A stretch of DNA of 64,000 nt. It comes from an uncultured Acidimicrobiia bacterium. GTDB lineage: Bacteria > Acidobacteriota > Vicinamibacteria > Vicinamibacterales > SCN-69-37. A program made the translations under genes and the position numbers. The DNA is taken from the NCBI GenBank assembly GCA_966252305.1, contig CBINOO010000004.1:27066-91065 (forward strand), read 5' to 3'. A model generated the notes under the pieces. It saw only the letters and a program-made list of their open reading frames with translations, searched no databases and was not told the DNA's origin. Positions 1 through 64,000 of this stretch are shown here, one piece after another (positions within the stretch are counted from its first letter, which is position 1; each line of letters begins with the position of its first letter).

Positions 1-153
1 CGCCGCGTCCAGCGCGGCGTACCGCTCACGCAGGAGCGGCGCGCTGTAGACGTGCACCGGGGTGCCAACAGCTTCCGCGACGATGGTGAGGTTCACCTCG
101 TCGCACCACAACACTCCTCGGACACGCGCGAATCCAGACACGGGGACAAGCAT
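1..153 (-). CDS. lysA: diaminopimelate decarboxylase, N-terminal fragment (gene runs off the left edge)
   Basis: My own minus-strand translation from the ATG at 153-151 gives MLVPVSGFARVRGVLWCDEVNLTIVAEAVGTPVHVYSAPLLRERYAALDAA. This resembles the conserved LysA/ODC-fold N-terminus (..GTPxxVYS..L...Y..L). It is absent from the ORF track because fewer than 60 aa lie in the window. Confidence 0.55.
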   Translation of the reverse strand, partial: MLVPVSGFARVRGVLWCDEVNLTIVAEAVGTPVHVYSAPLLRERYAALDAA

Positions 154-194
154 TTTAGTATGATCCCGGACGCGGGCCCCGTTCGCGCGTCGAG

Positions 195-818
195 ATGTCT
201 ACCGAGTACACCCCCACCCCCAACGACGCCACTGATGCGCTGATCGCCAGGTGCCTGTCCGGGGACCAGACGGCGTGGGACGAAATCGTCCGGACCCACC
301 GGCGCAAGGTGTTCAACCTTGCCTACAAGTTCGTGGGTCGCCACGACGAAGCTGAAGACCTGACCCAGGACATCTTCATCAAGATCTTCAAGGCGCTGCA
401 CACGTTCGATCGGCGCGCGAATTTCCAGACCTGGCTGATCAGCATCAGCCGGAACCTCTGTATCGACCACTACCGCTCGGTTCGTAAGGAACGCGCCACG
501 ATGGCGCGTGATGTCGACGCGTCCGAGCTCTCGCCGGTGTCGCGCGAACGCACGCCGCTTGGCGAACTCGAACAGGTCGACCTCAAGTCCATCATCCGTC
601 AGGCGCTGGCGGAGTTGCCGCCCACACTGCGGCAGGCGGTCACCTTGCGTGACCTCCAGGAGTTTTCGTACCAGGAGATTGCCGATCAACTGGGACTGCC
701 CGAAGGCACCGTGAAGTCGCGTATCAACCGGGGACGACTCGAACTGGCCCGCCAGATCCGCCGTCTCCAACAACACAGGCCGCCGGGCTCGATGGCATCG
801 CGCGGAGGAAACGAATGA
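195..818 (+). CDS. ECF-type RNA polymerase sigma-70 family factor
   Basis: 207 aa. Region 2 (DLTQDIFIKIFKAL, FQTWLISISRNLCIDHYR) and region 4 HTH (FSYQEIADQLGLPEGTVKSRINRGR) are recognisable. Confidence 0.9.
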   Translation: MSTEYTPTPNDATDALIARCLSGDQTAWDEIVRTHRRKVFNLAYKFVGRHDEAEDLTQDIFIKIFKALHTFDRRANFQTWLISISRNLCIDHYRSVRKERATMARDVDASELSPVSRERTPLGELEQVDLKSIIRQALAELPPTLRQAVTLRDLQEFSYQEIADQLGLPEGTVKSRINRGRLELARQIRRLQQHRPPGSMASRGGNE

Positions 819-1156
819 ACGTCACCACCTCAACCCACGGGCCGACCGTGGTTGTCCACGTCACCGAGACCAAGCTCACCTATCCCATCCTGGCCGACTT
901 TGCGACGACGGTCGCGGGCCTGGTTGCCGATGGCCAGAAGCAGATCGTGCTGGACATGTCGACGGTCAGTTATGTCGACAGCGCGACCATTGGGTGCCTG
1001 ATGGATCTCTACCGGCAGGCACACGCGGCTGGTGGCCGCCTGAAACTCTCCGGCGTGCAGAAACGCGTCGAAACGATGCTCACCATGACGGGCGCGCACA
1101 ACTTCCTGGAAGTCCACGCTGACCAGCAGTCGGCGCTGTCGAGTTTCGGAGGCTGA
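815..1156 (+). CDS. STAS-domain protein (SpoIIAA/RsbV-like anti-sigma-factor antagonist)
   Basis: 113 aa. Contains the VLDMSTVSYVDSATIGCLMDL motif with a conserved DS position. Its ATG overlaps the sigma stop codon (ATGA at 815-818). Confidence 0.8.
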   Translation: MNVTTSTHGPTVVVHVTETKLTYPILADFATTVAGLVADGQKQIVLDMSTVSYVDSATIGCLMDLYRQAHAAGGRLKLSGVQKRVETMLTMTGAHNFLEVHADQQSALSSFGG

Positions 1157-1158
1157 TC

Positions 1159-1437
1159 ATGATGCGCACGGTCACCACCACCGCCGGTACGCCACTGGTC
1201 CTCGATGGCGATGTCCTGGCCATCCTCGAGGCCATCTCGCGCGACCTCGCCCGTCGCGCCGACCTCGACTACTCCTTCGAAGACATCGACCGCGAGTTCG
1301 ATCACCTGATTGGGCAACTCACGCCGGAGGAGCTCCGCACCTACCTGAAGGAAAGCCTGTTCATGAGCTTCAACCGGTTCGAAAACGACCGGCTGATGCA
1401 GATGGTGAAACGGGCGTCGGAGGCGACAGAGGACTGA
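1159..1437 (+). CDS. hypothetical acidic 92-aa protein, third gene of the sigma/STAS operon
   Basis: The ORF starts 2 nt after the STAS stop. Composition is ordinary rather than the Arg/Pro-rich type of antisense artefacts. I recognise no family. Confidence 0.5.
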   Translation: MMRTVTTTAGTPLVLDGDVLAILEAISRDLARRADLDYSFEDIDREFDHLIGQLTPEELRTYLKESLFMSFNRFENDRLMQMVKRASEATED

Positions 1438-1522
1438 CGAGGTGCCGAGGTGCCGGAGTGCCGGAGTGCCGAGGTGCCGGAGTGCCGAGGTGCCGGGGTT
1501 CCGAGGTGCCGAGGTGCCGGAG
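1438..1522. repeat. 8-bp tandem repeat array, about 10.6 units (CGAGGTGC / CGGAGTGC / CGGGGTTC)
   Basis: Read directly from the sequence. Units run in register from 1438 to 1522 and fill the whole spacer between the stop at 1435-1437 and the lpxC stop at 1523-1525. Confidence 0.95.
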
Positions 1523-2425
1523 TTAGCGGGAAGCTGAACGGGCGGGGACGCGGGCGGCGGCGGGTGCAGCCGCCGGCTCGCCCGCGTCCACAAGGCGCCA
1601 CGCGTCGCGCTGACGGAGGAGTTCAGTCGCGAACCTCGTATGCAGGGCATGACCACCCCGGTGCACCACGACGTGCCCGCGCAACGCCCGCCCAATCAGG
1701 GCCAGGTCGCCAATCGCGTCGAGCACCTTGTGACGCACGAACTCATCATCAAATCGCAGCGGGTTGAGCACGCCGGTCTCTCCCACCACAATCGCGTTGT
1801 CGAGTGAGCCGCCGAGCGCAAGACCGCGCTGCCGCATCAACTCGACGTCCTTCAGGAAACCGAACGTGCGCGCGGGCGCGATGGCGTCCACGTACACCTG
1901 CTCGGTGACGTCGATCGAGGTCTCCTGCTGCCGCAGCAGCGGATGATCGAAGCTGATCGCATAGCTGATCTTGAAGCCGTCATAGGGGTGCACCGCCATG
2001 CGCTTGTCCCCATCAGCGATCTCAAAGGTGCGCAGCACTTCAATGGTCTTGCGCGGGGCCGACTGCTCGCGCACCCCGGTGCTCTGAATCAGGTAGACCC
2101 AGGGTGCCGCGCTCCCATCCATGATGGGCACTTCGGCCTGGTTCAATTCGACGCGCAGGTTGTCGATGCCCACGCCGTGCAGCGCCGACAACAGGTGCTC
2201 AACCGTCGCAATGGACGCCTCACCGAGCCGAAGTTCGGTCTGCAGTTGCTGCGGGCCGCCCAGACACTCGACAGACGCCGGCACTTCGATGCCGAGGTCG
2301 GTGCGCACAAACCGGATGCCCGTATTCACGTCGGCCGGTTTGAGGCCGATGGTGACCTTCTGGCCTGAATGGAGCCCGATTCCGGTGCAGTGGGTGGCGT
2401 GGCGGAGGGTGCGTTGAGCAGGCAT
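1523..2425 (-). CDS. lpxC: UDP-3-O-acyl-N-acetylglucosamine deacetylase
   Basis: MPAQRTLRHATHCTGIGLHSGQKVTIGLKPADVNTGIRFVRTDL... is typical LpxC. I moved the start to the internal ATG at 2425 (cat at 2423-2425). Confidence 0.9.
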   Translation of the reverse strand: MPAQRTLRHATHCTGIGLHSGQKVTIGLKPADVNTGIRFVRTDLGIEVPASVECLGGPQQLQTELRLGEASIATVEHLLSALHGVGIDNLRVELNQAEVPIMDGSAAPWVYLIQSTGVREQSAPRKTIEVLRTFEIADGDKRMAVHPYDGFKISYAISFDHPLLRQQETSIDVTEQVYVDAIAPARTFGFLKDVELMRQRGLALGGSLDNAIVVGETGVLNPLRFDDEFVRHKVLDAIGDLALIGRALRGHVVVHRGGHALHTRFATELLRQRDAWRLVDAGEPAAAPAAARVPARSASR

Positions 2426-2617
2426 GAATAACGTCGGCTGCCCCCCTTTAAGCAAGTTGCCTGCCAGGTCAAACCGGCTCAGGGAACAACCACCAAAGTA
2501 TTGCATTAATTGACTTTAGCGACAAGCACCCGGGCGTGTTTTTGCCCAGGGTTTACATGCTGTGTCACGAAAACCACAGTCAGGCTTTCCCGGACTGTGG
2601 AGAGATTGACACAGACG

Positions 2618-5437
<2,820 letters not shown>

Positions 5438-5438
5438 C

Positions 5439-6563
5439 TCAACCTTTGATTGTAGCCAACACGGCTTCAGTGTCGGCCCCGACAGCCGGCGCCGGGTCCA
5501 GCGGCACGGTTGGCAGGCCAAAAGGCGCCCTGACGCCGCGCGTGCCCTCGCCTGACACGATGGCGCGCCGGGCACACACGTGAGGGTCGGCAAAGGCTTC
5601 GGCCGGGCTGTTGACGGAGGACAGACACACGTCGTGCCCTTCGAAGTGGGCCAGCCACTCCGAACGCGTCCGGCTCCGCATCAGCGCCCGAACGTCCGCG
5701 ATCAGCGCCTGCTGATCCACAGGGGTCGATCGATGGCGCGCGGCCAGGTCAGGCCGCCCCACCCTCGCGCAGAACGTGTCCCAGAATTTGAACTCCAGCG
5801 CGCCGAGCGCCACCTGCCGGCCGTCCGCCGTTTCATACACGTTGTAGCAGGCATGATCGCCATAGGTCGGCAGGTCGTCCACGGCCTCGTCGCCGTGTTC
5901 GACCAGATCACATGCCCCCGGCAACATCACCCAATACAGCGCGCTCTCGTGCATCGAGATGTCGAGATCAGCGCCGTTCCCGGTGCGCTCCCTCGCGTAG
6001 AGAGACGCCAGCACACCGGTCACCGCGCTCATGGCGCCCCCGCCGACATCGGCGATGAACATCTTCGGCAACGCGGACGGCGATGGCCGTTCCGTCGCGA
6101 GCACCCCGGACTCCGCCACGTAGTTCAGGTCGTGGCCGGGCCGTTCCGCGTACGGCCCGGTCTGGCCATAACCGGTAATCGACACGTGAATGAGCCTGGG
6201 GTGAGCGGACCGAAGTGCCGCGCCGGTCACGCCAAGGCGCGCGGCGGTCGCGGGGCGGAAGCTCTCGACGACGACGTCGGCCCCGGCGACCAGCGCCTGC
6301 AGGTTCCTGCGGTCCGCCGCGTCCTTGAGGTCAAGCGCCACACTCTTCTTGCCCCGTCCCAGCAGCAGGTCGTAGACGCTGCGTCCCCGCACAAACGGCG
6401 GGAGGTGGCGCATGGGGTCCCCGCCACGCGGGTCTTCCACCTTGATCACCTCGGCGCCCAGCTCGGCCAGCATCAGCGTGGCGAAGGCGCCGGGCAGCAG
6501 ACGCGACAGATCAACGACACGCACACCGCTCAGGGGGGCCATGGAAGAGGGCAATGCTATCAT
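5439..6563 (-). CDS. CoA-transferase family III (CaiB/BaiF / acyl-CoA racemase-like) protein
   Basis: The N-terminus [33 protein letters not shown] is typical of family III CoA transferases. An alternative ATG lies at 6542. Confidence 0.8.
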
Positions 6564-6572
6564 CGCGGCCTC

Positions 6573-8042
6573 ATGACATCGTCGGCGTCAAAGCCCTCGC
6601 TGCTGCTCTCGCTGGTGCCCATCGTGGCGCTGGTCGCGTTCCTGGCCGGATCGGTCGCGCTCTTCGGCGACGGCAACTCCGGCGGCCCCAATCAGATTGC
6701 CCTGGTGCTTGCTGCGGTGATCGCCGCCACCATCGGCGTCAGCCTGGGCCACACATGGGCGGACCTCGAAGCCGGAATCGTGCACGGCATCTCGCTGTCG
6801 ATGGGCGCGGTGCTGATCCTGCTGGTGGTGGGCGCGTTGATTGGTTCGTGGATTCTCGCCGGCGTCGTGCCGACGATGATCTACTACGGACTGCAGTTGT
6901 TGACGCCGTCCATCTTTTTCCCCAGCGCCTGCATCATCTGCTGCCTGGTGTCGGTCTCGACCGGCAGTTCCTGGACGACGGCGGGCACCGTCGGCGTCGC
7001 GCTGATCGGTATCGCGACCGCCCAGAACCTCAATCTCGGCCTCGCCGCCGGGGCGATCGTGTCCGGCGCGTACTTCGGCGACAAACTTTCCCCGCTTTCG
7101 GACACGACCAACCTGGCGCCCGCGATGGCGGGCACGGATCTGTTCACGCACATCCGTCACATGTTGTGGACCACGGTCCCCAGCCTGATCATCGCGCTGA
7201 TTCTGTTCACCGTCCTCGGCATGACCAATGCCGCGCCGCACGACACGGCCGCGGTGCAGTCGATTCTTGATGCCATCCAGCAGAACTTCGCGATCGGACC
7301 GCACCTGCTGCTGCCGGCGGTCCTCGTCATCGCGATGGTCATCCGGAAGGTGCCGGCCACACCGGCGCTCGTGATTGGCGCGCTCACCGGCTGCGTGTTC
7401 GCCGTGATCTTCCAGCCTGGAGCCGTCACCCGGCTTGCCGATGCGGGCGACATGCCGACGTGGGCCGCGCTCGTCAAGGGCTGCTGGCAGGCACTCGCCT
7501 CCGGATTCTCGCTGACCTCCGGCAATGAAGCGCTCGACGACCTCCTCTCGCGCGGCGGCATGGGCTCGATGCTCAACACCGTGTGGCTGATCCTCTCCGC
7601 GATGACGTTTGGCGCGGTCATGGAAAAGACGGGAATGCTCGCGCGCATCGCCGAGACGATTCTCAGCGCGGTGAAGGGAACAGGCAGCCTGATCGCGTCG
7701 ACGCTGGCGACCAGCATCGGCATGAACGTGCTGGCGTCCGATCAATACATCGCGATCGTGATCCCGGGCCGCATGTTCCGCGCGGAGTATGCGCGTCGCG
7801 GACTCGCGCCGCAGAATCTCTCACGATGCCTCGAGGATGCCGGCACGATGACGTCGTCGCTCGTGCCATGGAACACGTGCGGCGCCTTCATGGCGCAGAC
7901 GCTGGGCGTGGCGACCCTCACCTACGCGCCGTACGCCTTCCTCAATCTGTTGAATCCCGTGATCTCGGCGATCTACGGATTCACCGGGTTTTCCATCGTG
8001 AAACTCGACGCGCAGTCGTCAGAGTCGCCAGAGCGCGTCTGA
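6573..8042 (+). CDS. nhaC: Na+/H+ antiporter NhaC family (paralog 1)
   Basis: Polytopic membrane protein containing GAYFGDKLSPLSDTTNLAPA. The real start is MTSSASKPSLLL at 6573. The upstream 331 codons of the listed ORF are antisense to the CoA-transferase gene. Confidence 0.85.
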   Translation: MTSSASKPSLLLSLVPIVALVAFLAGSVALFGDGNSGGPNQIALVLAAVIAATIGVSLGHTWADLEAGIVHGISLSMGAVLILLVVGALIGSWILAGVVPTMIYYGLQLLTPSIFFPSACIICCLVSVSTGSSWTTAGTVGVALIGIATAQNLNLGLAAGAIVSGAYFGDKLSPLSDTTNLAPAMAGTDLFTHIRHMLWTTVPSLIIALILFTVLGMTNAAPHDTAAVQSILDAIQQNFAIGPHLLLPAVLVIAMVIRKVPATPALVIGALTGCVFAVIFQPGAVTRLADAGDMPTWAALVKGCWQALASGFSLTSGNEALDDLLSRGGMGSMLNTVWLILSAMTFGAVMEKTGMLARIAETILSAVKGTGSLIASTLATSIGMNVLASDQYIAIVIPGRMFRAEYARRGLAPQNLSRCLEDAGTMTSSLVPWNTCGAFMAQTLGVATLTYAPYAFLNLLNPVISAIYGFTGFSIVKLDAQSSESPERV

Positions 8043-9074
8043 CGACGCCAGGATGAGTTCGCCGGTGGGATGCACCGCGACGCCCACCAGTTGCGGCGCG
8101 GACACGATGAGTTCCGGCTCGGGCGTGGTCGCCGAGGGATCGACGCGATAGAGTCCCGCGGACCCGGCCAGCCCTTCAACAACGAGCAGCGTGCCGTGGC
8201 GGTCAAACGCCAGCCCCTGCGGCCGTCCAAACGACCGACACCAGGTCTGCACCTCCCGCTCGGGACTGATGCGGTAGATGACATCGCGCGAGGCGAGGGT
8301 GGGAGCGGCCACGTACAACCAGCCGTCAGGCCCCATGGCGAGATGAAATGCGGCCACGCTGGGCGGCAGCGACGCAAATGTCTCAACGACGCGCCGCCCG
8401 TTATCGCCGACGCCGGGCGCAATCCGCAGGACTGAACCGGCGCGGTCCCCGACAAACAACGCTCCGTCTGGCGCAAAGGCGAGTCCAGTCGCCACGCCGA
8501 GATCGGTCGCGTACGTCTCAGTGAGACCGCGTTCGGTGACGCGATAGACGACGCCTTCAAACCGGCTCGACACGTACACGGCATCGTCGGGGCCCAGCGC
8601 CAGGGATGTCGGATTGGCAATCTCGACGGCGAGATCCTCACGCGCACCGTCCGCAGAGAAGCGGGAGAGCGGCGTGGTCGATTTGTTCTCACGCGTGCCG
8701 CTGTGTGTCGCCCAGATCGTGCCGTCCGGAAGGCACAGCGGATTGTCGACCAGATGCAGGTCCATCCCCAGCGGACGCGCGATGTCCACCATCAACGTGT
8801 CGCCGTCTACCCCCTCAACACGGACCGCAGTTGGCCCGCCGGCGCACTCAGCCGGCACCACCACCGTGAGAGATCGAGAGGACGACGCCGCCACACGAGC
8901 GTCGAGCGCGCCGAACCACACGCGTGGCGGACCATCGGACGGCTGCGGCAGCCGGGAACCGGTCAGTTCAAGTCGGGCGCCCGGCACGGCGCCACGTGGG
9001 TATGAGGCGGACAACACAGACACGTAGATTACGCGTCGTCGAGCTCGATATTCCAGTACATGTAGTCGCGCCAA
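8019..9074 (-). CDS. IPT/TIG-like N-terminal domain plus SMP-30/gluconolactonase/NHL-type beta-propeller protein
   Basis: Repeated propeller-blade motifs are visible (GLAFAPDGALFVGD, GPDGWLYVA, GLAFDRHGTLLVVE). The start is uncertain: ATG at 9074 overlaps the HNH gene, and a GTG at 9023 is possible. Confidence 0.6.
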   Translation of the reverse strand: MARLHVLEYRARRRVIYVSVLSASYPRGAVPGARLELTGSRLPQPSDGPPRVWFGALDARVAASSSRSLTVVVPAECAGGPTAVRVEGVDGDTLMVDIARPLGMDLHLVDNPLCLPDGTIWATHSGTRENKSTTPLSRFSADGAREDLAVEIANPTSLALGPDDAVYVSSRFEGVVYRVTERGLTETYATDLGVATGLAFAPDGALFVGDRAGSVLRIAPGVGDNGRRVVETFASLPPSVAAFHLAMGPDGWLYVAAPTLASRDVIYRISPEREVQTWCRSFGRPQGLAFDRHGTLLVVEGLAGSAGLYRVDPSATTPEPELIVSAPQLVGVAVHPTGELILASSDALWRL

Positions 9075-9562
9075 CTCTCCGGCGCGTTGCGCAGGCCAAA
9101 GGTAATCCGAAGGGCCGGGGCCTTTTCCGGCCGTTTCGGCGGGCGCAGCAGGTGCATGTGCGCCTGTGCAGGCGTGCGTCCGCCTTTTCGGCGATTACAC
9201 GCGATGCAGCAGGTCACGATGTTCTCCCAGTCCTTGCGGCCACCCTGCGCGACAGGCACGACGTGGTCGAAGGTCAATTCCACCGACGGGAACACGTGCC
9301 CACAGTACTGGCATCGATGATCATCCCGGGCGTAGATGTTGACGCGCGAGAACGGGACGTAGTCGAGGCGACGACGCACACGGATACGCCGCAGCAGCCG
9401 GATGACGGACGGCAGCTTCATGGAGAACGTGACGGCGCGGATTTCGCGGTCGTACTCGGAGACAATCTCGACCTTGCCCTGGCACCAGAGCGTGATCGCT
9501 TTCTGCCAATGCACGACTTTCAGCGGCTCGTACGTCGCGTTGAGCAGCAGAGTCTGTTCCAT
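9029..9562 (-). CDS. HNH endonuclease (McrA-like, stand-alone, 177 aa)
   Basis: Contains CQYCGH...LTFDHVVPVAQGGRKDWENIVTCCIACNRRKG. I set the start at the ATG for MEQTLLL (9562). The upstream part of the listed ORF is Arg-rich junk. Confidence 0.85.
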   Translation of the reverse strand: MEQTLLLNATYEPLKVVHWQKAITLWCQGKVEIVSEYDREIRAVTFSMKLPSVIRLLRRIRVRRRLDYVPFSRVNIYARDDHRCQYCGHVFPSVELTFDHVVPVAQGGRKDWENIVTCCIACNRRKGGRTPAQAHMHLLRPPKRPEKAPALRITFGLRNAPESWRDYMYWNIELDDA

Positions 9563-9703
9563 GACGGTAACGGCGTCATTGTCTGTGTTCGCGGATGAAC
9601 TGTCAAGCAACGTACCGTGTAACATCCCTGTACACAACCATTTAGAGCGACTCGTCCTGCGAGGTACTGGAGTGGAGCAACGCCGGTGCCGATAACGGGG
9701 CGG

Positions 9704-10258
9704 ATGTCGCGACGACTGCACCTCACCTGCCGCCTCATCACCGCGGCGGCCTGCGCCGTCACGATGGCCGCCTGTGCGGCGCGCAGCCACGTGGCCACAG
9801 GTCCGTCTCCCGCGCCGTTTCCGAATGCGCCGTCGTGGGCGCCCGCGCCGGTGGCCTCTCATCCGACCGCACCCGTGAGTTCGTCGGCGCGCAACGTCAT
9901 TGCGACCGCGCTGGCGCAGCGCGGGGTGCCGTATGTCTACGGCGGAGACACTCCGCAGCGCGGTTTTGATTGCAGCGGCTTCGTCCGGTACGTATTCGCG
10001 CAGTTTGCGGTGGACGTCCCCCGCACGGCGGCGGAGCAATTCCGCGTGGGGAAGTCGATCCGTAAACGTGACCTGCGCGCGGGCGATCTCGTGTTCTTCA
10101 CGACAATCGCGCCAGGCGCGTCACACGTGGGACTGGTCGTGGGTCCGGATGAGTTCGTGCATGCGCCGGCGACCAATGGCGTCGTGCGCGTGGAACCGCT
10201 CTCATCGTCGTACTGGAGCGCGCGATTCGTCGGCGCCCGGCGTGTCCTCGGTGAGTGA
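9704..10258 (+). CDS. NlpC/P60 (C40) peptidoglycan endopeptidase, probable lipoprotein
   Basis: Contains YVYGGDTPQRGFDCSGFVRYVF and HVGLVVG motifs. Signal peptide and lipobox-like ...AVTMAAC are present. ATG at 9704, with an in-frame GTG at 9686. Confidence 0.85.
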   Translation: MSRRLHLTCRLITAAACAVTMAACAARSHVATGPSPAPFPNAPSWAPAPVASHPTAPVSSSARNVIATALAQRGVPYVYGGDTPQRGFDCSGFVRYVFAQFAVDVPRTAAEQFRVGKSIRKRDLRAGDLVFFTTIAPGASHVGLVVGPDEFVHAPATNGVVRVEPLSSSYWSARFVGARRVLGE

Positions 10259-10966
10259 CTAGCGCCCGCCGTCTGCCGGCGGTGTGACCGCGCCCATGCG
10301 CCGGAGAATGATCTGCTGACGGTTGAGCAGGCGCCGATTGGGACGCGACGGGCTGTAGATGCGCGGATTGATGATCGCGCCGGCAAGCAACGCGGCCTGT
10401 TCAGGAGACAACTGGGACGCCGCGATCCCGAAGTGCGCCCGCGCCGCAGCCTCGGCGCCCCAGATGCCGTCGCCCCACTCGATCAGGTTCAGATACAACT
10501 CGAAGATCCGGCGTTTGCTGAGTTCCGCTTCAAGACGGCGCGTGATGAACACCTCGCGCACCTTGCGCCATGGATTGCGCGACGGTGACAAGTAGAGGTT
10601 CTTCGCGAGTTGCTGCGTGATCGTGGAGGCGCCGCGCGCAAGTTCGCCGCGCTCCCAGTTGACCTCCATTGACGCGCGGATCTCGTCGAAGTCCAGGCCC
10701 TCGTGCGACCAGAAGGCCGCGTCTTCGGCGACGATGACGGCGCGTTTAAGATGCGCCGAGATGCGATCGTAGCTCACCCAGCGATGTTGCATTCGCAGTT
10801 TGCGGCCGTCGTCCTCGGCCTGATCCGCACGGAGTTCGCGGAATGCGGTGGTCGGCGGCGCCTGTGTACGCAGTGGGCGGACGTCGGGCAGCGTCGCCCA
10901 GGTGTGGACGAACATCGCGAATACCACCGCGGCCGATCCCGCGAGCCATCGCCAGGCGCGCCGCAC
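10259..10966 (-). CDS. mtgA: monofunctional biosynthetic peptidoglycan transglycosylase
   Basis: GT51 motifs are present: AVIVAEDAAFWSHEGLD, GASTITQQLAKNLYL and RKVREVFITRRLE. A single N-terminal TM segment is present. The GTG start sits directly after the upstream stop. Confidence 0.9.
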   Translation of the reverse strand: MRRAWRWLAGSAAVVFAMFVHTWATLPDVRPLRTQAPPTTAFRELRADQAEDDGRKLRMQHRWVSYDRISAHLKRAVIVAEDAAFWSHEGLDFDEIRASMEVNWERGELARGASTITQQLAKNLYLSPSRNPWRKVREVFITRRLEAELSKRRIFELYLNLIEWGDGIWGAEAAARAHFGIAASQLSPEQAALLAGAIINPRIYSPSRPNRRLLNRQQIILRRMGAVTPPADGGR

Positions 10967-12415
10967 TCAATCTCCGATGACGACCCGCAGGCGCGCGCCG
11001 GTGACGGGCGGCGTCCCGGGCGATGAGCCGTTCATGATCGCAAGCGCGTTGGCGCTGATGGCGCCACGGCCGAGGGAGGTCGCGAGTGACTCCCAGGTGT
11101 CGCCCGTTCGCGCGGTGTGAAAGTCGATGCGCGCAGGTTGAATGGCATCCGCTTCTGCCTGCGAGAGGCCTCGAAACGAACGAATCACCGCAGCAAACGT
11201 CGAGTCGGCTGACGAAAACGATGCGGCCGGAGCGATGCCTGCGATGCGATACACGCGCCCGGAGTGCCCGAAGAAGGCAGCCCGGACACCATACGTATTC
11301 TGCCCATCGTCGCCCGCGAAGACGCCGACCCACCCGTTGAGCCCGTTCACCGTGAGGGCATCGCCGGACTGCAGCGAAAAGCCCGCCTCTTCCATCGCCG
11401 CCCGTCCAGCCTGCGCCGGCGTTCGGCCTTGCGCGTCGACCAGGTCCAGCACCATGCCGATGCCCTGCCCGTCTGGCGGCACGGCGTTCACCGCCGTCGA
11501 GCCGTTCGAGATCGTCCAGGCCTGTGGGAAAGTGAGCGCGATGCGCATGATCGGATGCAGGAAATCGCGGCCGCGCACGATCCCCTGTTCGCGGCTGTCG
11601 CCAAACACGAGTCCGTCAAGCCTGCGCGTAAATTCGTCCTCATTGACCCGTGTGGATGAGTCCGTGCGCGCCTTCGCGGCAATCTCCTGCACGTGCTCGA
11701 TGCGATCGGCCGGCAGCGGATGCGTCGAGAGGAAATTCGGGACGCCTCGGCTCTGGCCGTCGGCTTCCGAGAGTCGGCCAAGTGTGCCGAGCATCCCCGC
11801 CATGCCGGAGGGATTCCAGCCGCCCTGCGCTGCGTATTGCACACCGAAGCTGTCGGCTTGCAGTTCGGCATCGCGGCCGTACTTCAGAAACAAGAGGCCC
11901 GTCGCAACACTCGCAAACTCGAGCGCCGTGCGTTGCTGAGGATTCGCGAACAAGCTTGCAATCCCCAGGGAGCCGCCGACCAGTGTCTGCCGCGAGTACG
12001 CTTCTGCGCCGTGCAGGGCGGTCACATGCGCGATTTCATGACCGAGGACGTTGGCCATCTCGGCCTCGTTCTGCAGAAACGGCAGGATGCCGCGCGTCAG
12101 GTAGATGTAGCCGCCTGGCAGCGCAAATGCGTTGATCGCCGAGGCGTCGACGACCGTGAATGTCCACGGCAGCGAGGGTCGATGTGACTGCTTCGCCATC
12201 GCCTGACCGACGCGATTGACATACGCCTGCCAGTCCTGGTCGGCATAGACACCCATTTCCTGGCGAATCTGCGCGTCGGATTGTTTGCCGAGCGCCACTT
12301 CTCGCTCTTCGGACAGGATGTTGAGTGTTCGCCCACCGGTCGCGGGATTGGTAACACACGCCGTGATCAACGCGATTGATGAAACTGCCGCACCCAGCCA
12401 GACACGCGCCGTCAT
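10967..12415 (-). CDS. M48 family metallopeptidase with C-terminal LysM-like domain, probable lipoprotein
   Basis: HEIAHV zinc motif is present. The N-terminus MTARVWLGAAVSSIALITAC is lipoprotein-like. The C-terminus (TGDTWESLA...ALAIMNG) is LysM-like. Start moved to the ATG at 12415. Confidence 0.8.
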   Translation of the reverse strand: MTARVWLGAAVSSIALITACVTNPATGGRTLNILSEEREVALGKQSDAQIRQEMGVYADQDWQAYVNRVGQAMAKQSHRPSLPWTFTVVDASAINAFALPGGYIYLTRGILPFLQNEAEMANVLGHEIAHVTALHGAEAYSRQTLVGGSLGIASLFANPQQRTALEFASVATGLLFLKYGRDAELQADSFGVQYAAQGGWNPSGMAGMLGTLGRLSEADGQSRGVPNFLSTHPLPADRIEHVQEIAAKARTDSSTRVNEDEFTRRLDGLVFGDSREQGIVRGRDFLHPIMRIALTFPQAWTISNGSTAVNAVPPDGQGIGMVLDLVDAQGRTPAQAGRAAMEEAGFSLQSGDALTVNGLNGWVGVFAGDDGQNTYGVRAAFFGHSGRVYRIAGIAPAASFSSADSTFAAVIRSFRGLSQAEADAIQPARIDFHTARTGDTWESLATSLGRGAISANALAIMNGSSPGTPPVTGARLRVVIGD

Positions 12416-12419
12416 CACG

Positions 12420-13526
12420 TCACCTCCGTCTATGAGCGAGGGCATCCTCCAGCGCCGAGAGCACGCGCCGGACGTTGGCTTCCGTGGCTCCCGTGCCCAT
12501 CAATCCGATCCGCCAGATCCGCCCGGCCAGGGGTCCAAGGCCGGCGCCGATCTCGATGTCGTGTTGTTGAAGCAGGTGCGTGCGTACGGCCTTTTCATCG
12601 ACGCCCTCAGGCACACACACCGCATTGAGGCTCACGAGCCGCTCACCAACGGGAGGCAGCAGCTGAAGGCCAAGCGCGGCAGCGCCCTCGACGAACATGT
12701 CGTGCACCCGCTGATGGCGCTGCCACCGGGCGTCCAGGCCCTCCTCGAGCACCTCGCGCAGCGCCACACGAAGCGCATACACGAGCGGCGACGAGATGGT
12801 GTGGTGATACTGACGCCGCACCCAGAAGTCTTCGAGCTTTGACGCGTCGAGCGCAAAACTCCGGACCGACGGGGCGAGCCTGCGGGCGCGTTCGGACATC
12901 GCGAACGGCGACAGTCCTGGCGGCGCGCCAAGGCCTTTCTGGCCGCAGGAGTAGACCACGTCGGCGTCCCACGATCGCATGTCGACGGGCACGGCGCCCA
13001 GGGTCGTCACGGCGTCGACGACGAGCAGCGCCTCGCGAGCCCGCACCAGGGGCGCGATCTCTGCGATGGGATTCACGACGCCCGTGGATGTTTCGCCATG
13101 GACGATGCCGACCACGTCGAATCGGCCGTCGACGAGTGCGCGTTCGACAGCCGCGGGATCCACGGCGCGGCCCCACTCGACGTCGAGCCGCTCCACATGG
13201 GCGCCGTGACGCTGAAAGATCTGGGCCAGGCGATCACCGAAGTAGCCGCCGACCACGACCAGCGCGGACATGCCGGACTCGAGCAGGTTGCCGGCCGCCG
13301 CGTCCATCGCCGTGGTGCCGGTGCCGGAGACGGCGGTGGCAAACGCATGATCGGACGTCAGCATCACGTCCTGGAGATCCATGCGGATGTCATCGAGCAG
13401 CGCAACCAGTTCGGGGTCCAGATGTGATCGCGGCGGTGCCGCCAATGCCTCGCGCACAGCGGTCGACACCGGCGAGGGGCCGGGGCCCAGCAACAATCGC
13501 TCGGAGGTGGGCAGCGCGGACCTCAT
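12420..13526 (-). CDS. class V aminotransferase (alanine-glyoxylate / serine-pyruvate aminotransferase-like)
   Basis: Starts MRSALPTSERLLLGPGPSPV, followed by ...SCGQKGLGAPPGLSP (PLP-Lys region). Its ATG overlaps the upstream stop (ATGA at 13523-13526). Confidence 0.8.
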   Translation of the reverse strand: MRSALPTSERLLLGPGPSPVSTAVREALAAPPRSHLDPELVALLDDIRMDLQDVMLTSDHAFATAVSGTGTTAMDAAAGNLLESGMSALVVVGGYFGDRLAQIFQRHGAHVERLDVEWGRAVDPAAVERALVDGRFDVVGIVHGETSTGVVNPIAEIAPLVRAREALLVVDAVTTLGAVPVDMRSWDADVVYSCGQKGLGAPPGLSPFAMSERARRLAPSVRSFALDASKLEDFWVRRQYHHTISSPLVYALRVALREVLEEGLDARWQRHQRVHDMFVEGAAALGLQLLPPVGERLVSLNAVCVPEGVDEKAVRTHLLQQHDIEIGAGLGPLAGRIWRIGLMGTGATEANVRRVLSALEDALAHRRR

Positions 13527-14401
13527 CGCCACTCCTCGAGGGCTGCGCGGATCTCGTCGGCTGCAGCGGTCGATGCCGGTAGCAGTGGTGGCCGCACCGG
13601 GCCACCGGGGTAGCCCAGCAGGTCGAGCGCGCACTTGAGGCCCGCCACGCTGTGCACGCTCGACACGAGTTGCGCGATACGCAGCACGCGCTGCTGCAGC
13701 GCTCGGGCCTCGTCGTGCCGGCCCGCACAGAAGTGGTTCCACAAGGTCACGCATACATCCGGCAGGATGTTCGCTACTGCAATGATCGCGCCGGATGCTC
13801 CCATGACCCAGGCGGGGTACGCCACGGGCGCCCACCCCGACAACACGACAAACCGGTCCGGCGCCACTGCCGCAAACTGCGCGTGACGTTCCAGATCGTT
13901 GCTTGTTTCTTTCATGCCGATCACGTTGGGATGGTCGGCCAGCGTGCGCACGAGCGGAAGCGTGAAACTGAATCCGGCCATTCCGGGCACGTTGTACAGC
14001 AGCACGGGCACGGGCGAGGCATCCGCCACTGCACGGTAGTGCGCCTCAAGGGCCGCAGGCGTCATCTGCGTCTTGAAGAAGGACGGCGCCCGCACGAGCA
14101 CGGCATCGGCGCCGAGGTCGGCCGCGCGGCGGCACGCGGCGATGGTCGCGCGGGTGGATTCCCTGCCGGTGCCGACCAGCAACACGCGATCACGGGACAC
14201 CTCGCTGCGAGCAGTGTCGACAATGGCGTCGGCTTCCGATTCGTCAAGCAGCCCGGCTTCGCCGTTGGAACCGAGGACCAGGGCGCCGGCGAGCGACGAC
14301 CGTGCCAGGCGCTGCAGCTGGGCGCGCAGCGCCGCACGATCGACTTCACCGTCAGTGCCGAATGGAGTGGGAACAGGTGGAAAGATGCCGCGAATATCCA
14401 C
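13523..14401 (-). CDS. DapA/DHDPS-family aldolase (dihydrodipicolinate synthase or 4-hydroxy-2-oxoglutarate aldolase-like)
   Basis: IFPPVPTPF...GALVLGSNGEAGLL...IGMKETS are typical class I aldolase DHDPS-family motifs. Confidence 0.8.
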   Translation of the reverse strand: MDIRGIFPPVPTPFGTDGEVDRAALRAQLQRLARSSLAGALVLGSNGEAGLLDESEADAIVDTARSEVSRDRVLLVGTGRESTRATIAACRRAADLGADAVLVRAPSFFKTQMTPAALEAHYRAVADASPVPVLLYNVPGMAGFSFTLPLVRTLADHPNVIGMKETSNDLERHAQFAAVAPDRFVVLSGWAPVAYPAWVMGASGAIIAVANILPDVCVTLWNHFCAGRHDEARALQQRVLRIAQLVSSVHSVAGLKCALDLLGYPGGPVRPPLLPASTAAADEIRAALEEWR

Positions 14402-14413
14402 GCGGGCAAGGTA

Positions 14414-15367
14414 TCACGCTCGCCACGGACTGCGGGAGAGTCGTTGCACGAGGAACACCACGACAAACAGCGCCAGCGCCGGCGTGAGGAGCCACGGCGC
14501 CCGCTGCATCGCCGACAGGCTGGCGGCATCACGCAGCATCGCCCCCCAGCTGGGGGTCGGCTCGAGGAAGCCAAGGCCGAGGTACGAGATCGTCGATTCG
14601 GCAACCAGAAACGCCGGAATGAGCAGGACCAGCTCGGCGCGAAGGAACCCGAACGACGCGGGCATCACGTGCCGCAACAGTCGCCACGGCCCGGCCCCGG
14701 TGGCCCGCGCTGCCTCCACGTATTCCCGCTCGCGCTCCACCATCGTCACCGCGCGCACGCCCCGCGCGACGTGGGGCCAGCCGGCGATGGCAAACAGCAG
14801 AGACAGCACGCCGAAGACGGCCGGCGCATCCAGCGTCACGGGCAATGTCGCGCGCAACAGGAAGACGAGATAAACCCCGGGCAACACAATCAGCAGATCG
14901 GCGATGCCGCTGATGACGACATCGGCCCATCCACGCCACATGCCGGCCGCCGTGCCGATCCAGAGTCCCAGCCATAACGCCGCCAACGCGCCGGCCAGGG
15001 CGACACCGAGTGACAACCGCGCGCCGTGCAGCAGGCGGGACCAGACGTCCCGCCCGAGCGCGTCAGCGCCCAGCAGCAGCAGTGGCGCGTCAGGCTCAGC
15101 GACCGATACGAGCCGACCTGCGGTGAACCAGCGCAGTGGAATCCGGCGGGACGTCTCCTCATCGAAATCGCGCGTCACAGGATCGCGAAGGACCTGGCGG
15201 TACACGAACGGTGCGTGCCAGCCCTCGGCATCCCGAACATGCACGCGCATCGGGGGCGCCCACGCACGGTCGCTGAATTGTTGCCAGGGCGCGTGGGGCG
15301 CAATCCAGCCGGCGGCCAGTGTCAACAGCGTGATGACAAACATGGCCCCGGCTGCCGCGCGTGTCAT
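14414..15367 (-). CDS. ABC transporter permease (peptide/nickel type, DppC/OppC-like)
   Basis: Polytopic protein with an EAA-like loop (REYVEAARATGAGPWRLLRHV). Start moved to the ATG at 15367, which overlaps the upstream stop (ATGA). Confidence 0.85.
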   Translation of the reverse strand: MTRAAAGAMFVITLLTLAAGWIAPHAPWQQFSDRAWAPPMRVHVRDAEGWHAPFVYRQVLRDPVTRDFDEETSRRIPLRWFTAGRLVSVAEPDAPLLLLGADALGRDVWSRLLHGARLSLGVALAGALAALWLGLWIGTAAGMWRGWADVVISGIADLLIVLPGVYLVFLLRATLPVTLDAPAVFGVLSLLFAIAGWPHVARGVRAVTMVEREREYVEAARATGAGPWRLLRHVMPASFGFLRAELVLLIPAFLVAESTISYLGLGFLEPTPSWGAMLRDAASLSAMQRAPWLLTPALALFVVVFLVQRLSRSPWRA

Positions 15368-16287
15368 GACACGCGCTCCGTGACGCGCGGATCGACAACG
15401 GCAGCGAGCAGGTCGGCGGCCACGTTGCCCACGGCCAGGCACACCGCGCCGGCCCAGACACAACCGGCAATGAGGGTGACGTCTCCCGAGTGCACGCCGT
15501 CGAGCAACAGGCGTCCGAGCCCCGGCCACGACGCGATCATTTCAACCGCCAGCGACCCGCTGAACAACGTGGCGATGACGATCCCGAGCACACCCAGGAC
15601 CGGACGCAACGCCTGCCGCGCGGCGTGGCGCCAGACCAGCCGCGTGAGCGGAATGCCGCGCGCCGCTGCCGCACGTACGCCTCCCGCCTCCATCGCTTCG
15701 CGCGTGGCCTGCGACTGCAGGCGTTCGAGCATGGCTGCGACCGGGAGCCCAAGTGCGAGTGCCGGCAGGGCGAGAGCGCCTTGTGCGGTTGACGGAATCC
15801 CCGTGAGGACGCCGAGATACAGCAGACCAAGCGCGCCAATCAGTGGCGGGCACGCGACCAGCAGCAATGAAAGCGCCGTGATGACCTGCGCGAGCAGCCG
15901 CCCCTGGTTGGCGCCGGTGAAGATCCCTGCCGGGATGCCAAGGACGATTGCCAGCAACAGGGAGACCGCCGCGAGCCAGGCGGTGTTGGCTCCGCGTTCG
16001 ATGACGAGATCCCGCACAGGGCGGCGATACAACGACGATTCACCGAAGTTCAGTGTGACGACACCCGCGACCCAGCGAGCGGTCTGCAGGATCAGCGGAT
16101 CATCGAGGCCGAGCTCCGCGCGGCGCGCAGCAATGACATCGTCGGAGACGCCCGCAAGGCGGTCTGCGGTCGTTTCATCGCCCGGCGCGAGTCGTGCCAG
16201 TGTGAACGCACACGTGGACACGAAGAGGACGAAGACCACGCCGACTGCCGCGCGGCGCGCGACAAAGCGGAGCCACGTCGGCGTCAC
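15364..16287 (-). CDS. ABC transporter permease (DppB/OppB-like)
   Basis: N-terminus is RFVARRAAVGVVFVLFVSTCAFTL. Contains TREAMEAGGVRAAAARGIP. Its start overlaps the SBP gene end. Confidence 0.85.
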   Translation of the reverse strand: MTPTWLRFVARRAAVGVVFVLFVSTCAFTLARLAPGDETTADRLAGVSDDVIAARRAELGLDDPLILQTARWVAGVVTLNFGESSLYRRPVRDLVIERGANTAWLAAVSLLLAIVLGIPAGIFTGANQGRLLAQVITALSLLLVACPPLIGALGLLYLGVLTGIPSTAQGALALPALALGLPVAAMLERLQSQATREAMEAGGVRAAAARGIPLTRLVWRHAARQALRPVLGVLGIVIATLFSGSLAVEMIASWPGLGRLLLDGVHSGDVTLIAGCVWAGAVCLAVGNVAADLLAAVVDPRVTERVS

Positions 16288-17987
16288 TGCCCGCCGTTCG
16301 ACACCGAGAGGCGATCGGCGTTCCAGAGAATTGGCGGAAAGAAGATCTGCGGCACGGCGCCGCGGACACGGCCGCTCACGGGAATGATCACGCGAGGTGC
16401 CACGAGCCAGATCGCCGGAAGATTGTCCGCGAGCAGTCGCTGAATCTCGGCAAACACGCGCACGCGGGTCGGGCCGTCGACGGTCGTGGCCTGCTCACGG
16501 AACAGCTGGTCGATCCGGGCCTCCCACGCAGTCGAGGGCGAGGGTTGTCCCGGGTACCAGTAGTGAAACCCTCCCTGGCTCATCCAGAACGAGGCGTTTG
16601 GCTGCAGGGATGGCGCGCGACCGCCGAAGTACATCGCTTCGTAGGTGTGATTCGACATCCGCGCCCCGAGTTCCTGGCCGGACAGGTTGACGATGTCGAG
16701 GTCGACGCCGACCTGTCGGAGATGCTCCTGCGCGATCGACAACGTACGCTCGCGATCGGGAGCGCCGGCGCGATTGAGCACGCTGAAGCGCACCGGGCGT
16801 CCGCGATCATCCTCGAGCCGGCCGTCACCGTTCCGATCGGTCAGGCCAATGGAGGCCAGGAGCGTCTTCGCTTTGCCCTGATCAAAGGGCGTGGTCGGCA
16901 GATCCGGCACGTACCAGGGACCGTGCCCGGGCGTGACCGGACCGTACGCCGGCAGTGCCTGGCCGAAGTAGACCGTGTCGGCGATCACCTGCCGATTGAT
17001 GGCGTGCGAGAGTGCCCGGCGAAACTCGGGCTTCTGGAGCCAGGGCTTCTCGGCGCGCGCCTGCGCCTGCGGACTCAGGTCAAACCACAACGTCGTGACA
17101 TCGATCGCCGGACCGGCGTCGGCCAGGTGGATGCGGCCATCCTTGGCGGCGGCCTGGAGTGAGGCGAGATCGTCAGGCGCGGCGGCATCCATGATCACGT
17201 CGGTCTCGCCCGCCAGCAGCCGTGCCATTTCGGCGTCGTACTCCGGAATGATGGAGAAGTCGATGGCGTCCAGATACGGCAGGGCGCGACCGTCGGCGTC
17301 CTTGAGGAAGTAGTGCGGATTGCGCTCGAACCGGAAGCGTTGCCCCGGCACGTACTCCTTCACGACAAACGGGCCGGCGCCCACGATCTCGGACGGCGGC
17401 GTGTTCATCGTCCACACCGTGGGCAGACGGTGTTCGGCGCGCGCGGTTTCGAGCTTGTGGCGCGGCAGGATGAACAGCGTGTCGAACATCGCCATCCCGG
17501 GACCGTACGGGGCCGGGAACACGATCGCTACGCGATGTTCGTCGAGGGCGCGGGCGGTCACGGGCTTGCCGTCGACCATGAAGTCCCCGGCCGAGGGCAG
17601 TCCTTCGGTGGCGGCCAGTGAGAACACGACGTCCGCCGAGGTGAGCGGCGTGCCGTCGGAGAACTTCGCGTCGGGATGGAGGTCGACCGTCCACGTCAGG
17701 CCGTCGGGCGAGCCGGCCCACGCCGTGGCGACGCGCGGCTCAAGTTCTCCTTTTGGGGATGTGCGCACCAGCGTCAACTGCGTCAGCAGGCTCAGCGTGT
17801 GATTGGGCGCGGTCGGGGGAACGACCATTCGGATGTAGTTGGTGGGTTCGGCGCGGTAACTTGCCTTGAGTGTGCCCCCCCCAACCTGTTGTGGGGTACC
17901 AGACGCCCCACCGCAGTGGGCGGCGGACAGGGCAAACAAAAGACAAAAGAGCGCGCTGACGGGCCGGAATGTGCGGTTTTTGAGCAT
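16284..17987 (-). CDS. ABC transporter substrate-binding protein, family 5 (peptide/nickel)
   Basis: 567 aa with a signal peptide. Length and motifs are typical of SBP_bac_5. It is the first gene of a minus-strand operon. Confidence 0.85.
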   Translation of the reverse strand: MLKNRTFRPVSALFCLLFALSAAHCGGASGTPQQVGGGTLKASYRAEPTNYIRMVVPPTAPNHTLSLLTQLTLVRTSPKGELEPRVATAWAGSPDGLTWTVDLHPDAKFSDGTPLTSADVVFSLAATEGLPSAGDFMVDGKPVTARALDEHRVAIVFPAPYGPGMAMFDTLFILPRHKLETARAEHRLPTVWTMNTPPSEIVGAGPFVVKEYVPGQRFRFERNPHYFLKDADGRALPYLDAIDFSIIPEYDAEMARLLAGETDVIMDAAAPDDLASLQAAAKDGRIHLADAGPAIDVTTLWFDLSPQAQARAEKPWLQKPEFRRALSHAINRQVIADTVYFGQALPAYGPVTPGHGPWYVPDLPTTPFDQGKAKTLLASIGLTDRNGDGRLEDDRGRPVRFSVLNRAGAPDRERTLSIAQEHLRQVGVDLDIVNLSGQELGARMSNHTYEAMYFGGRAPSLQPNASFWMSQGGFHYWYPGQPSPSTAWEARIDQLFREQATTVDGPTRVRVFAEIQRLLADNLPAIWLVAPRVIIPVSGRVRGAVPQIFFPPILWNADRLSVSNGGQ

Positions 17988-18221
17988 GACGAACCTCAGT
18001 GCGAGGGGGGCAGATTCTCCTGTGGCGTACCGTCCTGAACGGGCGTATTATGGTGCAGTTTCACGACTTACGGGTGACGACCGCTTCGCCACTGCTGAGT
18101 CGCGACGCGTGGATCGAATCGTGGCCGGACGGCAAGTGCAGTACTGTCAGCGTTTTACGGAATCTTCACCTGGCAGTTGTGTGACACGGTACCTGCGTAG
18201 GCGAACGTCAACGGGCTAATT

Positions 18222-20105
18222 ATGGACGCGAACATCACCTCTCCTCGTCGTGTGTATCGGACGCTGGTCGGCATCATCGGCCTGGCGCTGATCTTCGGAT
18301 TGCTGAGTCCCGCGACAGCATCGGCTGATTGGCGTCGGCGCATGTCGCCTGAGCTGGCGGCGAAGATAGCGGCTGCGAAGTCCGATCGGTATCGGTCCAG
18401 CTGGAAGGCACGTTCGTCGCGCGCGGAGCAGCAGCTGTTCCAGATCGTGCTGACGGCGCCGCAGTCAGTGGTCGATCACCTGGGCCGCAAGTACGGCGTG
18501 CGTTTGATGAAGCGGATGATCATCGGCGGCCTGTTTGAGGGCACGGCCGACCAGGTCGACGCGCTCTCGAACGACCCTCAGGTGTCGGGCATCATCGAAA
18601 ACGTCCGTGTGTTCTCGATGATGGCGGTGACCTCGCAGGCCACCGGCGCCAACCAGGTATGGCAGGGCGCCAACGGGTCGTCGTACGGCGGGACGACGGG
18701 TCTGGGTGTTGGTGTGGCGGTCATTGACTCCGGTATCGCGGATCACGGCGACCTCCGGAATCGCGTCAGCGCTCGGCTCGACTTCACCGGTGACAATCTG
18801 CGCTGGGGCGGCAACGACGATTACGGCCACGGCACACATGTGGCGGGCATCATTGCCGGCAGCGGCGAAGGCAGCCGGGGCTGGTCTCGCCATTCGTCCT
18901 CCACCGCCGCGTATACGGGCATGGCGCCCGGCGCGACGCTGGTGAGCGCGAAGGTGCTGGGCGCGGATGGTTCCGGCTACGTGGCGGATGTCATCGAGGC
19001 GATTGACCATTTCATCCGGTACCGCGAGTTCTACGACGTTCGCATTCTCAACCTGTCGCTGGGTCATCCCGCCGGGCAGCCGTATCGTGAAGATCCGCTG
19101 GCCGACGCCGTTCGTCGAGCCGTTGAATCCGGTCTGGTCGTTGTGGCGTCGGCCGGCAACCTTGGCCGCACCGAAGACCACAAGCCCGTGCTGGCGTCGA
19201 TCGTGTCGCCCGGGTATTCGCCGTATGCACTGACGGCGGGCGCGCTCAACACGAACGGCACGGTGTTCCGCAGCGACGACACACCGGCGACATTCAGCTC
19301 GGCCGGTCCGGTTGTGGATCCGGGCACGCCGGCGCCGCAGTCACCCTCGGAGCTGCCGGCCAACGCGTTGCTCAAGCCGGATCTTCTCGCGCCGGGCAAC
19401 AAGATCGTTTCGGCCATTCCGACGGGCTCCACCTTGTGGCGCAATCCTGAGCTTCGGGATCGTCGGGTGATTGGTTCGCGCGGCGGGTCGTATATGTGGC
19501 TCTCGGGCACGAGCATGGCGGCGGCCGCGACGAGTGGTGCGGCGGCACTGCTGCTTCAGGCGCGTCCGGACCTCACGCCGTTTGAAGTGAAGACGGCGCT
19601 GCAGTTGACGGCCCAGCACCTGCCCGGCGTGGGCCTTGTGAAGCAGGGCGCCGGCAGCCTGAACGTCGCGCTGGCTGTGCGCTTCGCCAAGAACCGCAAC
19701 ATTCAGCAGCTCGACCTGACCAACACCATCGGCGGTGAACAGGCCTGGGCCAGCGGCATCTCCTTCGGCCAGGCATCGACCTGGGGCCAGACTCTGATCT
19801 GGGACAACACTCTGATCTGGGATAACAACAACGGTGGACTCCCCGGTCAGACGACGCCGTGGGCAGATACGCTGATTTGGGACAACACTCTGATCTGGGA
19901 CAACACCCTGATTTGGGATAACACCCTGATTTGGGACAACACCCTCATTTGGGACAACGCTCACATCTGGGGCGACACGCTCATCTGGGATAACACCCTG
20001 ATCTGGGATAACACCCTCATCTGGGACAACACTCACTTCTGGGGACAGACCCTGATCTGGGATAACACCCTCATCTGGGACAACACCTTGATCTGGGATA
20101 ACTAG
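18222..20105 (+). CDS. S8 (subtilisin-family) serine peptidase with C-terminal (TLIWDN)n repeat region
   Basis: Catalytic motifs VAVIDSGI, HGTHVAGII and SGTSMAAA are present. There is an N-terminal signal/anchor. The C-terminal approximately 105 aa are hexapeptide repeats. Confidence 0.9.
   Translation: MDANITSPRRVYRTLVGIIGLALIFGLLSPATASADWRRRMSPELAAKIAAAKSDRYRSSWKARSSRAEQQLFQIVLTAPQSVVDHLGRKYGVRLMKRMIIGGLFEGTADQVDALSNDPQVSGIIENVRVFSMMAVTSQATGANQVWQGANGSSYGGTTGLGVGVAVIDSGIADHGDLRNRVSARLDFTGDNLRWGGNDDYGHGTHVAGIIAGSGEGSRGWSRHSSSTAAYTGMAPGATLVSAKVLGADGSGYVADVIEAIDHFIRYREFYDVRILNLSLGHPAGQPYREDPLADAVRRAVESGLVVVASAGNLGRTEDHKPVLASIVSPGYSPYALTAGALNTNGTVFRSDDTPATFSSAGPVVDPGTPAPQSPSELPANALLKPDLLAPGNKIVSAIPTGSTLWRNPELRDRRVIGSRGGSYMWLSGTSMAAAATSGAAALLLQARPDLTPFEVKTALQLTAQHLPGVGLVKQGAGSLNVALAVRFAKNRNIQQLDLTNTIGGEQAWASGISFGQASTWGQTLIWDNTLIWDNNNGGLPGQTTPWADTLIWDNTLIWDNTLIWDNTLIWDNTLIWDNAHIWGDTLIWDNTLIWDNTLIWDNTHFWGQTLIWDNTLIWDNTLIWDN
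19791..20102 (+). repeat. 18-nt in-frame tandem repeat encoding TLIWDN (13 perfect units, 2 in-register variants, one 14-aa spacer)
   Basis: Read unit by unit from the sequence. Ten distinct synonymous 18-mers encode the 13 identical peptide units. Confidence 0.95.
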
Positions 20106-20254
20106 GCCAGCGCTACCGGCCAATATTGCTTGAAGTCGCGAATCACAACGTCGGAGTAACGAGATGCTGACTCAAGAGATCATCGTTTGGAGCTAACTTA
20201 GCTCTGGCGGGTGCGGCCCTTTCTGGCCGCCCCGCAACCCACAGGCCGAGCCCG

Positions 20255-22198
20255 ATGTCGCCCAAGCCGTCATCCCCAATGTCGTGGGCTGCCAAGTCCT
20301 ACCTCTTCACGGTTATTGGCGCTGGCTCGATAGCTTCCTTTCACGCGCTTTGGCATCTATTTCAGACACCTCCTGCACGTAGCGGCTGGTACTGGCTGAC
20401 AGGACTGACGCTGATCAGCGGTCTCCTGTCGGTCCGATTCCAGAAAGTCGGGGGCCGTTATTCGGTCTCCGAGACATTCACAATGTGGGGAACGCTCGTC
20501 TACGGCCAGGGCGTAGGCACGTTGCTGGTGCTCCTCGACGCAATGGTTCTGTCAGGCAACGTTTGGTTTCTCAAGCGGAAGTTCGACTGGAAAAGAACCC
20601 CGTTCAATCTGGCCGCCCCCGCACTTTCGATCTGGGTATCGTCTGGGGTGCTTTTCCTGATTGCTGGGCAGGCGCCCCTTCACCTGACTGCAGATCCCGT
20701 CAAGTTTGTTCTTGGACTGGGCGTCTTCACTGTTCTTTACTTCCTGATCAACTCCATGCTCGTTGCCGGGGCCATCGCACTGACCCTGCCAAGTCCCATG
20801 GGGCCTGCCAAGATGTTCACCACCACTTGGTGGGGCCTCAAGGAAGGCATCCTGACATACCTCGCCGGCGCCTCAATCGCCGCATTGCTAGCATCCGAAC
20901 AGGACGGCGACATCATCAGCAGAATTTTTGTGTTGATGCCCCTGATGGCCATGCTCTACCTGACCTATCGCAACGCTGCCAGGCAGGTCGATGAGATGCA
21001 GAGTCGCTTGGACGCGATTGAAAAAGTCCACATGTCGACAATCGCGGCCTTCGCAATGGCAATCGATGCAAAAGACCAGGTCACACACGGTCATATTCGG
21101 AGGGTTCAGCAGTACACGATGGAAGTCGCGCGAGCGCTGGGCGTTACCGACGACCGTCAGCTAAAAGCGATCGAGGCAGCAGCGCTGCTTCATGACACAG
21201 GGAAGCTGGCAGTCCCGGAGTACATCCTCAACAAGCCGGGTCCACTGACGCCTTCAGAGTTTGAAAAAATGAAGGAACATGCCGCGGTCGGCGCCAACAT
21301 CCTGAAGAGCATCGATTTTCCATATCCCGTGGCACCAATCGTTCGTCATCATCACGAAAACTGGGACGGCCGAGGCTATCCGGATGGGCTCAAAGGGCAG
21401 GAAATCCCGCTCGGCGCGCGCATCCTTTCGGTGGTGGACTGTTATGACGCGCTCACATCCGACCGTCCGTACCGACCTCGAATGACTCGGCAACAAGCCG
21501 AACAGATACTCCTGGACCGCCGCGGAAAGATGTACGACCCCTGGGTCGTTGACGGTTTCCTGAGAATTCTCGACCGCCTTGAGGCGATTGACGAGGCCGA
21601 GGGCCGGAATCAGCCCGCGCACAATAGGCCCGGCGCTGCAGCCGCCAGCCCAGCTCTTGATGTGATTAGCGCTGCGACGGCCGAAGAGCGCGAATTTGCC
21701 GAACTGCGCCGGGAGTTGCCGAAGGCTCAGACCCTAGACCAGGCCGCCGAGGTCTTCTTTCGGCATGTGCGCCGTGTGATTCCGGCAGCCGCAGTCGTGC
21801 TGTATCTGCCGGACAGTGTCACATCCGATTTGAGAGCAGCCTATTGTGCGGGTTCCGGAGCGAGCACGATCGAAGCCACTCGCATCCCGGTGGGGGAGCG
21901 CATCTCGGGCTGGGCCTTCGCCCATCGCCAAGTTGTCTTCAATTCAGAAGCATCTTTGGACTTGGGCCCTGTCGCCCGAACGCTGCCAGTGCCGCTCCGC
22001 TCAGCCTTGGTTGCTCCAATCGTCGACGGCGACCATGCGGTCGGGGTTGTTGCGCTGTACGGCAGCGAGGAATTTCATCGAGACCACCGAAGGATGCTCG
22101 AGTCTGCGTCTCAATTGCTCCAGACCACAGCTCCAGCCTTGCCTAGCGGACAGGCCACCGCGACTTCCGCAAGAGTCGAACAGCGTAAGGTTCATTAG
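20255..22198 (+). CDS. membrane-bound HD-GYP domain protein with C-terminal GAF-like domain (putative c-di-GMP phosphodiesterase)
   Basis: The N-terminal approximately 240 aa are polytopic hydrophobic. HD-GYP core is present: HGHIRRV...LLHDTGKLAVP...HHHENWDGRGYPDGL. The C-terminal approximately 170 aa are GAF-like. Confidence 0.85.
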   Translation: MSPKPSSPMSWAAKSYLFTVIGAGSIASFHALWHLFQTPPARSGWYWLTGLTLISGLLSVRFQKVGGRYSVSETFTMWGTLVYGQGVGTLLVLLDAMVLSGNVWFLKRKFDWKRTPFNLAAPALSIWVSSGVLFLIAGQAPLHLTADPVKFVLGLGVFTVLYFLINSMLVAGAIALTLPSPMGPAKMFTTTWWGLKEGILTYLAGASIAALLASEQDGDIISRIFVLMPLMAMLYLTYRNAARQVDEMQSRLDAIEKVHMSTIAAFAMAIDAKDQVTHGHIRRVQQYTMEVARALGVTDDRQLKAIEAAALLHDTGKLAVPEYILNKPGPLTPSEFEKMKEHAAVGANILKSIDFPYPVAPIVRHHHENWDGRGYPDGLKGQEIPLGARILSVVDCYDALTSDRPYRPRMTRQQAEQILLDRRGKMYDPWVVDGFLRILDRLEAIDEAEGRNQPAHNRPGAAAASPALDVISAATAEEREFAELRRELPKAQTLDQAAEVFFRHVRRVIPAAAVVLYLPDSVTSDLRAAYCAGSGASTIEATRIPVGERISGWAFAHRQVVFNSEASLDLGPVARTLPVPLRSALVAPIVDGDHAVGVVALYGSEEFHRDHRRMLESASQLLQTTAPALPSGQATATSARVEQRKVH

Positions 22199-22269
22199 GC
22201 TGTACAAGAAAACAGCCCCCCCTCCCAAAATCGTGGTGTGATCTGCTATCGTTCGCGCCGGCTGGTGCT

Positions 22270-24822
22270 ATGGAGCGACGGCAGGTGGATTCGGCTTCTT
22301 CAGAACAGACCATCAAACAGGAAACGGCCAAGGCTAAAGAGCTGTTCGACGGTGGCGATGCTACAGCGGCCCTTGAGATCCTGACGCGCCTGTCGGAGAG
22401 GTTCGGGCGATCGACGGGACCCGAACGGCTCGATGCAGAGTTCCTCCTTTTCTCTATCGAGGAACACTATCTTCCTCCCAGACAGAACGTCAGCAGCCTG
22501 GCGACACTGAGGCAACTGGCCACCACTCTCGGGGACGCTAGGTCTCTCGCGGCCCTCCACTTATCGGTAGCACGGCAGGAGGGCCTCCAAGGGGCGGTCG
22601 CATCGGCGCGCAGTCACCTCGCAATTGCAGAACGACTCACGACGGAACCGTTGGTACCCGCGCTTCTGTGCTCATGTCTCCTCGTTGGAGCGACCATCGA
22701 GATGTACGAGGGAAGTCTCCGGCAGGCTATCCGAGCCGCTCGGCTGGGCTTCGACCACGCCATTCAGAACAGGCTGCAACGTCACAGGGCCGGTTCTTTG
22801 GGAAACCTCGGCACACTAAGCTTGTGCCTTGGAGACTCTGATAATGCACGGCGGCTCCTCTCGGATGGCCTTGCACTCTGCGATCAACTGTCTTTTGTGC
22901 GACTGGCGTTAACCGACTCCCTGGCGGCCGTAGCCATCTACGACACCAACCTCACCGAGGCCTCCCGCCTGATCGAACAGTGTCGCCAGACGATCGAGTC
23001 GCAACGGGTTCCGTCTCGCTCCTGGTACGACCTGACACACCAGATAACGCGGTGCCTGTTTCATTCCCTCCGCGAGGAGTGGTCAGACATCGTCGCCATC
23101 GTCGACGAAGCCGACCCGGAGCTGGAGCGGCGCCAGCTCCGCACCTGGCGAGCCACGCTGCTGTCCGCGCGCGCAAAAGCCCTCGCGCGACTCGGCCAAC
23201 ATGACGAGGCGCACAGCTCCCTTGTCGCGGCGATGAACACCTGCCCCAAAGGCGCCGTCGACCCGATGATCAACATCGAAGTCGCGACGGCCGTCTGTCT
23301 CGCCCATCGTGGAGACGTGATCCAGGCGCAGCGCCATTTCGACCGCGCAGCCAGTGCGTGTGACGCCATCGAACACCGATTCCTCGGCTGGATGGCCGAG
23401 CGAGAACGGGCCGCCAGCCCCGTCGCCACCGTCCGCCCCTCACACGCCGCCGAACGCCGCCGACAATCCGATACCGACGACAGTGCCCTGCTCCTCAGTG
23501 ACGCCGCCGCCATACTCACCGCCGGTCAGTCACTCGATCTGATGGCCGAACGCGTGCGCTCGATCCTCCACGCGACGCCCCTCCGATCGAGGGTCCAGAT
23601 CACGAAACGCGCGGAAGGCCACGATGAGAACAGCAGCGGCCTGTCGGCCTCATGGGAGTTCCGCGGTAGCCAGGGCTGTCGCATCGACCTCTCCAACATG
23701 GACCGCACGATCACCATCGATGTGCGCGACCTGGCCTCCCTCGAAGAAGTCGCCATCGTCAAGAGCATTACCGACCTGCTCGCGGCCTCCGTGAACCAGG
23801 ATGCCGACGCAGACGAACGCCTCTGGCCGATGACGATGCCCACCAGCCCGGACGACACGGTGTTCTGGTCGCCGAGGATGCAGGAACTGCTCCGGATCAC
23901 CGAACGGCTGGCCACCACCGACCTGCCAATCCTCATCACCGGCGAAACCGGCACCGGCAAAGAGGTATTCGCGCGGCTCATTCATGACAACAGCAAGGTG
24001 AAACGCGGCCCCTTCGTCCCGTTCAACGCCTCCGCCATTCCGCGGGACCTCGTGGAAAGCCAGCTGTTCGGGCACCGGAGAGGTGCGTTCACCGGCGCGC
24101 ACGAGTCATCGTCCGGCGTGATTCGGAGCGCGGATCACGGCACGTTGTTCCTGGACGAAATCGGTGACCTCGAACTGGCGCTCCAGCCGAAGCTGTTGCG
24201 ATTTCTGGAATGCGGAGAAATCCACCCCGTCGGCGACCCCAAGCCGATGCGCGTCTCCGTTCGCGTCGTCGCTGCGACGAACGCCCGACTCGAAACCCTG
24301 GTCGAACAAGGGCGCTTCAGAAGCGACCTGCTGTATCGCCTGCGAGTCGCCGCGCTGGAGCTGCCGCCGCTCAGGGAACGCAAGGATGAAATCCCGGCCC
24401 TCACCGCCTTCTTCGTCCGGCGAGCGATGGCGGAATGTGGCCGTCAACACATCACCGTCGGAGACGATGTGGTGGCAGCATTTCTTCTGTACGACTGGCC
24501 GGGCAACCTCAGGCAGCTCTACAACGAAGTGCGGCGGATGGTGGCCATGGCCGATGACGAAGCGATGTTGCACAGCGATGACCTGTCGCATGACATCGCG
24601 GGGCCATGGCGCGCCGCCCACCCGCGTCGCGAGGCTCCGTCAGGCCCGCACGTGACGGTGCGCCTGGATCAGCCGCTGGAACTTGCTGTTGATGAAGTGG
24701 AGCGCGCGTTCATCGAACGCGCACTCCATCAGACACGCGGGAAGGTCACCGACGCCGCACAACTGCTCGGGATCTCGCGCAAAGGCCTCTTCGTCAAGCG
24801 GAAGCGGCTGGGTTTGGACTAA
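22270..24822 (+). CDS. sigma-54-dependent transcriptional activator (bEBP) with long non-canonical N-terminal helical-repeat domain
   Basis: AAA+ sigma-54 interaction domain is present: ITGETGTGKEVFARLIH, GAFTGA, LFLDEIGDL and RSDLLYRL. C-terminal Fis-type HTH (AAQLLGISRKGLFVKRKRLG). The N-terminal approximately 540 aa are Leu/Ala-rich and TPR-like, with no REC/PAS motifs recognised. Confidence 0.85.
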   Translation: MERRQVDSASSEQTIKQETAKAKELFDGGDATAALEILTRLSERFGRSTGPERLDAEFLLFSIEEHYLPPRQNVSSLATLRQLATTLGDARSLAALHLSVARQEGLQGAVASARSHLAIAERLTTEPLVPALLCSCLLVGATIEMYEGSLRQAIRAARLGFDHAIQNRLQRHRAGSLGNLGTLSLCLGDSDNARRLLSDGLALCDQLSFVRLALTDSLAAVAIYDTNLTEASRLIEQCRQTIESQRVPSRSWYDLTHQITRCLFHSLREEWSDIVAIVDEADPELERRQLRTWRATLLSARAKALARLGQHDEAHSSLVAAMNTCPKGAVDPMINIEVATAVCLAHRGDVIQAQRHFDRAASACDAIEHRFLGWMAERERAASPVATVRPSHAAERRRQSDTDDSALLLSDAAAILTAGQSLDLMAERVRSILHATPLRSRVQITKRAEGHDENSSGLSASWEFRGSQGCRIDLSNMDRTITIDVRDLASLEEVAIVKSITDLLAASVNQDADADERLWPMTMPTSPDDTVFWSPRMQELLRITERLATTDLPILITGETGTGKEVFARLIHDNSKVKRGPFVPFNASAIPRDLVESQLFGHRRGAFTGAHESSSGVIRSADHGTLFLDEIGDLELALQPKLLRFLECGEIHPVGDPKPMRVSVRVVAATNARLETLVEQGRFRSDLLYRLRVAALELPPLRERKDEIPALTAFFVRRAMAECGRQHITVGDDVVAAFLLYDWPGNLRQLYNEVRRMVAMADDEAMLHSDDLSHDIAGPWRAAHPRREAPSGPHVTVRLDQPLELAVDEVERAFIERALHQTRGKVTDAAQLLGISRKGLFVKRKRLGLD

Positions 24823-24873
24823 ACGGCGGGGCGGACCACCATCGCCAAGGCTACGGTAGTCCGCCGAAGCTTC

Positions 24874-26364
24874 CTACTTCCCCTGCAGCTGCTTCGCGAC
24901 CTTCTCGACTTCGCCCCACACACGCAGCAGGTTGCCGCTCCACAACTTCGCGATCTGCTCCTCGGTGTAGCCGCGGCGCACGAGCTCAAGCGTCACGTTA
25001 AACGTCTCTGACGCGCTGTTCCAGCCGGTGACCCCACCGCCGCCGTCGAAGTCAGAGGAGATGCCAACGTGATCGATGCCGATGAGCTTGACCGCGTAGT
25101 CGATGTGATCCACGAAGTCGGAGACGGTCGCACGCTCGGGCACGGGATACTTCGCGTTGATCGCGGAGAGACGACGCTGGTATTCGGCGCGACGTTCTTC
25201 CGATAACGCGGCCAAGGCTGCCTGATTGCCGCCGCCTCGTCCGCCACCACCCCCGCGCCCGGCCGCCGCAGGCGCGGTGCCGGCGGGGTCATCCGATTCC
25301 AGCGGGCACGCCACGGCCTGGCCCGCCGCCGGAGCGCCCGCACCGGCCCCCTGACGACCACCACCTGCGGCACGACCTCCACCAGCCGCCGCCGCGCCTC
25401 CACGGGCGCCACCGCCCTGCCGGCCGCCGCCCGGAGCCGCCGCCACACCAAACTCCTGCTGCAGCGCCTGCACCGCATCCTGCCGCGCCTGCGCGTTGTC
25501 ATCCACCTTCACATAGCTGGCAAACGCGACCGTCTGCATGACGCCGCCGTTTTTCTTGAGCGCCAGCAGCGTCTCGTCATCGAGGTTGCGGCTGTGATTC
25601 GCGAGCGCGCGCACCGCCGAGTGCGAGGCAATCACCGGCGCCTTCGACAACGCAATGGCCTGCAGATTCGCCTGCTTGGAGGGATGCGAGATGTCGACCA
25701 TCATCCCCCACTTGTTCATCTCGGCGATCACCTGCTTGCCCAGCTCGCTCAGGCCACCGTGAATACCGCCGTTGGCCGCCTCAGTCGAGTTGGAATCGGC
25801 CAGCTGCGAGTTGCCATTGTGCGCCAGCGACATGTAACGCCCGCCGCGCTCATAGAACTCCTTCACGCGCTCGAGGTCGGTGCCAATCGGGTAGCCGTTC
25901 TCCACACCGATGATCGCGACCTTCTTGCCCGACTTCGCGATCCGCACGACGTCGGTCGGCGTCAGCGCGAGTTCGATCTCGTTGGGCGCGATCTCCTCCG
26001 TCAGCCGATGCACGGCCTCGAACTTCTCGACGGCCTGGCGATACGCGTTGTCGAAGCCTTCTTCGGTGAGTGGCCCCTGCCCGACATACACGATCAGGAA
26101 CGGCGCATCGAGTCCGCCTTCCTTCATCTTCGGCAGATTCACCTGCGTCGTCAGGCGCATGGTGTAGTTGCAGGTGGGCGTAAACCGCGCGGGGGAGATG
26201 TCCACGTGTGTGTCCATCGTGATCACGCGATCGTGAATACCGCGCGCGCGGGCGATCAACGCCTGGTCGGGCTGCTGCGCCTGGGCGGACAAGAAGGACG
26301 AGGACGCGGCAACGGTCACCGCGACCAGTGCGGCGGGAAGAAGTCGGGGTCGCATGGGCGCCAT
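24874..26364 (-). CDS. M19 membrane dipeptidase-family protein with an internal Gly/Ala/Arg-rich insertion
   Basis: Signal peptide is present. M19 motifs are VITMDTHVDI, YMSLAHNGNSQLADS, MMVDISHPS, VIASHSA and IGISSDFDGGGG. An approximately 75-aa low-complexity insert lies before the last conserved block. Confidence 0.8.
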   Translation of the reverse strand: MAPMRPRLLPAALVAVTVAASSSFLSAQAQQPDQALIARARGIHDRVITMDTHVDISPARFTPTCNYTMRLTTQVNLPKMKEGGLDAPFLIVYVGQGPLTEEGFDNAYRQAVEKFEAVHRLTEEIAPNEIELALTPTDVVRIAKSGKKVAIIGVENGYPIGTDLERVKEFYERGGRYMSLAHNGNSQLADSNSTEAANGGIHGGLSELGKQVIAEMNKWGMMVDISHPSKQANLQAIALSKAPVIASHSAVRALANHSRNLDDETLLALKKNGGVMQTVAFASYVKVDDNAQARQDAVQALQQEFGVAAAPGGGRQGGGARGGAAAAGGGRAAGGGRQGAGAGAPAAGQAVACPLESDDPAGTAPAAAGRGGGGGRGGGNQAALAALSEERRAEYQRRLSAINAKYPVPERATVSDFVDHIDYAVKLIGIDHVGISSDFDGGGGVTGWNSASETFNVTLELVRRGYTEEQIAKLWSGNLLRVWGEVEKVAKQLQGK

Positions 26365-26374
26365 TGTAGCGCTG

Positions 26375-26884
26375 CTACCGGCTGGTGGCTCGTTTGACCT
26401 GCGCGTTGTGGCGCGCGACGTGCGCCACGGCCCAGTCCCCCACCTGATACACGGTCAGCAGGCCCAGGATGCTCTTGATCGTCCAGCGCGCGCGGGTCTC
26501 ATCCAGGCGCGAGTAGGCCTCGGTGAAGCGCGCGCGGGAGGCGCGGACTCTCGCGAGCGCGTCCGCGCGTGTCACGGCCGGAGGCGGCGTGAACATTTCA
26601 GGCGCCTCAAGGCGGTCCGGCACCCTGGCCTGGATCTCGGGAAACGGCATCTCGACAAAGTCGGGTTCCGGAGCGCGGGCCAGCGGCCGGGAACCGTCGA
26701 CCAACCCGGCAAAGCCCTCGTTGGTCGCCGCCACGTGCCAGGCGATCTGTGCGGGCGACCACCCGCCGCCTTCTGCCGCGCGCGCGGCGTCGGCGTCCGA
26801 CAGTGAATCAAGCCGGCCAACAAAACGGTCCATCGCGGCCTCAAAGGCTGCGAGGGTCTGGGAGATGCGCTCGGCGTGCGTCAT
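26375..26884 (-). CDS. DinB-family (DinB_2) four-helix-bundle protein
   Basis: 169 aa. The motifs WSPAQIAWHVA...GDWAVAHVARH give a His-triad-like pattern typical of DinB/YfiT-like proteins. Confidence 0.65.
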   Translation of the reverse strand: MTHAERISQTLAAFEAAMDRFVGRLDSLSDADAARAAEGGGWSPAQIAWHVAATNEGFAGLVDGSRPLARAPEPDFVEMPFPEIQARVPDRLEAPEMFTPPPAVTRADALARVRASRARFTEAYSRLDETRARWTIKSILGLLTVYQVGDWAVAHVARHNAQVKRATSR

Positions 26885-26902
26885 GCCGCCGATTGTACGC
26901 GG

Positions 26903-27760
26903 TCAGCGCACTTCGAGCGGCGCGTCGATCCGGATGCGCAGAATGGTGCCTGGTGTGAGATTCACGTCGGTGCCATCGGTCGCCGCAATCGTGCCGCCGC
27001 CGCCCACGAGCACGCCAAGCAACAGGCCCTTGCCACCGCCGAGAATGCCGCCGATCACGGCGCCCACCACCGCGCCCGCGCCCACGCGTCCCATGTCATC
27101 ACTCATCTTGCCGTCGAGCGCCTTGGTCACCGTCGCGCGCATGCGTGTGGGACCGCCCTTCAGAAGGATCTCGTCGAACGACAGCGTCAGGCTGCCCTGG
27201 CGGTTGATTCGTCCCGCCGGGCGCACCGACCCTACAAATCCACGCACGACCGTGCCCGCCGGCAACACCACCGACTGGCCAACCGTGTAGTCGACAACCG
27301 TCGTGGCCTCGAATCGTTCTTCCACCTTCGCTGTGGCCGAATTCAGTGCCGTCTGCAGACGCACATCCAGCTCGGTGCCTACCGGCAGCACCCAGATGCG
27401 GTCAGCCTTTTGGGGGTCGTCCGCCACAACGGGCTGCGCCGTGACCTTGGCTCCCGTCGCCCGCACGCGCAGGGTCTCAAGCCGGTCGCGCACGTCGGCG
27501 TACTCCGCGCGCGTCACATTGCCCCGGCGGAACTTCACTCGCAGGTAGACGATTTCTTCCTTGAGGAGCTCGAGTTGCCGGTCGACCTCCGCAGCTTCGG
27601 TTGGGTCGGTCTTGGCCAGCATGCCCGAGGCGTGCCCGATATCGCTCGCGGACGTCTCCAGACGCTTCAGATCGGCCTCGGTGACCGCGGCCTGCGCCCA
27701 GACCTGTCCCGCCCCCAACACCACCAACGCCACCGCAGCGGCCAGCACTCGCTTGATCAT
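26903..27760 (-). CDS. hypothetical exported protein with C-terminal glycine-zipper segment
   Basis: Signal peptide MIKRVLAAAVALVVLGAGQVWA is followed by a coiled-coil-like segment. A glycine zipper is present (GAGAVVGAVIGGILGGGKGLLLGVLVGGGG). No family recognised. Confidence 0.6.
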   Translation of the reverse strand: MIKRVLAAAVALVVLGAGQVWAQAAVTEADLKRLETSASDIGHASGMLAKTDPTEAAEVDRQLELLKEEIVYLRVKFRRGNVTRAEYADVRDRLETLRVRATGAKVTAQPVVADDPQKADRIWVLPVGTELDVRLQTALNSATAKVEERFEATTVVDYTVGQSVVLPAGTVVRGFVGSVRPAGRINRQGSLTLSFDEILLKGGPTRMRATVTKALDGKMSDDMGRVGAGAVVGAVIGGILGGGKGLLLGVLVGGGGTIAATDGTDVNLTPGTILRIRIDAPLEVR

Positions 27761-27898
27761 CCAGATAACCTCGACCGTTTATCGGTCAGTTGATGGCGGG
27801 GCGAAAGCCCCGCCCCACAAATTGCAGCCCCGCCGCCTGTCTTCCCTCTATTCTGACCGCCGCGGCTGCCGGGCGGCCTTCGATAGAATCGAGGGTGC

Positions 27899-29128
27899 AT
27901 GAGCGTTCCGGTACGGCTCCACAAGACATTTGGCGTGAAAGTCGGCAATGTGCAGGTCGGCGGCGGCGCACCCGTCGTGGTCCAGAGCATGACGATGACG
28001 GATACGGCGGATGCGGAGTCAACCGCGCGGCAATGTGTCGAGCTGGCCGAGGCCGGCTCCGAGATGGTCCGTGTCACCGTCAACACACCCGAAGCGGCTG
28101 CGGCAGTGCCCGAAATCAAGCAGCGGATGCTGGACGCCGGCTGTACGGCGCCGCTCATCGGCGACTTCCACTACAACGGTCATCTGTTACTCACGCGTTA
28201 CCCGGACGCCGCCAGGGCCCTCGACAAGTACCGCATCAATCCCGGCAACGTCGGGACGGGGCGCCGCCGCGATGAACAGTTTTCGACGATCTGCAAAGTC
28301 GCCATCGAACATCAGAAGCCTGTGCGCATTGGCGTCAACGGCGGCTCGCTGAACCAAGAGCTGGTGATGGCGCGGATGCAGGACAACACTGACCGCAACC
28401 TCGGCAAGTCGTCGGAAGACATCCTCAACGAGTGCATGGTGCTCTCGGCGCTGCAGTCCACCGAGCTCGCGCTGGACAGCGGCATGCGTACGGACCAGAT
28501 CATCATCTCGTGCAAGGTCTCGCGTCCGCGCGACCTGATCGCCGTCTACCGCGACCTCGCGAAAAAGACCCATCAGCCGCTCCACCTCGGCCTCACGGAA
28601 GCCGGCATGGGCATCAAGGGTCTCACGTGGTCGGCGGCCGCGCTCGGCGTGTTGCTCAACGAAGGCATCGGCGACACGATTCGCGTTTCACTGACGCCAC
28701 GCCCGGGCGGCGATCGGCGAGAGGAGGTGTACGCGGCCTGTGAAATCCTTCAGGCGCTTGGCCTGCGATCGTTTGCTCCGGCGATCACCGCGTGTCCCGG
28801 CTGTGGCCGCACCACCTCGTCCACATTCCAGGAACTGGCCGAACGCATCCAGGGCTACGTGCGCGAGATGATGCCGACCTGGAAGACGCGCCACCCTGGT
28901 GTCGAAGAAATGACCGTGGCGGTGATGGGCTGCGTGGTCAACGGTCCCGGAGAGTCGAAGGCCGCGAGCATCGGCATCTCACTGCCGGGCACGGGCGAAG
29001 CGCCGAATTGCCCCGTGTTCATCGACGGCGAACACGCGACCACCCTTCGCGGCACCTACGAGGAACTGGCCACCGCCTTCCAGGCCCTGGTCGACGACTA
29101 CGTCGTCAGAACCTACCCCGCGAAGTAG
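27899..29128 (+). CDS. ispG: 4-hydroxy-3-methylbut-2-en-1-yl diphosphate synthase
   Basis: [21 protein letters not shown]...[10 protein letters not shown]...[11 protein letters not shown] are typical IspG/GcpE motifs, including the Fe-S Cys residues. Confidence 0.95.
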
Positions 29129-29129
29129 A

Positions 29130-31988
29130 ATGCCGGGCATGCACCGCATGCCTCGCGTTCTTCTGCGGCTGGGAATCCTGGCCGTCCTGCTCACGGCTGT
29201 TGTCTCGGCCCAGACCAGACCCACGCTCACACCGGCCGATTACGACCAGTTCGAATCGGTCAGCGCCGGTGCGTCACGCGGAGGCCTGTCGCCTGACGGC
29301 AAGTGGCTCCTGTACGCGATCAACCGGGTTGGCGGCAAAAACGAGCTCCGGCTCGCGCGTGTCGGCGAACGCGCGCCAGTGAAGGTGATCGAATACGCAT
29401 CCGGCGCGTCGTTCACCAGCGGCTCGGACTGGGTCGCCTACGGCATCGGCTACTCGGAAGAAGAGACAGAACGGATGCGCACGGCGCGCACGCCCATCCG
29501 CCGCAAGCTTGGCCTCTACGAGCTCGCCTCCGGCAAGGAGACGATCATCGAAGGTATCGAGTCGTTTGCGTTCGACCGCACCGGTCAGGCCGTGGCGATG
29601 AAACGGTACGCGCCGGCGCCGCCGGCTGGAAGTGGCACTGCTGCTGGAGGCGGTGCCCCGGCGAACGCGTCCCCTGTTGGCACCACGCTGCTCGTGCGCG
29701 ATCTGAAGACCGGCACCGAAACCACATTTGGCAACGTGAGCGAATACGCGTGGCAGCCCACCAACAACGGCCGGCTGCTCGCAATGATCATCAGCGCCGA
29801 CGGTCAGGCCGGCAACGGCGTCCACGTTTTTGATGCCGCGACGTCGCGCCTCACCGTGCTGCACGCCGCGAGTGCGGACTACTCGGGACTGACCTGGCGC
29901 GACGACTCGTCAGACCTGGCCGTGCTTCGCTCAAAGACCCTCGAGACCAAGGACGGTCCGACGGAAGTCGCGATGGCGTGGCTGGCGGTCGGCCAGCCGA
30001 ACCAGCAGGTGCGCGCACTGGACCCGACCGCGAACGGCGCAGACTCACTGCGCGGTCAGCGGCTCTCGAGTTCCCGGCGCCCCACCTGGCTTGACGGTCC
30101 TGCCGATGGCGGCGCCATGATCATGCTTGGCGTGGCCGAGTGGGCCGACAAGCCTGCGACACCGGAGGGTGGCCGTGGCGCAGCCGGCGGCCGAGGGGGC
30201 GCGGCAGCCAACGAGAAGCCGGACGTGGACGTGTGGCACTGGAACGACCACATTGTGATGCCGGCGCAGAAGCTCCGCGTCAACACCGACCGGCGCCGAA
30301 ATCTGCCCGCCGTCTGGCACCTGTCGGGAAACACGATCACGATCGTTGGAGAGTCCTTCGACGAATCCGTGTCGCCAATTCGCGGCACACGCAGCGCGCT
30401 GGTCAGTGTCTTCACCCCGTATCTGATGGAACGTTCAATCGGCCGCGGCGCATCCGACCTGTTCGTTGTCGATCTGATCACTGGCGCCCGGCGTCCCCTC
30501 AAGACTGGCGTCACGGGCAACGCGTCCGTCAGCCCGACGGGCAAGTACGTGCTTCACAGCAGCGGCGGACACTGGTGGACCATTGACTTGGCGACGGGTC
30601 GCGAGACCAACATCACACGCACGGTCAAGACCTCGTTCGTCGACCTTGAGTCCGACAGCACGGCTCCGGAGAAGCCGATGTTCGGTTCGGCCGGCTGGAC
30701 GGCGGACGATGAGGCCGTGATTCTGTATGACAAGTTCGATCTCTGGTCCGTCACGCCTGACGGACGCACGGCCACGCGGCTCACCAACGGCAGTGGCGAG
30801 CAGGTGCGTCATCGCTACACGCGTGTGGACGCAGCAGGGTTTGGCGCGCCACCGGCCCCCGTGGACCTCTCAGGCGGGTACGTGTCGCTCTTTGGTACGA
30901 TGTCCAAGCAGTCGGGTTACGGGCGCCTTGTCACAGCCAACGGCTCGACCACCGTCGAGCGACTGGTCCTGGCCGACAAGAGCATCGCAGGCCTGGCCAA
31001 GGCCGAAAACGCTGACGTCTACATCCATTCCTCCCAGGCGGCAGACGACTCACCCGATCTCTTCACCAGCGGTCCGGATCTGAAAGACGCCACCCAGGCG
31101 ACCGAGACGAACCCCTTCCTCTCGAAGTATGCGTGGACAAAAAGTGAGCTGGTCACCTACACGGTGCAGTGGAAGGGACAGCCGAAGACGACCCTGCAGG
31201 GCATCCTGCACTACCCCGCCAACTACGAGCCCGGGCGGAAGTATCCGATGGTCGTGTACCTCTACGAGAAGCTCTCGGACGGACTGCACCGCTTCCAGAA
31301 TCCGAGCGAACGCGACTACTACAACGGCACATCGCTCACGCAGAACGGCTACTTCTACTACCAGCCCGACATCATCTTCCAGCCCGGCGAGCCGGGCGTC
31401 TCCGTGGTCGAGAGCGTCACGGCGGCGGTCAAGGCCGTCACCGACAAGGGCATGGTGGACGCGGCCAAGGTTGGTGTCATGGGCCACTCGTGGGGCGGCT
31501 TCGACTCGATGTACCTATCCACGCACTCGAAGGTCTTCGCCGCAGCCGTCTCCGGCGCCGGCATCTCGAATCTGATCAGCAACTACGGCAGCCACCACTT
31601 CTCATCCGGCATCGCCGAGACCGATCACATCGAGACGGGTCAGCAGCGCATGGTCGTGCCGCTGTACGAAGACCTGCAGCGCTACATCCGCAACTCGGCC
31701 GTCTTCGGGATCTCGACCATGACCACGCCGATGTTGCTGATGACCGGTGATAACGACGGCACGGTCTACTGGCACCAGTCGGTGGAGTTCTACAACATCG
31801 CGCGACGGGCCAGGAAAAACGTCGTCATGCTGGTGTACAACGGCGAAGACCATGGCTTGCGCGTGAAGAAGAACCAGGTCGACTATCACCGCCGCATCCG
31901 CCAGTGGTTCGATCACTACCTCAAGGGCGCGCCCGCTGAGAAGTGGATGACCGACGGAGTGACGGCGCTCGAACGCCAGGGCCGATAG
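29130..31988 (+). CDS. S9 family (prolyl oligopeptidase/DPP-type) serine peptidase with N-terminal beta-propeller region
   Basis: Signal peptide is present. The C-terminal alpha/beta hydrolase has GVMGHSWGG (nucleophile elbow), then ...GDNDGTV and ...GEDHG. Confidence 0.85.
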   Translation: MPGMHRMPRVLLRLGILAVLLTAVVSAQTRPTLTPADYDQFESVSAGASRGGLSPDGKWLLYAINRVGGKNELRLARVGERAPVKVIEYASGASFTSGSDWVAYGIGYSEEETERMRTARTPIRRKLGLYELASGKETIIEGIESFAFDRTGQAVAMKRYAPAPPAGSGTAAGGGAPANASPVGTTLLVRDLKTGTETTFGNVSEYAWQPTNNGRLLAMIISADGQAGNGVHVFDAATSRLTVLHAASADYSGLTWRDDSSDLAVLRSKTLETKDGPTEVAMAWLAVGQPNQQVRALDPTANGADSLRGQRLSSSRRPTWLDGPADGGAMIMLGVAEWADKPATPEGGRGAAGGRGGAAANEKPDVDVWHWNDHIVMPAQKLRVNTDRRRNLPAVWHLSGNTITIVGESFDESVSPIRGTRSALVSVFTPYLMERSIGRGASDLFVVDLITGARRPLKTGVTGNASVSPTGKYVLHSSGGHWWTIDLATGRETNITRTVKTSFVDLESDSTAPEKPMFGSAGWTADDEAVILYDKFDLWSVTPDGRTATRLTNGSGEQVRHRYTRVDAAGFGAPPAPVDLSGGYVSLFGTMSKQSGYGRLVTANGSTTVERLVLADKSIAGLAKAENADVYIHSSQAADDSPDLFTSGPDLKDATQATETNPFLSKYAWTKSELVTYTVQWKGQPKTTLQGILHYPANYEPGRKYPMVVYLYEKLSDGLHRFQNPSERDYYNGTSLTQNGYFYYQPDIIFQPGEPGVSVVESVTAAVKAVTDKGMVDAAKVGVMGHSWGGFDSMYLSTHSKVFAAAVSGAGISNLISNYGSHHFSSGIAETDHIETGQQRMVVPLYEDLQRYIRNSAVFGISTMTTPMLLMTGDNDGTVYWHQSVEFYNIARRARKNVVMLVYNGEDHGLRVKKNQVDYHRRIRQWFDHYLKGAPAEKWMTDGVTALERQGR

Positions 31989-31994
31989 CCGCCC

Positions 31995-33404
31995 GTGACG
32001 ACACCGGTGAGCTTCGGGCAGGCGGCCGCCCCGATCGGGGTGCTGGCGGTGCTGATCCTCTATGGACTGGTGCTGCGCCCGCTGGCCTTCGGCCAACCAT
32101 CGCTGCCGCTGGAAGTGGTCTTCCCTCTGGCGTCCGTCTTTGCCGTCGCGCATCTGTATCGACTGGGACACTCCTGGGACGACATCCAGGCCTCCATCGT
32201 CGCGCGCATGGGCCGCGGCATCCCGGGCTTCTTCATTCTCGCGGCCATCGGTATGTTGATTGGCAGCTGGATGGTCGCCGGCATCATCCCGATGCTGGTC
32301 TACTGGGGCGTGCAGCTGCTTGAACCGCGGTGGCTGTATGCGCTGGCGTTTGTCGTGCCCGGCATCTTCTCGATGCTGACGGGCACGTCGTGGGGTTCTG
32401 CGGGCACCGTCGGCGTCGTCATCATGGGCATCGCGTTGTCGGTCGGTGCTGACGTCGGCATCACGGCCGGGGCCGTGGTGGGCGGCTCCTACTTCGGCGA
32501 CAAACTCTCGCCGCTGTCGGACACCACCAACATGGCAGCGCTTGGCGCCGATGTGAACCTGTTCGACCACGTGCAGGCGATGTTGTGGACGACGATCCCC
32601 TCAGCGCTCGTGGCGTTGTCTGTGTACGTGACGGTTGGCCTCCTGTATCCGCCGACCGGCACGGGCACCACCCCCGAGTCGATGGCGTTTCTCGCCGGAC
32701 TCGACGCAATGTTCAACTTCACACCGCTGCTGCTGATTCCACCGGCGGCCGTGTTGTTCGGGTCACTCAAGCGGTACCCCACGATCCCGGTGCTGGGCAC
32801 CGGGATCCTGCTCGCAGCCGTGCTCGCGCTGCTGACGCAGCCGTTCACGCTGGCCGATGTCGCGGCGTCAATCACAACCGGCTTCTCTGCCGCGATGGCG
32901 ACATGGGTCACCGACGCGCCGCAGGGGGTGGTCTCACTCGTCTCCCGCGGCGGGCTCTACTCCATGCGCGAAGCCATCTTCGTCGCGTTCCTCGTCTTTT
33001 TCTTCATCGGCATCATCGATCGGATCGACGCGATGTCGATCACGGTGACGCGCCTGTTCCGGTTCGCGACCACGCCAAAGGCCGTGGTGCTCTCCTCGCT
33101 TGGCGCCACTGGCGTGACCAACGCGATGACGTCCAACCAGTACGCCACGTCGTTCATCATCGGCGATGCGTTCCGGAAGAAGTACGACGAGCAGGGCGTG
33201 CCTCGACGCATCCTGTCGCGGTCGATTGAAGACTACGGCACGATGCTCGAACCCATCGTCCCGTGGCACCCTTCCTGCCTGTTCATGGTGGCAACACTCG
33301 GCGTGCCCGTGGCGGCCTACTGGCAGTGGGAATTGCTGACGCTCGCGAACCTGGTCATCGCGCCGATTTTTGTGCTCGCGGGCCTGGGGTTACGACGACG
33401 GTAG
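31995..33404 (+). CDS. nhaC: Na+/H+ antiporter NhaC family (paralog 2)
   Basis: GTG start. Contains GSYFGDKLSPLSDTTNMAAL, the same motif as paralog 1. Polytopic. Confidence 0.85.
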   Translation: MTTPVSFGQAAAPIGVLAVLILYGLVLRPLAFGQPSLPLEVVFPLASVFAVAHLYRLGHSWDDIQASIVARMGRGIPGFFILAAIGMLIGSWMVAGIIPMLVYWGVQLLEPRWLYALAFVVPGIFSMLTGTSWGSAGTVGVVIMGIALSVGADVGITAGAVVGGSYFGDKLSPLSDTTNMAALGADVNLFDHVQAMLWTTIPSALVALSVYVTVGLLYPPTGTGTTPESMAFLAGLDAMFNFTPLLLIPPAAVLFGSLKRYPTIPVLGTGILLAAVLALLTQPFTLADVAASITTGFSAAMATWVTDAPQGVVSLVSRGGLYSMREAIFVAFLVFFFIGIIDRIDAMSITVTRLFRFATTPKAVVLSSLGATGVTNAMTSNQYATSFIIGDAFRKKYDEQGVPRRILSRSIEDYGTMLEPIVPWHPSCLFMVATLGVPVAAYWQWELLTLANLVIAPIFVLAGLGLRRR

Positions 33405-34670
33405 CGTGCCCGCCAACTCAGCCGCGTTCCGCCCGGCCGCGGCGCGCAGGTCGTCACTGACGCGCATGTCGTCAGAGGCCCGGTGCCAGAACTCGCGTGC
33501 GGCCGCACGCACGTCGTCCCACACGTCAAGCATCGCGGCGGTGGCGACAGGCAGCGGAAGGTCTGGTGTGCGCACGCGACCATCAGCCGCGGGCGCATAA
33601 AACATCGACACCGGATCAAAGGCCGGGGCCAGCGCCCACTCCCCCTGTTCGTCGCGCACAAACGCCACGTTGAAGGGATGCCTGTCGGTGTTGCCGATGC
33701 AGACACCGAATGCGTCCAGCCACCTCAACCGGCGCGCGTCGTCTGCACTGATGCGCCTTGCTGACAACAGACGTGTTGCCGCCGCCGACCACGAGTCACC
33801 AAGGTCGTCATGAACGGCCGCAAGACTCATGACGCCCCTCCGACCGCGAACACCGACCCGATCAAAACGCTCAACCTCCAGACAGACGTGCGAAGGAAAC
33901 GTCAGCACCTCAGCGCGCGACGCAGGGATACCGTGAGCGTTGATGACCTGCAGTGCGTGCCACTCGAGCACAAGCAGATCACACCAGCGTCTGGCGACAC
34001 GGTCGGTGTCCTGCCCCCACGCGGCGAACTTGACGAGCACGTGCCGGTCGTCCACGAACGCGCCGAACTTCGGCCGTTCACCACCGGCGGATGAGCCGGG
34101 AGGGTTCCCCGTCATCGACACTTCCGCCAGTCCTGGATAGTCGTCGCGTGTGTGACCCGTCACAGGCATGGCCTGCCACCGCGCAAACGATTCGTCGCCA
34201 ACAATCAGATTGCCGGTGAGATCCTCTCCTCGCCGCGTCAGTGCCAGCAGGATGTGATGGTCCGACCAGCCATCGAGCCGGTCAGGCAACTGCAACTCCG
34301 GGAATCGCAAGGCGAAGTGGCGCCCGAGAAATCCGGCCGGCCGATTGTCCACGAGTTCAATCGGCAACCCCCGCTGCGTCTCGCCTTGGGGCAGCACCGC
34401 AGTTTCGCCGCCGGCCAGCGTCACAAGGGTGCCAACCGGGACGACGGCGCCGGTCTCGGAGATGCGCACGATGGGAAAGTTGCCCCCCGCCAGGCCCGGC
34501 CATGTCTGTCGCCACCCGTACCTGGTCGCGCGTGCTCGACCGAGTCGGACGACCGCATCGGCCTCGGCCCGGACCATCCGCATGAGCGTTGCGGGCGAAA
34601 CGCCGAGCTCCCGCTGCAGGTCAGCGGCGGGGACAACCCCACGAGCCAGCACTTGCGCGACCGTTGACAT
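33390..34670 (-). CDS. HipA-family Ser/Thr kinase toxin homolog with fused N-terminal HTH (YjjJ/HipH-like architecture)
   Basis: The N-terminus (AADLQRELGVSPATLMRMVR) is HTH-like. HipA motifs are SSAGGERPKF, GNTDRHPFNVAF and PAFDPVS. No adjacent hipB-like ORF exists. Confidence 0.75.
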   Translation of the reverse strand: MSTVAQVLARGVVPAADLQRELGVSPATLMRMVRAEADAVVRLGRARATRYGWRQTWPGLAGGNFPIVRISETGAVVPVGTLVTLAGGETAVLPQGETQRGLPIELVDNRPAGFLGRHFALRFPELQLPDRLDGWSDHHILLALTRRGEDLTGNLIVGDESFARWQAMPVTGHTRDDYPGLAEVSMTGNPPGSSAGGERPKFGAFVDDRHVLVKFAAWGQDTDRVARRWCDLLVLEWHALQVINAHGIPASRAEVLTFPSHVCLEVERFDRVGVRGRRGVMSLAAVHDDLGDSWSAAATRLLSARRISADDARRLRWLDAFGVCIGNTDRHPFNVAFVRDEQGEWALAPAFDPVSMFYAPAADGRVRTPDLPLPVATAAMLDVWDDVRAAAREFWHRASDDMRVSDDLRAAAGRNAAELAGTLPSS

Positions 34671-34745
34671 GAAATGATTTTATCACGGCATAATGGCCAT
34701 ATTTCTGGCGTAATGCCGCGCTACTGAAATGATTACTGAAACGAT
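34670..34745. promoter_or_regulatory. AT-rich upstream region of the hipA-like gene with nested repeats (candidate promoter/operators)
   Basis: TGAAATGATT occurs at 34670-34679 and 34725-34734, with TGAAACGAT at 34737-34745. GGCATAATGGCC (34687-34698) and GGCGTAATGCC (34707-34717) lie between them. Confidence 0.4.
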
Positions 34746-34747
34746 AT

Positions 34748-35278
34748 TCAGATGCCGAGCCGCGTTCGCATGGCCGTGATCTGGGTCACGTGATGCCGTC
34801 CATGCCAGGCGTAGAGTCCCAGCAGTTCGGTCAGGGTCAACGGCCCTTTGTGCTCGGGATGGCGAATGGTCCTGGCGAACGCCGCGGGTTCAAGTGACGA
34901 CAGCAACATGGCCAGGCGTTGATGCACGCCGTCCACGATTCCAAGCGAGAGGGCGACCGGAGCGACCCGCGCGTCCACTGTCTCGGCCCATGCAGCTTCG
35001 GCGTAGGGCTTGATGGTCGGCTCGTTTTCGGTCAGGCCCAGCTTGAAACGCGTGAACGCGTTCATGTGGCTGTCGGCGAGGTGATGGGTGATCTGTCGCG
35101 GCGTCCATCCGCCATCGCGATACGGCGTGTCCAACTGTGCGTCAGTGAGTCCTCGCACGGCAGCCGACAGCGCGGCGGGCAACCCGGCGATCTGCGCGAT
35201 GGCCTCCGTCCGTTGTGCGTCGCTCATCTCTGCGCTGCGCGCCCACTTGCCTATCGGATATCTGAGGTCGTCTGTCAT
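34748..35278 (-). CDS. DinB/YfiT-like metal-dependent protein
   Basis: The MTDDLRYPIGKW... N-terminus, followed by ...RQITHHLADSHMNAF...YAWHGRHHVTQI, gives the YfiT/DinB_2 His pattern. Confidence 0.7.
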   Translation of the reverse strand: MTDDLRYPIGKWARSAEMSDAQRTEAIAQIAGLPAALSAAVRGLTDAQLDTPYRDGGWTPRQITHHLADSHMNAFTRFKLGLTENEPTIKPYAEAAWAETVDARVAPVALSLGIVDGVHQRLAMLLSSLEPAAFARTIRHPEHKGPLTLTELLGLYAWHGRHHVTQITAMRTRLGI

Positions 35279-35285
35279 GGACGCA

Positions 35286-36650
35286 TTATGAGGTGATCGT
35301 GGTGTGCGAGTCAGGACAGAAACGCCGGCTCCTCCAGCCCCAGACCCACAGCAGTGTTGAGCCGATGAGTATCAAGCCGATCGACAGTCCCGTCCAGAGC
35401 CCAGCCACACCCCAGCCCTTCTGGAAACACAACACGTACCCGACCGGAAGGCCGATCACCCAGTGCCCAATCAGATTGGCCACCATCGGCGTTCGGGTAT
35501 CGCCAAGCCCGCGCAACGCGCCGGTCGTAACGGTCTGCAGTCCATCGAACAGCTGAAACACCGCACAGATGAAGAGCACCGTGACCCCTACCGCGATGAC
35601 GTCAGCATCGCGCGTGTAGATGCGAATCAGCTGCTCCGGTATCGAGAAGAACACGAGCGCCGAGACGGTCATCACGGCACACGACAACGACACCGCCATC
35701 CACCCTGCCCGCCGCATGCCTTGCGGGTCCCGCCGCCCCACAGCCTGGCCCACGCGCACGGCGGCCGCTGACGACAGGCCAAACGGGATCATGAACACGG
35801 CGCCGGCAATATTGAGCACTACCTGATTGGCGGCTGCGGCGAGCGGCGCGATGCGGCCGGCAAGGGCGGACGCTGCCGCGAACACACCGACTTCGAGCGT
35901 GATCTGGACGGCCGCCGGCCACCCCAGCCGGAAGAGCCGCCACATGCGCCCGGGGTCCCAGGCAAACGGGACATCATGCAAACCGGACGGTCGCTCGCGT
36001 TCCTGATACACCACGACGCCAAACAGGCTGGCCGCCAGCGCCACACGCGACACGACCGTTGCCCATCCTGCGCCACGAACACCCAGCGCGGGGAATCCCC
36101 AATGGCCGTACACCAGTGCCCAGTTCGCCAGCGCGTTCATCACGTTGGCGGCGACCAGCGCCACCATGATCGGGCGCACGAGATTCATCGCCTGCAGGTA
36201 TCGGCGAAAGACCACGTACGCAAACAACGGCGGCGCAGACCAGATCAACACGTCGACGTATGCCTGCAGTGACGGCAGGAGGTCTTCGTGGAACCCGAAC
36301 GACGGCAGCAACCACACACCAACGCCGGCCACACACATCAGCACCACCGCCAGCACCGCCGCCAGCTGCAGGCCGGCAAACAACCACCGGTGGCACTCGT
36401 CAATCCGCCCGGCTCCGAAGCTCTGCGCCACAAACGTATCCAGGGCCAGCAGCGTGCCAAAACCAAACACCATCAGCGTCATGAACAGGATGCTGCCCGT
36501 GCCGACCGCGCCAATCGCGGCCGGCCCGAGAGGCCCGACCATCACGGTGTCGACGATGCTCATGGCGAACCAGCCGAGTTCGGCCAGCACCACCGGCACC
36601 GCGAGTCGCAGCATTGGCCGCAACTCGCCTTCGTCAGGCGAACCGCTCAC
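35286..36650 (-). CDS. MATE family efflux transporter
   Basis: 454 aa with 12 predicted hydrophobic segments. The N-terminus (LRLAVPVVLAELGWFAMSIVDTVMVG) is typical of MATE/NorM. Confidence 0.85.
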   Translation of the reverse strand: MSGSPDEGELRPMLRLAVPVVLAELGWFAMSIVDTVMVGPLGPAAIGAVGTGSILFMTLMVFGFGTLLALDTFVAQSFGAGRIDECHRWLFAGLQLAAVLAVVLMCVAGVGVWLLPSFGFHEDLLPSLQAYVDVLIWSAPPLFAYVVFRRYLQAMNLVRPIMVALVAANVMNALANWALVYGHWGFPALGVRGAGWATVVSRVALAASLFGVVVYQERERPSGLHDVPFAWDPGRMWRLFRLGWPAAVQITLEVGVFAAASALAGRIAPLAAAANQVVLNIAGAVFMIPFGLSSAAAVRVGQAVGRRDPQGMRRAGWMAVSLSCAVMTVSALVFFSIPEQLIRIYTRDADVIAVGVTVLFICAVFQLFDGLQTVTTGALRGLGDTRTPMVANLIGHWVIGLPVGYVLCFQKGWGVAGLWTGLSIGLILIGSTLLWVWGWRSRRFCPDSHTTITS

Positions 36651-37570
36651 AACCCGGGCTCCGTGACGTAGGTCTGCCCTGCCAGGTAGGCCACCTGGCA
36701 GCGGCGCACGTGATGACGGAGCAACGTCATGGGCACCAGGCGTGAGATGCGCCCGAGGCGGTAATCCTCGATCGCCGTCAGCAGTTCGTTGCGATCGCCC
36801 GCGTCGAGCATGGGCCGGAAGTAGCCGAGCATGTGCTGCATCACGTTGGTGTGTTTGCGAGGCGTGGCAATGAGCCGCATCGCCTCCATCAACCCGGCCG
36901 TGTAGGCGTCTCGCAGCTCGGCGCGCGGCATCTGCGTCGCGTCTGCCACGAGCCGGCCAAGGCGCCTGTAGCCTTCGGTCGAATGCGCCAGCACGGCCAG
37001 CTTGTGCGCCGTGTGAAAGGCGACGAGGCCACCCACCGTCCAGCGTCCGGCAAACAGCGACTGGAGGCGATGATAGGCGACGACACGTTCCAGGAAGTTC
37101 TCGCGCAACGCCTCGTCGAACAGCCGCCCTTCTTCCTCAACAGGCAGATGCGGCCAGCGTTCCAGCAGCGCTTCGGCATAGAGTCCGCGACCACCGCGTG
37201 ACGGCGATCCGTGCTGGTCGTACACCTTCACGCGCACCATGCCGCAACTGGGCGAGTCTTTCTTGAGCACGTAGCCGGAAAGGTCCTCGTCCTTGAGCTG
37301 CTCGACGCGACGCCTGGCATACGCTCGCATCGCCGTGGTGTAGTCATGGCCATCGGCCATCACCATCCGCACATCGTCTCCGCGACGAATCAGGCGGAGT
37401 GTCTGGCGCGGTGTGCCGAGGCCGAGCTCAACCTCCGGACAGACGGCGACGAACTCGACCCGTGGCCCGAGGGTGTCGACCAGGAAGTCGTGCCGCTTGT
37501 GCCCACCGTCAAACCTGACCGGCTGACCGAGCAGGCAGGACGACACACCGATACGAACGGGCCGGGACAT
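36647..37570 (-). CDS. YbgA-family protein (DUF523 + DUF1722)
   Basis: IGVSSCLLGQPVRFDGGHK...KKDSPSCG is the DUF523 part. The C-terminal helical part is HKLAVLAHS...MLGYF. It overlaps both flanking genes by 1-4 nt. Confidence 0.7.
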   Translation of the reverse strand: MSRPVRIGVSSCLLGQPVRFDGGHKRHDFLVDTLGPRVEFVAVCPEVELGLGTPRQTLRLIRRGDDVRMVMADGHDYTTAMRAYARRRVEQLKDEDLSGYVLKKDSPSCGMVRVKVYDQHGSPSRGGRGLYAEALLERWPHLPVEEEGRLFDEALRENFLERVVAYHRLQSLFAGRWTVGGLVAFHTAHKLAVLAHSTEGYRRLGRLVADATQMPRAELRDAYTAGLMEAMRLIATPRKHTNVMQHMLGYFRPMLDAGDRNELLTAIEDYRLGRISRLVPMTLLRHHVRRCQVAYLAGQTYVTEPGL

Positions 37571-38754
37571 CAGCGCACGGCAGTCATCATGAGTTCGATG
37601 AGCCCAGTCGGATTAACCAGCCGCATGCCAACCGTCGCCCTCGCAGGCGGTTCGGTCGGGAAGAACTCGCGATACACGCCATTCATCGTGGCAAAGTGCG
37701 AGAGGTCCGGCAGGTAGACGGTGGTGTCGATGACGTTGCTGAACGTGAGACCTTGCGCGGACAACGTCCGCTCGATCCGAGCCATCGTCTCGCGCGTTTG
37801 CGCCGCGACGTCGCCGACGTTGGCGTCTGTGTTGCCCAGCACACCTGAGAGGTAGAACCGGTTGCCCGTACGAATCGCGGCCGAGAGCGGCAGCGTCGGT
37901 GACACAGCCGGGCCGACCACCTCGCGGTCACCATCGGTTGCGGTCAGCGTGATCTCGACCAGGTAGTCCGGCGTCATCAGCGGCGTGACTGCCGTGGCGC
38001 GAGCCGGGGGGTTGTTCGGGAAGTACGTCCGGTACACGTCGTTCATCGCCATGAAGTTCGCGGCGTCGGTGATGTACACCTTGGCGGCAACGACGTTTTC
38101 GAGACCGAGTCCGGCCTTGCCCAGCAGCACCTTCGCGTTTTCAAGCACGGTCCGTGTCTGCGCCGCGATATCCCCAGGCGCGAACGTGTCGTCTTCACCC
38201 TTTCGCGAGATCAAGCCGGACAGGTAGACCATCCCGCCGGCGCGCACGATGAGTGAGTACGGCCGTGTTGACTTCACCCAGCCATCCGGATGCATCGTCT
38301 CGCGAGGAGCGCCGTTGAGCACGGCAACAGCCGCAATCTCGACCAGCGCTCCGTTGAGCAGGTCGGATGCCACGGTGGTGCGTGTCGGCGCGTCGGCAGC
38401 AAAAAACGGCCGGTAGGCTTCGTTCATCGCCGCAAAATCACCCGGGTTCTTGATGAAAACGGAAGTGCTGACGACCTGGGCCATCGACGAGCCGGACGCC
38501 TCGAGAATTTCTCCCATCCGCTCCAGAATGCGCCGCGTCTGGGACGCCACGTCCGGTCCGACCATCTGTCCATCCGCCCCGGTGCCAAGCAGACCGGACA
38601 CGTAGACCAGCCCGTCGGCCACAACCGCCGGACTGTATGGACCAATGGGCGGAGCCCCGGCCGTGACCACTCGTTTCACACCCTGTTCCATCGTGTCTGC
38701 TCCCATACAAGCCATCAGGGCGAGGCCCATGGCCACGATCAACGTGCGCTTCAT
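37570..38754 (-). CDS. exported protein made of three tandem RidA/YjgF/L-PSP domains
   Basis: Start is the ATG at 38754 (MKRTLIVAMGLALMAC, signal/lipobox-like). Three consecutive RidA modules of roughly 120-125 aa are present: PIGPYSPAVVADGLVYVSG, TRPYSLIVRAGGMVYLSG and LPLSAAIRTGNRFYLSG. Each module ends in P(P/T)ARxT. Confidence 0.8.
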   Translation of the reverse strand: MKRTLIVAMGLALMACMGADTMEQGVKRVVTAGAPPIGPYSPAVVADGLVYVSGLLGTGADGQMVGPDVASQTRRILERMGEILEASGSSMAQVVSTSVFIKNPGDFAAMNEAYRPFFAADAPTRTTVASDLLNGALVEIAAVAVLNGAPRETMHPDGWVKSTRPYSLIVRAGGMVYLSGLISRKGEDDTFAPGDIAAQTRTVLENAKVLLGKAGLGLENVVAAKVYITDAANFMAMNDVYRTYFPNNPPARATAVTPLMTPDYLVEITLTATDGDREVVGPAVSPTLPLSAAIRTGNRFYLSGVLGNTDANVGDVAAQTRETMARIERTLSAQGLTFSNVIDTTVYLPDLSHFATMNGVYREFFPTEPPARATVGMRLVNPTGLIELMMTAVR

Positions 38755-38797
38755 CACGGCTCCCCTTCCGGGAATAGAATAGCCCCCTCTGGAGGTT

Positions 38798-39766
38798 GTG
38801 ATGTTGAAGACCCGCCCATTTTTCGCCCTTGCGTTCGCGCTGGTTGCGATCCCCCTGGCCCTGCACGCGGATGTAAAGACGCGGCAGCGCACACAAATGA
38901 AGTTCGAAGGCATGATGGGCCGCGTCATGAACATGGCCAGCGGCGGCGCGGCCGACGGCATCACAAACACGATCGCCGTGAAAGGCTCCCGCAAATCCGA
39001 GATCAACGACCGCACAGGGCGGATCATCGACCTCGCGGAGCAGAAGGTCTACGAGCTCGATATGCGGCGCAAGGAATACCGCGTCGTGACATTCGCTGAG
39101 CTGAAGGCACAGTGGGAGAAAGCCAAGGCCGACGCCGAGAAGTCGATGAAGGACGCGCCGCAGACGGACCAGGATGAGCTGGCGCAGTCAGGCAAGGAAG
39201 TAGAAGTCTCCTTCGACGTCACCGAGACGACAGAAACGCGCTCGATTGCCGGACACACTGCCAGGAAGGTCATCGTGCTCGGCACGGTGCACGAGAAGGG
39301 CAAGACCATCGAAGAAGGCGGCGGCATGGTGCTCCAGTCTGACTACTGGGTCGCGCCGCGAATTGCCGCGCTCGACGAGATCGCCCAGTTCGACATGAAG
39401 TTCATCCAGGCGGTGTACGGCGAAGACTTGGCTGTCGCGGCACAGCAGATGGCGCAGATGTTTGCGATGTACCCGAGCCTGCAGAAGCTGCAGCAGCAGA
39501 TGCAGGAAAAAGCGCGCGCGCTCGACGGCACCACGCTCGCGATGACGATGAAGACCGAGACCGTGCGAAGTGCGGAAGCGCTCGCGCAGACACCTCCTCC
39601 CCCCTCCGGTGGACTCGGTGGCGCGCTCGCACGGAGGCTTGGCGCTGGACGCAAGCCCGAACCGCGGTCGGTGCTGATGACCTCGAACACTGAGACGCAG
39701 TCCATCGACACGAGCGCGACAGATGCCGACGTGGCGATTCCGGCGGGGTTCAAGGAACGCAAGTAG
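38798..39766 (+). CDS. hypothetical exported protein
   Basis: Signal peptide MLKTRPFFALAFALVAIPLALHA is present (GTG at 38798, ATG at 38801). Composition is ordinary and no family is recognised. Confidence 0.6.
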   Translation: MMLKTRPFFALAFALVAIPLALHADVKTRQRTQMKFEGMMGRVMNMASGGAADGITNTIAVKGSRKSEINDRTGRIIDLAEQKVYELDMRRKEYRVVTFAELKAQWEKAKADAEKSMKDAPQTDQDELAQSGKEVEVSFDVTETTETRSIAGHTARKVIVLGTVHEKGKTIEEGGGMVLQSDYWVAPRIAALDEIAQFDMKFIQAVYGEDLAVAAQQMAQMFAMYPSLQKLQQQMQEKARALDGTTLAMTMKTETVRSAEALAQTPPPPSGGLGGALARRLGAGRKPEPRSVLMTSNTETQSIDTSATDADVAIPAGFKERK

Positions 39767-39802
39767 CGGCAGGTGGCGGCAGGTGACTCAGAGGAGAGAC
39801 TG

Positions 39803-41533
39803 GTGAGCGAAAAGAAGACGCGACGCACATTTTTGAAGGCGGTTCCGGCAGCGGTGGTGGGGGCGGCGGCGACCAACGTGCTGGCTCAGCAACAGGGGCC
39901 GGTGGGCCCCGTCACACGTGAAACAGTCGACTGCGCCGAGGCGATCACCGGACTCGACTTCCACTCGGCAGAAGAGGAAGCCATCGCGCGCAGCCTCAAC
40001 GGCAACCTGAGCACATATCAGCAGCTGCGGCAGATAGAGATTCCGCACGACACGGAGGTCGCGCTTACCTTCCGACCGTACCTGCCCGGCAACGAACCCG
40101 CGGGCCCGGCGACTCCTGGACGCGCGGTGCGATATTCGAAGCCGGCCGCAGCAGCCTTGAAACGTCCGGCGAACCTCGAAGATGTCGCCTTCTGGCCGGT
40201 GACGAAACTGGCCGCGCTGATCGAACGCCGGCTGGTGACGTCCACGGAACTGACGAACATGTACCTCTCACGCCTCGAGCGGTACAACCCGACGCTGCTC
40301 TTCGCGGTGACGATCACGAAAGACCTCGCCCTCCAGCAGGCTGCTGAAGCCGACAAGCTGATTGCGGCAGGCAAGTACAAGGGCCCGCTGCATGGCATCC
40401 CATGGGGCGCAAAGGACCTCTTCGCCACGAAGGGCATTCCCACCACGTGGGGCGCCGAACCGTACACAGAGCAAGTCTTCGACTTCGACGCCACCATCGT
40501 TGAACGCCTGCGGGAAGCCGGAGCGGTGCTGGTCGCGAAGCTCACGATGGGCGCGCTTGCACAGGGTGACCAGTGGTTTGGAGGACGCACGCGTAACCCG
40601 TGGAATCCACAGCAGGGCTCCAGCGGCTCGTCCGCGGGTCCTGGTTCGGCCACCGCTGCCGGTTGCGTCGGCTTTGCAATCGGCACTGAAACGCGCGGCT
40701 CGATCATCTCCCCCTCCACCGTCAACGGCGTCGTTGGTCTACGGCCCACCTACGGGCGCGTGAGCCGCTACGGCGCGATGGAACTGTCGTGGACGATGGA
40801 TAAGGTGGGACCGATGTGCCGCAGCGTGGAAGACTGCGTGCTCGTGTTCAACGCCATCTACGGTCCCGATGGACGGGACGGCAGCGTCGAGGATGCGGCC
40901 TTCACCTGGAATCCCGCCGCCCCGTTGTCGGGCTACCGCATCGGCTACGTGCGAAGCGACTTTGAGGCGTCCCAGGCGCCGCAGGGTCGCGGCGGCGGCC
41001 GTGGCGGCAACGCGCAGGCGGCAGCCGAGCGCCTGAAGAACATGCAGCAGGTGCTGACGGAATACCAGAAACTCGGCGCGAAGCTCGAGCCGGTTGACCT
41101 GCCCGACTATCCAGCCAACGCGCTGGGGTTTGTGCTGAGTGTTGAGTCGGCGGCGGCGTTTGATGATCTGCTGCGATCGCGTGGAACGGACCTGATGAAC
41201 AACAGCTCGTGGCCCGCGACGTTCCGGTCAAACCGGTTCGTGCCGGCAGTGGAATACATCCGCGCGCAGCGTATTCGCACGCTGCTGATGCGCGAATGGC
41301 ACACGTTCATGAGCAAATACGACGCGTTCATCTCGTCAAACAGCGCGGGCCTGGCCGCGACCAACCTCACGGGACATCCGGCCATCGCGCTCAAGTGCGG
41401 GTTTGTGAACAACCTGCCACAGACACTGATGGTGACGGGTCGGCTGTACGACGAGGCCAGCATCTGCCGGATCGCGCTGGCCTACGAACAGGCGACGGAA
41501 TGGAAGGACCGTCACCCGACGCTGGCTGGATAG
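39803..41533 (+). CDS. amidase-signature (AS) family amidase with TAT-type signal
   Basis: Twin-arginine motif KKTRRTFLKAVPAAVVGAAA is present. AS motifs are GIPWGAKDLFATKGIPTTWG and GSSGSSAGPGSATAAG. I chose the GTG at 39803, which follows GAGGAG. The ORF is open from 39773. Confidence 0.8.
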   Translation: MSEKKTRRTFLKAVPAAVVGAAATNVLAQQQGPVGPVTRETVDCAEAITGLDFHSAEEEAIARSLNGNLSTYQQLRQIEIPHDTEVALTFRPYLPGNEPAGPATPGRAVRYSKPAAAALKRPANLEDVAFWPVTKLAALIERRLVTSTELTNMYLSRLERYNPTLLFAVTITKDLALQQAAEADKLIAAGKYKGPLHGIPWGAKDLFATKGIPTTWGAEPYTEQVFDFDATIVERLREAGAVLVAKLTMGALAQGDQWFGGRTRNPWNPQQGSSGSSAGPGSATAAGCVGFAIGTETRGSIISPSTVNGVVGLRPTYGRVSRYGAMELSWTMDKVGPMCRSVEDCVLVFNAIYGPDGRDGSVEDAAFTWNPAAPLSGYRIGYVRSDFEASQAPQGRGGGRGGNAQAAAERLKNMQQVLTEYQKLGAKLEPVDLPDYPANALGFVLSVESAAAFDDLLRSRGTDLMNNSSWPATFRSNRFVPAVEYIRAQRIRTLLMREWHTFMSKYDAFISSNSAGLAATNLTGHPAIALKCGFVNNLPQTLMVTGRLYDEASICRIALAYEQATEWKDRHPTLAG

Positions 41534-41536
41534 GCC

Positions 41537-43420
41537 CTATCGCACCCGGATGTCCTGCGTCGCCGGTTGCCCGTCCACGAGTCGCACAGAGACCGAGGCG
41601 GGCAACAGCTGACGCAGGAACTCCGGGTCGAGAATGTCGCCCGGATCAAGATCGGTGACCGCGGCAAGGCGGTAGTCTCCTGCCGGCAGCGATCCAAAGC
41701 TGAACTTGCCATCCGTCGATGGCCGGGTCGATCGCATCCGGCGCGCATACGGCACCCAGTAGCGCTGATCTTCCGGGAAGATCACCACGGAGTACTCCGA
41801 GGACGGCGTGCCGTCAGGACCACTCATCACGCCGGTCAACATCGTGTGCCGATCACCAAACTGCAGCGTGAGCGGAGGCAACGGCGTTCCCGGCACAATC
41901 TCGAGGGGAAAGTCGAGCACGTCGATGCCCCCAGCAAGCACACTCTTGAGTTGCCAACCTTGTGCGCTGTTTGCACTAATGCGATAGCGGCCAGGCACGA
42001 TGCCGGCGACCGTGAAGTTGCCGCGCTCATCGGCCGTCGCGGACATTGAGCCCACACCCATGGAGGCCTGCGCCGGCCCGAGCGGTGACATGGTCACCCG
42101 CAGGCGCGTGGACGTCGGAGGTGCTGAAGCGCCAACAAACGTGAGTTGACCGCTGATCGACAAGCCGTCCTGCAGGCTGAGCGTCACAGCCGGAGGGAAA
42201 CTGCCGTCGACGAACACATCAGCCTGTGCCCAGACTCGTTGTTGGGAACCTGGCGGAGGGGGTGGTGGCGGAGCGGGGATCGGTCCCTGGTTTGCCTGGA
42301 GCATCTGCAACTGGCGCGTCAGCTCCTGCTGCCGGGCGGCATTCGCCGCGGCGGAATTGGAGACGTTGGCGAACGCAAACACCGTGTACTGACCGGGCAC
42401 GACCTGCTGGAACGTGAACACGCCGCTGGCGTTGGGCCGCGCCGACTGCTGATTCGCGCCAAGCGCGTAGGTCTCGGTCGAAATCAGGCGCACCTGCACA
42501 CTGGAGGGCGAGACGCCCTGCGGCGCTATCACCTGTCCGGTGATCCGCGTGAGCGGCACGCGACTCAACTGAAAATCGATCGCGGTGTGTTCTTCGCTGA
42601 TGCCGACACGAAGTTCTCTCGCCGCCTGCACCTGTGTGGTGCCCGGATAAAACACCGGCGCGTAGCCCTGCACCGGCTCACTGGCCGCCTGCGTCGGGCG
42701 CGACGTCGAGAGATCGACGTTCACGTTGTAACCCGCCGCCAGCATCGCCGCCATCTGTTCGCGTTCCACCAGTTCCGAGGTGATGACTTCCGTCGGTGTG
42801 TTCCGCGGCACGGCCGAGACGATGTAGCTGCCGGGTTGCAGGTTGTAGACCCGATAGATGCCACGGTCGTCGGTCGTCGCCGTCCCGGCCGTCGTCATGA
42901 CCCGCTCGCCCGACTGCATCATCCAGCGCAACACACGCACTGGTGTGCCAACCGAGGGGCGGTTGCGGTCATCAAACACGGCACCGGTGATGACACCGCC
43001 CTTCGCGATTTCAAACGATGCATCTTTGAGTTGCTGCCCTTCGGCCAGGGCAATGGACGTGCCCGCCCGACCCGGCTGCTTCTGACCGTACGTGCCGGAG
43101 ATGTGGCCCGTCAGACTCCCCCGCACGGTGAACGTGCCGGCAGGGAGGGCCGGAAACACATACTGCCCGTCATCGTCGGTCATCGCTGAGCGGGAGCCGC
43201 GAATCTCGGTGCCGGTCAGCGTGACCCGAACGCCGTACACCGGCTGGCCGGTTCCGGCCAGCGTGACCTTGCCGGCAACCATGCCCGTGGCCTGGGCCGC
43301 AGTCTGTCCCGTATCGCGGGACTGGTCTCTACTCTGACCTTGCGGGACAGGCACCTGAGCGTGCAGCGGGGCCAGCAGACAGAGGGCGACACTCACGGCA
43401 GAGACACGTGTGATCGTCAT
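41537..43420 (-). CDS. exported CarboxypepD_reg-like (carboxypeptidase regulatory-like) multi-domain protein
   Basis: Signal peptide is present. Repeated beta-sandwich motifs are GKVTLAGTGQPVYGVRVTLTG, LPAGTFTV, LQPGSYIV, VVPGQYTV, IVPGRYRI and LPAGDYRL. Confidence 0.7.
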   Translation of the reverse strand: MTITRVSAVSVALCLLAPLHAQVPVPQGQSRDQSRDTGQTAAQATGMVAGKVTLAGTGQPVYGVRVTLTGTEIRGSRSAMTDDDGQYVFPALPAGTFTVRGSLTGHISGTYGQKQPGRAGTSIALAEGQQLKDASFEIAKGGVITGAVFDDRNRPSVGTPVRVLRWMMQSGERVMTTAGTATTDDRGIYRVYNLQPGSYIVSAVPRNTPTEVITSELVEREQMAAMLAAGYNVNVDLSTSRPTQAASEPVQGYAPVFYPGTTQVQAARELRVGISEEHTAIDFQLSRVPLTRITGQVIAPQGVSPSSVQVRLISTETYALGANQQSARPNASGVFTFQQVVPGQYTVFAFANVSNSAAANAARQQELTRQLQMLQANQGPIPAPPPPPPPGSQQRVWAQADVFVDGSFPPAVTLSLQDGLSISGQLTFVGASAPPTSTRLRVTMSPLGPAQASMGVGSMSATADERGNFTVAGIVPGRYRISANSAQGWQLKSVLAGGIDVLDFPLEIVPGTPLPPLTLQFGDRHTMLTGVMSGPDGTPSSEYSVVIFPEDQRYWVPYARRMRSTRPSTDGKFSFGSLPAGDYRLAAVTDLDPGDILDPEFLRQLLPASVSVRLVDGQPATQDIRVR

Positions 43421-43465
43421 GGCGTTTCCACCAGCTTAGACGGTCAGGCCGTGAATCCGGATGGG

Positions 43466-45508
43466 TCAGTTGCCGCCGAAGAACTTGCGGGCAATCTGGA
43501 GCTCGTCGCCGGACTTCAGGACGGTGTCGAGCGTCAGTTCTTTGCCCTTGATTTCGACCCACACGCGCGACCCGTCGGGTTTGTCTTCCAGGCGCCGGAT
43601 CTTCCCGAGTTTGCCTTTCGGCGTCATGCCGCCCGCGTCGCGGATCGCATCGCCTACGGTCATCCCCTCTTTCCACGCGATCTTCCCGGGCTTCTTGACT
43701 TCGCCGGAGACGAATACTTCGTCGTAGACGTGTCCGAACTGGGGGGCCGTGGCGGCCTGAGCCGCGTCAGCTGGGGGCGACGGGCGGTTGATGATGACGA
43801 TGTCGCCGGGCTTTGGTGACGCCGACAATACGAACACGGTCTCGCCTGGGGCCACGGCAACATCCTGCGACGCAGGGTCTGACCGTTTGAGTTCGAGTCT
43901 CGTGCGTCCGTCCCGATTTCGAATGTGCACCATATCGCCGGCCCCGTTGACGCCGCCGGCCAACGCGATGAGCCGCATGACGGTCGAGTCGCTGGCCTCC
44001 ACGCGGTAGGCGCCCGGCCTGTTCACGTATCCCTGCACAAAGACTTGGTGCAGGACCGGCTCAGCCGCCTTCGCCTGCTGCTGCGCGGCCGGCGCCTCCG
44101 ACAGCGACGCGGCGTTCACCGCCGGCACGAAGTAGTCGAGCGCGACGGGCAACGCGGCTCGAGCCGGGGCGCGCTGGGATTCGGCATTGCGGTCGGCCGG
44201 TCTCTGCTCAACGGACTCCAACTGAAGGGTCAGCTCAGCGACCGAGATCTCGACTCGAGTCATCTCCCTTCGCAGCGCTTCCACGATCTGATCCAGCTGA
44301 TCCAGGGAGTGAGCGCCCATCGCCGCCGCCTGCTCACGCTGCTGTTGCTGCTCAGCGAGTTGCGATCTCAGCGTAGCCAGCAGGTCCGTCTGAGCCCGCA
44401 GCATCCGTCGCCGCGCTTGCCAGTCGGTGAGCGTCATCGACTGCGCGAGTTGTGTGCGCTCCTCCGCAGTGCTCTGCGGCGTTCGCACAGATGCAAACAC
44501 CGGGACCGGAGCTGCCACGAGCGGCGTGTGAGGTAACGCCGGCAGCACCGGTTCCGACGACGCCGAAGGAATTGCCAGCGACAGGATAACGATCAGCGGG
44601 AGCAGGGCGACCCAGGCGCCTTTGGGCGCCGGCGACGATGCGCCCACCGATGTGATTCTGCGAATGCGGTCGACAAGTGAGCCACCGGTTGCACCTAACG
44701 CCAGTACGGCGGGGCGATGCAGCGCGAGGGTGTGCAGTGCGGTGGCGTACGTCACGCGGTCGGTCAGGCCCAGCGCAAGATCGTCGCAGCAGAGCTCCCG
44801 GTCCTCACGCACCCGCCGCGAAATCAACCACACGGCAGGGTGAAAGAAGAACACCGCCTCCACCATCGTCTGCAGCAGGTTCACGAGGTAGTCGTGACGC
44901 CGGACGTGTGAGAGTTCGTGCGCGAGCACCGCGGCCACTTGCGCGGATGACAGGCCGGCCATCGCCGTTGCCGGCAAGAGAATGACGGGCGCGATCCAGC
45001 CGATGAGGACCGGCGCCGGCACCCGCGCGGAGAGCAGCACGCGGACCGAACGTGTGATTCGCAGCGACGAGGCGATCTCTCGCGCCTGTTCTCGCACCCA
45101 GGGCGCCACCGGCGTGACGTCGACACGCGTGAGCCGCCGCGCCAGCATCCACCCGCCGGCAGTGCGCGTGGTGAAGATGACGATGCCCAGTGCCCACAAC
45201 ACGACGATCCACTCCGATGGCAGCCCGGACGCATCGGTCTCGTGGGGCTGGGCTGCCTCTGACTGAATGCCCAGACGTGGAAGCGGCTTCAACCCTGGAG
45301 AGATTCGCGACGTGGCCACCGGTTCGGCCGGCATCTGCCGTGCGGCCGTCCACACAAACACCACCGGCATCGCGGCGAGTGTGATGACACCGGCGATATA
45401 GCGCGCTTGCGGCGACCGCACAAGGCGCTGGAACAACCAGAACGCAAGACCCAACAGCGCGCCCTGCCATACGAAGTGCACGAGTGCCCACGCAACTGCG
45501 TCAGTCAT
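43466..45508 (-). CDS. BlaR1/MecR1-like M56 peptidase-domain membrane sensor with C-terminal coiled coil and two SLBB-like (polysaccharide-export-type) domains
   Basis: N-terminal TM segments and the M56 zinc motif (AHELSHVRRHDYLVNLL) are present, followed by a Gln-rich coiled coil. The C-terminus has VFVQGYVNRPGAYRV...MRLIALAGG and VFVSGEVKKPGKIAW...VGDAIRDAGG. ATG at 45508 (GTG at 45517). Confidence 0.75.
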   Translation of the reverse strand: MTDAVAWALVHFVWQGALLGLAFWLFQRLVRSPQARYIAGVITLAAMPVVFVWTAARQMPAEPVATSRISPGLKPLPRLGIQSEAAQPHETDASGLPSEWIVVLWALGIVIFTTRTAGGWMLARRLTRVDVTPVAPWVREQAREIASSLRITRSVRVLLSARVPAPVLIGWIAPVILLPATAMAGLSSAQVAAVLAHELSHVRRHDYLVNLLQTMVEAVFFFHPAVWLISRRVREDRELCCDDLALGLTDRVTYATALHTLALHRPAVLALGATGGSLVDRIRRITSVGASSPAPKGAWVALLPLIVILSLAIPSASSEPVLPALPHTPLVAAPVPVFASVRTPQSTAEERTQLAQSMTLTDWQARRRMLRAQTDLLATLRSQLAEQQQQREQAAAMGAHSLDQLDQIVEALRREMTRVEISVAELTLQLESVEQRPADRNAESQRAPARAALPVALDYFVPAVNAASLSEAPAAQQQAKAAEPVLHQVFVQGYVNRPGAYRVEASDSTVMRLIALAGGVNGAGDMVHIRNRDGRTRLELKRSDPASQDVAVAPGETVFVLSASPKPGDIVIINRPSPPADAAQAATAPQFGHVYDEVFVSGEVKKPGKIAWKEGMTVGDAIRDAGGMTPKGKLGKIRRLEDKPDGSRVWVEIKGKELTLDTVLKSGDELQIARKFFGGN

Positions 45509-45902
45509 CGTTGCCACCTTCCTGCTCGGCCTTGAAGGCCTCGATGAGTTGTTCGATTTCCCGAAGTTCTTCGGCGGAGGTTGGTCGGGACGAGAGCGCC
45601 TGCATCACCAGCGCCGCGGCGGATCCGCCAAAGGCCCGCTGCATGAGGTCGTCCACGAGGTGACTTTGAGTGGCCTCGCGGCTGGTCACCGCGGTGTAGA
45701 CGTGCGTGCGGGAAGTTTCGTCTCGGGAGACGAGCCCCTTCTCCGCCATGATTTGCATCAGCTTGAGGGTGGTGGTGTACCCCGTTTCGCGGACGCCGCT
45801 CAGGGCATCGTGCACCTGTCGAACGGTGCTCGGTCCCTGCGTCCAGAGCACCTGGAGGATTGCAAGCTCGGCGTCGGTCGGCCTGAGCTGATTGGCTGCC
45901 AT
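45501..45902 (-). CDS. BlaI/MecI/CopY family transcriptional repressor
   Basis: 133 aa. The winged-helix N-terminus is LRPTDAELAILQVLWTQGPSTVRQVHDAL...TTLKLMQIMAEKGLV. Confidence 0.9.
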   Translation of the reverse strand: MAANQLRPTDAELAILQVLWTQGPSTVRQVHDALSGVRETGYTTTLKLMQIMAEKGLVSRDETSRTHVYTAVTSREATQSHLVDDLMQRAFGGSAAALVMQALSSRPTSAEELREIEQLIEAFKAEQEGGNDD

Positions 45903-45912
45903 GCAGGGATCA

Positions 45913-45950
45913 TACGAACTTATTCGTAGATGTCAACGAATACTTTCGTA
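45913..45950. promoter_or_regulatory. two dyad operators upstream of blaI (TACGAA-N4-TTCGTA and AACGAA-N4-TTCGTA)
   Basis: Read from the sequence. The first dyad is tacgaacttattcgta at 45913-45928 and the second is aacgaatactttcgta at 45935-50. Both lie 11-48 nt upstream of the blaI ATG at 45902. Confidence 0.6.
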
Positions 45951-45957
45951 GACCCCT

Positions 45958-46008
45958 CCGGAACCCCGGGACTTCGGGACTTCGGAACCCCGGAACTTCG
46001 GAACCCCG
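45958..46008. repeat. 8-bp tandem repeat array, about 6 units, opposite orientation (GAACCCCG / GGACTTCG / GAACTTCG, the complement of CGGGGTTC / CGAAGTCC / CGAAGTTC)
   Basis: Read directly from the sequence. It ends 1 nt before the PPIase stop at 46010. Confidence 0.9.
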
Positions 46009-46009
46009 C

Positions 46010-46540
46010 TCAAACTCTCTCGATCGTGACCTTCTGCATGACGACCGGCGTCTTCGGACGGTCCTGACCGTCAGTCGCCACGCGGCCAATCATCTTGACC
46101 ACGTCGAGGCCGTCAACGACCTGACCGAACACCGAGTGCCGGCGATCGAGGTGGGGCGTGGGGCCGAGGGTGATGAAAAACTGGCTTCCGTTGGTGTTGG
46201 GCCCGGCGTTGGCCATGGAGAGGATGCCGGCCTTGTCGTGGCGCAGGTCCGGGTGGAACTCATCGCCGAACTGGAAGCCGGGGCCGCCGTAGCCTTTGCC
46301 GAGCGGGTCGCCACCCTGAATCATGAAGCCATCAATCACGCGGTGAAAGATGATGCCGTCGTAGTACGGCTTGGTGTGCTTCTCACCCGTGCCCGGGTGG
46401 GTCCACTCGAGTGTGCCGGCCGCCAGCCCCGAGAAAATCTCGACCGTCTTTGGAGTCTTGTCCTCGAAAAGTTCAACCGTGAAGTTGCCGAGGGTGGTTT
46501 CGAACTTGGCGTAGAGACCGGGCGTCAACATGACACCCAT
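46010..46540 (-). CDS. peptidyl-prolyl cis-trans isomerase, cyclophilin type
   Basis: Contains YDGIIFHRVIDGFMIQGGDP and LSMANAGPNTNGSQFFIT. I chose the ATG at 46540, downstream of GGAGGG. The ORF is open to a TTG at 46558. Confidence 0.9.
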   Translation of the reverse strand: MGVMLTPGLYAKFETTLGNFTVELFEDKTPKTVEIFSGLAAGTLEWTHPGTGEKHTKPYYDGIIFHRVIDGFMIQGGDPLGKGYGGPGFQFGDEFHPDLRHDKAGILSMANAGPNTNGSQFFITLGPTPHLDRRHSVFGQVVDGLDVVKMIGRVATDGQDRPKTPVVMQKVTIERV

Positions 46541-46544
46541 TGTC

Positions 46545-48077
46545 TCACGACCCTCCAATCTCCTTGCGCAGTTGGTCGGCGATCAAGGCGTGCACGGACG
46601 AGGCGGGAACTTTGGCCACCCATTCCCTGGCCTTCTCGCGGTCGCCGGCCCTGGCGTAGCAGTTGGCGGCGTTGAGATAGGAGGCATGTTCCTGGTCGGT
46701 GTCTTCCTTGATCGCCGCTTCGAATCCGGCGATCTGGCTGCGGCGGAAGTCCTCGTCCACATCCGCTTTCTTCATGTCCTCAAGGTCCTTGATGGAACGC
46801 TCGACGGCGCGTTTGTAGCACCCCGACGCGCGGGCAAACCGCTGCGCGGTCTCCGGCCATTGCTGGCGCGAGAAGCCGACCAGGCCGTAGTACCAGTGGG
46901 CGATGCACTGCTGCCCCATCGGGTCCATCGCGATGGCGTCCTTCAGATCGCTCTCAGCCGGATCCAGGTCGCCCTGGTCGTACTTGATCATCCCGCCCAG
47001 CAGCAGCACCTTCTGATTGACCGACACTTTGCGTGCGCTCTCGATGTCCGCTCGTGCGTTGGGCAAATCCTTACGTTGGTAGTGTGTCCACGCGCGCCAG
47101 TAGTAGGCCTCGGCGAAGTTGTCGTACTTCGCATCGATGATCCGGGTGGCGCCTTCGATAGCCGGCACGAACTCTCCGATGTGGCCAAGGCAGATGACGC
47201 GTTGCATCGCCGCGTCCTCGTGCAGCGGCTTGAGCGCGATGACGTCTTCGTAGTGCCGGATGGCCGCCTTGCAGTCGCCCACGGTCTGCTCGAGGCCTCC
47301 GGCGGTGTACGACAGCGAGGGTGATCGCGGGAAACGGACCGCTGCGGCAGCCACGGCGTCTCGTTTGCGCTTCGTATACGCAGACGTGATCAACAGTGTG
47401 GGCTGGCGGGCGCCAATCAGTTCCACTTCCACGAATCGTGGATTCTCCACAAACAGCGGATCAAGCGCGACCATCTGCGGCGCAGGACAGGTGTAGGTGC
47501 GATACCGCACCAGCGGCGACGCATCCTCCGGCGCCTTCGGCAGAGCCTGGTTGATCTCACGCACACCAGGCCCGAGGCAATTGAGGCTGCTGGAGAGGTA
47601 CTGGACGAAGGGTGACACCGTTGCCCCGGCCATCAGTTCCTTCTGCGTCGCCCGAATGTCGGTGAGTCGAGGCGCCTTGCGATCCCATTGCCGCATCTCG
47701 CTGCGCGGCGTACCTACGTAGTCAGGCGGAATGAGCCGCGCCAGTTCGAGATACCGCTTCCCCGCATACGTGGGCGGCAGCTCGGGCAGCAACGCTTCGG
47801 CGCGCGCAAATGCGTCGGTGGGATCCACCGCGAACTCCTGCTCGCGCATGCCGATGAGCACCTCTGCCTCGAACAACTCGGTGACGATGAGCGGCCTGGC
47901 GCGACCGACGGCGACGCGCCGGAACGTGTCACGCGCCTCGATGAGGCAGTCGTAACACCCTTCCAGCACCCGTGCGCGCGCATCGGCCAGGCTGGCTTGA
48001 TCCTGCTTGCGAATCGGCGCAGACGCACACGCCGATACCATCACCGCCACAGCCGCAGCCGCCACGAATCTCCGCAT
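46545..48077 (-). CDS. TPR-repeat lipoprotein (hypothetical)
   Basis: The N-terminus MRRFVAAAAVAVMVSAC is a lipobox. TPR-like stretches are present (AEAYYWRAWTHYQRKDLPNARADIESA...). Confidence 0.65.
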   Translation of the reverse strand: MRRFVAAAAVAVMVSACASAPIRKQDQASLADARARVLEGCYDCLIEARDTFRRVAVGRARPLIVTELFEAEVLIGMREQEFAVDPTDAFARAEALLPELPPTYAGKRYLELARLIPPDYVGTPRSEMRQWDRKAPRLTDIRATQKELMAGATVSPFVQYLSSSLNCLGPGVREINQALPKAPEDASPLVRYRTYTCPAPQMVALDPLFVENPRFVEVELIGARQPTLLITSAYTKRKRDAVAAAAVRFPRSPSLSYTAGGLEQTVGDCKAAIRHYEDVIALKPLHEDAAMQRVICLGHIGEFVPAIEGATRIIDAKYDNFAEAYYWRAWTHYQRKDLPNARADIESARKVSVNQKVLLLGGMIKYDQGDLDPAESDLKDAIAMDPMGQQCIAHWYYGLVGFSRQQWPETAQRFARASGCYKRAVERSIKDLEDMKKADVDEDFRRSQIAGFEAAIKEDTDQEHASYLNAANCYARAGDREKAREWVAKVPASSVHALIADQLRKEIGGS

Positions 48078-48078
48078 G

Positions 48079-49251
48079 CTAAGATTTTGACACCAAAACC
48101 TCCGAAGAGTTCCGCGCCAGCGCGCCCGTCAGATCCGCGACCAGGTCGCGTGGGTGTTCGATGCCCGGCGACAGGCGAATCAGCGTGTCCGACAGCCCGA
48201 GCGCCGCCCGGGTCTCCGGCGGAATCGAGGCGTGAGTCATCCGGCACGGCAGGCACACCAGAGACCGCACCCCTCCGAGACTCTCGCCCAGCGCGAAGTA
48301 GGTCAAGGACGACACTAACGCAGCCGCCTCGTCCACCGTTCCGTCCAGTTCAAACGACACCATCCCGCCAAAGCCGGTCATCTGGCGCGCCGCAACCTCG
48401 TGGCCAGGATGCGACGACAGGCCCGGGTAGTAGACCCGCTTGACGCGGGGATGGACGAGCAGCGCATCCGCAATCGCAGCGGCGTTCTGCGCGTGCCGCT
48501 CCATCCGCAGTTCAAGGGTCTTGACGCCGCGTAGTGTCAGCCAGCAGTCAAATGGACTCGGCACGCCACCCAGCGCATTCTGCAGGAAGCCTACGGGCTC
48601 AAACACCGCCGGGTCTTTGGCGATGACCGCGCCCTGAATCACATCGAGATGCCCGGCCAGGTACTTCGTCACGCTCTGAATCACCAGGTCGGCGCCCAGT
48701 GCCAGCGGCTGCTGGAAGTAGGGAGTGGCAAAGGTGTTGTCCACCACGACGATGGATCCGGCTTCGTGCGCGATTCTTGCCACGGCCGAAATGTCGTACA
48801 CCAACAGGCGCGGGTTGGTTGGAGACTCCAGCCAGACCAGTCGCGGCCGGGAGGCCACGGCGTACCGAAGCGCATCGAGATCGCTGAAGTCCACACGCTC
48901 GACGATGGCCCCAAGCGGTTCGAACACCTTGTGCAGCAACCTGAACGTGCCGCCGTACACGTCCACGGGCACAACGATGGTGTCGCCGGGCTTGAGATAG
49001 GCCTGCAGAATCGCATTCTCAGCGGCCAGGCCCGATCCGAACACCGCACACCGCGTGCCGCCCTCGAGATCCGCAAGGACGGCCTCAAGCCGCTTGCGCG
49101 TCGGATTGGACGTGCGCGTGTAGTCGAAGCCTTTGTGTTCGCCCGGCCCCTCCTGCTGATACGTCGTCGTCTGAAAGATGGGAGCCACAACGGCTCCGGT
49201 GTGTGGTTCTGAAGGCTGGCCGGCGTGAATGGTGCGAGTGGCGAATTCCAT
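48079..49251 (-). CDS. Cys/Met-metabolism PLP-dependent enzyme (cystathionine gamma-synthase / gamma-lyase / beta-lyase family)
   Basis: Starts MEFATRTIHAGQ..., followed by SVTKYLAGH (PLP-Lys). Start set at the ATG at 49251. Confidence 0.85.
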   Translation of the reverse strand: MEFATRTIHAGQPSEPHTGAVVAPIFQTTTYQQEGPGEHKGFDYTRTSNPTRKRLEAVLADLEGGTRCAVFGSGLAAENAILQAYLKPGDTIVVPVDVYGGTFRLLHKVFEPLGAIVERVDFSDLDALRYAVASRPRLVWLESPTNPRLLVYDISAVARIAHEAGSIVVVDNTFATPYFQQPLALGADLVIQSVTKYLAGHLDVIQGAVIAKDPAVFEPVGFLQNALGGVPSPFDCWLTLRGVKTLELRMERHAQNAAAIADALLVHPRVKRVYYPGLSSHPGHEVAARQMTGFGGMVSFELDGTVDEAAALVSSLTYFALGESLGGVRSLVCLPCRMTHASIPPETRAALGLSDTLIRLSPGIEHPRDLVADLTGALARNSSEVLVSKS

Positions 49252-49267
49252 GATCGATATCTCCTGG

Positions 49268-49993
49268 TCAGGCAACACGAGTGCCGAAGCTGTCGAAACT
49301 GCGAACGATGAGTGGAAGGTGCGAGCCACGCGCGTGTTCAATCGCCTGGCGCTGCACAAGTGGACATCCGGCGTCGGCCATCGCGATTGCTGTCGCGTAG
49401 TCGAGCCGGTCGATGAGCACGGCATCACGCCGCGTGTGGGGATCCGCCGTGAAGTATCCCGGCACGTCCTTGATCAACTCGCACCGAGCTGCCCCAAGGG
49501 CGGCCGCAAGTGCTACCGCCGACCAGTCGGAGCCGCCTCGCCCCAGTGTCACGATCTGCTGCCGTCGCGTGGCGAGAAAGCCCGGAACCACGACGACGTC
49601 GTGACGCCCGAGGGCTGCGCGAAGCGACAGCGGGTTGAGGACCAGGTGCGCGGCGGCCGTGTCGCTCGCGCCATCTGCGCGAAGGCCGGTTTCGTGGACG
49701 TTGAGCCCAACGGCCGTGACACCCGCCGAACGCAGCGCCAGCGTCAGCAGCGCCACTGACCGGAGTTCACCGGTAGACCACAGCAAGTCCAGCGCATCCG
49801 TATCGGGTTCGACAGTCAACGCTGCCGCATCCTCGCGCAGCCGGTCCGTGTGGCCCTCCTGCGCAGACACGACCGCTACGATGCCGGTGCGGGTACGGGC
49901 GACTTCGTCCCTGAGGAATCGCGCGGCGACGGAATACGCGTCCAGATCCGTGAGGACCGAACCTCCAAGCTTCAGTACAGCGACCTCAGCCAT
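49268..49993 (-). CDS. aspartokinase-like amino-acid kinase, catalytic domain only (no ACT domains)
   Basis: Contains MAEVAVLKLGGSVL..., GRGGSDWSAVALAAALGAARCELIKDVPGYFTADP and ...LIVRSF. Only 241 aa, ending 16 nt before the next gene. Confidence 0.7.
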   Translation of the reverse strand: MAEVAVLKLGGSVLTDLDAYSVAARFLRDEVARTRTGIVAVVSAQEGHTDRLREDAAALTVEPDTDALDLLWSTGELRSVALLTLALRSAGVTAVGLNVHETGLRADGASDTAAAHLVLNPLSLRAALGRHDVVVVPGFLATRRQQIVTLGRGGSDWSAVALAAALGAARCELIKDVPGYFTADPHTRRDAVLIDRLDYATAIAMADAGCPLVQRQAIEHARGSHLPLIVRSFDSFGTRVA

Positions 49994-51266
49994 GGGCCAC
50001 CTCATCAAGCACGGGACACCACGTCGTCTGCGCGCCGCTGGCAGCAAGCGCATCAGTAGCGTCGCGCACCACTGCAACAGGTGCGTCCGCGGTCACTGCG
50101 GCAAATCGGCGGCGCTCGCCGACGATGGCGATCGCGGGCAGTGCATGCGAAGCAAGAAACTGCGCGAGCTCTGCGGCGCTCGCAGAATCGGCAGTGTCGG
50201 GCCCCCAGTCCACCGTGATGAACCATCGACCGGTCGGGGGCGTGCGCAGGACGTGGCTCCGGCCCGATCCGGTCGGTCCGGGCGGTGCATGACGATTTCC
50301 CCGCACGACCTCGACGACGTCGTCGAGTACGGAGGCCGCCGTGACATCGGGGCCGGCGCCCGGGCCGGAGAACGTCACCGCGTCATCGCCGGCACCGACG
50401 GTGAGCGCATTGGTGACACCGGTGAGTCGTGTGAAGGCGTGGGCGGAGGGCACGAGCACGGGGCCGACCCAGGCGCCTGCAGACGGACCGCCGAGGTAGG
50501 CGAGCGCGACGGGTTTGATCTGCGCGTTGAACTGACGCGCGCAGGCGAGCTGCCAGGGCTCGAGGTCCACAATCGTGCGGCGCGGCAGGTCATCGACGCG
50601 CACGTCCGTCCAACCCGCGAGGTGCAGCAGGATGGTGAGTTTCTCCGCGGCATCGCGTCCGCTCACGTCGTTGTCGTTGCCAGGCTCCGCGTAGCCACGC
50701 GCCGTGGCTTCTCGAAGCGCCTCGGAGAAGGGGACGCCTTTTGAGAGCTGTGTGAGCAGGTAGTGTGACGTGCCGTTGAGGATGCCGACAAATGCCCGCC
50801 TCCCTGAGGCGAGTGGGCGGCGCGCGAGGGTATTCACACACGGCACCCCTGCGAGGACGGCGGCCTCGAAATAGAGGACGGTGCCGTTCGCCGCGGCCAA
50901 CTGCTGCAACTCGGGCCCGTGCGCCGCGATCAGCGACTTGTTGGCGGTGACCACCGGGATGCCGCGCGACAGCGCGTGCGCCACCAGGGCTCTGGCAGGC
51001 TCGACACCGCCCAGCGCCTCGACGACAACGTCGCAGCGATCAAACGGGAATGTCTCTTCCTCTGAGAACAGCGGAATGTTCGGCGCGACCCGTGGCTTGT
51101 CGACATCCCGCACGAGGGCCGCCACACACTTGACCAGCAGCCCCGCGTCGGCGAGGCGGGCACTTGAGGCCGTAGCGCCGCGGGCGACGGCCTGTCCGAC
51201 TCCTCCCAATCCCAGCAGTCCCACGCGCACGACCGTGAGCGCGGCTTCAGTCGTCACTCCAGACAC
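49986..51266 (-). CDS. hom: homoserine dehydrogenase
   Basis: Contains VVRVGLLGLGGVGQAV (NAD site), ...VVTANK and GILNGTSHYLL, with a C-terminal ACT-like region. The start is uncertain: GTG at 51266 or 51257 after GGGAAGGGGGA. The ORF is open to 51332. Confidence 0.85.
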   Translation of the reverse strand: MSGVTTEAALTVVRVGLLGLGGVGQAVARGATASSARLADAGLLVKCVAALVRDVDKPRVAPNIPLFSEEETFPFDRCDVVVEALGGVEPARALVAHALSRGIPVVTANKSLIAAHGPELQQLAAANGTVLYFEAAVLAGVPCVNTLARRPLASGRRAFVGILNGTSHYLLTQLSKGVPFSEALREATARGYAEPGNDNDVSGRDAAEKLTILLHLAGWTDVRVDDLPRRTIVDLEPWQLACARQFNAQIKPVALAYLGGPSAGAWVGPVLVPSAHAFTRLTGVTNALTVGAGDDAVTFSGPGAGPDVTAASVLDDVVEVVRGNRHAPPGPTGSGRSHVLRTPPTGRWFITVDWGPDTADSASAAELAQFLASHALPAIAIVGERRRFAAVTADAPVAVVRDATDALAASGAQTTWCPVLDEVAHG

Positions 51267-51399
51267 ACGTCCCCCTTCCCCGCGGAGACCTCGTCGAACA
51301 ATTCGAGAGGCACGCGCAGGCGTTGGCTTCACGCGACGGTTACCAGACCAGTTCGAACGAGTGGGTGGTGCCTGACCACGCGCAGGACGCGACGTGGAC

Positions 51400-51505
51400 T
51401 CGTTTATCTCCCCCGGTCACGGGCAGGAATTAGCACCTGGGCGTTGTCGCCTGGTTGCTGTGGCATCGTCGGGCCTGTTCCCTCCGCCACTCGCGATAAA
51501 GGCCT
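51400..51505 (-). ncRNA. SAM-I (S-box) riboswitch aptamer
   Basis: The minus strand reads CUUUAUCGCGAGUGGCGGAGGGAACAGGCCCGACGAUGCCACAGCAACCAGGCGACAACGCCCAGGUGCUAAUUCCUGCCCGUGACCGGGGGAGAUAAA. All hallmark blocks are present: P1 UUAUC..GAUAA, GGAGGGA, GGCCCGA, GCAACC and GGUGCUAAUUCC. Confidence 0.85.
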
Positions 51506-51526
51506 GTGCACGCACAGGCAAGGAGG

Positions 51527-51556
51527 AGTCTACGATCTGTAATCCACGAATGTCAA
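51527..51556 (-). promoter_or_regulatory. candidate sigma-70 promoter for the riboswitch/hom operon (TTGACA-18 nt-TAGACT)
   Basis: On the minus strand, TTGACA lies at 51556-51551 and TAGACT at 51532-51527, about 25 nt upstream of the aptamer P1. Confidence 0.4.
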
Positions 51557-51566
51557 TACGTAGATT

Positions 51567-52724
51567 CTATTTGTGCCGAAGACGAAGGAACAGGTGCGCG
51601 GAGAACGGCATGCCGTACGCGTCGCGCAGGTTGTGCGGTGTTCGATGCAGCGTGAGATCCGATCCAACGGCGAGGCTCGAACCTGCACGCTGCCAGACCG
51701 TGCGATCCGCGCCGACCAGCCACGCGCCGATGCGCGACCGCAGGTGGCGTTCCTGTCCCGTGCGCTGCGCATGGGCAAAGTCGACGAGGATGAAGCGGTC
51801 AACCACCTCACCTCGTGTGTAAACCGACCACCGACGACCCAGCGGGTGAACGGCTTCGACGAGCCATCCCCACTCTGCGTGGTCGGCGTGGCCGTTGCGC
51901 CCGACGGCAACCGTGACGGCGCTGCGCGAGGCCGCCTGCCACTCGAACGAAGCGGTGAGGCGAGTCACGTCGCCCGGCTCGAGCACATCAGGATTGCTCA
52001 GCCGCGCGACCGACGCCTGCGTGAGGACGGTGGATGTGCGATGGCTGATCCGGCTGGACCACGAGTCGAGCGGCCCCATGTCGATCCTGACGCGGTCGTC
52101 GTCCGGCTCCCGTCCGTGAAACGACGACGCTTCCCACTGCCAGGGGCCGTGCGTGAGACCGGCCGTCACCACGCCGTGAGTGATGTGTGTGGCGTCAAGC
52201 GTGTGATGCGCCAGCGGCGCGATGGAGTGCGGAGCCGCGCTCGCGCGGTGCATGAACGGGGTGGGCCCAAGTGCGGGACTGGCGACGGCGCCTCCGTCGA
52301 TGAACAACGTCCAGGCTCCAGCCGTTCGTGTGATGCGTCCACCAAGCGCCATGACGAGGTCGTGTGGATGTTGGTAGTCGCGCAGCGGCAGTCCGTCGAG
52401 GTATTCCCCGGATTGGAACACCTGAGCCGACCCGAGACGACGGAGGGTGAACGGCTCAAGCGTGGCCATGGCGTGGAGTGACACTCGCCACCGCGGCGTA
52501 GCCCGTGTGAGCATGGCCATGCCCCAGTTCTGCGATTCGATCTGATGGAAGTCGGTGAACTTGCGCACCTGCATGTTCAGGTTGAGGAATGCCTGGCCGG
52601 AAAGCTGGAGGTTCCAGCCGTTTTCGTCAGGCGGAGCGGCGGTGTGCAGGTGTTGCGCGGCAGCCGAGGTTGCGAGGACCAGGGCCGGGATGAGAGCGGA
52701 GAGCGTTACTGCGCGTTTCGCCAC
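51567..52724 (-). CDS. hypothetical exported His-rich protein (possible outer-membrane beta-barrel)
   Basis: Signal peptide MAKRAVTLSALIPALVLATSAAA is present. Alternating beta-strand-like pattern, with HxH/HPHD/HHT motifs. No family recognised. Confidence 0.55.
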   Translation of the reverse strand: MAKRAVTLSALIPALVLATSAAAQHLHTAAPPDENGWNLQLSGQAFLNLNMQVRKFTDFHQIESQNWGMAMLTRATPRWRVSLHAMATLEPFTLRRLGSAQVFQSGEYLDGLPLRDYQHPHDLVMALGGRITRTAGAWTLFIDGGAVASPALGPTPFMHRASAAPHSIAPLAHHTLDATHITHGVVTAGLTHGPWQWEASSFHGREPDDDRVRIDMGPLDSWSSRISHRTSTVLTQASVARLSNPDVLEPGDVTRLTASFEWQAASRSAVTVAVGRNGHADHAEWGWLVEAVHPLGRRWSVYTRGEVVDRFILVDFAHAQRTGQERHLRSRIGAWLVGADRTVWQRAGSSLAVGSDLTLHRTPHNLRDAYGMPFSAHLFLRLRHK

Positions 52725-52927
52725 AGCACGAAGCCGATGATGGCTCCGGTCACCGCAAACAGCACGAAGGCAAGAAACTTCATGGCCGGGCGCCGGGTCG
52801 CACTCTTGAGCGCCAGGAGTCCGGCGGCCATGGAGAGCAGGCCCACGCCTTCCAGGACGGCGCCGGTCGTGATGCGGTAGAGGCCAGCGGCCACGGCGAG
52901 CAGGATGATGAGGGTGCGCGAGATCAT
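52706..52927 (-). CDS. small hydrophobic membrane protein (73 aa)
   Basis: Three hydrophobic segments. The 3' end overlaps the downstream gene start by 19 nt. Confidence 0.45.
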   Translation of the reverse strand: MISRTLIILLAVAAGLYRITTGAVLEGVGLLSMAAGLLALKSATRRPAMKFLAFVLFAVTGAIIGFVLWRNAQ

Positions 52928-52942
52928 CGCGTCCCGATCATA

Positions 52943-52987
52943 CGAAAAACGCCGGTGCCGGGAGGACGTGGACTCCCGACACCGGCG
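52943..52987 (-). terminator. intrinsic terminator downstream of the fasciclin gene
   Basis: The minus strand reads CGCCGGUGUCGGGAG-UCCACGU-CUCCCGGCACCGGCG followed by UUUUUCGU. The stem is 15 bp with one G-U/mismatch. Confidence 0.75.
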
Positions 52988-53006
52988 GTTGTGCGTGCGC
53001 GTGTGA

Positions 53007-53507
53007 CTAGCGCGGCAGGATGACCGTGTCGATCACGTGGATGACGCCGTTGGAGGCCGCCACGTCCGTCTTCACGACCTTGGCGCCGTCCACCATGACG
53101 GTGTTGCCGTTGACGGAGATCTTCACCGACTGGCCGTTGACCGTCTTGGCTTCCTTGCCGTTCATCGTGACGACCTGCGAGGCCATGACCTTGCCGGGCA
53201 CCACGTGGTAGGTGAGGATGGCCGTCAGCTTGGCCTTGTTCTCCGGCTTGAGCAGATCCTCAACCGTGCCCTTCGGCAGCTTGGCAAACGCCTCGTCGGT
53301 CGGGGCGAAAACCGTGAACGGACCGGCGCCCTTCAGCGTGTCCACCAGGCCGGCTGCCTGGAGGGCCGCCGCCAGGGTCTTGAACGAACCGGCCGCGACG
53401 GCCGTGTCAACGATGTCCTTGGGTGCCTGAGCCTTGACGGTCGAACCGGCCACCAGGGCCACGGCCGCGACCGCGGCCAGCGTGAAACGAATGAACTGAG
53501 TCTTCAT
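53007..53507 (-). CDS. fasciclin (FAS1) domain protein, exported
   Basis: Signal peptide is present. The [15 protein letters not shown] and [11 protein letters not shown] motifs are present. Confidence 0.9.
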
Positions 53508-53604
53508 GTGCTATCTCCTGTGTGCTTTCCGAATTGAGTCGTTGTGGTCTCGACGTTGCGAGTCGTTACCGTTTCATCGTAGAGTAAATACGTTTGATTG
53601 AAGA

Positions 53605-53636
53605 GCAATTGATTGCTTTGCGAGCAATTCAGTTGC
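53605..53636. promoter_or_regulatory. two GCAAT/ATTGC-type inverted repeats in the AT-rich divergent spacer (candidate operators)
   Basis: gcaattgattgc lies at 53605-53616 and gcaattcagttgc at 53624-53636, between the fasciclin gene (-) and the XRE-cupin gene (+). Confidence 0.3.
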
Positions 53637-53690
53637 ACAGAGAGAAAACAAATGGACGTTCGATGATTCGAAAGAAAACGAGGTGCATCC

Positions 53691-54278
53691 GTGCTGTCGG
53701 CAACCCTGACCGAAGGCCTTGAGCGGTACGAAATCGGGCCCAAACTGCGCGCCCTGCGATTGAAAAAGAAGATGGGCCTTGTTCAGCTCGGCAAACACAC
53801 GGGGCTGTCACCGGCCCTGTTGTCGAAGGTCGAACGGGGAAAGCTGTTCCCGACGCTGCCGACGCTGCTGCGGATTTCACTCGTGTTTGGCGTCGGGCTC
53901 GAACACTTCTTTTCAGAGGCGCGCGAGAAACCCGTGGTCGCCGTCGTGCGCCGCAGCGAGCGGGTCCGACTGCCTGAGAAGATGGACGGCGAACCAAGCG
54001 CCTACGCGTTCGAGTGCCTCGACTACCCGGCGACCGAGCGCAAGATGAACGCGTACTTCGTGGAATTTGAGCCCGCCGGCAAGGACCCGTTTGTCCCGCA
54101 TCAACACGGCGGCGCCGAGGTGCTGTACATCATCCGCGGCAAGGTGGCGATCAACTACGAGGGCGAGGACCACGTGCTGAGCGAGGGCGACTCCATGTAT
54201 TTCGACTCCAGCCGCCCACACAGCTACACCCGCCAGGGCCCCCTCCCCTGCACCGCTATCGTCGTCACCACCCCCTGA
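53691..54278 (+). CDS. XRE-family HTH transcriptional regulator with C-terminal cupin domain
   Basis: HTH_3 region is IGPKLRALRLKKKMGLVQLGKHTGLSPALLSKVERG. Cupin region is HQHGGAEVLYIIRGKV...GDSMYFDSSRPH. GTG start. Confidence 0.85.
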   Translation: MLSATLTEGLERYEIGPKLRALRLKKKMGLVQLGKHTGLSPALLSKVERGKLFPTLPTLLRISLVFGVGLEHFFSEAREKPVVAVVRRSERVRLPEKMDGEPSAYAFECLDYPATERKMNAYFVEFEPAGKDPFVPHQHGGAEVLYIIRGKVAINYEGEDHVLSEGDSMYFDSSRPHSYTRQGPLPCTAIVVTTP

Positions 54279-54279
54279 A

Positions 54280-54411
54280 AAAGACGTCGGGTGGCTTTTT
54301 TGACAAAAAAGACGTCGGGTGGCCTTTTTTCTGCCTGTTTTCGCTAGGAATTCCGTGACTTCGTAAAGACGTCGGGTGGCTTTTCCCTCAAAAAAGCCAC
54401 CCGACGTCTTT
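54280..54411. repeat. four copies of a 20-nt element AAAGACGTCGGGTGGC(C)TTTT (three direct, one inverted)
   Basis: Direct copies lie at 54280-54299, 54308-54328 and 54365-54384. The inverted copy lies at 54392-54411. Confidence 0.9.
54365..54411. terminator. perfect 20-bp hairpin, probable bidirectional terminator between the XRE-cupin gene and ada
   Basis: The sequence is aaagacgtcgggtggctttt-ccctcaa-aaaagccacccgacgtcttt, with A/T runs on both flanks. The ada stop is at 54412-54414. Confidence 0.7.
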
Positions 54412-55485
54412 TTAGCGGGCTCTTTCCAGGTGCAGGAGGCGGCGCTTGCGCCACAGGCCGCCTCCGTAGCCGCCGAGGTCGCCGTTCTTGTTCACCACGC
54501 GGTGGCAGGGAATGACAATCGCAATGCGGTTGAGACCGTTGGCGCGCCCGACCGCGCGCACGGCGTTGCGGTTGCCCAGCAACACCGCGATGTCTTCGTA
54601 CGACCGCGTCTCGCCGTACGGAATCTTCAGCAATTCGGCCCACACCTTCTCTTCAAACGGACTTCCGGGCGCAACCACGGGCACCGAGAAGTTCTGGACC
54701 GTTCCGGCGAAATATCCATCCAGCTCGGTCTTCAGCGTCTCCAGATGTTCGTGCGGCGCGGGAACCAGCGGGCGATTGAACCGCTTTCGCACCGCCTCGA
54801 ACTGAGCCTCGAGCATCCGGCGATCAGTGAACTCCAGCAACGTCACGCCGGCATCCGTAGCTCCGGCAACCATGGGGCCGACGGGCGTGTCCATCCATCC
54901 GACATGCACCGCGTCGGCTTCGGAGGCCTGTCCCGGTGCGGTGCCGAACACGCGCGCGAACGCATCGCGGAAGCCACTGTGGCTCTCATACCCGGCATCA
55001 AACACCGCGTCGTCCACCGCGCCGCCGTGTTTGATGACGTCGAGCGCGGCCGCCAGACGGCGGGCGCGGCAATACGCCTGGAAGGTGAGTCCGTAACGCG
55101 ACGCGAAATAGCGCCGCACGCGCGCGGGCTCAAGCCCCATCGCCGCCAGGTCCGCATCCTTCACGCGGTCTCCCGGCGCGGATTCGATTCGCGCGATCAC
55201 CTGCCTCACCCAGTCCGGATGGTCATCGTCGCCATCCAGCGGCCGGCAGCGCAGGCAGGCACGGTACCCGGCGAACATCGCATCCTTCACGGTGCCGAAG
55301 AACTCGACATTCTCGGGTTTGGGCTTCCGCGCTGAACATGACGGGCGGCAGAAGATCCCCGTGGTCTTGACGGCCAGGTAGAAGACGCCGTCGTAGGACG
55401 CGTCGCTCTTGAGGTAGGCGCGCTCCATCTCGGGCCGCGACGGCAGCGGCAGCGAATCCAGCAGGGGGAAGTCGGCGGTCATCAT
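54412..55485 (-). CDS. ada: bifunctional Ada: methylphosphotriester-DNA methyltransferase/AraC-type regulator plus O6-methylguanine-DNA methyltransferase
   Basis: Ada zinc domain is FYLAVKTTGIFCRPSCSARKP...RACLRCRP. An AraC HTH follows. The C-terminal MGMT domain has IVIPCHRVV. Confidence 0.9.
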   Translation of the reverse strand: MMTADFPLLDSLPLPSRPEMERAYLKSDASYDGVFYLAVKTTGIFCRPSCSARKPKPENVEFFGTVKDAMFAGYRACLRCRPLDGDDDHPDWVRQVIARIESAPGDRVKDADLAAMGLEPARVRRYFASRYGLTFQAYCRARRLAAALDVIKHGGAVDDAVFDAGYESHSGFRDAFARVFGTAPGQASEADAVHVGWMDTPVGPMVAGATDAGVTLLEFTDRRMLEAQFEAVRKRFNRPLVPAPHEHLETLKTELDGYFAGTVQNFSVPVVAPGSPFEEKVWAELLKIPYGETRSYEDIAVLLGNRNAVRAVGRANGLNRIAIVIPCHRVVNKNGDLGGYGGGLWRKRRLLHLERAR

Positions 55486-55564
55486 GAGCCGGATTGTGCC
55501 CGGGTTACAGAATCATCATCCACCGGAAACTGGACACGCAATTCCAGACGGCTAAGATCGCGGC

Positions 55565-57106
55565 GTGCCCTCCCGTTCCCTCACCCGCAGACAGTTTGGC
55601 CATCGGCTCGCCGGCCTCGTGGCAGCAGCCCCTCTTGCCCCGGCGTTCATTCGCACGGCGCAACAGCGCCCAGGCATTCCCAGCGGCGTCATGAGCGGCG
55701 ACGTCATCGGCTCCTCCGCAGTCATCTGGAGCCGTTCGGACCGGCCTGCCACCATGCACGTCGAATACGCGACCACATCCGCGTTCACGAACGCGCGGCG
55801 CCTCGTGGGCCCCACGGCACTGGGCGACACGGACTTCGCGGTCAAGGCGACACTGACCGATCTGCCGGCCGGTGAGGAGGTCTTCTATCGCGTCCAATTC
55901 GCCGACCTGGCGAATCCGCGCATCCTCTCCGAGCCGGTCTCCGGCCACCTGCGCACGCCACCTCGCGATCGCAGGTCGGTGTCGTTTGTCTGGTCCGGCG
56001 ACACCGTCGGTCAAGGCTGGGGCATCGACGCTTCACGCGGGGGCATGCGGACATACGCCGCCATGCGCGCACTCAACCCGGACTTCTTCGTCCACTCCGG
56101 CGACACCATCTACGCCGACGGCCCACTGGTCTCCGAGGTGAAGCTGGACGATGGGTCGTTGTGGCGCAACGAGATGACGCCGGAGAAGTCGAAGGTCGCA
56201 GAGACCATTGCGGAGTTCCGGGGCAATCATCTCTACAACCTGCGCGACGCCCACTTCCGCCAGCTGCACGCCGAGGTGCCGACGTACTTCCAGTGGGACG
56301 ATCACGAGACCATCAACAACTGGTACCCAGGCGAAATGCTCGAGGATTCCCGCTACCAAGTGCGCGATGTCTCACTGCTCGCGGCTCGCGCCCGTCGCGC
56401 CTTCTTTGAATGCCTGCCGATTCGTCCCCATCAGTCGGAGCAGGTCTTCCGCGTCGTCAACTACGGCCCGTTGCTCGACCTGTTCATCCTCGACATGCGG
56501 ACTTATCGCGGACCAAACACGACCAACCGCCAGACGGAGGCCGGTCCCGAAACGGCCATCCTCGGACGCGAACAACTCGACGCGCTGAAAGCCGCGCTCT
56601 CGGCCAGTCGCGCAACGTGGAAAATCATCTGCAGCGACATGCCGATTGGGCTTGTCGTGGGTGACGGATCGAACTTCGAGGCGGTCGCCAACGGCGATGC
56701 CGGACGTCCCCTCGGCCGCGAACACGAAATCGCGGAACTGCTGCGGCACATGCGTGATGCGCGTGTGCGGAACGTCGCGTGGATTACGGCAGACGTGCAT
56801 CACTGCTCGTCGATTCACTACGACCCGGCGCGCGCGACCTTAAAGGACTTCGATCCGTTCTGGGAGTTCGTGAGTGGCCCACTGCACGCGGGCACCTTCA
56901 GCCCGCCGCCGCTGGACTCGACATTCGGCCCCGAAACACGCTTCCTCGGAATCCCGGCAGGCATGAAGCCAAACCGGCCGCCGTCAGAGGACTTCCAGTT
57001 TTTCGGAAGGATGCAGATCGACGGGGAATCCGGCGCATTGACTGTGGAGCACTGGAACGCCGCCGGGCAGCGCCTGTGGACGGTGGCCCTGGAGGCGGAG
57101 CGCTGA
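55565..57106 (+). CDS. phoD: PhoD-family alkaline phosphatase/phosphodiesterase, TAT-exported
   Basis: Twin-arginine signal SLTRRQFGHRLAGLVAAAPLA is present. Metallophosphatase motifs are FVHSGDTIYAD, WDDHE and TADVHH. GTG start. Confidence 0.85.
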   Translation: MPSRSLTRRQFGHRLAGLVAAAPLAPAFIRTAQQRPGIPSGVMSGDVIGSSAVIWSRSDRPATMHVEYATTSAFTNARRLVGPTALGDTDFAVKATLTDLPAGEEVFYRVQFADLANPRILSEPVSGHLRTPPRDRRSVSFVWSGDTVGQGWGIDASRGGMRTYAAMRALNPDFFVHSGDTIYADGPLVSEVKLDDGSLWRNEMTPEKSKVAETIAEFRGNHLYNLRDAHFRQLHAEVPTYFQWDDHETINNWYPGEMLEDSRYQVRDVSLLAARARRAFFECLPIRPHQSEQVFRVVNYGPLLDLFILDMRTYRGPNTTNRQTEAGPETAILGREQLDALKAALSASRATWKIICSDMPIGLVVGDGSNFEAVANGDAGRPLGREHEIAELLRHMRDARVRNVAWITADVHHCSSIHYDPARATLKDFDPFWEFVSGPLHAGTFSPPPLDSTFGPETRFLGIPAGMKPNRPPSEDFQFFGRMQIDGESGALTVEHWNAAGQRLWTVALEAER

Positions 57107-57117
57107 CGCGGCAGCGT

Positions 57118-57459
57118 TTAGCGGTCGACGGACAACCAGTCGGCGATTTGTTCGCGCGACCAGCGGTGATCGTCGTTCAGATGCACGAGCAGCGCGGCAA
57201 GGAACAACTTCTTCTTGCAACCCTCGTGCGGACACGGCTTCACGCGGTCGAGACAATCGAAGAACCAGTCGAGATCTCGCGTGGGATGTGCCTTGCCCAC
57301 CTCTCGCGGCAGGCGATACATCGCCTCATACGCCGCGCCCAGCGCGCACGACGCACTGTTGCCGGAGTAGTACTCGCCAAACGCCTGATCCGGACGACGT
57401 TCCGCGCCGTGCCGGATGTAGTCCGCCAGCTCCCGTTCACCCTGATGAGGCTCTACCAT
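57118..57459 (-). CDS. hypothetical 113-aa protein (CPHEGC motif)
   Basis: ORF with ordinary composition. No family recognised. Confidence 0.45.
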   Translation of the reverse strand: MVEPHQGERELADYIRHGAERRPDQAFGEYYSGNSASCALGAAYEAMYRLPREVGKAHPTRDLDWFFDCLDRVKPCPHEGCKKKLFLAALLVHLNDDHRWSREQIADWLSVDR

Positions 57460-57502
57460 GCGGGAAGCGTAGCACCGCTCGCTGGACGAAGGCGGACAGG
57501 AT

Positions 57503-57555
57503 CGAGGTGCCGAGGTGCCGAGGTGCCGAGGTGCCGAGGTGCCGAGGTGCCGAGG
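57503..57555. repeat. 8-bp tandem repeat array, 6 perfect units of CGAGGTGC plus a partial
   Basis: Read directly from the sequence. It lies in the divergent spacer, 44 nt from the minus-strand gene start and 33 nt from the argG ATG. Confidence 0.95.
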
Positions 57556-57584
57556 CAGGGAAATAGGGGAAAATATCCGACTGA

Positions 57585-58931
<1,347 letters not shown>

Positions 58932-58948
58932 CGGCACCGTCGACATCC

Positions 58949-60061
58949 ATGGCGGATGAACTTCGCGACTTCTTCAACGAGGCACTCGTGCGCGACATCG
59001 CGCGCGACCTCAAGCGTGCCCATTCGTCGCTGAAGGACAAGGCCTTCGTTGCCGAGTGCCTTGACGGCCTCGCGCCACTCTCGCTGACCGGGCGAGCAGC
59101 GCACATCGCGGCGGTGATGGTCCGGCATCTGCCCGCAGACTTCGCCACAGCGGCCGAGATCCTCGAACGGTCGCTGGGCTCGCCGCACGCGAGCACTGAG
59201 ACGTTCGGCATGTCACCGTTCAAATACATGCCGCACACGATGTTTGTGGCCACACACGGACTGCAGCACTTCGACGCATCGATGCGCCTGCAGTACGAGA
59301 TCACACAGCGCTTCACGGCGGAGTTCAGCATCAGGGCGTTCCTGAATGCCCATCCGGAGGCGACATACGCTCAGATGGTGGAGTGGACCGCCGACGACAA
59401 TCCGCACGTGCGCCGGCTCGCGTCGGAGGGCATCCGGCCCCGGCTGCCGTGGGCACCGCGCCTTCGGCACTTTCAGAAGGACCCCGCGCCAGTGCTCGCG
59501 TTACTCGAGCGGCTCAAGGACGATCCTGAGCTGTATGTCCGACGCTCCGTTGCGAACAACCTGAACGACATCGCCAAGGACCACCCCGACGTCGTCGTGG
59601 ATGTCTGCCGGCGTTGGCTCACCGGCGCGACGCCGGAGCGGCGATGGATTGTGAAGCACGCGCTCCGTTCGCTGGTGAAGTCCGGACATCAGGGCGCGCT
59701 CGACCTGCTGGGGGCTGGAGCTGCGCCAAAGATCCGGCTTGCCGACACCCGCATCACTCCGACACGCGTCAAGAAAGGTGGGCGCGTCGAGTGCTCGTTC
59801 ACGATCGTGAGCACCGGACGTACAACGCAGGATCTGCTCATCGACTACGTAGTGCACTACGTCAAGGCCGACGGACGCACATCGCCGAAGGTGTTCAAAC
59901 TGACGCGCACCGAACTCGCGCCGCGCCAGTCTCTGCCTCTGCGAATGGCGATCAAGCTGGGCGACCTCACTACCAGGAAGCACTATCCGGGCGTGCACGC
60001 CATCGAACTGAAGGTCAACGGCCGCCGCTTCGAACTGGGCACATTCACCCTGACCAGATAG
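58949..60061 (+). CDS. HEAT-like-repeat DNA alkylation repair protein with C-terminal beta-rich domain (AlkC/AlkD-family glycosylase-like)
   Basis: The N-terminal helical repeats include VRRLASEGIRPRLPWA and YVRRSVANNLNDIAKDHP, typical of the DNA_alkylation family. The last approximately 110 aa are beta-rich, as in AlkC Ig-like domains. Confidence 0.6.
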   Translation: MADELRDFFNEALVRDIARDLKRAHSSLKDKAFVAECLDGLAPLSLTGRAAHIAAVMVRHLPADFATAAEILERSLGSPHASTETFGMSPFKYMPHTMFVATHGLQHFDASMRLQYEITQRFTAEFSIRAFLNAHPEATYAQMVEWTADDNPHVRRLASEGIRPRLPWAPRLRHFQKDPAPVLALLERLKDDPELYVRRSVANNLNDIAKDHPDVVVDVCRRWLTGATPERRWIVKHALRSLVKSGHQGALDLLGAGAAPKIRLADTRITPTRVKKGGRVECSFTIVSTGRTTQDLLIDYVVHYVKADGRTSPKVFKLTRTELAPRQSLPLRMAIKLGDLTTRKHYPGVHAIELKVNGRRFELGTFTLTR

Positions 60062-60100
60062 CCCGCGATAACGGCCGGCGGTGTTAACATCCGGCACCCC

Positions 60101-61276
60101 ATGTCTCTTCGTCACGGTTTCACGCTGATTCTCGCGCTCGGCCTGGCTGTCGGAACGATGGCGCATGCTGCCGGGCAGGACGCCTGGCCCGCTTTCGAGT
60201 CGTACTACCGCGGCCGGATCACGCAGCACGCCATCGTCGGTTCGTCCGTTGCGTGGATCGACAACGGTCGCATCGTCCATCGGGCACATGCCGGGATGCG
60301 GAACGCGGCGACAAATGCGCCGGTGGACGAGAACACGATCTTCCACTGGGCGTCGATTACGAAGACGTTCGCCGGCATCGCGATCATGCGCCTGCGGGAC
60401 GCGGGCCGGCTATCGCTTGATGACCCCGCGGTGAAGTACGTGCCCGAACTGCGGAAGATCCACAACCCATTTGGACCGGTGGAACAGATCACGATCCGAC
60501 ACCTGCTCTCTCACTCAGCTGGATTCCGGAGCGGAACGTGGCCCTGGGGAGGGGCCGAGGACTGGCATCCGTTTGAGCCGCCTGGCTGGGAACAACTGGT
60601 CGGCATGATGCCGTACACCAGGGTGGAGTTCGCACCAGGGTCGAAGTATCAGTACTCCAACCCGGGCATCGTCTTTCTCGGCCGCATCATCGAAGACCTG
60701 GCCGGTGAGCCCTTCGAGACGTACATCGACAAGCAGATCTTCCGCCCGCTCGGCATGACACGCGCGTTCTTCGACAAGGCACCGGCGTTCCTGCTCGCGG
60801 ATCGTTCGCACAGCTACTTCGTCACCGATGCCGGCCGTAACGAGGCGCCGTTTGACTTCGACACCGGCATCACGTCCGCCAACGGGGGTCTGAACGCGCC
60901 AATTGACGACATGGTCAAGTACCTCGCGTTCCTGACGGGCTCCCGTGACGCCGCCGTACAAGCGCGCTTCGATCAGATCCTCACGCGCGCCTCACTCGAA
61001 GAAATGTGGAAGCCCGTGGTTCGCGTGGCCGAGAACTCCCAGATGGGCCTGACGTATTTCCTCGAGCGCCACGGCGGCCTCGACTTCGTCGCACACAGCG
61101 GCGGGCAAAACGGCTTCATCTCGCACTTCTACCTGCACCCGCCGTCAGGCAAGGCCTACATCGTCGCGTTCAACACGCAGACGACGTCGGTGAAGGAAGG
61201 CGATTCCCGCAACACCAGAGCTCTCGACGCGGAGGTCACGCAATGGCTCGTATCGCGTTGGTTTGGCGGGCGCTGA
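60101..61276 (+). CDS. serine hydrolase, beta-lactamase/PBP (class C-like) family, exported
   Basis: Signal peptide is present. S-x-x-K (ASITKTF) and Y-x-N (YSN) motifs are present. Confidence 0.8.
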   Translation: MSLRHGFTLILALGLAVGTMAHAAGQDAWPAFESYYRGRITQHAIVGSSVAWIDNGRIVHRAHAGMRNAATNAPVDENTIFHWASITKTFAGIAIMRLRDAGRLSLDDPAVKYVPELRKIHNPFGPVEQITIRHLLSHSAGFRSGTWPWGGAEDWHPFEPPGWEQLVGMMPYTRVEFAPGSKYQYSNPGIVFLGRIIEDLAGEPFETYIDKQIFRPLGMTRAFFDKAPAFLLADRSHSYFVTDAGRNEAPFDFDTGITSANGGLNAPIDDMVKYLAFLTGSRDAAVQARFDQILTRASLEEMWKPVVRVAENSQMGLTYFLERHGGLDFVAHSGGQNGFISHFYLHPPSGKAYIVAFNTQTTSVKEGDSRNTRALDAEVTQWLVSRWFGGR

Positions 61277-61285
61277 CGGCCAGCG

Positions 61286-62392
61286 TCAGGCAGGAATGAC
61301 CTGCACAGCGGCGTCTGGCACAGCCGAGAGGAACTTGTTCAGCGTCGATCCCTTCCAGAACAGCTCCCAGCGCGTGCGCGCGGTCTGACCGAATACCACG
61401 TGCGTCACCCCTTCGCGCTGGGCGAACGCGATGAGCCCGTCAGAGGGCGTATCTGCGGTGACGCGCACGACAGTCGCGCCAAGACTCTCAGCCAGTGCGA
61501 TGTTCTGCGCCAGCGTCTCCTTTTGCGCGGCCGGCTCCCCCCGCGGCGTCTCCACGTAGACGGCATACCACCGTGAGCCCAGCCGGCCCGCAATCCGCGC
61601 GCCGGCGCGTATGACTCTGGGTGCCGCAGTGCTCGAACTCATACACACCATCACACGTTCGGGAATGACCGCAGGCCCCAGCCCTTCCCGCGCGCGATAG
61701 GTGGCGGCCTTCTCACCGACCTCATCTGCGACCGCGCGGAGCGCCAGCTCGCGGAGCGTCGACAGGTTGCCCTTCCGGAAGAAGTTCGACAGCGCCTGCT
61801 CCACCTTTTCGGGCTTGTAGACCTTGCCCTCGCGCAACCGATTGCGCAGTTCATCGACGGTCACGTCCACGTTGATGACCTCATCGGCGCGGTCCACAAA
61901 CGTATCGGGCACCGTCTCACGCACTCGGACGCCGGTCACGCGGGCCACGGCGTCGTTGAGAGTCTCGATATGCTGGATGTTGACGGCGGTCAGCACGCTG
62001 ATGCCGGCGTCAAGAATCTCGAGCACGTCCTGATACCGCTTCTCGTTCCGGCTGCCTGGAATGTTCGAATGCGCGAGCTCGTCCACGATACACACGGCGG
62101 GCTTGCGGGCCAGAACCCCGTCGAGGTCCATTTCCTCCAGGCGCGCGCCCTTGTACTCGACGCGGCGTTTGGGCAACACCTCCAGGTCGCCCACCTGGGC
62201 CTCTGTCTCCGGGCGCCCGTACGTCTCGATGACGCCGACCACCACGTCTTCGCCCCTCGAACGCAGCAGGTGCGCCTCCCGCAACATCGCGTAGGTCTTG
62301 CCCACGCCCGGAGCAGCGCCGATGTAGATGCGCAGACGGGCCCGACGCTGCTCCTGCAGCTGTGCGAGCAACGCGTCCGCGCGGGTCATCAC
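61286..62392 (-). CDS. kdpD: KdpD N-terminal sensor module only (KdpD domain plus Usp domain, no transmembrane or histidine-kinase part)
   Basis: [18 protein letters not shown]...VDELAHSN...[10 protein letters not shown] is the KdpD N-domain, followed by a Usp-like part. 368 aa. Its ATG overlaps the kdpB stop (ATGA). Confidence 0.8.
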
Positions 62393-64000
62393 GCCAGCCC
62401 CAATGCGACGATCACCACGTCGATGAGCTTGATGCCCACAAACGGCAACACCACGCCGCCCAGACCGTACACCAGCATGTTGCGACGCAGGATGGCTTCC
62501 GCGCCGATCGGCCGGAAGGACACGCCGCGCAGCGCGATGGGAATCAGGCCAATGATGATCACCGCGTTGAAGATCACCGCCGACAGGATGGCGGACTGCG
62601 GCGTGGCGAGTCCCATGACATTGAGCACGCCGAGCTGCGGAAACGCCAGGATGAACATCGCCGGGATGATGGCGAAATACTTCGCCACATCATTTGCGAT
62701 CGAAAACGTCGTCAGGGCACCTCGGGTCATCAGGAGCTGTTTGCCGATTTCCACGATCTCGATGAGCTTGGTCGGGTTGGAATCGAGATCAACCATGTTG
62801 CCGGCTTCCTTGGCTGCGGTCGTCCCGGTGTTCATCGCAACGCCGACATCCGCCTGTGCGAGCGCCGGCGCGTCGTTGGTGCCATCACCAGTCATGGCCA
62901 CGAGTTTGCCCGCTGCCTGCTCCTTCTTGATCAGCGCCATCTTGTCTTCCGGTGTGGCCTGCGCCAGAAAGTCGTCCACGCCGGCCTCGGCCGCGATGGC
63001 CGCTGCCGTCATGGGATTATCACCGGTGATCATCACCGTTCGGATGCCCATCGCCCTCAGGGCCGCGAAACGCTCGCGCATGCCGCCCTTGACGATGTCC
63101 TTGAGGTGGATCACACCGAGCACGCGGGAGCCCTCTGCGACCACCAGCGGCGTTCCACCCGCGCGCGCGACCTTCTCGACGATCGCGTCGAGTTCGGCCG
63201 GCGGCTCACCACCCAGTTGCCGCACATGTTTCACAACGGCGTCGGCCGCACCCTTCCGTATCTGACGGTCGCCAATGTTGACGCCCGACATGCGCGTCTG
63301 GGCCGTAAACGGGACGAACTCAGCGCCTGCCGCAGCGAGCTCGCGCCCGCGCAATCCATGGCGTTCTTTCGCCAGCACCACGATCGAGCGACCCTCAGGC
63401 GTTTCGTCCGCCAGCGACGCCAGCTGGGCGGCATCGGCCAGGTGGGCAATGGCGACGTCCTGCAGCGGCGTGAACTCGCTCGCCTGCCGATTGCCGAGCG
63501 TGATCGTTCCGGTCTTGTCCAGCAGCAACGTATCGACATCCCCTGCCGCCTCCACTGCCCGGCCCGACATCGCCAGCACGTTGTGCTGCACGAGGCGATC
63601 CATGCCCGCGATTCCGATCGCCGAGATCAGCGCGCCGATGGTCGTGGGAATCAGACAGACGAGCAGGGCCACCAGAATTGGCACGGGAATGCTGGTGCCC
63701 GCATACCGCGCGAACGGTTCAAGCGTGACCACGACCAGCAGGAAAATCAGGGTCAGCACCGACAGGAGAATGTTGAGCGCAATCTCGTTGGGCGTCTTCT
63801 GCCGCACCGCTCCCTCAACGAGGCCAATCATGCGGTCGAGGAAGGTGTGACCAGGATCAGACGTAATCCGCACCTTGATCCAGTCCGAGATCACCTTGGT
63901 GCCGCCCGTCACCGCGGAGCGGTCACCGCCGGACTCGCGGATGACGGGTGCTGACTCACCGGTGATCGCCGACTCGTCGACCGACGCGACACCCTCGATG
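62389..64000 (-). CDS. kdpB: potassium-transporting P-type ATPase subunit B (5' end off the right edge)
   Basis: Contains [12 protein letters not shown] (phosphorylation site), [14 protein letters not shown] and [18 protein letters not shown]. The reading frame stays open to 64000 (..[24 protein letters not shown]). Confidence 0.95.

Follow-up and report, generated by a model that had tools for sequence, protein, structure and literature searches.

The S8 (subtilisin-family) peptidase encoded in the window (the whole 64,000-nucleotide stretch of DNA that was analysed) ends in an array of tryptophan hexads that is under purifying selection as a peptide. Judged from its sequence, this tail belongs to a large family of Trp-core tails, covered by no curated model, that S8 exoproteases of Acidobacteriota-like soil bacteria carry, and its repeat is kin to those of left-handed β-helix (LbH) and YdcK proteins. 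We cautiously favour the explanation that the array is a C-terminal, non-catalytic LbH/YdcK-type domain of an exported, active subtilase, acting as a binding or association rod. The product of 18222..20105 was assigned to S8 both by its score against Pfam Peptidase_S8 (PF00082; 157.4 bits versus a gathering cut-off of 21.8, E = 6e-46) and by the Asp-His-Ser catalytic motifs VIDSG, HGTHVAG and GTSMAA, all seen in the translation. It probably carries an N-terminal signal peptide, as its first residues comprise a basic n-region with a conserved RR, a hydrophobic core and an A-S-A cleavage motif, and the segment is conserved in the orthologue alignment. Neither a sigma70-like promoter nor an intrinsic terminator was found around the gene, and the contig index held no record of the exact protein.

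The 18-nt array lies in frame with the S8 ORF (position 19773 included) and closes it at the C-terminal end. The tail reads ASTWGQ, two TLIWDN, NNGGLPGQTTPWAD, five TLIWDN, AHIWGD, three TLIWDN, THFWGQ, three TLIWDN and stop, and the ORF terminates on a hexad boundary, as the first-pass annotation had stated. Tandem Repeats Finder scored the array 257 at a period of 18 (12.8 copies) and 311 at a super-period of 72 nt. The antisense strand of the array is a stop-free mirror ORF. Exactly as first described, the 13 TLIWDN units are written in 10 distinct 18-mers that differ only silently: ACC (8), ACT (3) and ACG (2) for Thr, CTG (8), CTC (4) and TTG (1) for Leu, ATC (9) and ATT (4) for Ile, and GAC (7) and GAT (6) for Asp, the TGG and AAC codons being invariant. 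The 14-residue interruption noted previously is present, but it resolves into two hexads and a two-residue bulge: NNGGLPGQTTPWAD closes with the variant Trp unit TTPWAD, and the orthologue L001 and distant relatives have precisely two hexads, both in register, at the corresponding place. The tail therefore comprises 18 hexads without a break, plus this bulge (Table 1). Over its 110 aa, Trp occurs in 17 of the 18 hexads, at position i+1 in 16/16 parsed in-register hexads and in TTPWAD; NNGGLPGQ has none. Mis-assembly, named beforehand as a possible undoing of the repeat, is very unlikely because two independent assemblies share the count and order of the units.

Table 1. Features of the protease gene, its repeat tail and its neighbours, in window positions.
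Feature	Position	Strand	Basis
Oligopeptide-type ABC importer genes, divergent from the protease (SBP_bac_5 binding protein and two permeases)	14414..17987	-	Pfam
SBP_bac_5 binding protein gene of the importer	16284-17987	-	Pfam
S8 (subtilisin-family) peptidase gene, 627 aa, secreted, with repeat tail	18222..20105	+	ORF list, Pfam, translation
Predicted signal peptide, residues 1-35	18222..18326	+	Read from translation
S8 catalytic domain, residues 162-469	18705..19628	+	Pfam PF00082
Connector from catalytic domain to array (GAGSLN...NTIGGE..ASGISFGQ)	19647..19772	+	Conserved in tails of relatives (alignments A1, A3)
Lead-in degenerate hexad ASTWGQ (hexad 0)	19773..19790	+	Parse of translation
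Canonical units 1-2, TLIWDN x 2	19791..19826	+	Parse of translation
Trp-less NNGGLPGQ, one hexad plus two-residue bulge	19827..19850	+	Parse and orthologue counterparts
Variant Trp hexad TTPWAD	19851..19868	+	Parse of translation
Canonical units 3-7, TLIWDN x 5	19869..19958	+	Parse of translation
Variant hexad AHIWGD, position kept across orthologues	19959..19976	+	Parse and orthologues
Canonical units 8-10, TLIWDN x 3	19977..20030	+	Parse of translation
Variant hexad THFWGQ, position kept across orthologues	20031..20048	+	Parse and orthologues
Canonical units 11-13, TLIWDN x 3	20049..20102	+	Parse of translation
Stop codon	20103-20105	+	Directly after unit 13
HD-GYP-type (HD_5) and GAF signalling protein, downstream of the protease	20255..22198	+	Pfam

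Among the 13 TLIWDN units pS was 0.59 and pN ~0, i.e. synonymous sites are near saturation without amino-acid change. A random single-base change in the consensus unit is synonymous in only 20–27% of cases; at least six changes are needed among the units and every one is silent, with a chance of ~0.27^6 = 4e-4. The pattern is far beyond chance, and the peptide repeat is under purifying selection. The first-pass proposal of a selected repeat, as opposed to a fresh slippage product, also holds in the wider data: the family-wide median pN/pS was 0.29, and each of the 16 arrays that have five or more identical units is written in three or more DNA versions.

Syntenic orthologues have the same 18-hexad architecture, but their 13 canonical units are all TMVWDN or TLVWDN, not TLIWDN; TMIWDN is a further lineage-specific unit among relatives. 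These unit switches span the entire array while synonymous sites stay heterogeneous, and they have occurred at least four times within a small clade. Such array-wide switching is a new evolutionary finding. Each non-canonical hexad has counterparts: hexad 0 is ASTWGQ or ATTWGQ in orthologues and [AS]-[SQ]-x-h-W-G in distant relatives; the Trp-less segment is KTIPGN (six residues) in L001, and GNTINI and GTSVFV in L018 and L029; TTPWAD corresponds to VTLWGE, ITTWGE, NQAAWA or NQPAWA; AHIWGD to SHFWGQ (L001) or SLIWGR (L002); and THFWGQ to SHFWGQ (L001) or THFWGQ (L002). A permutation test for synonymous states shared at orthologous units, too weak to discriminate gene conversion from parallel substitution, gave P = 0.016 for L001–L002, 0.43 and 0.76 for the pairs involving the window, and 0.15 combined.

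Of the 121 proteins retrieved (P0001 and 120 S8 relatives), 89 had at least three W-G-type units, in line with the first-pass remark that short W-G-containing repeats occur at the ends of some bacterial proteases. Trp-core repeat tails are common on related Acidobacteriota-type S8 exoproteases and have periods of 6, 8, 12 and 14; 87 loci yielded 49 arrays with such repeats. Tail length and period differ widely among relatives, Gly-rich linkers occur, and many tails stop two residues past a Trp. Distant relatives share the lead-in and the break (a W-less hexad followed by a PAWA-type hexad), which points to a defined domain, and the positions of the variant units and the W-less/PAWA hexads are kept even at 35–40% identity. 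None of the Pfam and NCBIfam models scanned covers these tails. Sub-threshold Lysostaphin_N matches on relatives with a 13-residue period were judged compositional. As for the catalytic domains that bear such tails, several S8 subfamilies as well as domain-less YdcK-like proteins were found; this survey is partial, since the hexad-only profile (A4) returned only 19 short, domain-less fragments from a large database. A tail-only query of a word-indexed database of 5.8 billion proteins recovered just a single relative, TLIWD words being rare; that homologues seemed to be lacking is an artefact of the method, and full-length and exhaustive searches found homologues that it had missed. The metagenome scan, used for the family-wide statistics, yielded no close orthologues (best 44%) because its patterns were catalytic motifs. 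A literature search on the hexad motif, Trp-rich subtilase repeats, Trp-ladder solenoids and YdcK found nothing relevant.

The first-pass annotation had judged that the motif does not fit the classical LbH hexapeptide pattern, and this did not stand. In a sequence search of the PDB with the tail, 35/35 matches were LbH proteins, aligned in hexad register (best 4mzu, E = 6e-5). Written as I-W-D-N-T-L, the unit has an aliphatic residue at i and a small Thr at i+4, and it aligns in register with the I-G-D-N-[VT]-x pattern in LbH proteins of known structure. With respect to the LbH pattern of period six, aliphatic i and [STAV] at i+4, Ile and Thr occupy these positions in 13/13 canonical units; Trp at i+1, in place of [GAED], is the sole atypical position, and I-W-D hexads occur in real LbH proteins, e.g. 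4mzu. Pfam Hexapep (PF00132) scored 23.5 bits on the tail, just below its gathering threshold of 27. An exhaustive phmmer search of 1.8 billion proteins gave 1443 matches at E <= 1e-3; among the best 121, which were scanned, PF18836 YdcK repeats were found in 107 and Hexapep in 99. Tails aligned to this YdcK/Hexapep match set in register by hhalign (probability 98.9%, E = 1e-17), although E-values and probabilities of repeat-versus-repeat comparisons are inflated. The window protein had no PF18836 match at E <= 1 and scored 11–14 bits with NCBIfam YdcK_fam (cut-off 350), and the mixed-period family profile (A1) had no matches in the PDB. The match to a characterised repeat family, named beforehand as a possible refutation, is half there: the repeat class and the fold of that class were already characterised, but not the Trp version on proteases or its function. 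Two other exclusions made at first reading were upheld: pentapeptide repeats (period five, A(D/N)LXX) were rejected on the period of 6 aa / 18 nt and the lack of a Pfam match, and choline-binding repeats on their period (~20 residues) and their absence from the Pfam matches at E <= 1, where cell-wall-binding repeats and W_rich_C were absent too.

YdcK (PF18836, structure 2pig) is one of the closest likenesses and agrees with the tail in hexad register and chemistry, its [ND]-[AT]-x-[VI]-aromatic-[GD] hexad reading N-T-L-I-W-D in the tail, where Trp replaces the Tyr or Phe of the YdcK unit N-A-x-[VI]-[YF]-[GD]. Trp forms of this hexad also exist outside proteases (P0209, P0224). The tail differs in having a conserved aliphatic (Leu/Met) at the outward position that varies in YdcK, in that its aromatic is always Trp, and in its identical units; moreover, it sits C-terminally on a secreted protease, whereas the YdcK repeat follows a KKYELT...GDLGG N-terminal module. 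To our knowledge, YdcK has no known function. With the LbH enzymes (PF00132; LpxA, LpxD, gamma-carbonic anhydrase and sugar N-acetyltransferases) the tail shares period 6, aliphatic i and small i+4, and its D-N turn matches their common I-G-D-N-V-x motif. In contrast to their degenerate hexads its units are perfectly uniform; it has no transferase or carbonic-anhydrase context, and its fold is a predicted one.

Structure prediction is consistent with this kinship. The AlphaFold2 model of the tail (pLDDT 58 overall, 67–78 over the last 70 residues) places, at moderate confidence, strands exactly every six residues, with TLIW as strand and DN as turn; a single-sequence model of the whole protein (pLDDT 34) was left unused. 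Foldseek returned no significant match to the tail model (E >= 1.7, TM <= 0.38), and the list consisted mostly of LbH proteins, almost all candidates being parallel β-solenoids. The solenoid with a Trp ladder suggested initially is the best structural reading of the PDB matches, the predicted strand pattern, the YdcK kinship and the hhalign result, and the tail most likely folds into a rigid β-helix rod. We infer the following arrangement. The 18 consecutive hexads (110 aa) would follow [ND]-[AT]-x-[IV]-aromatic-[GD], Trp being the aromatic residue throughout. T-L-I-W would form a strand of four residues and D-N a connecting turn of two, with Ile and Thr facing the core and Trp and Leu lined up in outer ladders. 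With three hexads per coil, the rod would have ~6 coils and be roughly 29 Å long. Two further points count against this explanation: an LbH coil of 18 residues could accommodate the periods of 8 and 14 seen in relatives only with loops, and Trp and Leu on every face would make the rod highly hydrophobic for a protein that is soluble as a monomer.

A different fold with a role that is still non-catalytic is possible but rather unlikely. In place of a three-sided left-handed β-helix, the hexads could form an antiparallel β-meander or a Trp-zipper-like ribbon, with strands of four residues and hairpin turns of two (G-N or D-N), or a two-sided β-roll, and W-[GD]-[NSDT] does resemble classic two-residue hairpin turns. 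Two-sided architectures, or ones with variable loops, account for the W-to-W distances of 8, 12 and 14 among relatives better than a coil of 18 residues does, and relatives with the 8-residue period exceed the Pfam threshold for the LbR_Ice_bind β-roll; the AlphaFold strand pattern is compatible with solenoid and meander alike, and the Foldseek matches lack significance. Nevertheless, parallel LbH/YdcK solenoids are the only proteins that the sequence matches in register, and parallel solenoids make up nearly all Foldseek candidates.

Other repeat proteins resemble the tail in design. Ice-nucleation proteins and insect and grass antifreeze repeats, β-solenoid surface proteins of high regularity, present flat periodic ladders that bind a periodic ligand. 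Like the tail, they have near-identical short repeats in which the peptide is kept more strictly than the DNA; the likeness is one of design, not homology. The grass β-roll model (PF21300, LbR_Ice_bind) is the one passed by the 8-residue-period relatives, with no match to the window protein, and ice or water is an unlikely ligand because Trp and Leu, in place of Thr or Ser, would make up the ladders of the tail. The RTX β-roll of serralysins and the PPC and P-domains of subtilases are likewise C-terminal repeat or β-rich domains on exported proteases, with roles in folding, secretion or attachment. Their Pfam and NCBIfam models gave no sequence match to the window protein. Relative to RTX, the predicted signal peptide of the S8 protein is N-terminal and stands in place of a type I secretion signal, and its tail is a Trp hexad, not a Gly/Asp calcium-binding nonapeptide.

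The synteny of protease, oligopeptide importer and HD-GYP protein is conserved: ABC importer genes also flank relatives P0116 and P0049, and an HD-GYP protein follows P0113, P0049 and P0017. The other window neighbours encode a sigma54 activator, M19 and M48 peptidases and metabolic enzymes. The protease may act within a conserved peptide-scavenging locus beside the oligopeptide ABC importer. Its module, predicted to be rigid, resistant to autolysis and non-catalytic, would use the aromatic ladders to tether the enzyme to a surface or polymer (the cell's own envelope, EPS or an insoluble substrate) or to copies of itself, and the producer could then import the peptides that are released. The first-pass annotation likewise proposed binding to glycan, cell wall or EPS, or anchoring, as putative roles.

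An unlikely reading is that the tail is a C-terminal pro-region, which would aid export or folding, or keep the enzyme latent, before being autoprocessed off to leave a mature protease without it. C-terminal extensions cleaved after secretion are known in other subtilases, e.g. aqualysin; Trp, Leu and Met, which subtilisins prefer at P1, are abundant in the tail, whose length and period vary widely between relatives. The exact 18 hexads, the fixed positions of the variant units in orthologues and the extreme purifying selection are more than a disposable pro-peptide needs, however, and Pfam and NCBIfam revealed no similarity to known pro-regions. A hexapeptide polyprotein, cut after each Trp by the fused or another protease into ~12 copies of DNTLIW, is very improbable. 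These pherotype-like peptides (DNTLIW, DNTMVW, DNTLVW or DNTMIW, depending on lineage) would serve as signals or importer cargo and be taken back by the adjacent Opp-like importer. This would explain units that are identical within an array yet switch array-wide between lineages, since identical peptides with varying codons and concerted change between orthologues are the pattern of a multi-copy peptide precursor; an Opp-like importer and signalling proteins are conserved neighbours, and many tails end two residues past Trp. If true, Acidobacteriota would have a peptide-based communication system that processes itself. Against it, the tail is in register with structural LbH/YdcK repeats, variant and W-less/PAWA hexads are position-conserved at 35–40% identity, Gly-rich linkers and periods from 8 to 14 occur among relatives, the window neighbours include no modifying enzymes, the units abut directly with no spacers or recognition sites, and nutrition explains the importer equally well. 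That the array is neutral low-complexity sequence, a recent slippage expansion or a functionless assembly artefact, as a tandem repeat with a stop-free antisense mirror ORF might suggest, is refuted by near-saturated silent variation with zero amino-acid change and by matching orthologue arrays, identical in architecture in two independent syntenic assemblies, of a feature conserved family-wide.

The array is a clean natural case in which to study how perfect repeat identity persists, combining a fixed 18-hexad layout and identical units with array-wide switches and heterogeneous synonymous sites. A large proportion of the Acidobacteriota-like secreted S8 proteases that were recovered from metagenomes of soil and sediment bear tails of this kind. 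If the Trp-ladder solenoid is correct, it would be a new non-catalytic module and a very regular, probably protease-resistant scaffold, which may set the site of the protease, be it the cell or its EPS, an insoluble substrate or an oligomer, and it would bear on how abundant soil bacteria retain the products of extracellular proteolysis.

The S8 protease contains a Peptidase_S8 domain at residues 162–469 (Pfam, E = 6e-46), and the Asp, His and Ser motifs of this domain are intact in the translation. A basic stretch at the N-terminus is followed by a hydrophobic core of 15 residues and by an A-S-A motif; the region was assigned from sequence as a putative signal peptide. A conserved Arg-Arg pair lies ahead of the hydrophobic core (SPRRVYRTL; orthologue consensus RRVxRxL). 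Both Sec and Tat export are possible, and the distinction matters since a Tat substrate would fold prior to export. A conserved connector, GAGSLN...NTIGGE..ASGISFGQ, lies between the catalytic domain and the C-terminal repeat array.

Features of the protease gene and its surroundings (window coordinates)
Feature	Position	Strand	Details
S8 protease ORF	18222..20105	+	627 codons; 19773 in frame
N-terminal region with Arg-Arg pair	18222..18326		
72-nt block, two copies	19959..20102		last eight hexads; each copy one variant x-H-[IF]-W-G-x unit + three canonical units
Opposite-strand ORF	19341..20123	-	260 aa (VIPDQGVVPDEGVIPDQG...); mirrors repeat
Conserved neighbourhood	10967..26364		order: ABC importer, W-tail S8 protease, HD-GYP (+/-GAF), sigma54 activator; also in loci L003, L004 and L005 (more distant relatives) and on the contig of P0116 (a retrieved protein)

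From 19773, the array reads ASTWGQ, (TLIWDN)x2, NNGGLPGQTTPWAD, (TLIWDN)x5, AHIWGD, (TLIWDN)x3, THFWGQ, (TLIWDN)x3, stop, and every element described in the first-pass annotation was found in place. The 14-aa interruption is present but is really two divergent in-register hexads, because distant relatives, which match the window in layout (lead-in [AS]-[SQ]-x-h-W-G, 1–3 units, then a long run), have a W-less hexad followed by an x-P/A-A-W-A-x hexad at this place. The window and L002 have a 2-residue bulge here, and the tail of L001 is exactly 18 hexads (L001 and L002 are the loci syntenic with the window). Tandem Repeats Finder scored the 18-nt period at 257 and a 72-nt super-period at 311. 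The two copies of the 72-nt block are 83% identical, which points to an old duplication common to all three orthologues. The opposite-strand ORF results from reading the array antisense, where no stop codon interrupts it, and is not evidence of a gene. No second such array was found elsewhere in the 64-kb window.

The proposal that the peptide repeat is under selection was upheld. The 13 TLIWDN units are encoded by 10 distinct 18-mers (ACC/ACT/ACG, CTG/CTC/TTG, ATC/ATT and GAC/GAT, with TGG and AAC invariant), although only 20–27% of single-base changes made at random in the consensus unit would be silent. Synonymous sites are near saturation among these units (pS 0.59) versus pN of ∼0, and pN/pS was 0.24 when the three variant units were added. 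Among relatives, 49 arrays were found in 87 loci with DNA, with a median pN/pS of 0.29; all 16 arrays with at least five identical units occur in at least three DNA versions.

The tail belongs to a large, uncurated family. A tail-only search of a word-indexed database gave a single relative, a low count reflecting the limit of the method, and the full-length protein gave thousands of S8 relatives, the named ones mostly from Vicinamibacterales or Acidobacteriota. At least three x-x-[ILV]-W-[GD]-x units were present in the C-terminus of 89 of 121 retrieved proteins (120 S8 relatives plus P0001), in agreement with the earlier suggestion that short W-G-type repeats end some bacterial proteases. 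The tails share the core [DNT]-[TS]-[ILV]-[ILV]-W-[GD]-x. W-to-W spacing is variable, with peaks at 6, 8, 12 and 14 residues, and the period is 6 in 33 of the 49 arrays. Pfam and NCBIfam have no model for these tails, and a literature search found no description of them. Tails of 8-residue period (P0077, P0089) pass the Pfam gathering score of the grass antifreeze beta-roll LbR_Ice_bind (41.8 bits vs 30), and those of 13-residue period (P0005, P0020) have sub-threshold Lysostaphin_N matches; both resemblances seem to stem from analogy at the repeat level or from composition, not from homology.

The first-pass annotation placed the motif outside the left-handed beta-helix (LbH) pattern, which our comparisons contradict. 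The tail matched 35 PDB chains, every one of them an LbH protein, with the hexads of tail and match in step (IWDNTL vs IGDNTK; best 4mzu, E = 6e-5), and Pfam Hexapep scored 23.5 bits, slightly below the cut-off of 27. When 1.84 billion representatives were searched exhaustively with phmmer, 1443 matches had E ≤ 1e-3, the top ones being proteins of 200–500 aa made of N-A-x-[VI]-[YF]-[GD] hexads. Among 121 scanned from the best of these, 107 carried the YdcK beta-solenoid repeat (PF18836), 99 carried Hexapep and only 3 were S8 peptidases. Profile-profile comparison of the protease tails with the tail matches gave 98.9% probability, in register. Since repeat-versus-repeat statistics are inflated, our argument rests on the register, which is consistent, and not on E-values. 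By sequence, TLIWDN is thus a YdcK-type LbH hexad with Trp at the aromatic position, which in YdcK-type proteins is usually Tyr or Phe but in some also Trp. The tail is probably a novel version of a known kind of repeat, the YdcK/LbH-type hexapeptide solenoid, in a new setting. The exhaustive-search matches P0122–P0270 form a large uncharacterised YdcK-type family with a common N-terminal module (KKYELT..LYRI.AL.DF..VK.GDLGG.IE.E.NLS..G.CWV); the composition of many is AT-rich and resembles that of phages or Firmicutes, and Trp stands at the aromatic position in a few (P0199, P0209, P0224).

Structure prediction from the single sequence was not usable. A tail-only model from a 17-sequence alignment (pLDDT 58 overall, 67–78 over the last 70 residues) has strands that recur with an exact six-residue period, TLIW forming the strand and DN the turn. 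Foldseek gave nothing significant with this model (E ≥ 1.7, TM ≤ 0.38), its candidates being nearly all LbH proteins and other beta-solenoids, and the mixed-period family profile had no match in PDB. A beta-solenoid is therefore the best-supported fold, though not proven, and LbH geometry is likely, again not proven, for the pure-hexad tail of the window. The family is not uniformly canonical LbH, because relatives have 8- and 14-residue periods; an alternative fold (a meander or beta-roll, for example) is unlikely for the tail.

Collinearity of L001 and L002 with the window extends over ∼13 kb (80% and 70–75% nucleotide identity), and the identity of their proteases to that of the window is 86% and 74%. 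Their arrays have the same architecture, canonical and variant hexads being equally many and in the same order, yet the canonical unit is TMVWDN in L001 (13/13) and TLVWDN in L002 (13/13), and TMIWDN in the next relative, P0002. All four [L/M][I/V] combinations therefore exist, with no mixed array among 43 units, so that each of the two positions must have switched across the whole array at least twice. Gene conversion should homogenise synonymous sites beside the replaced bases, yet these remain heterogeneous within each array (10, 4 and 9 DNA versions per 13 units in the window, L001 and L002), and independent substitution requires 13 parallel changes per switch. Sharing of synonymous states between orthologous units was only suggestive (permutation test; P = 0.016 for L001–L002, 0.15 combined). 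The L001 MAG (BTVE01000005.1, 28280–42157) is labelled Acidimicrobiia, yet its locus is 80% identical to and collinear with the window over 13 kb and includes a sigma54 activator; this label may reflect mis-binning. All other relatives with names belong to Vicinamibacterales, Acidobacteriota or Solibacteraceae.

A divergent oligopeptide-type ABC importer (SBP_bac_5 and two permeases) flanks the protease gene on one side and an HD-GYP/GAF protein and the sigma54 activator on the other, with M19 and M48 peptidases close by in the window. The same neighbours surround relatives at ∼40% identity, some of which have a small HTH_17 gene directly upstream of, or fused to (P0091), the protease. The neighbourhood fits an exoprotease supplying peptide uptake.

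That the tail is a C-terminal pro-region that is cleaved off is improbable, slightly more so than a different fold. A polyprotein of signalling hexapeptides would account for the identical units and their lineage-specific switching, but is very unlikely given the kinship to structural repeats, the variant hexads that hold position across distant relatives, and neighbours that include no peptide-modifying enzymes. A neutral repeat or assembly artefact is effectively refuted: the tail is real, selected and conserved. We slightly favour a non-catalytic beta-solenoid rod that would mediate attachment or self-association. Outward-facing Trp and Leu ladders would attach the protease to a polymer, a surface or itself, and the perfect regularity of the rod would confer resistance to the broad-specificity protease that it carries.
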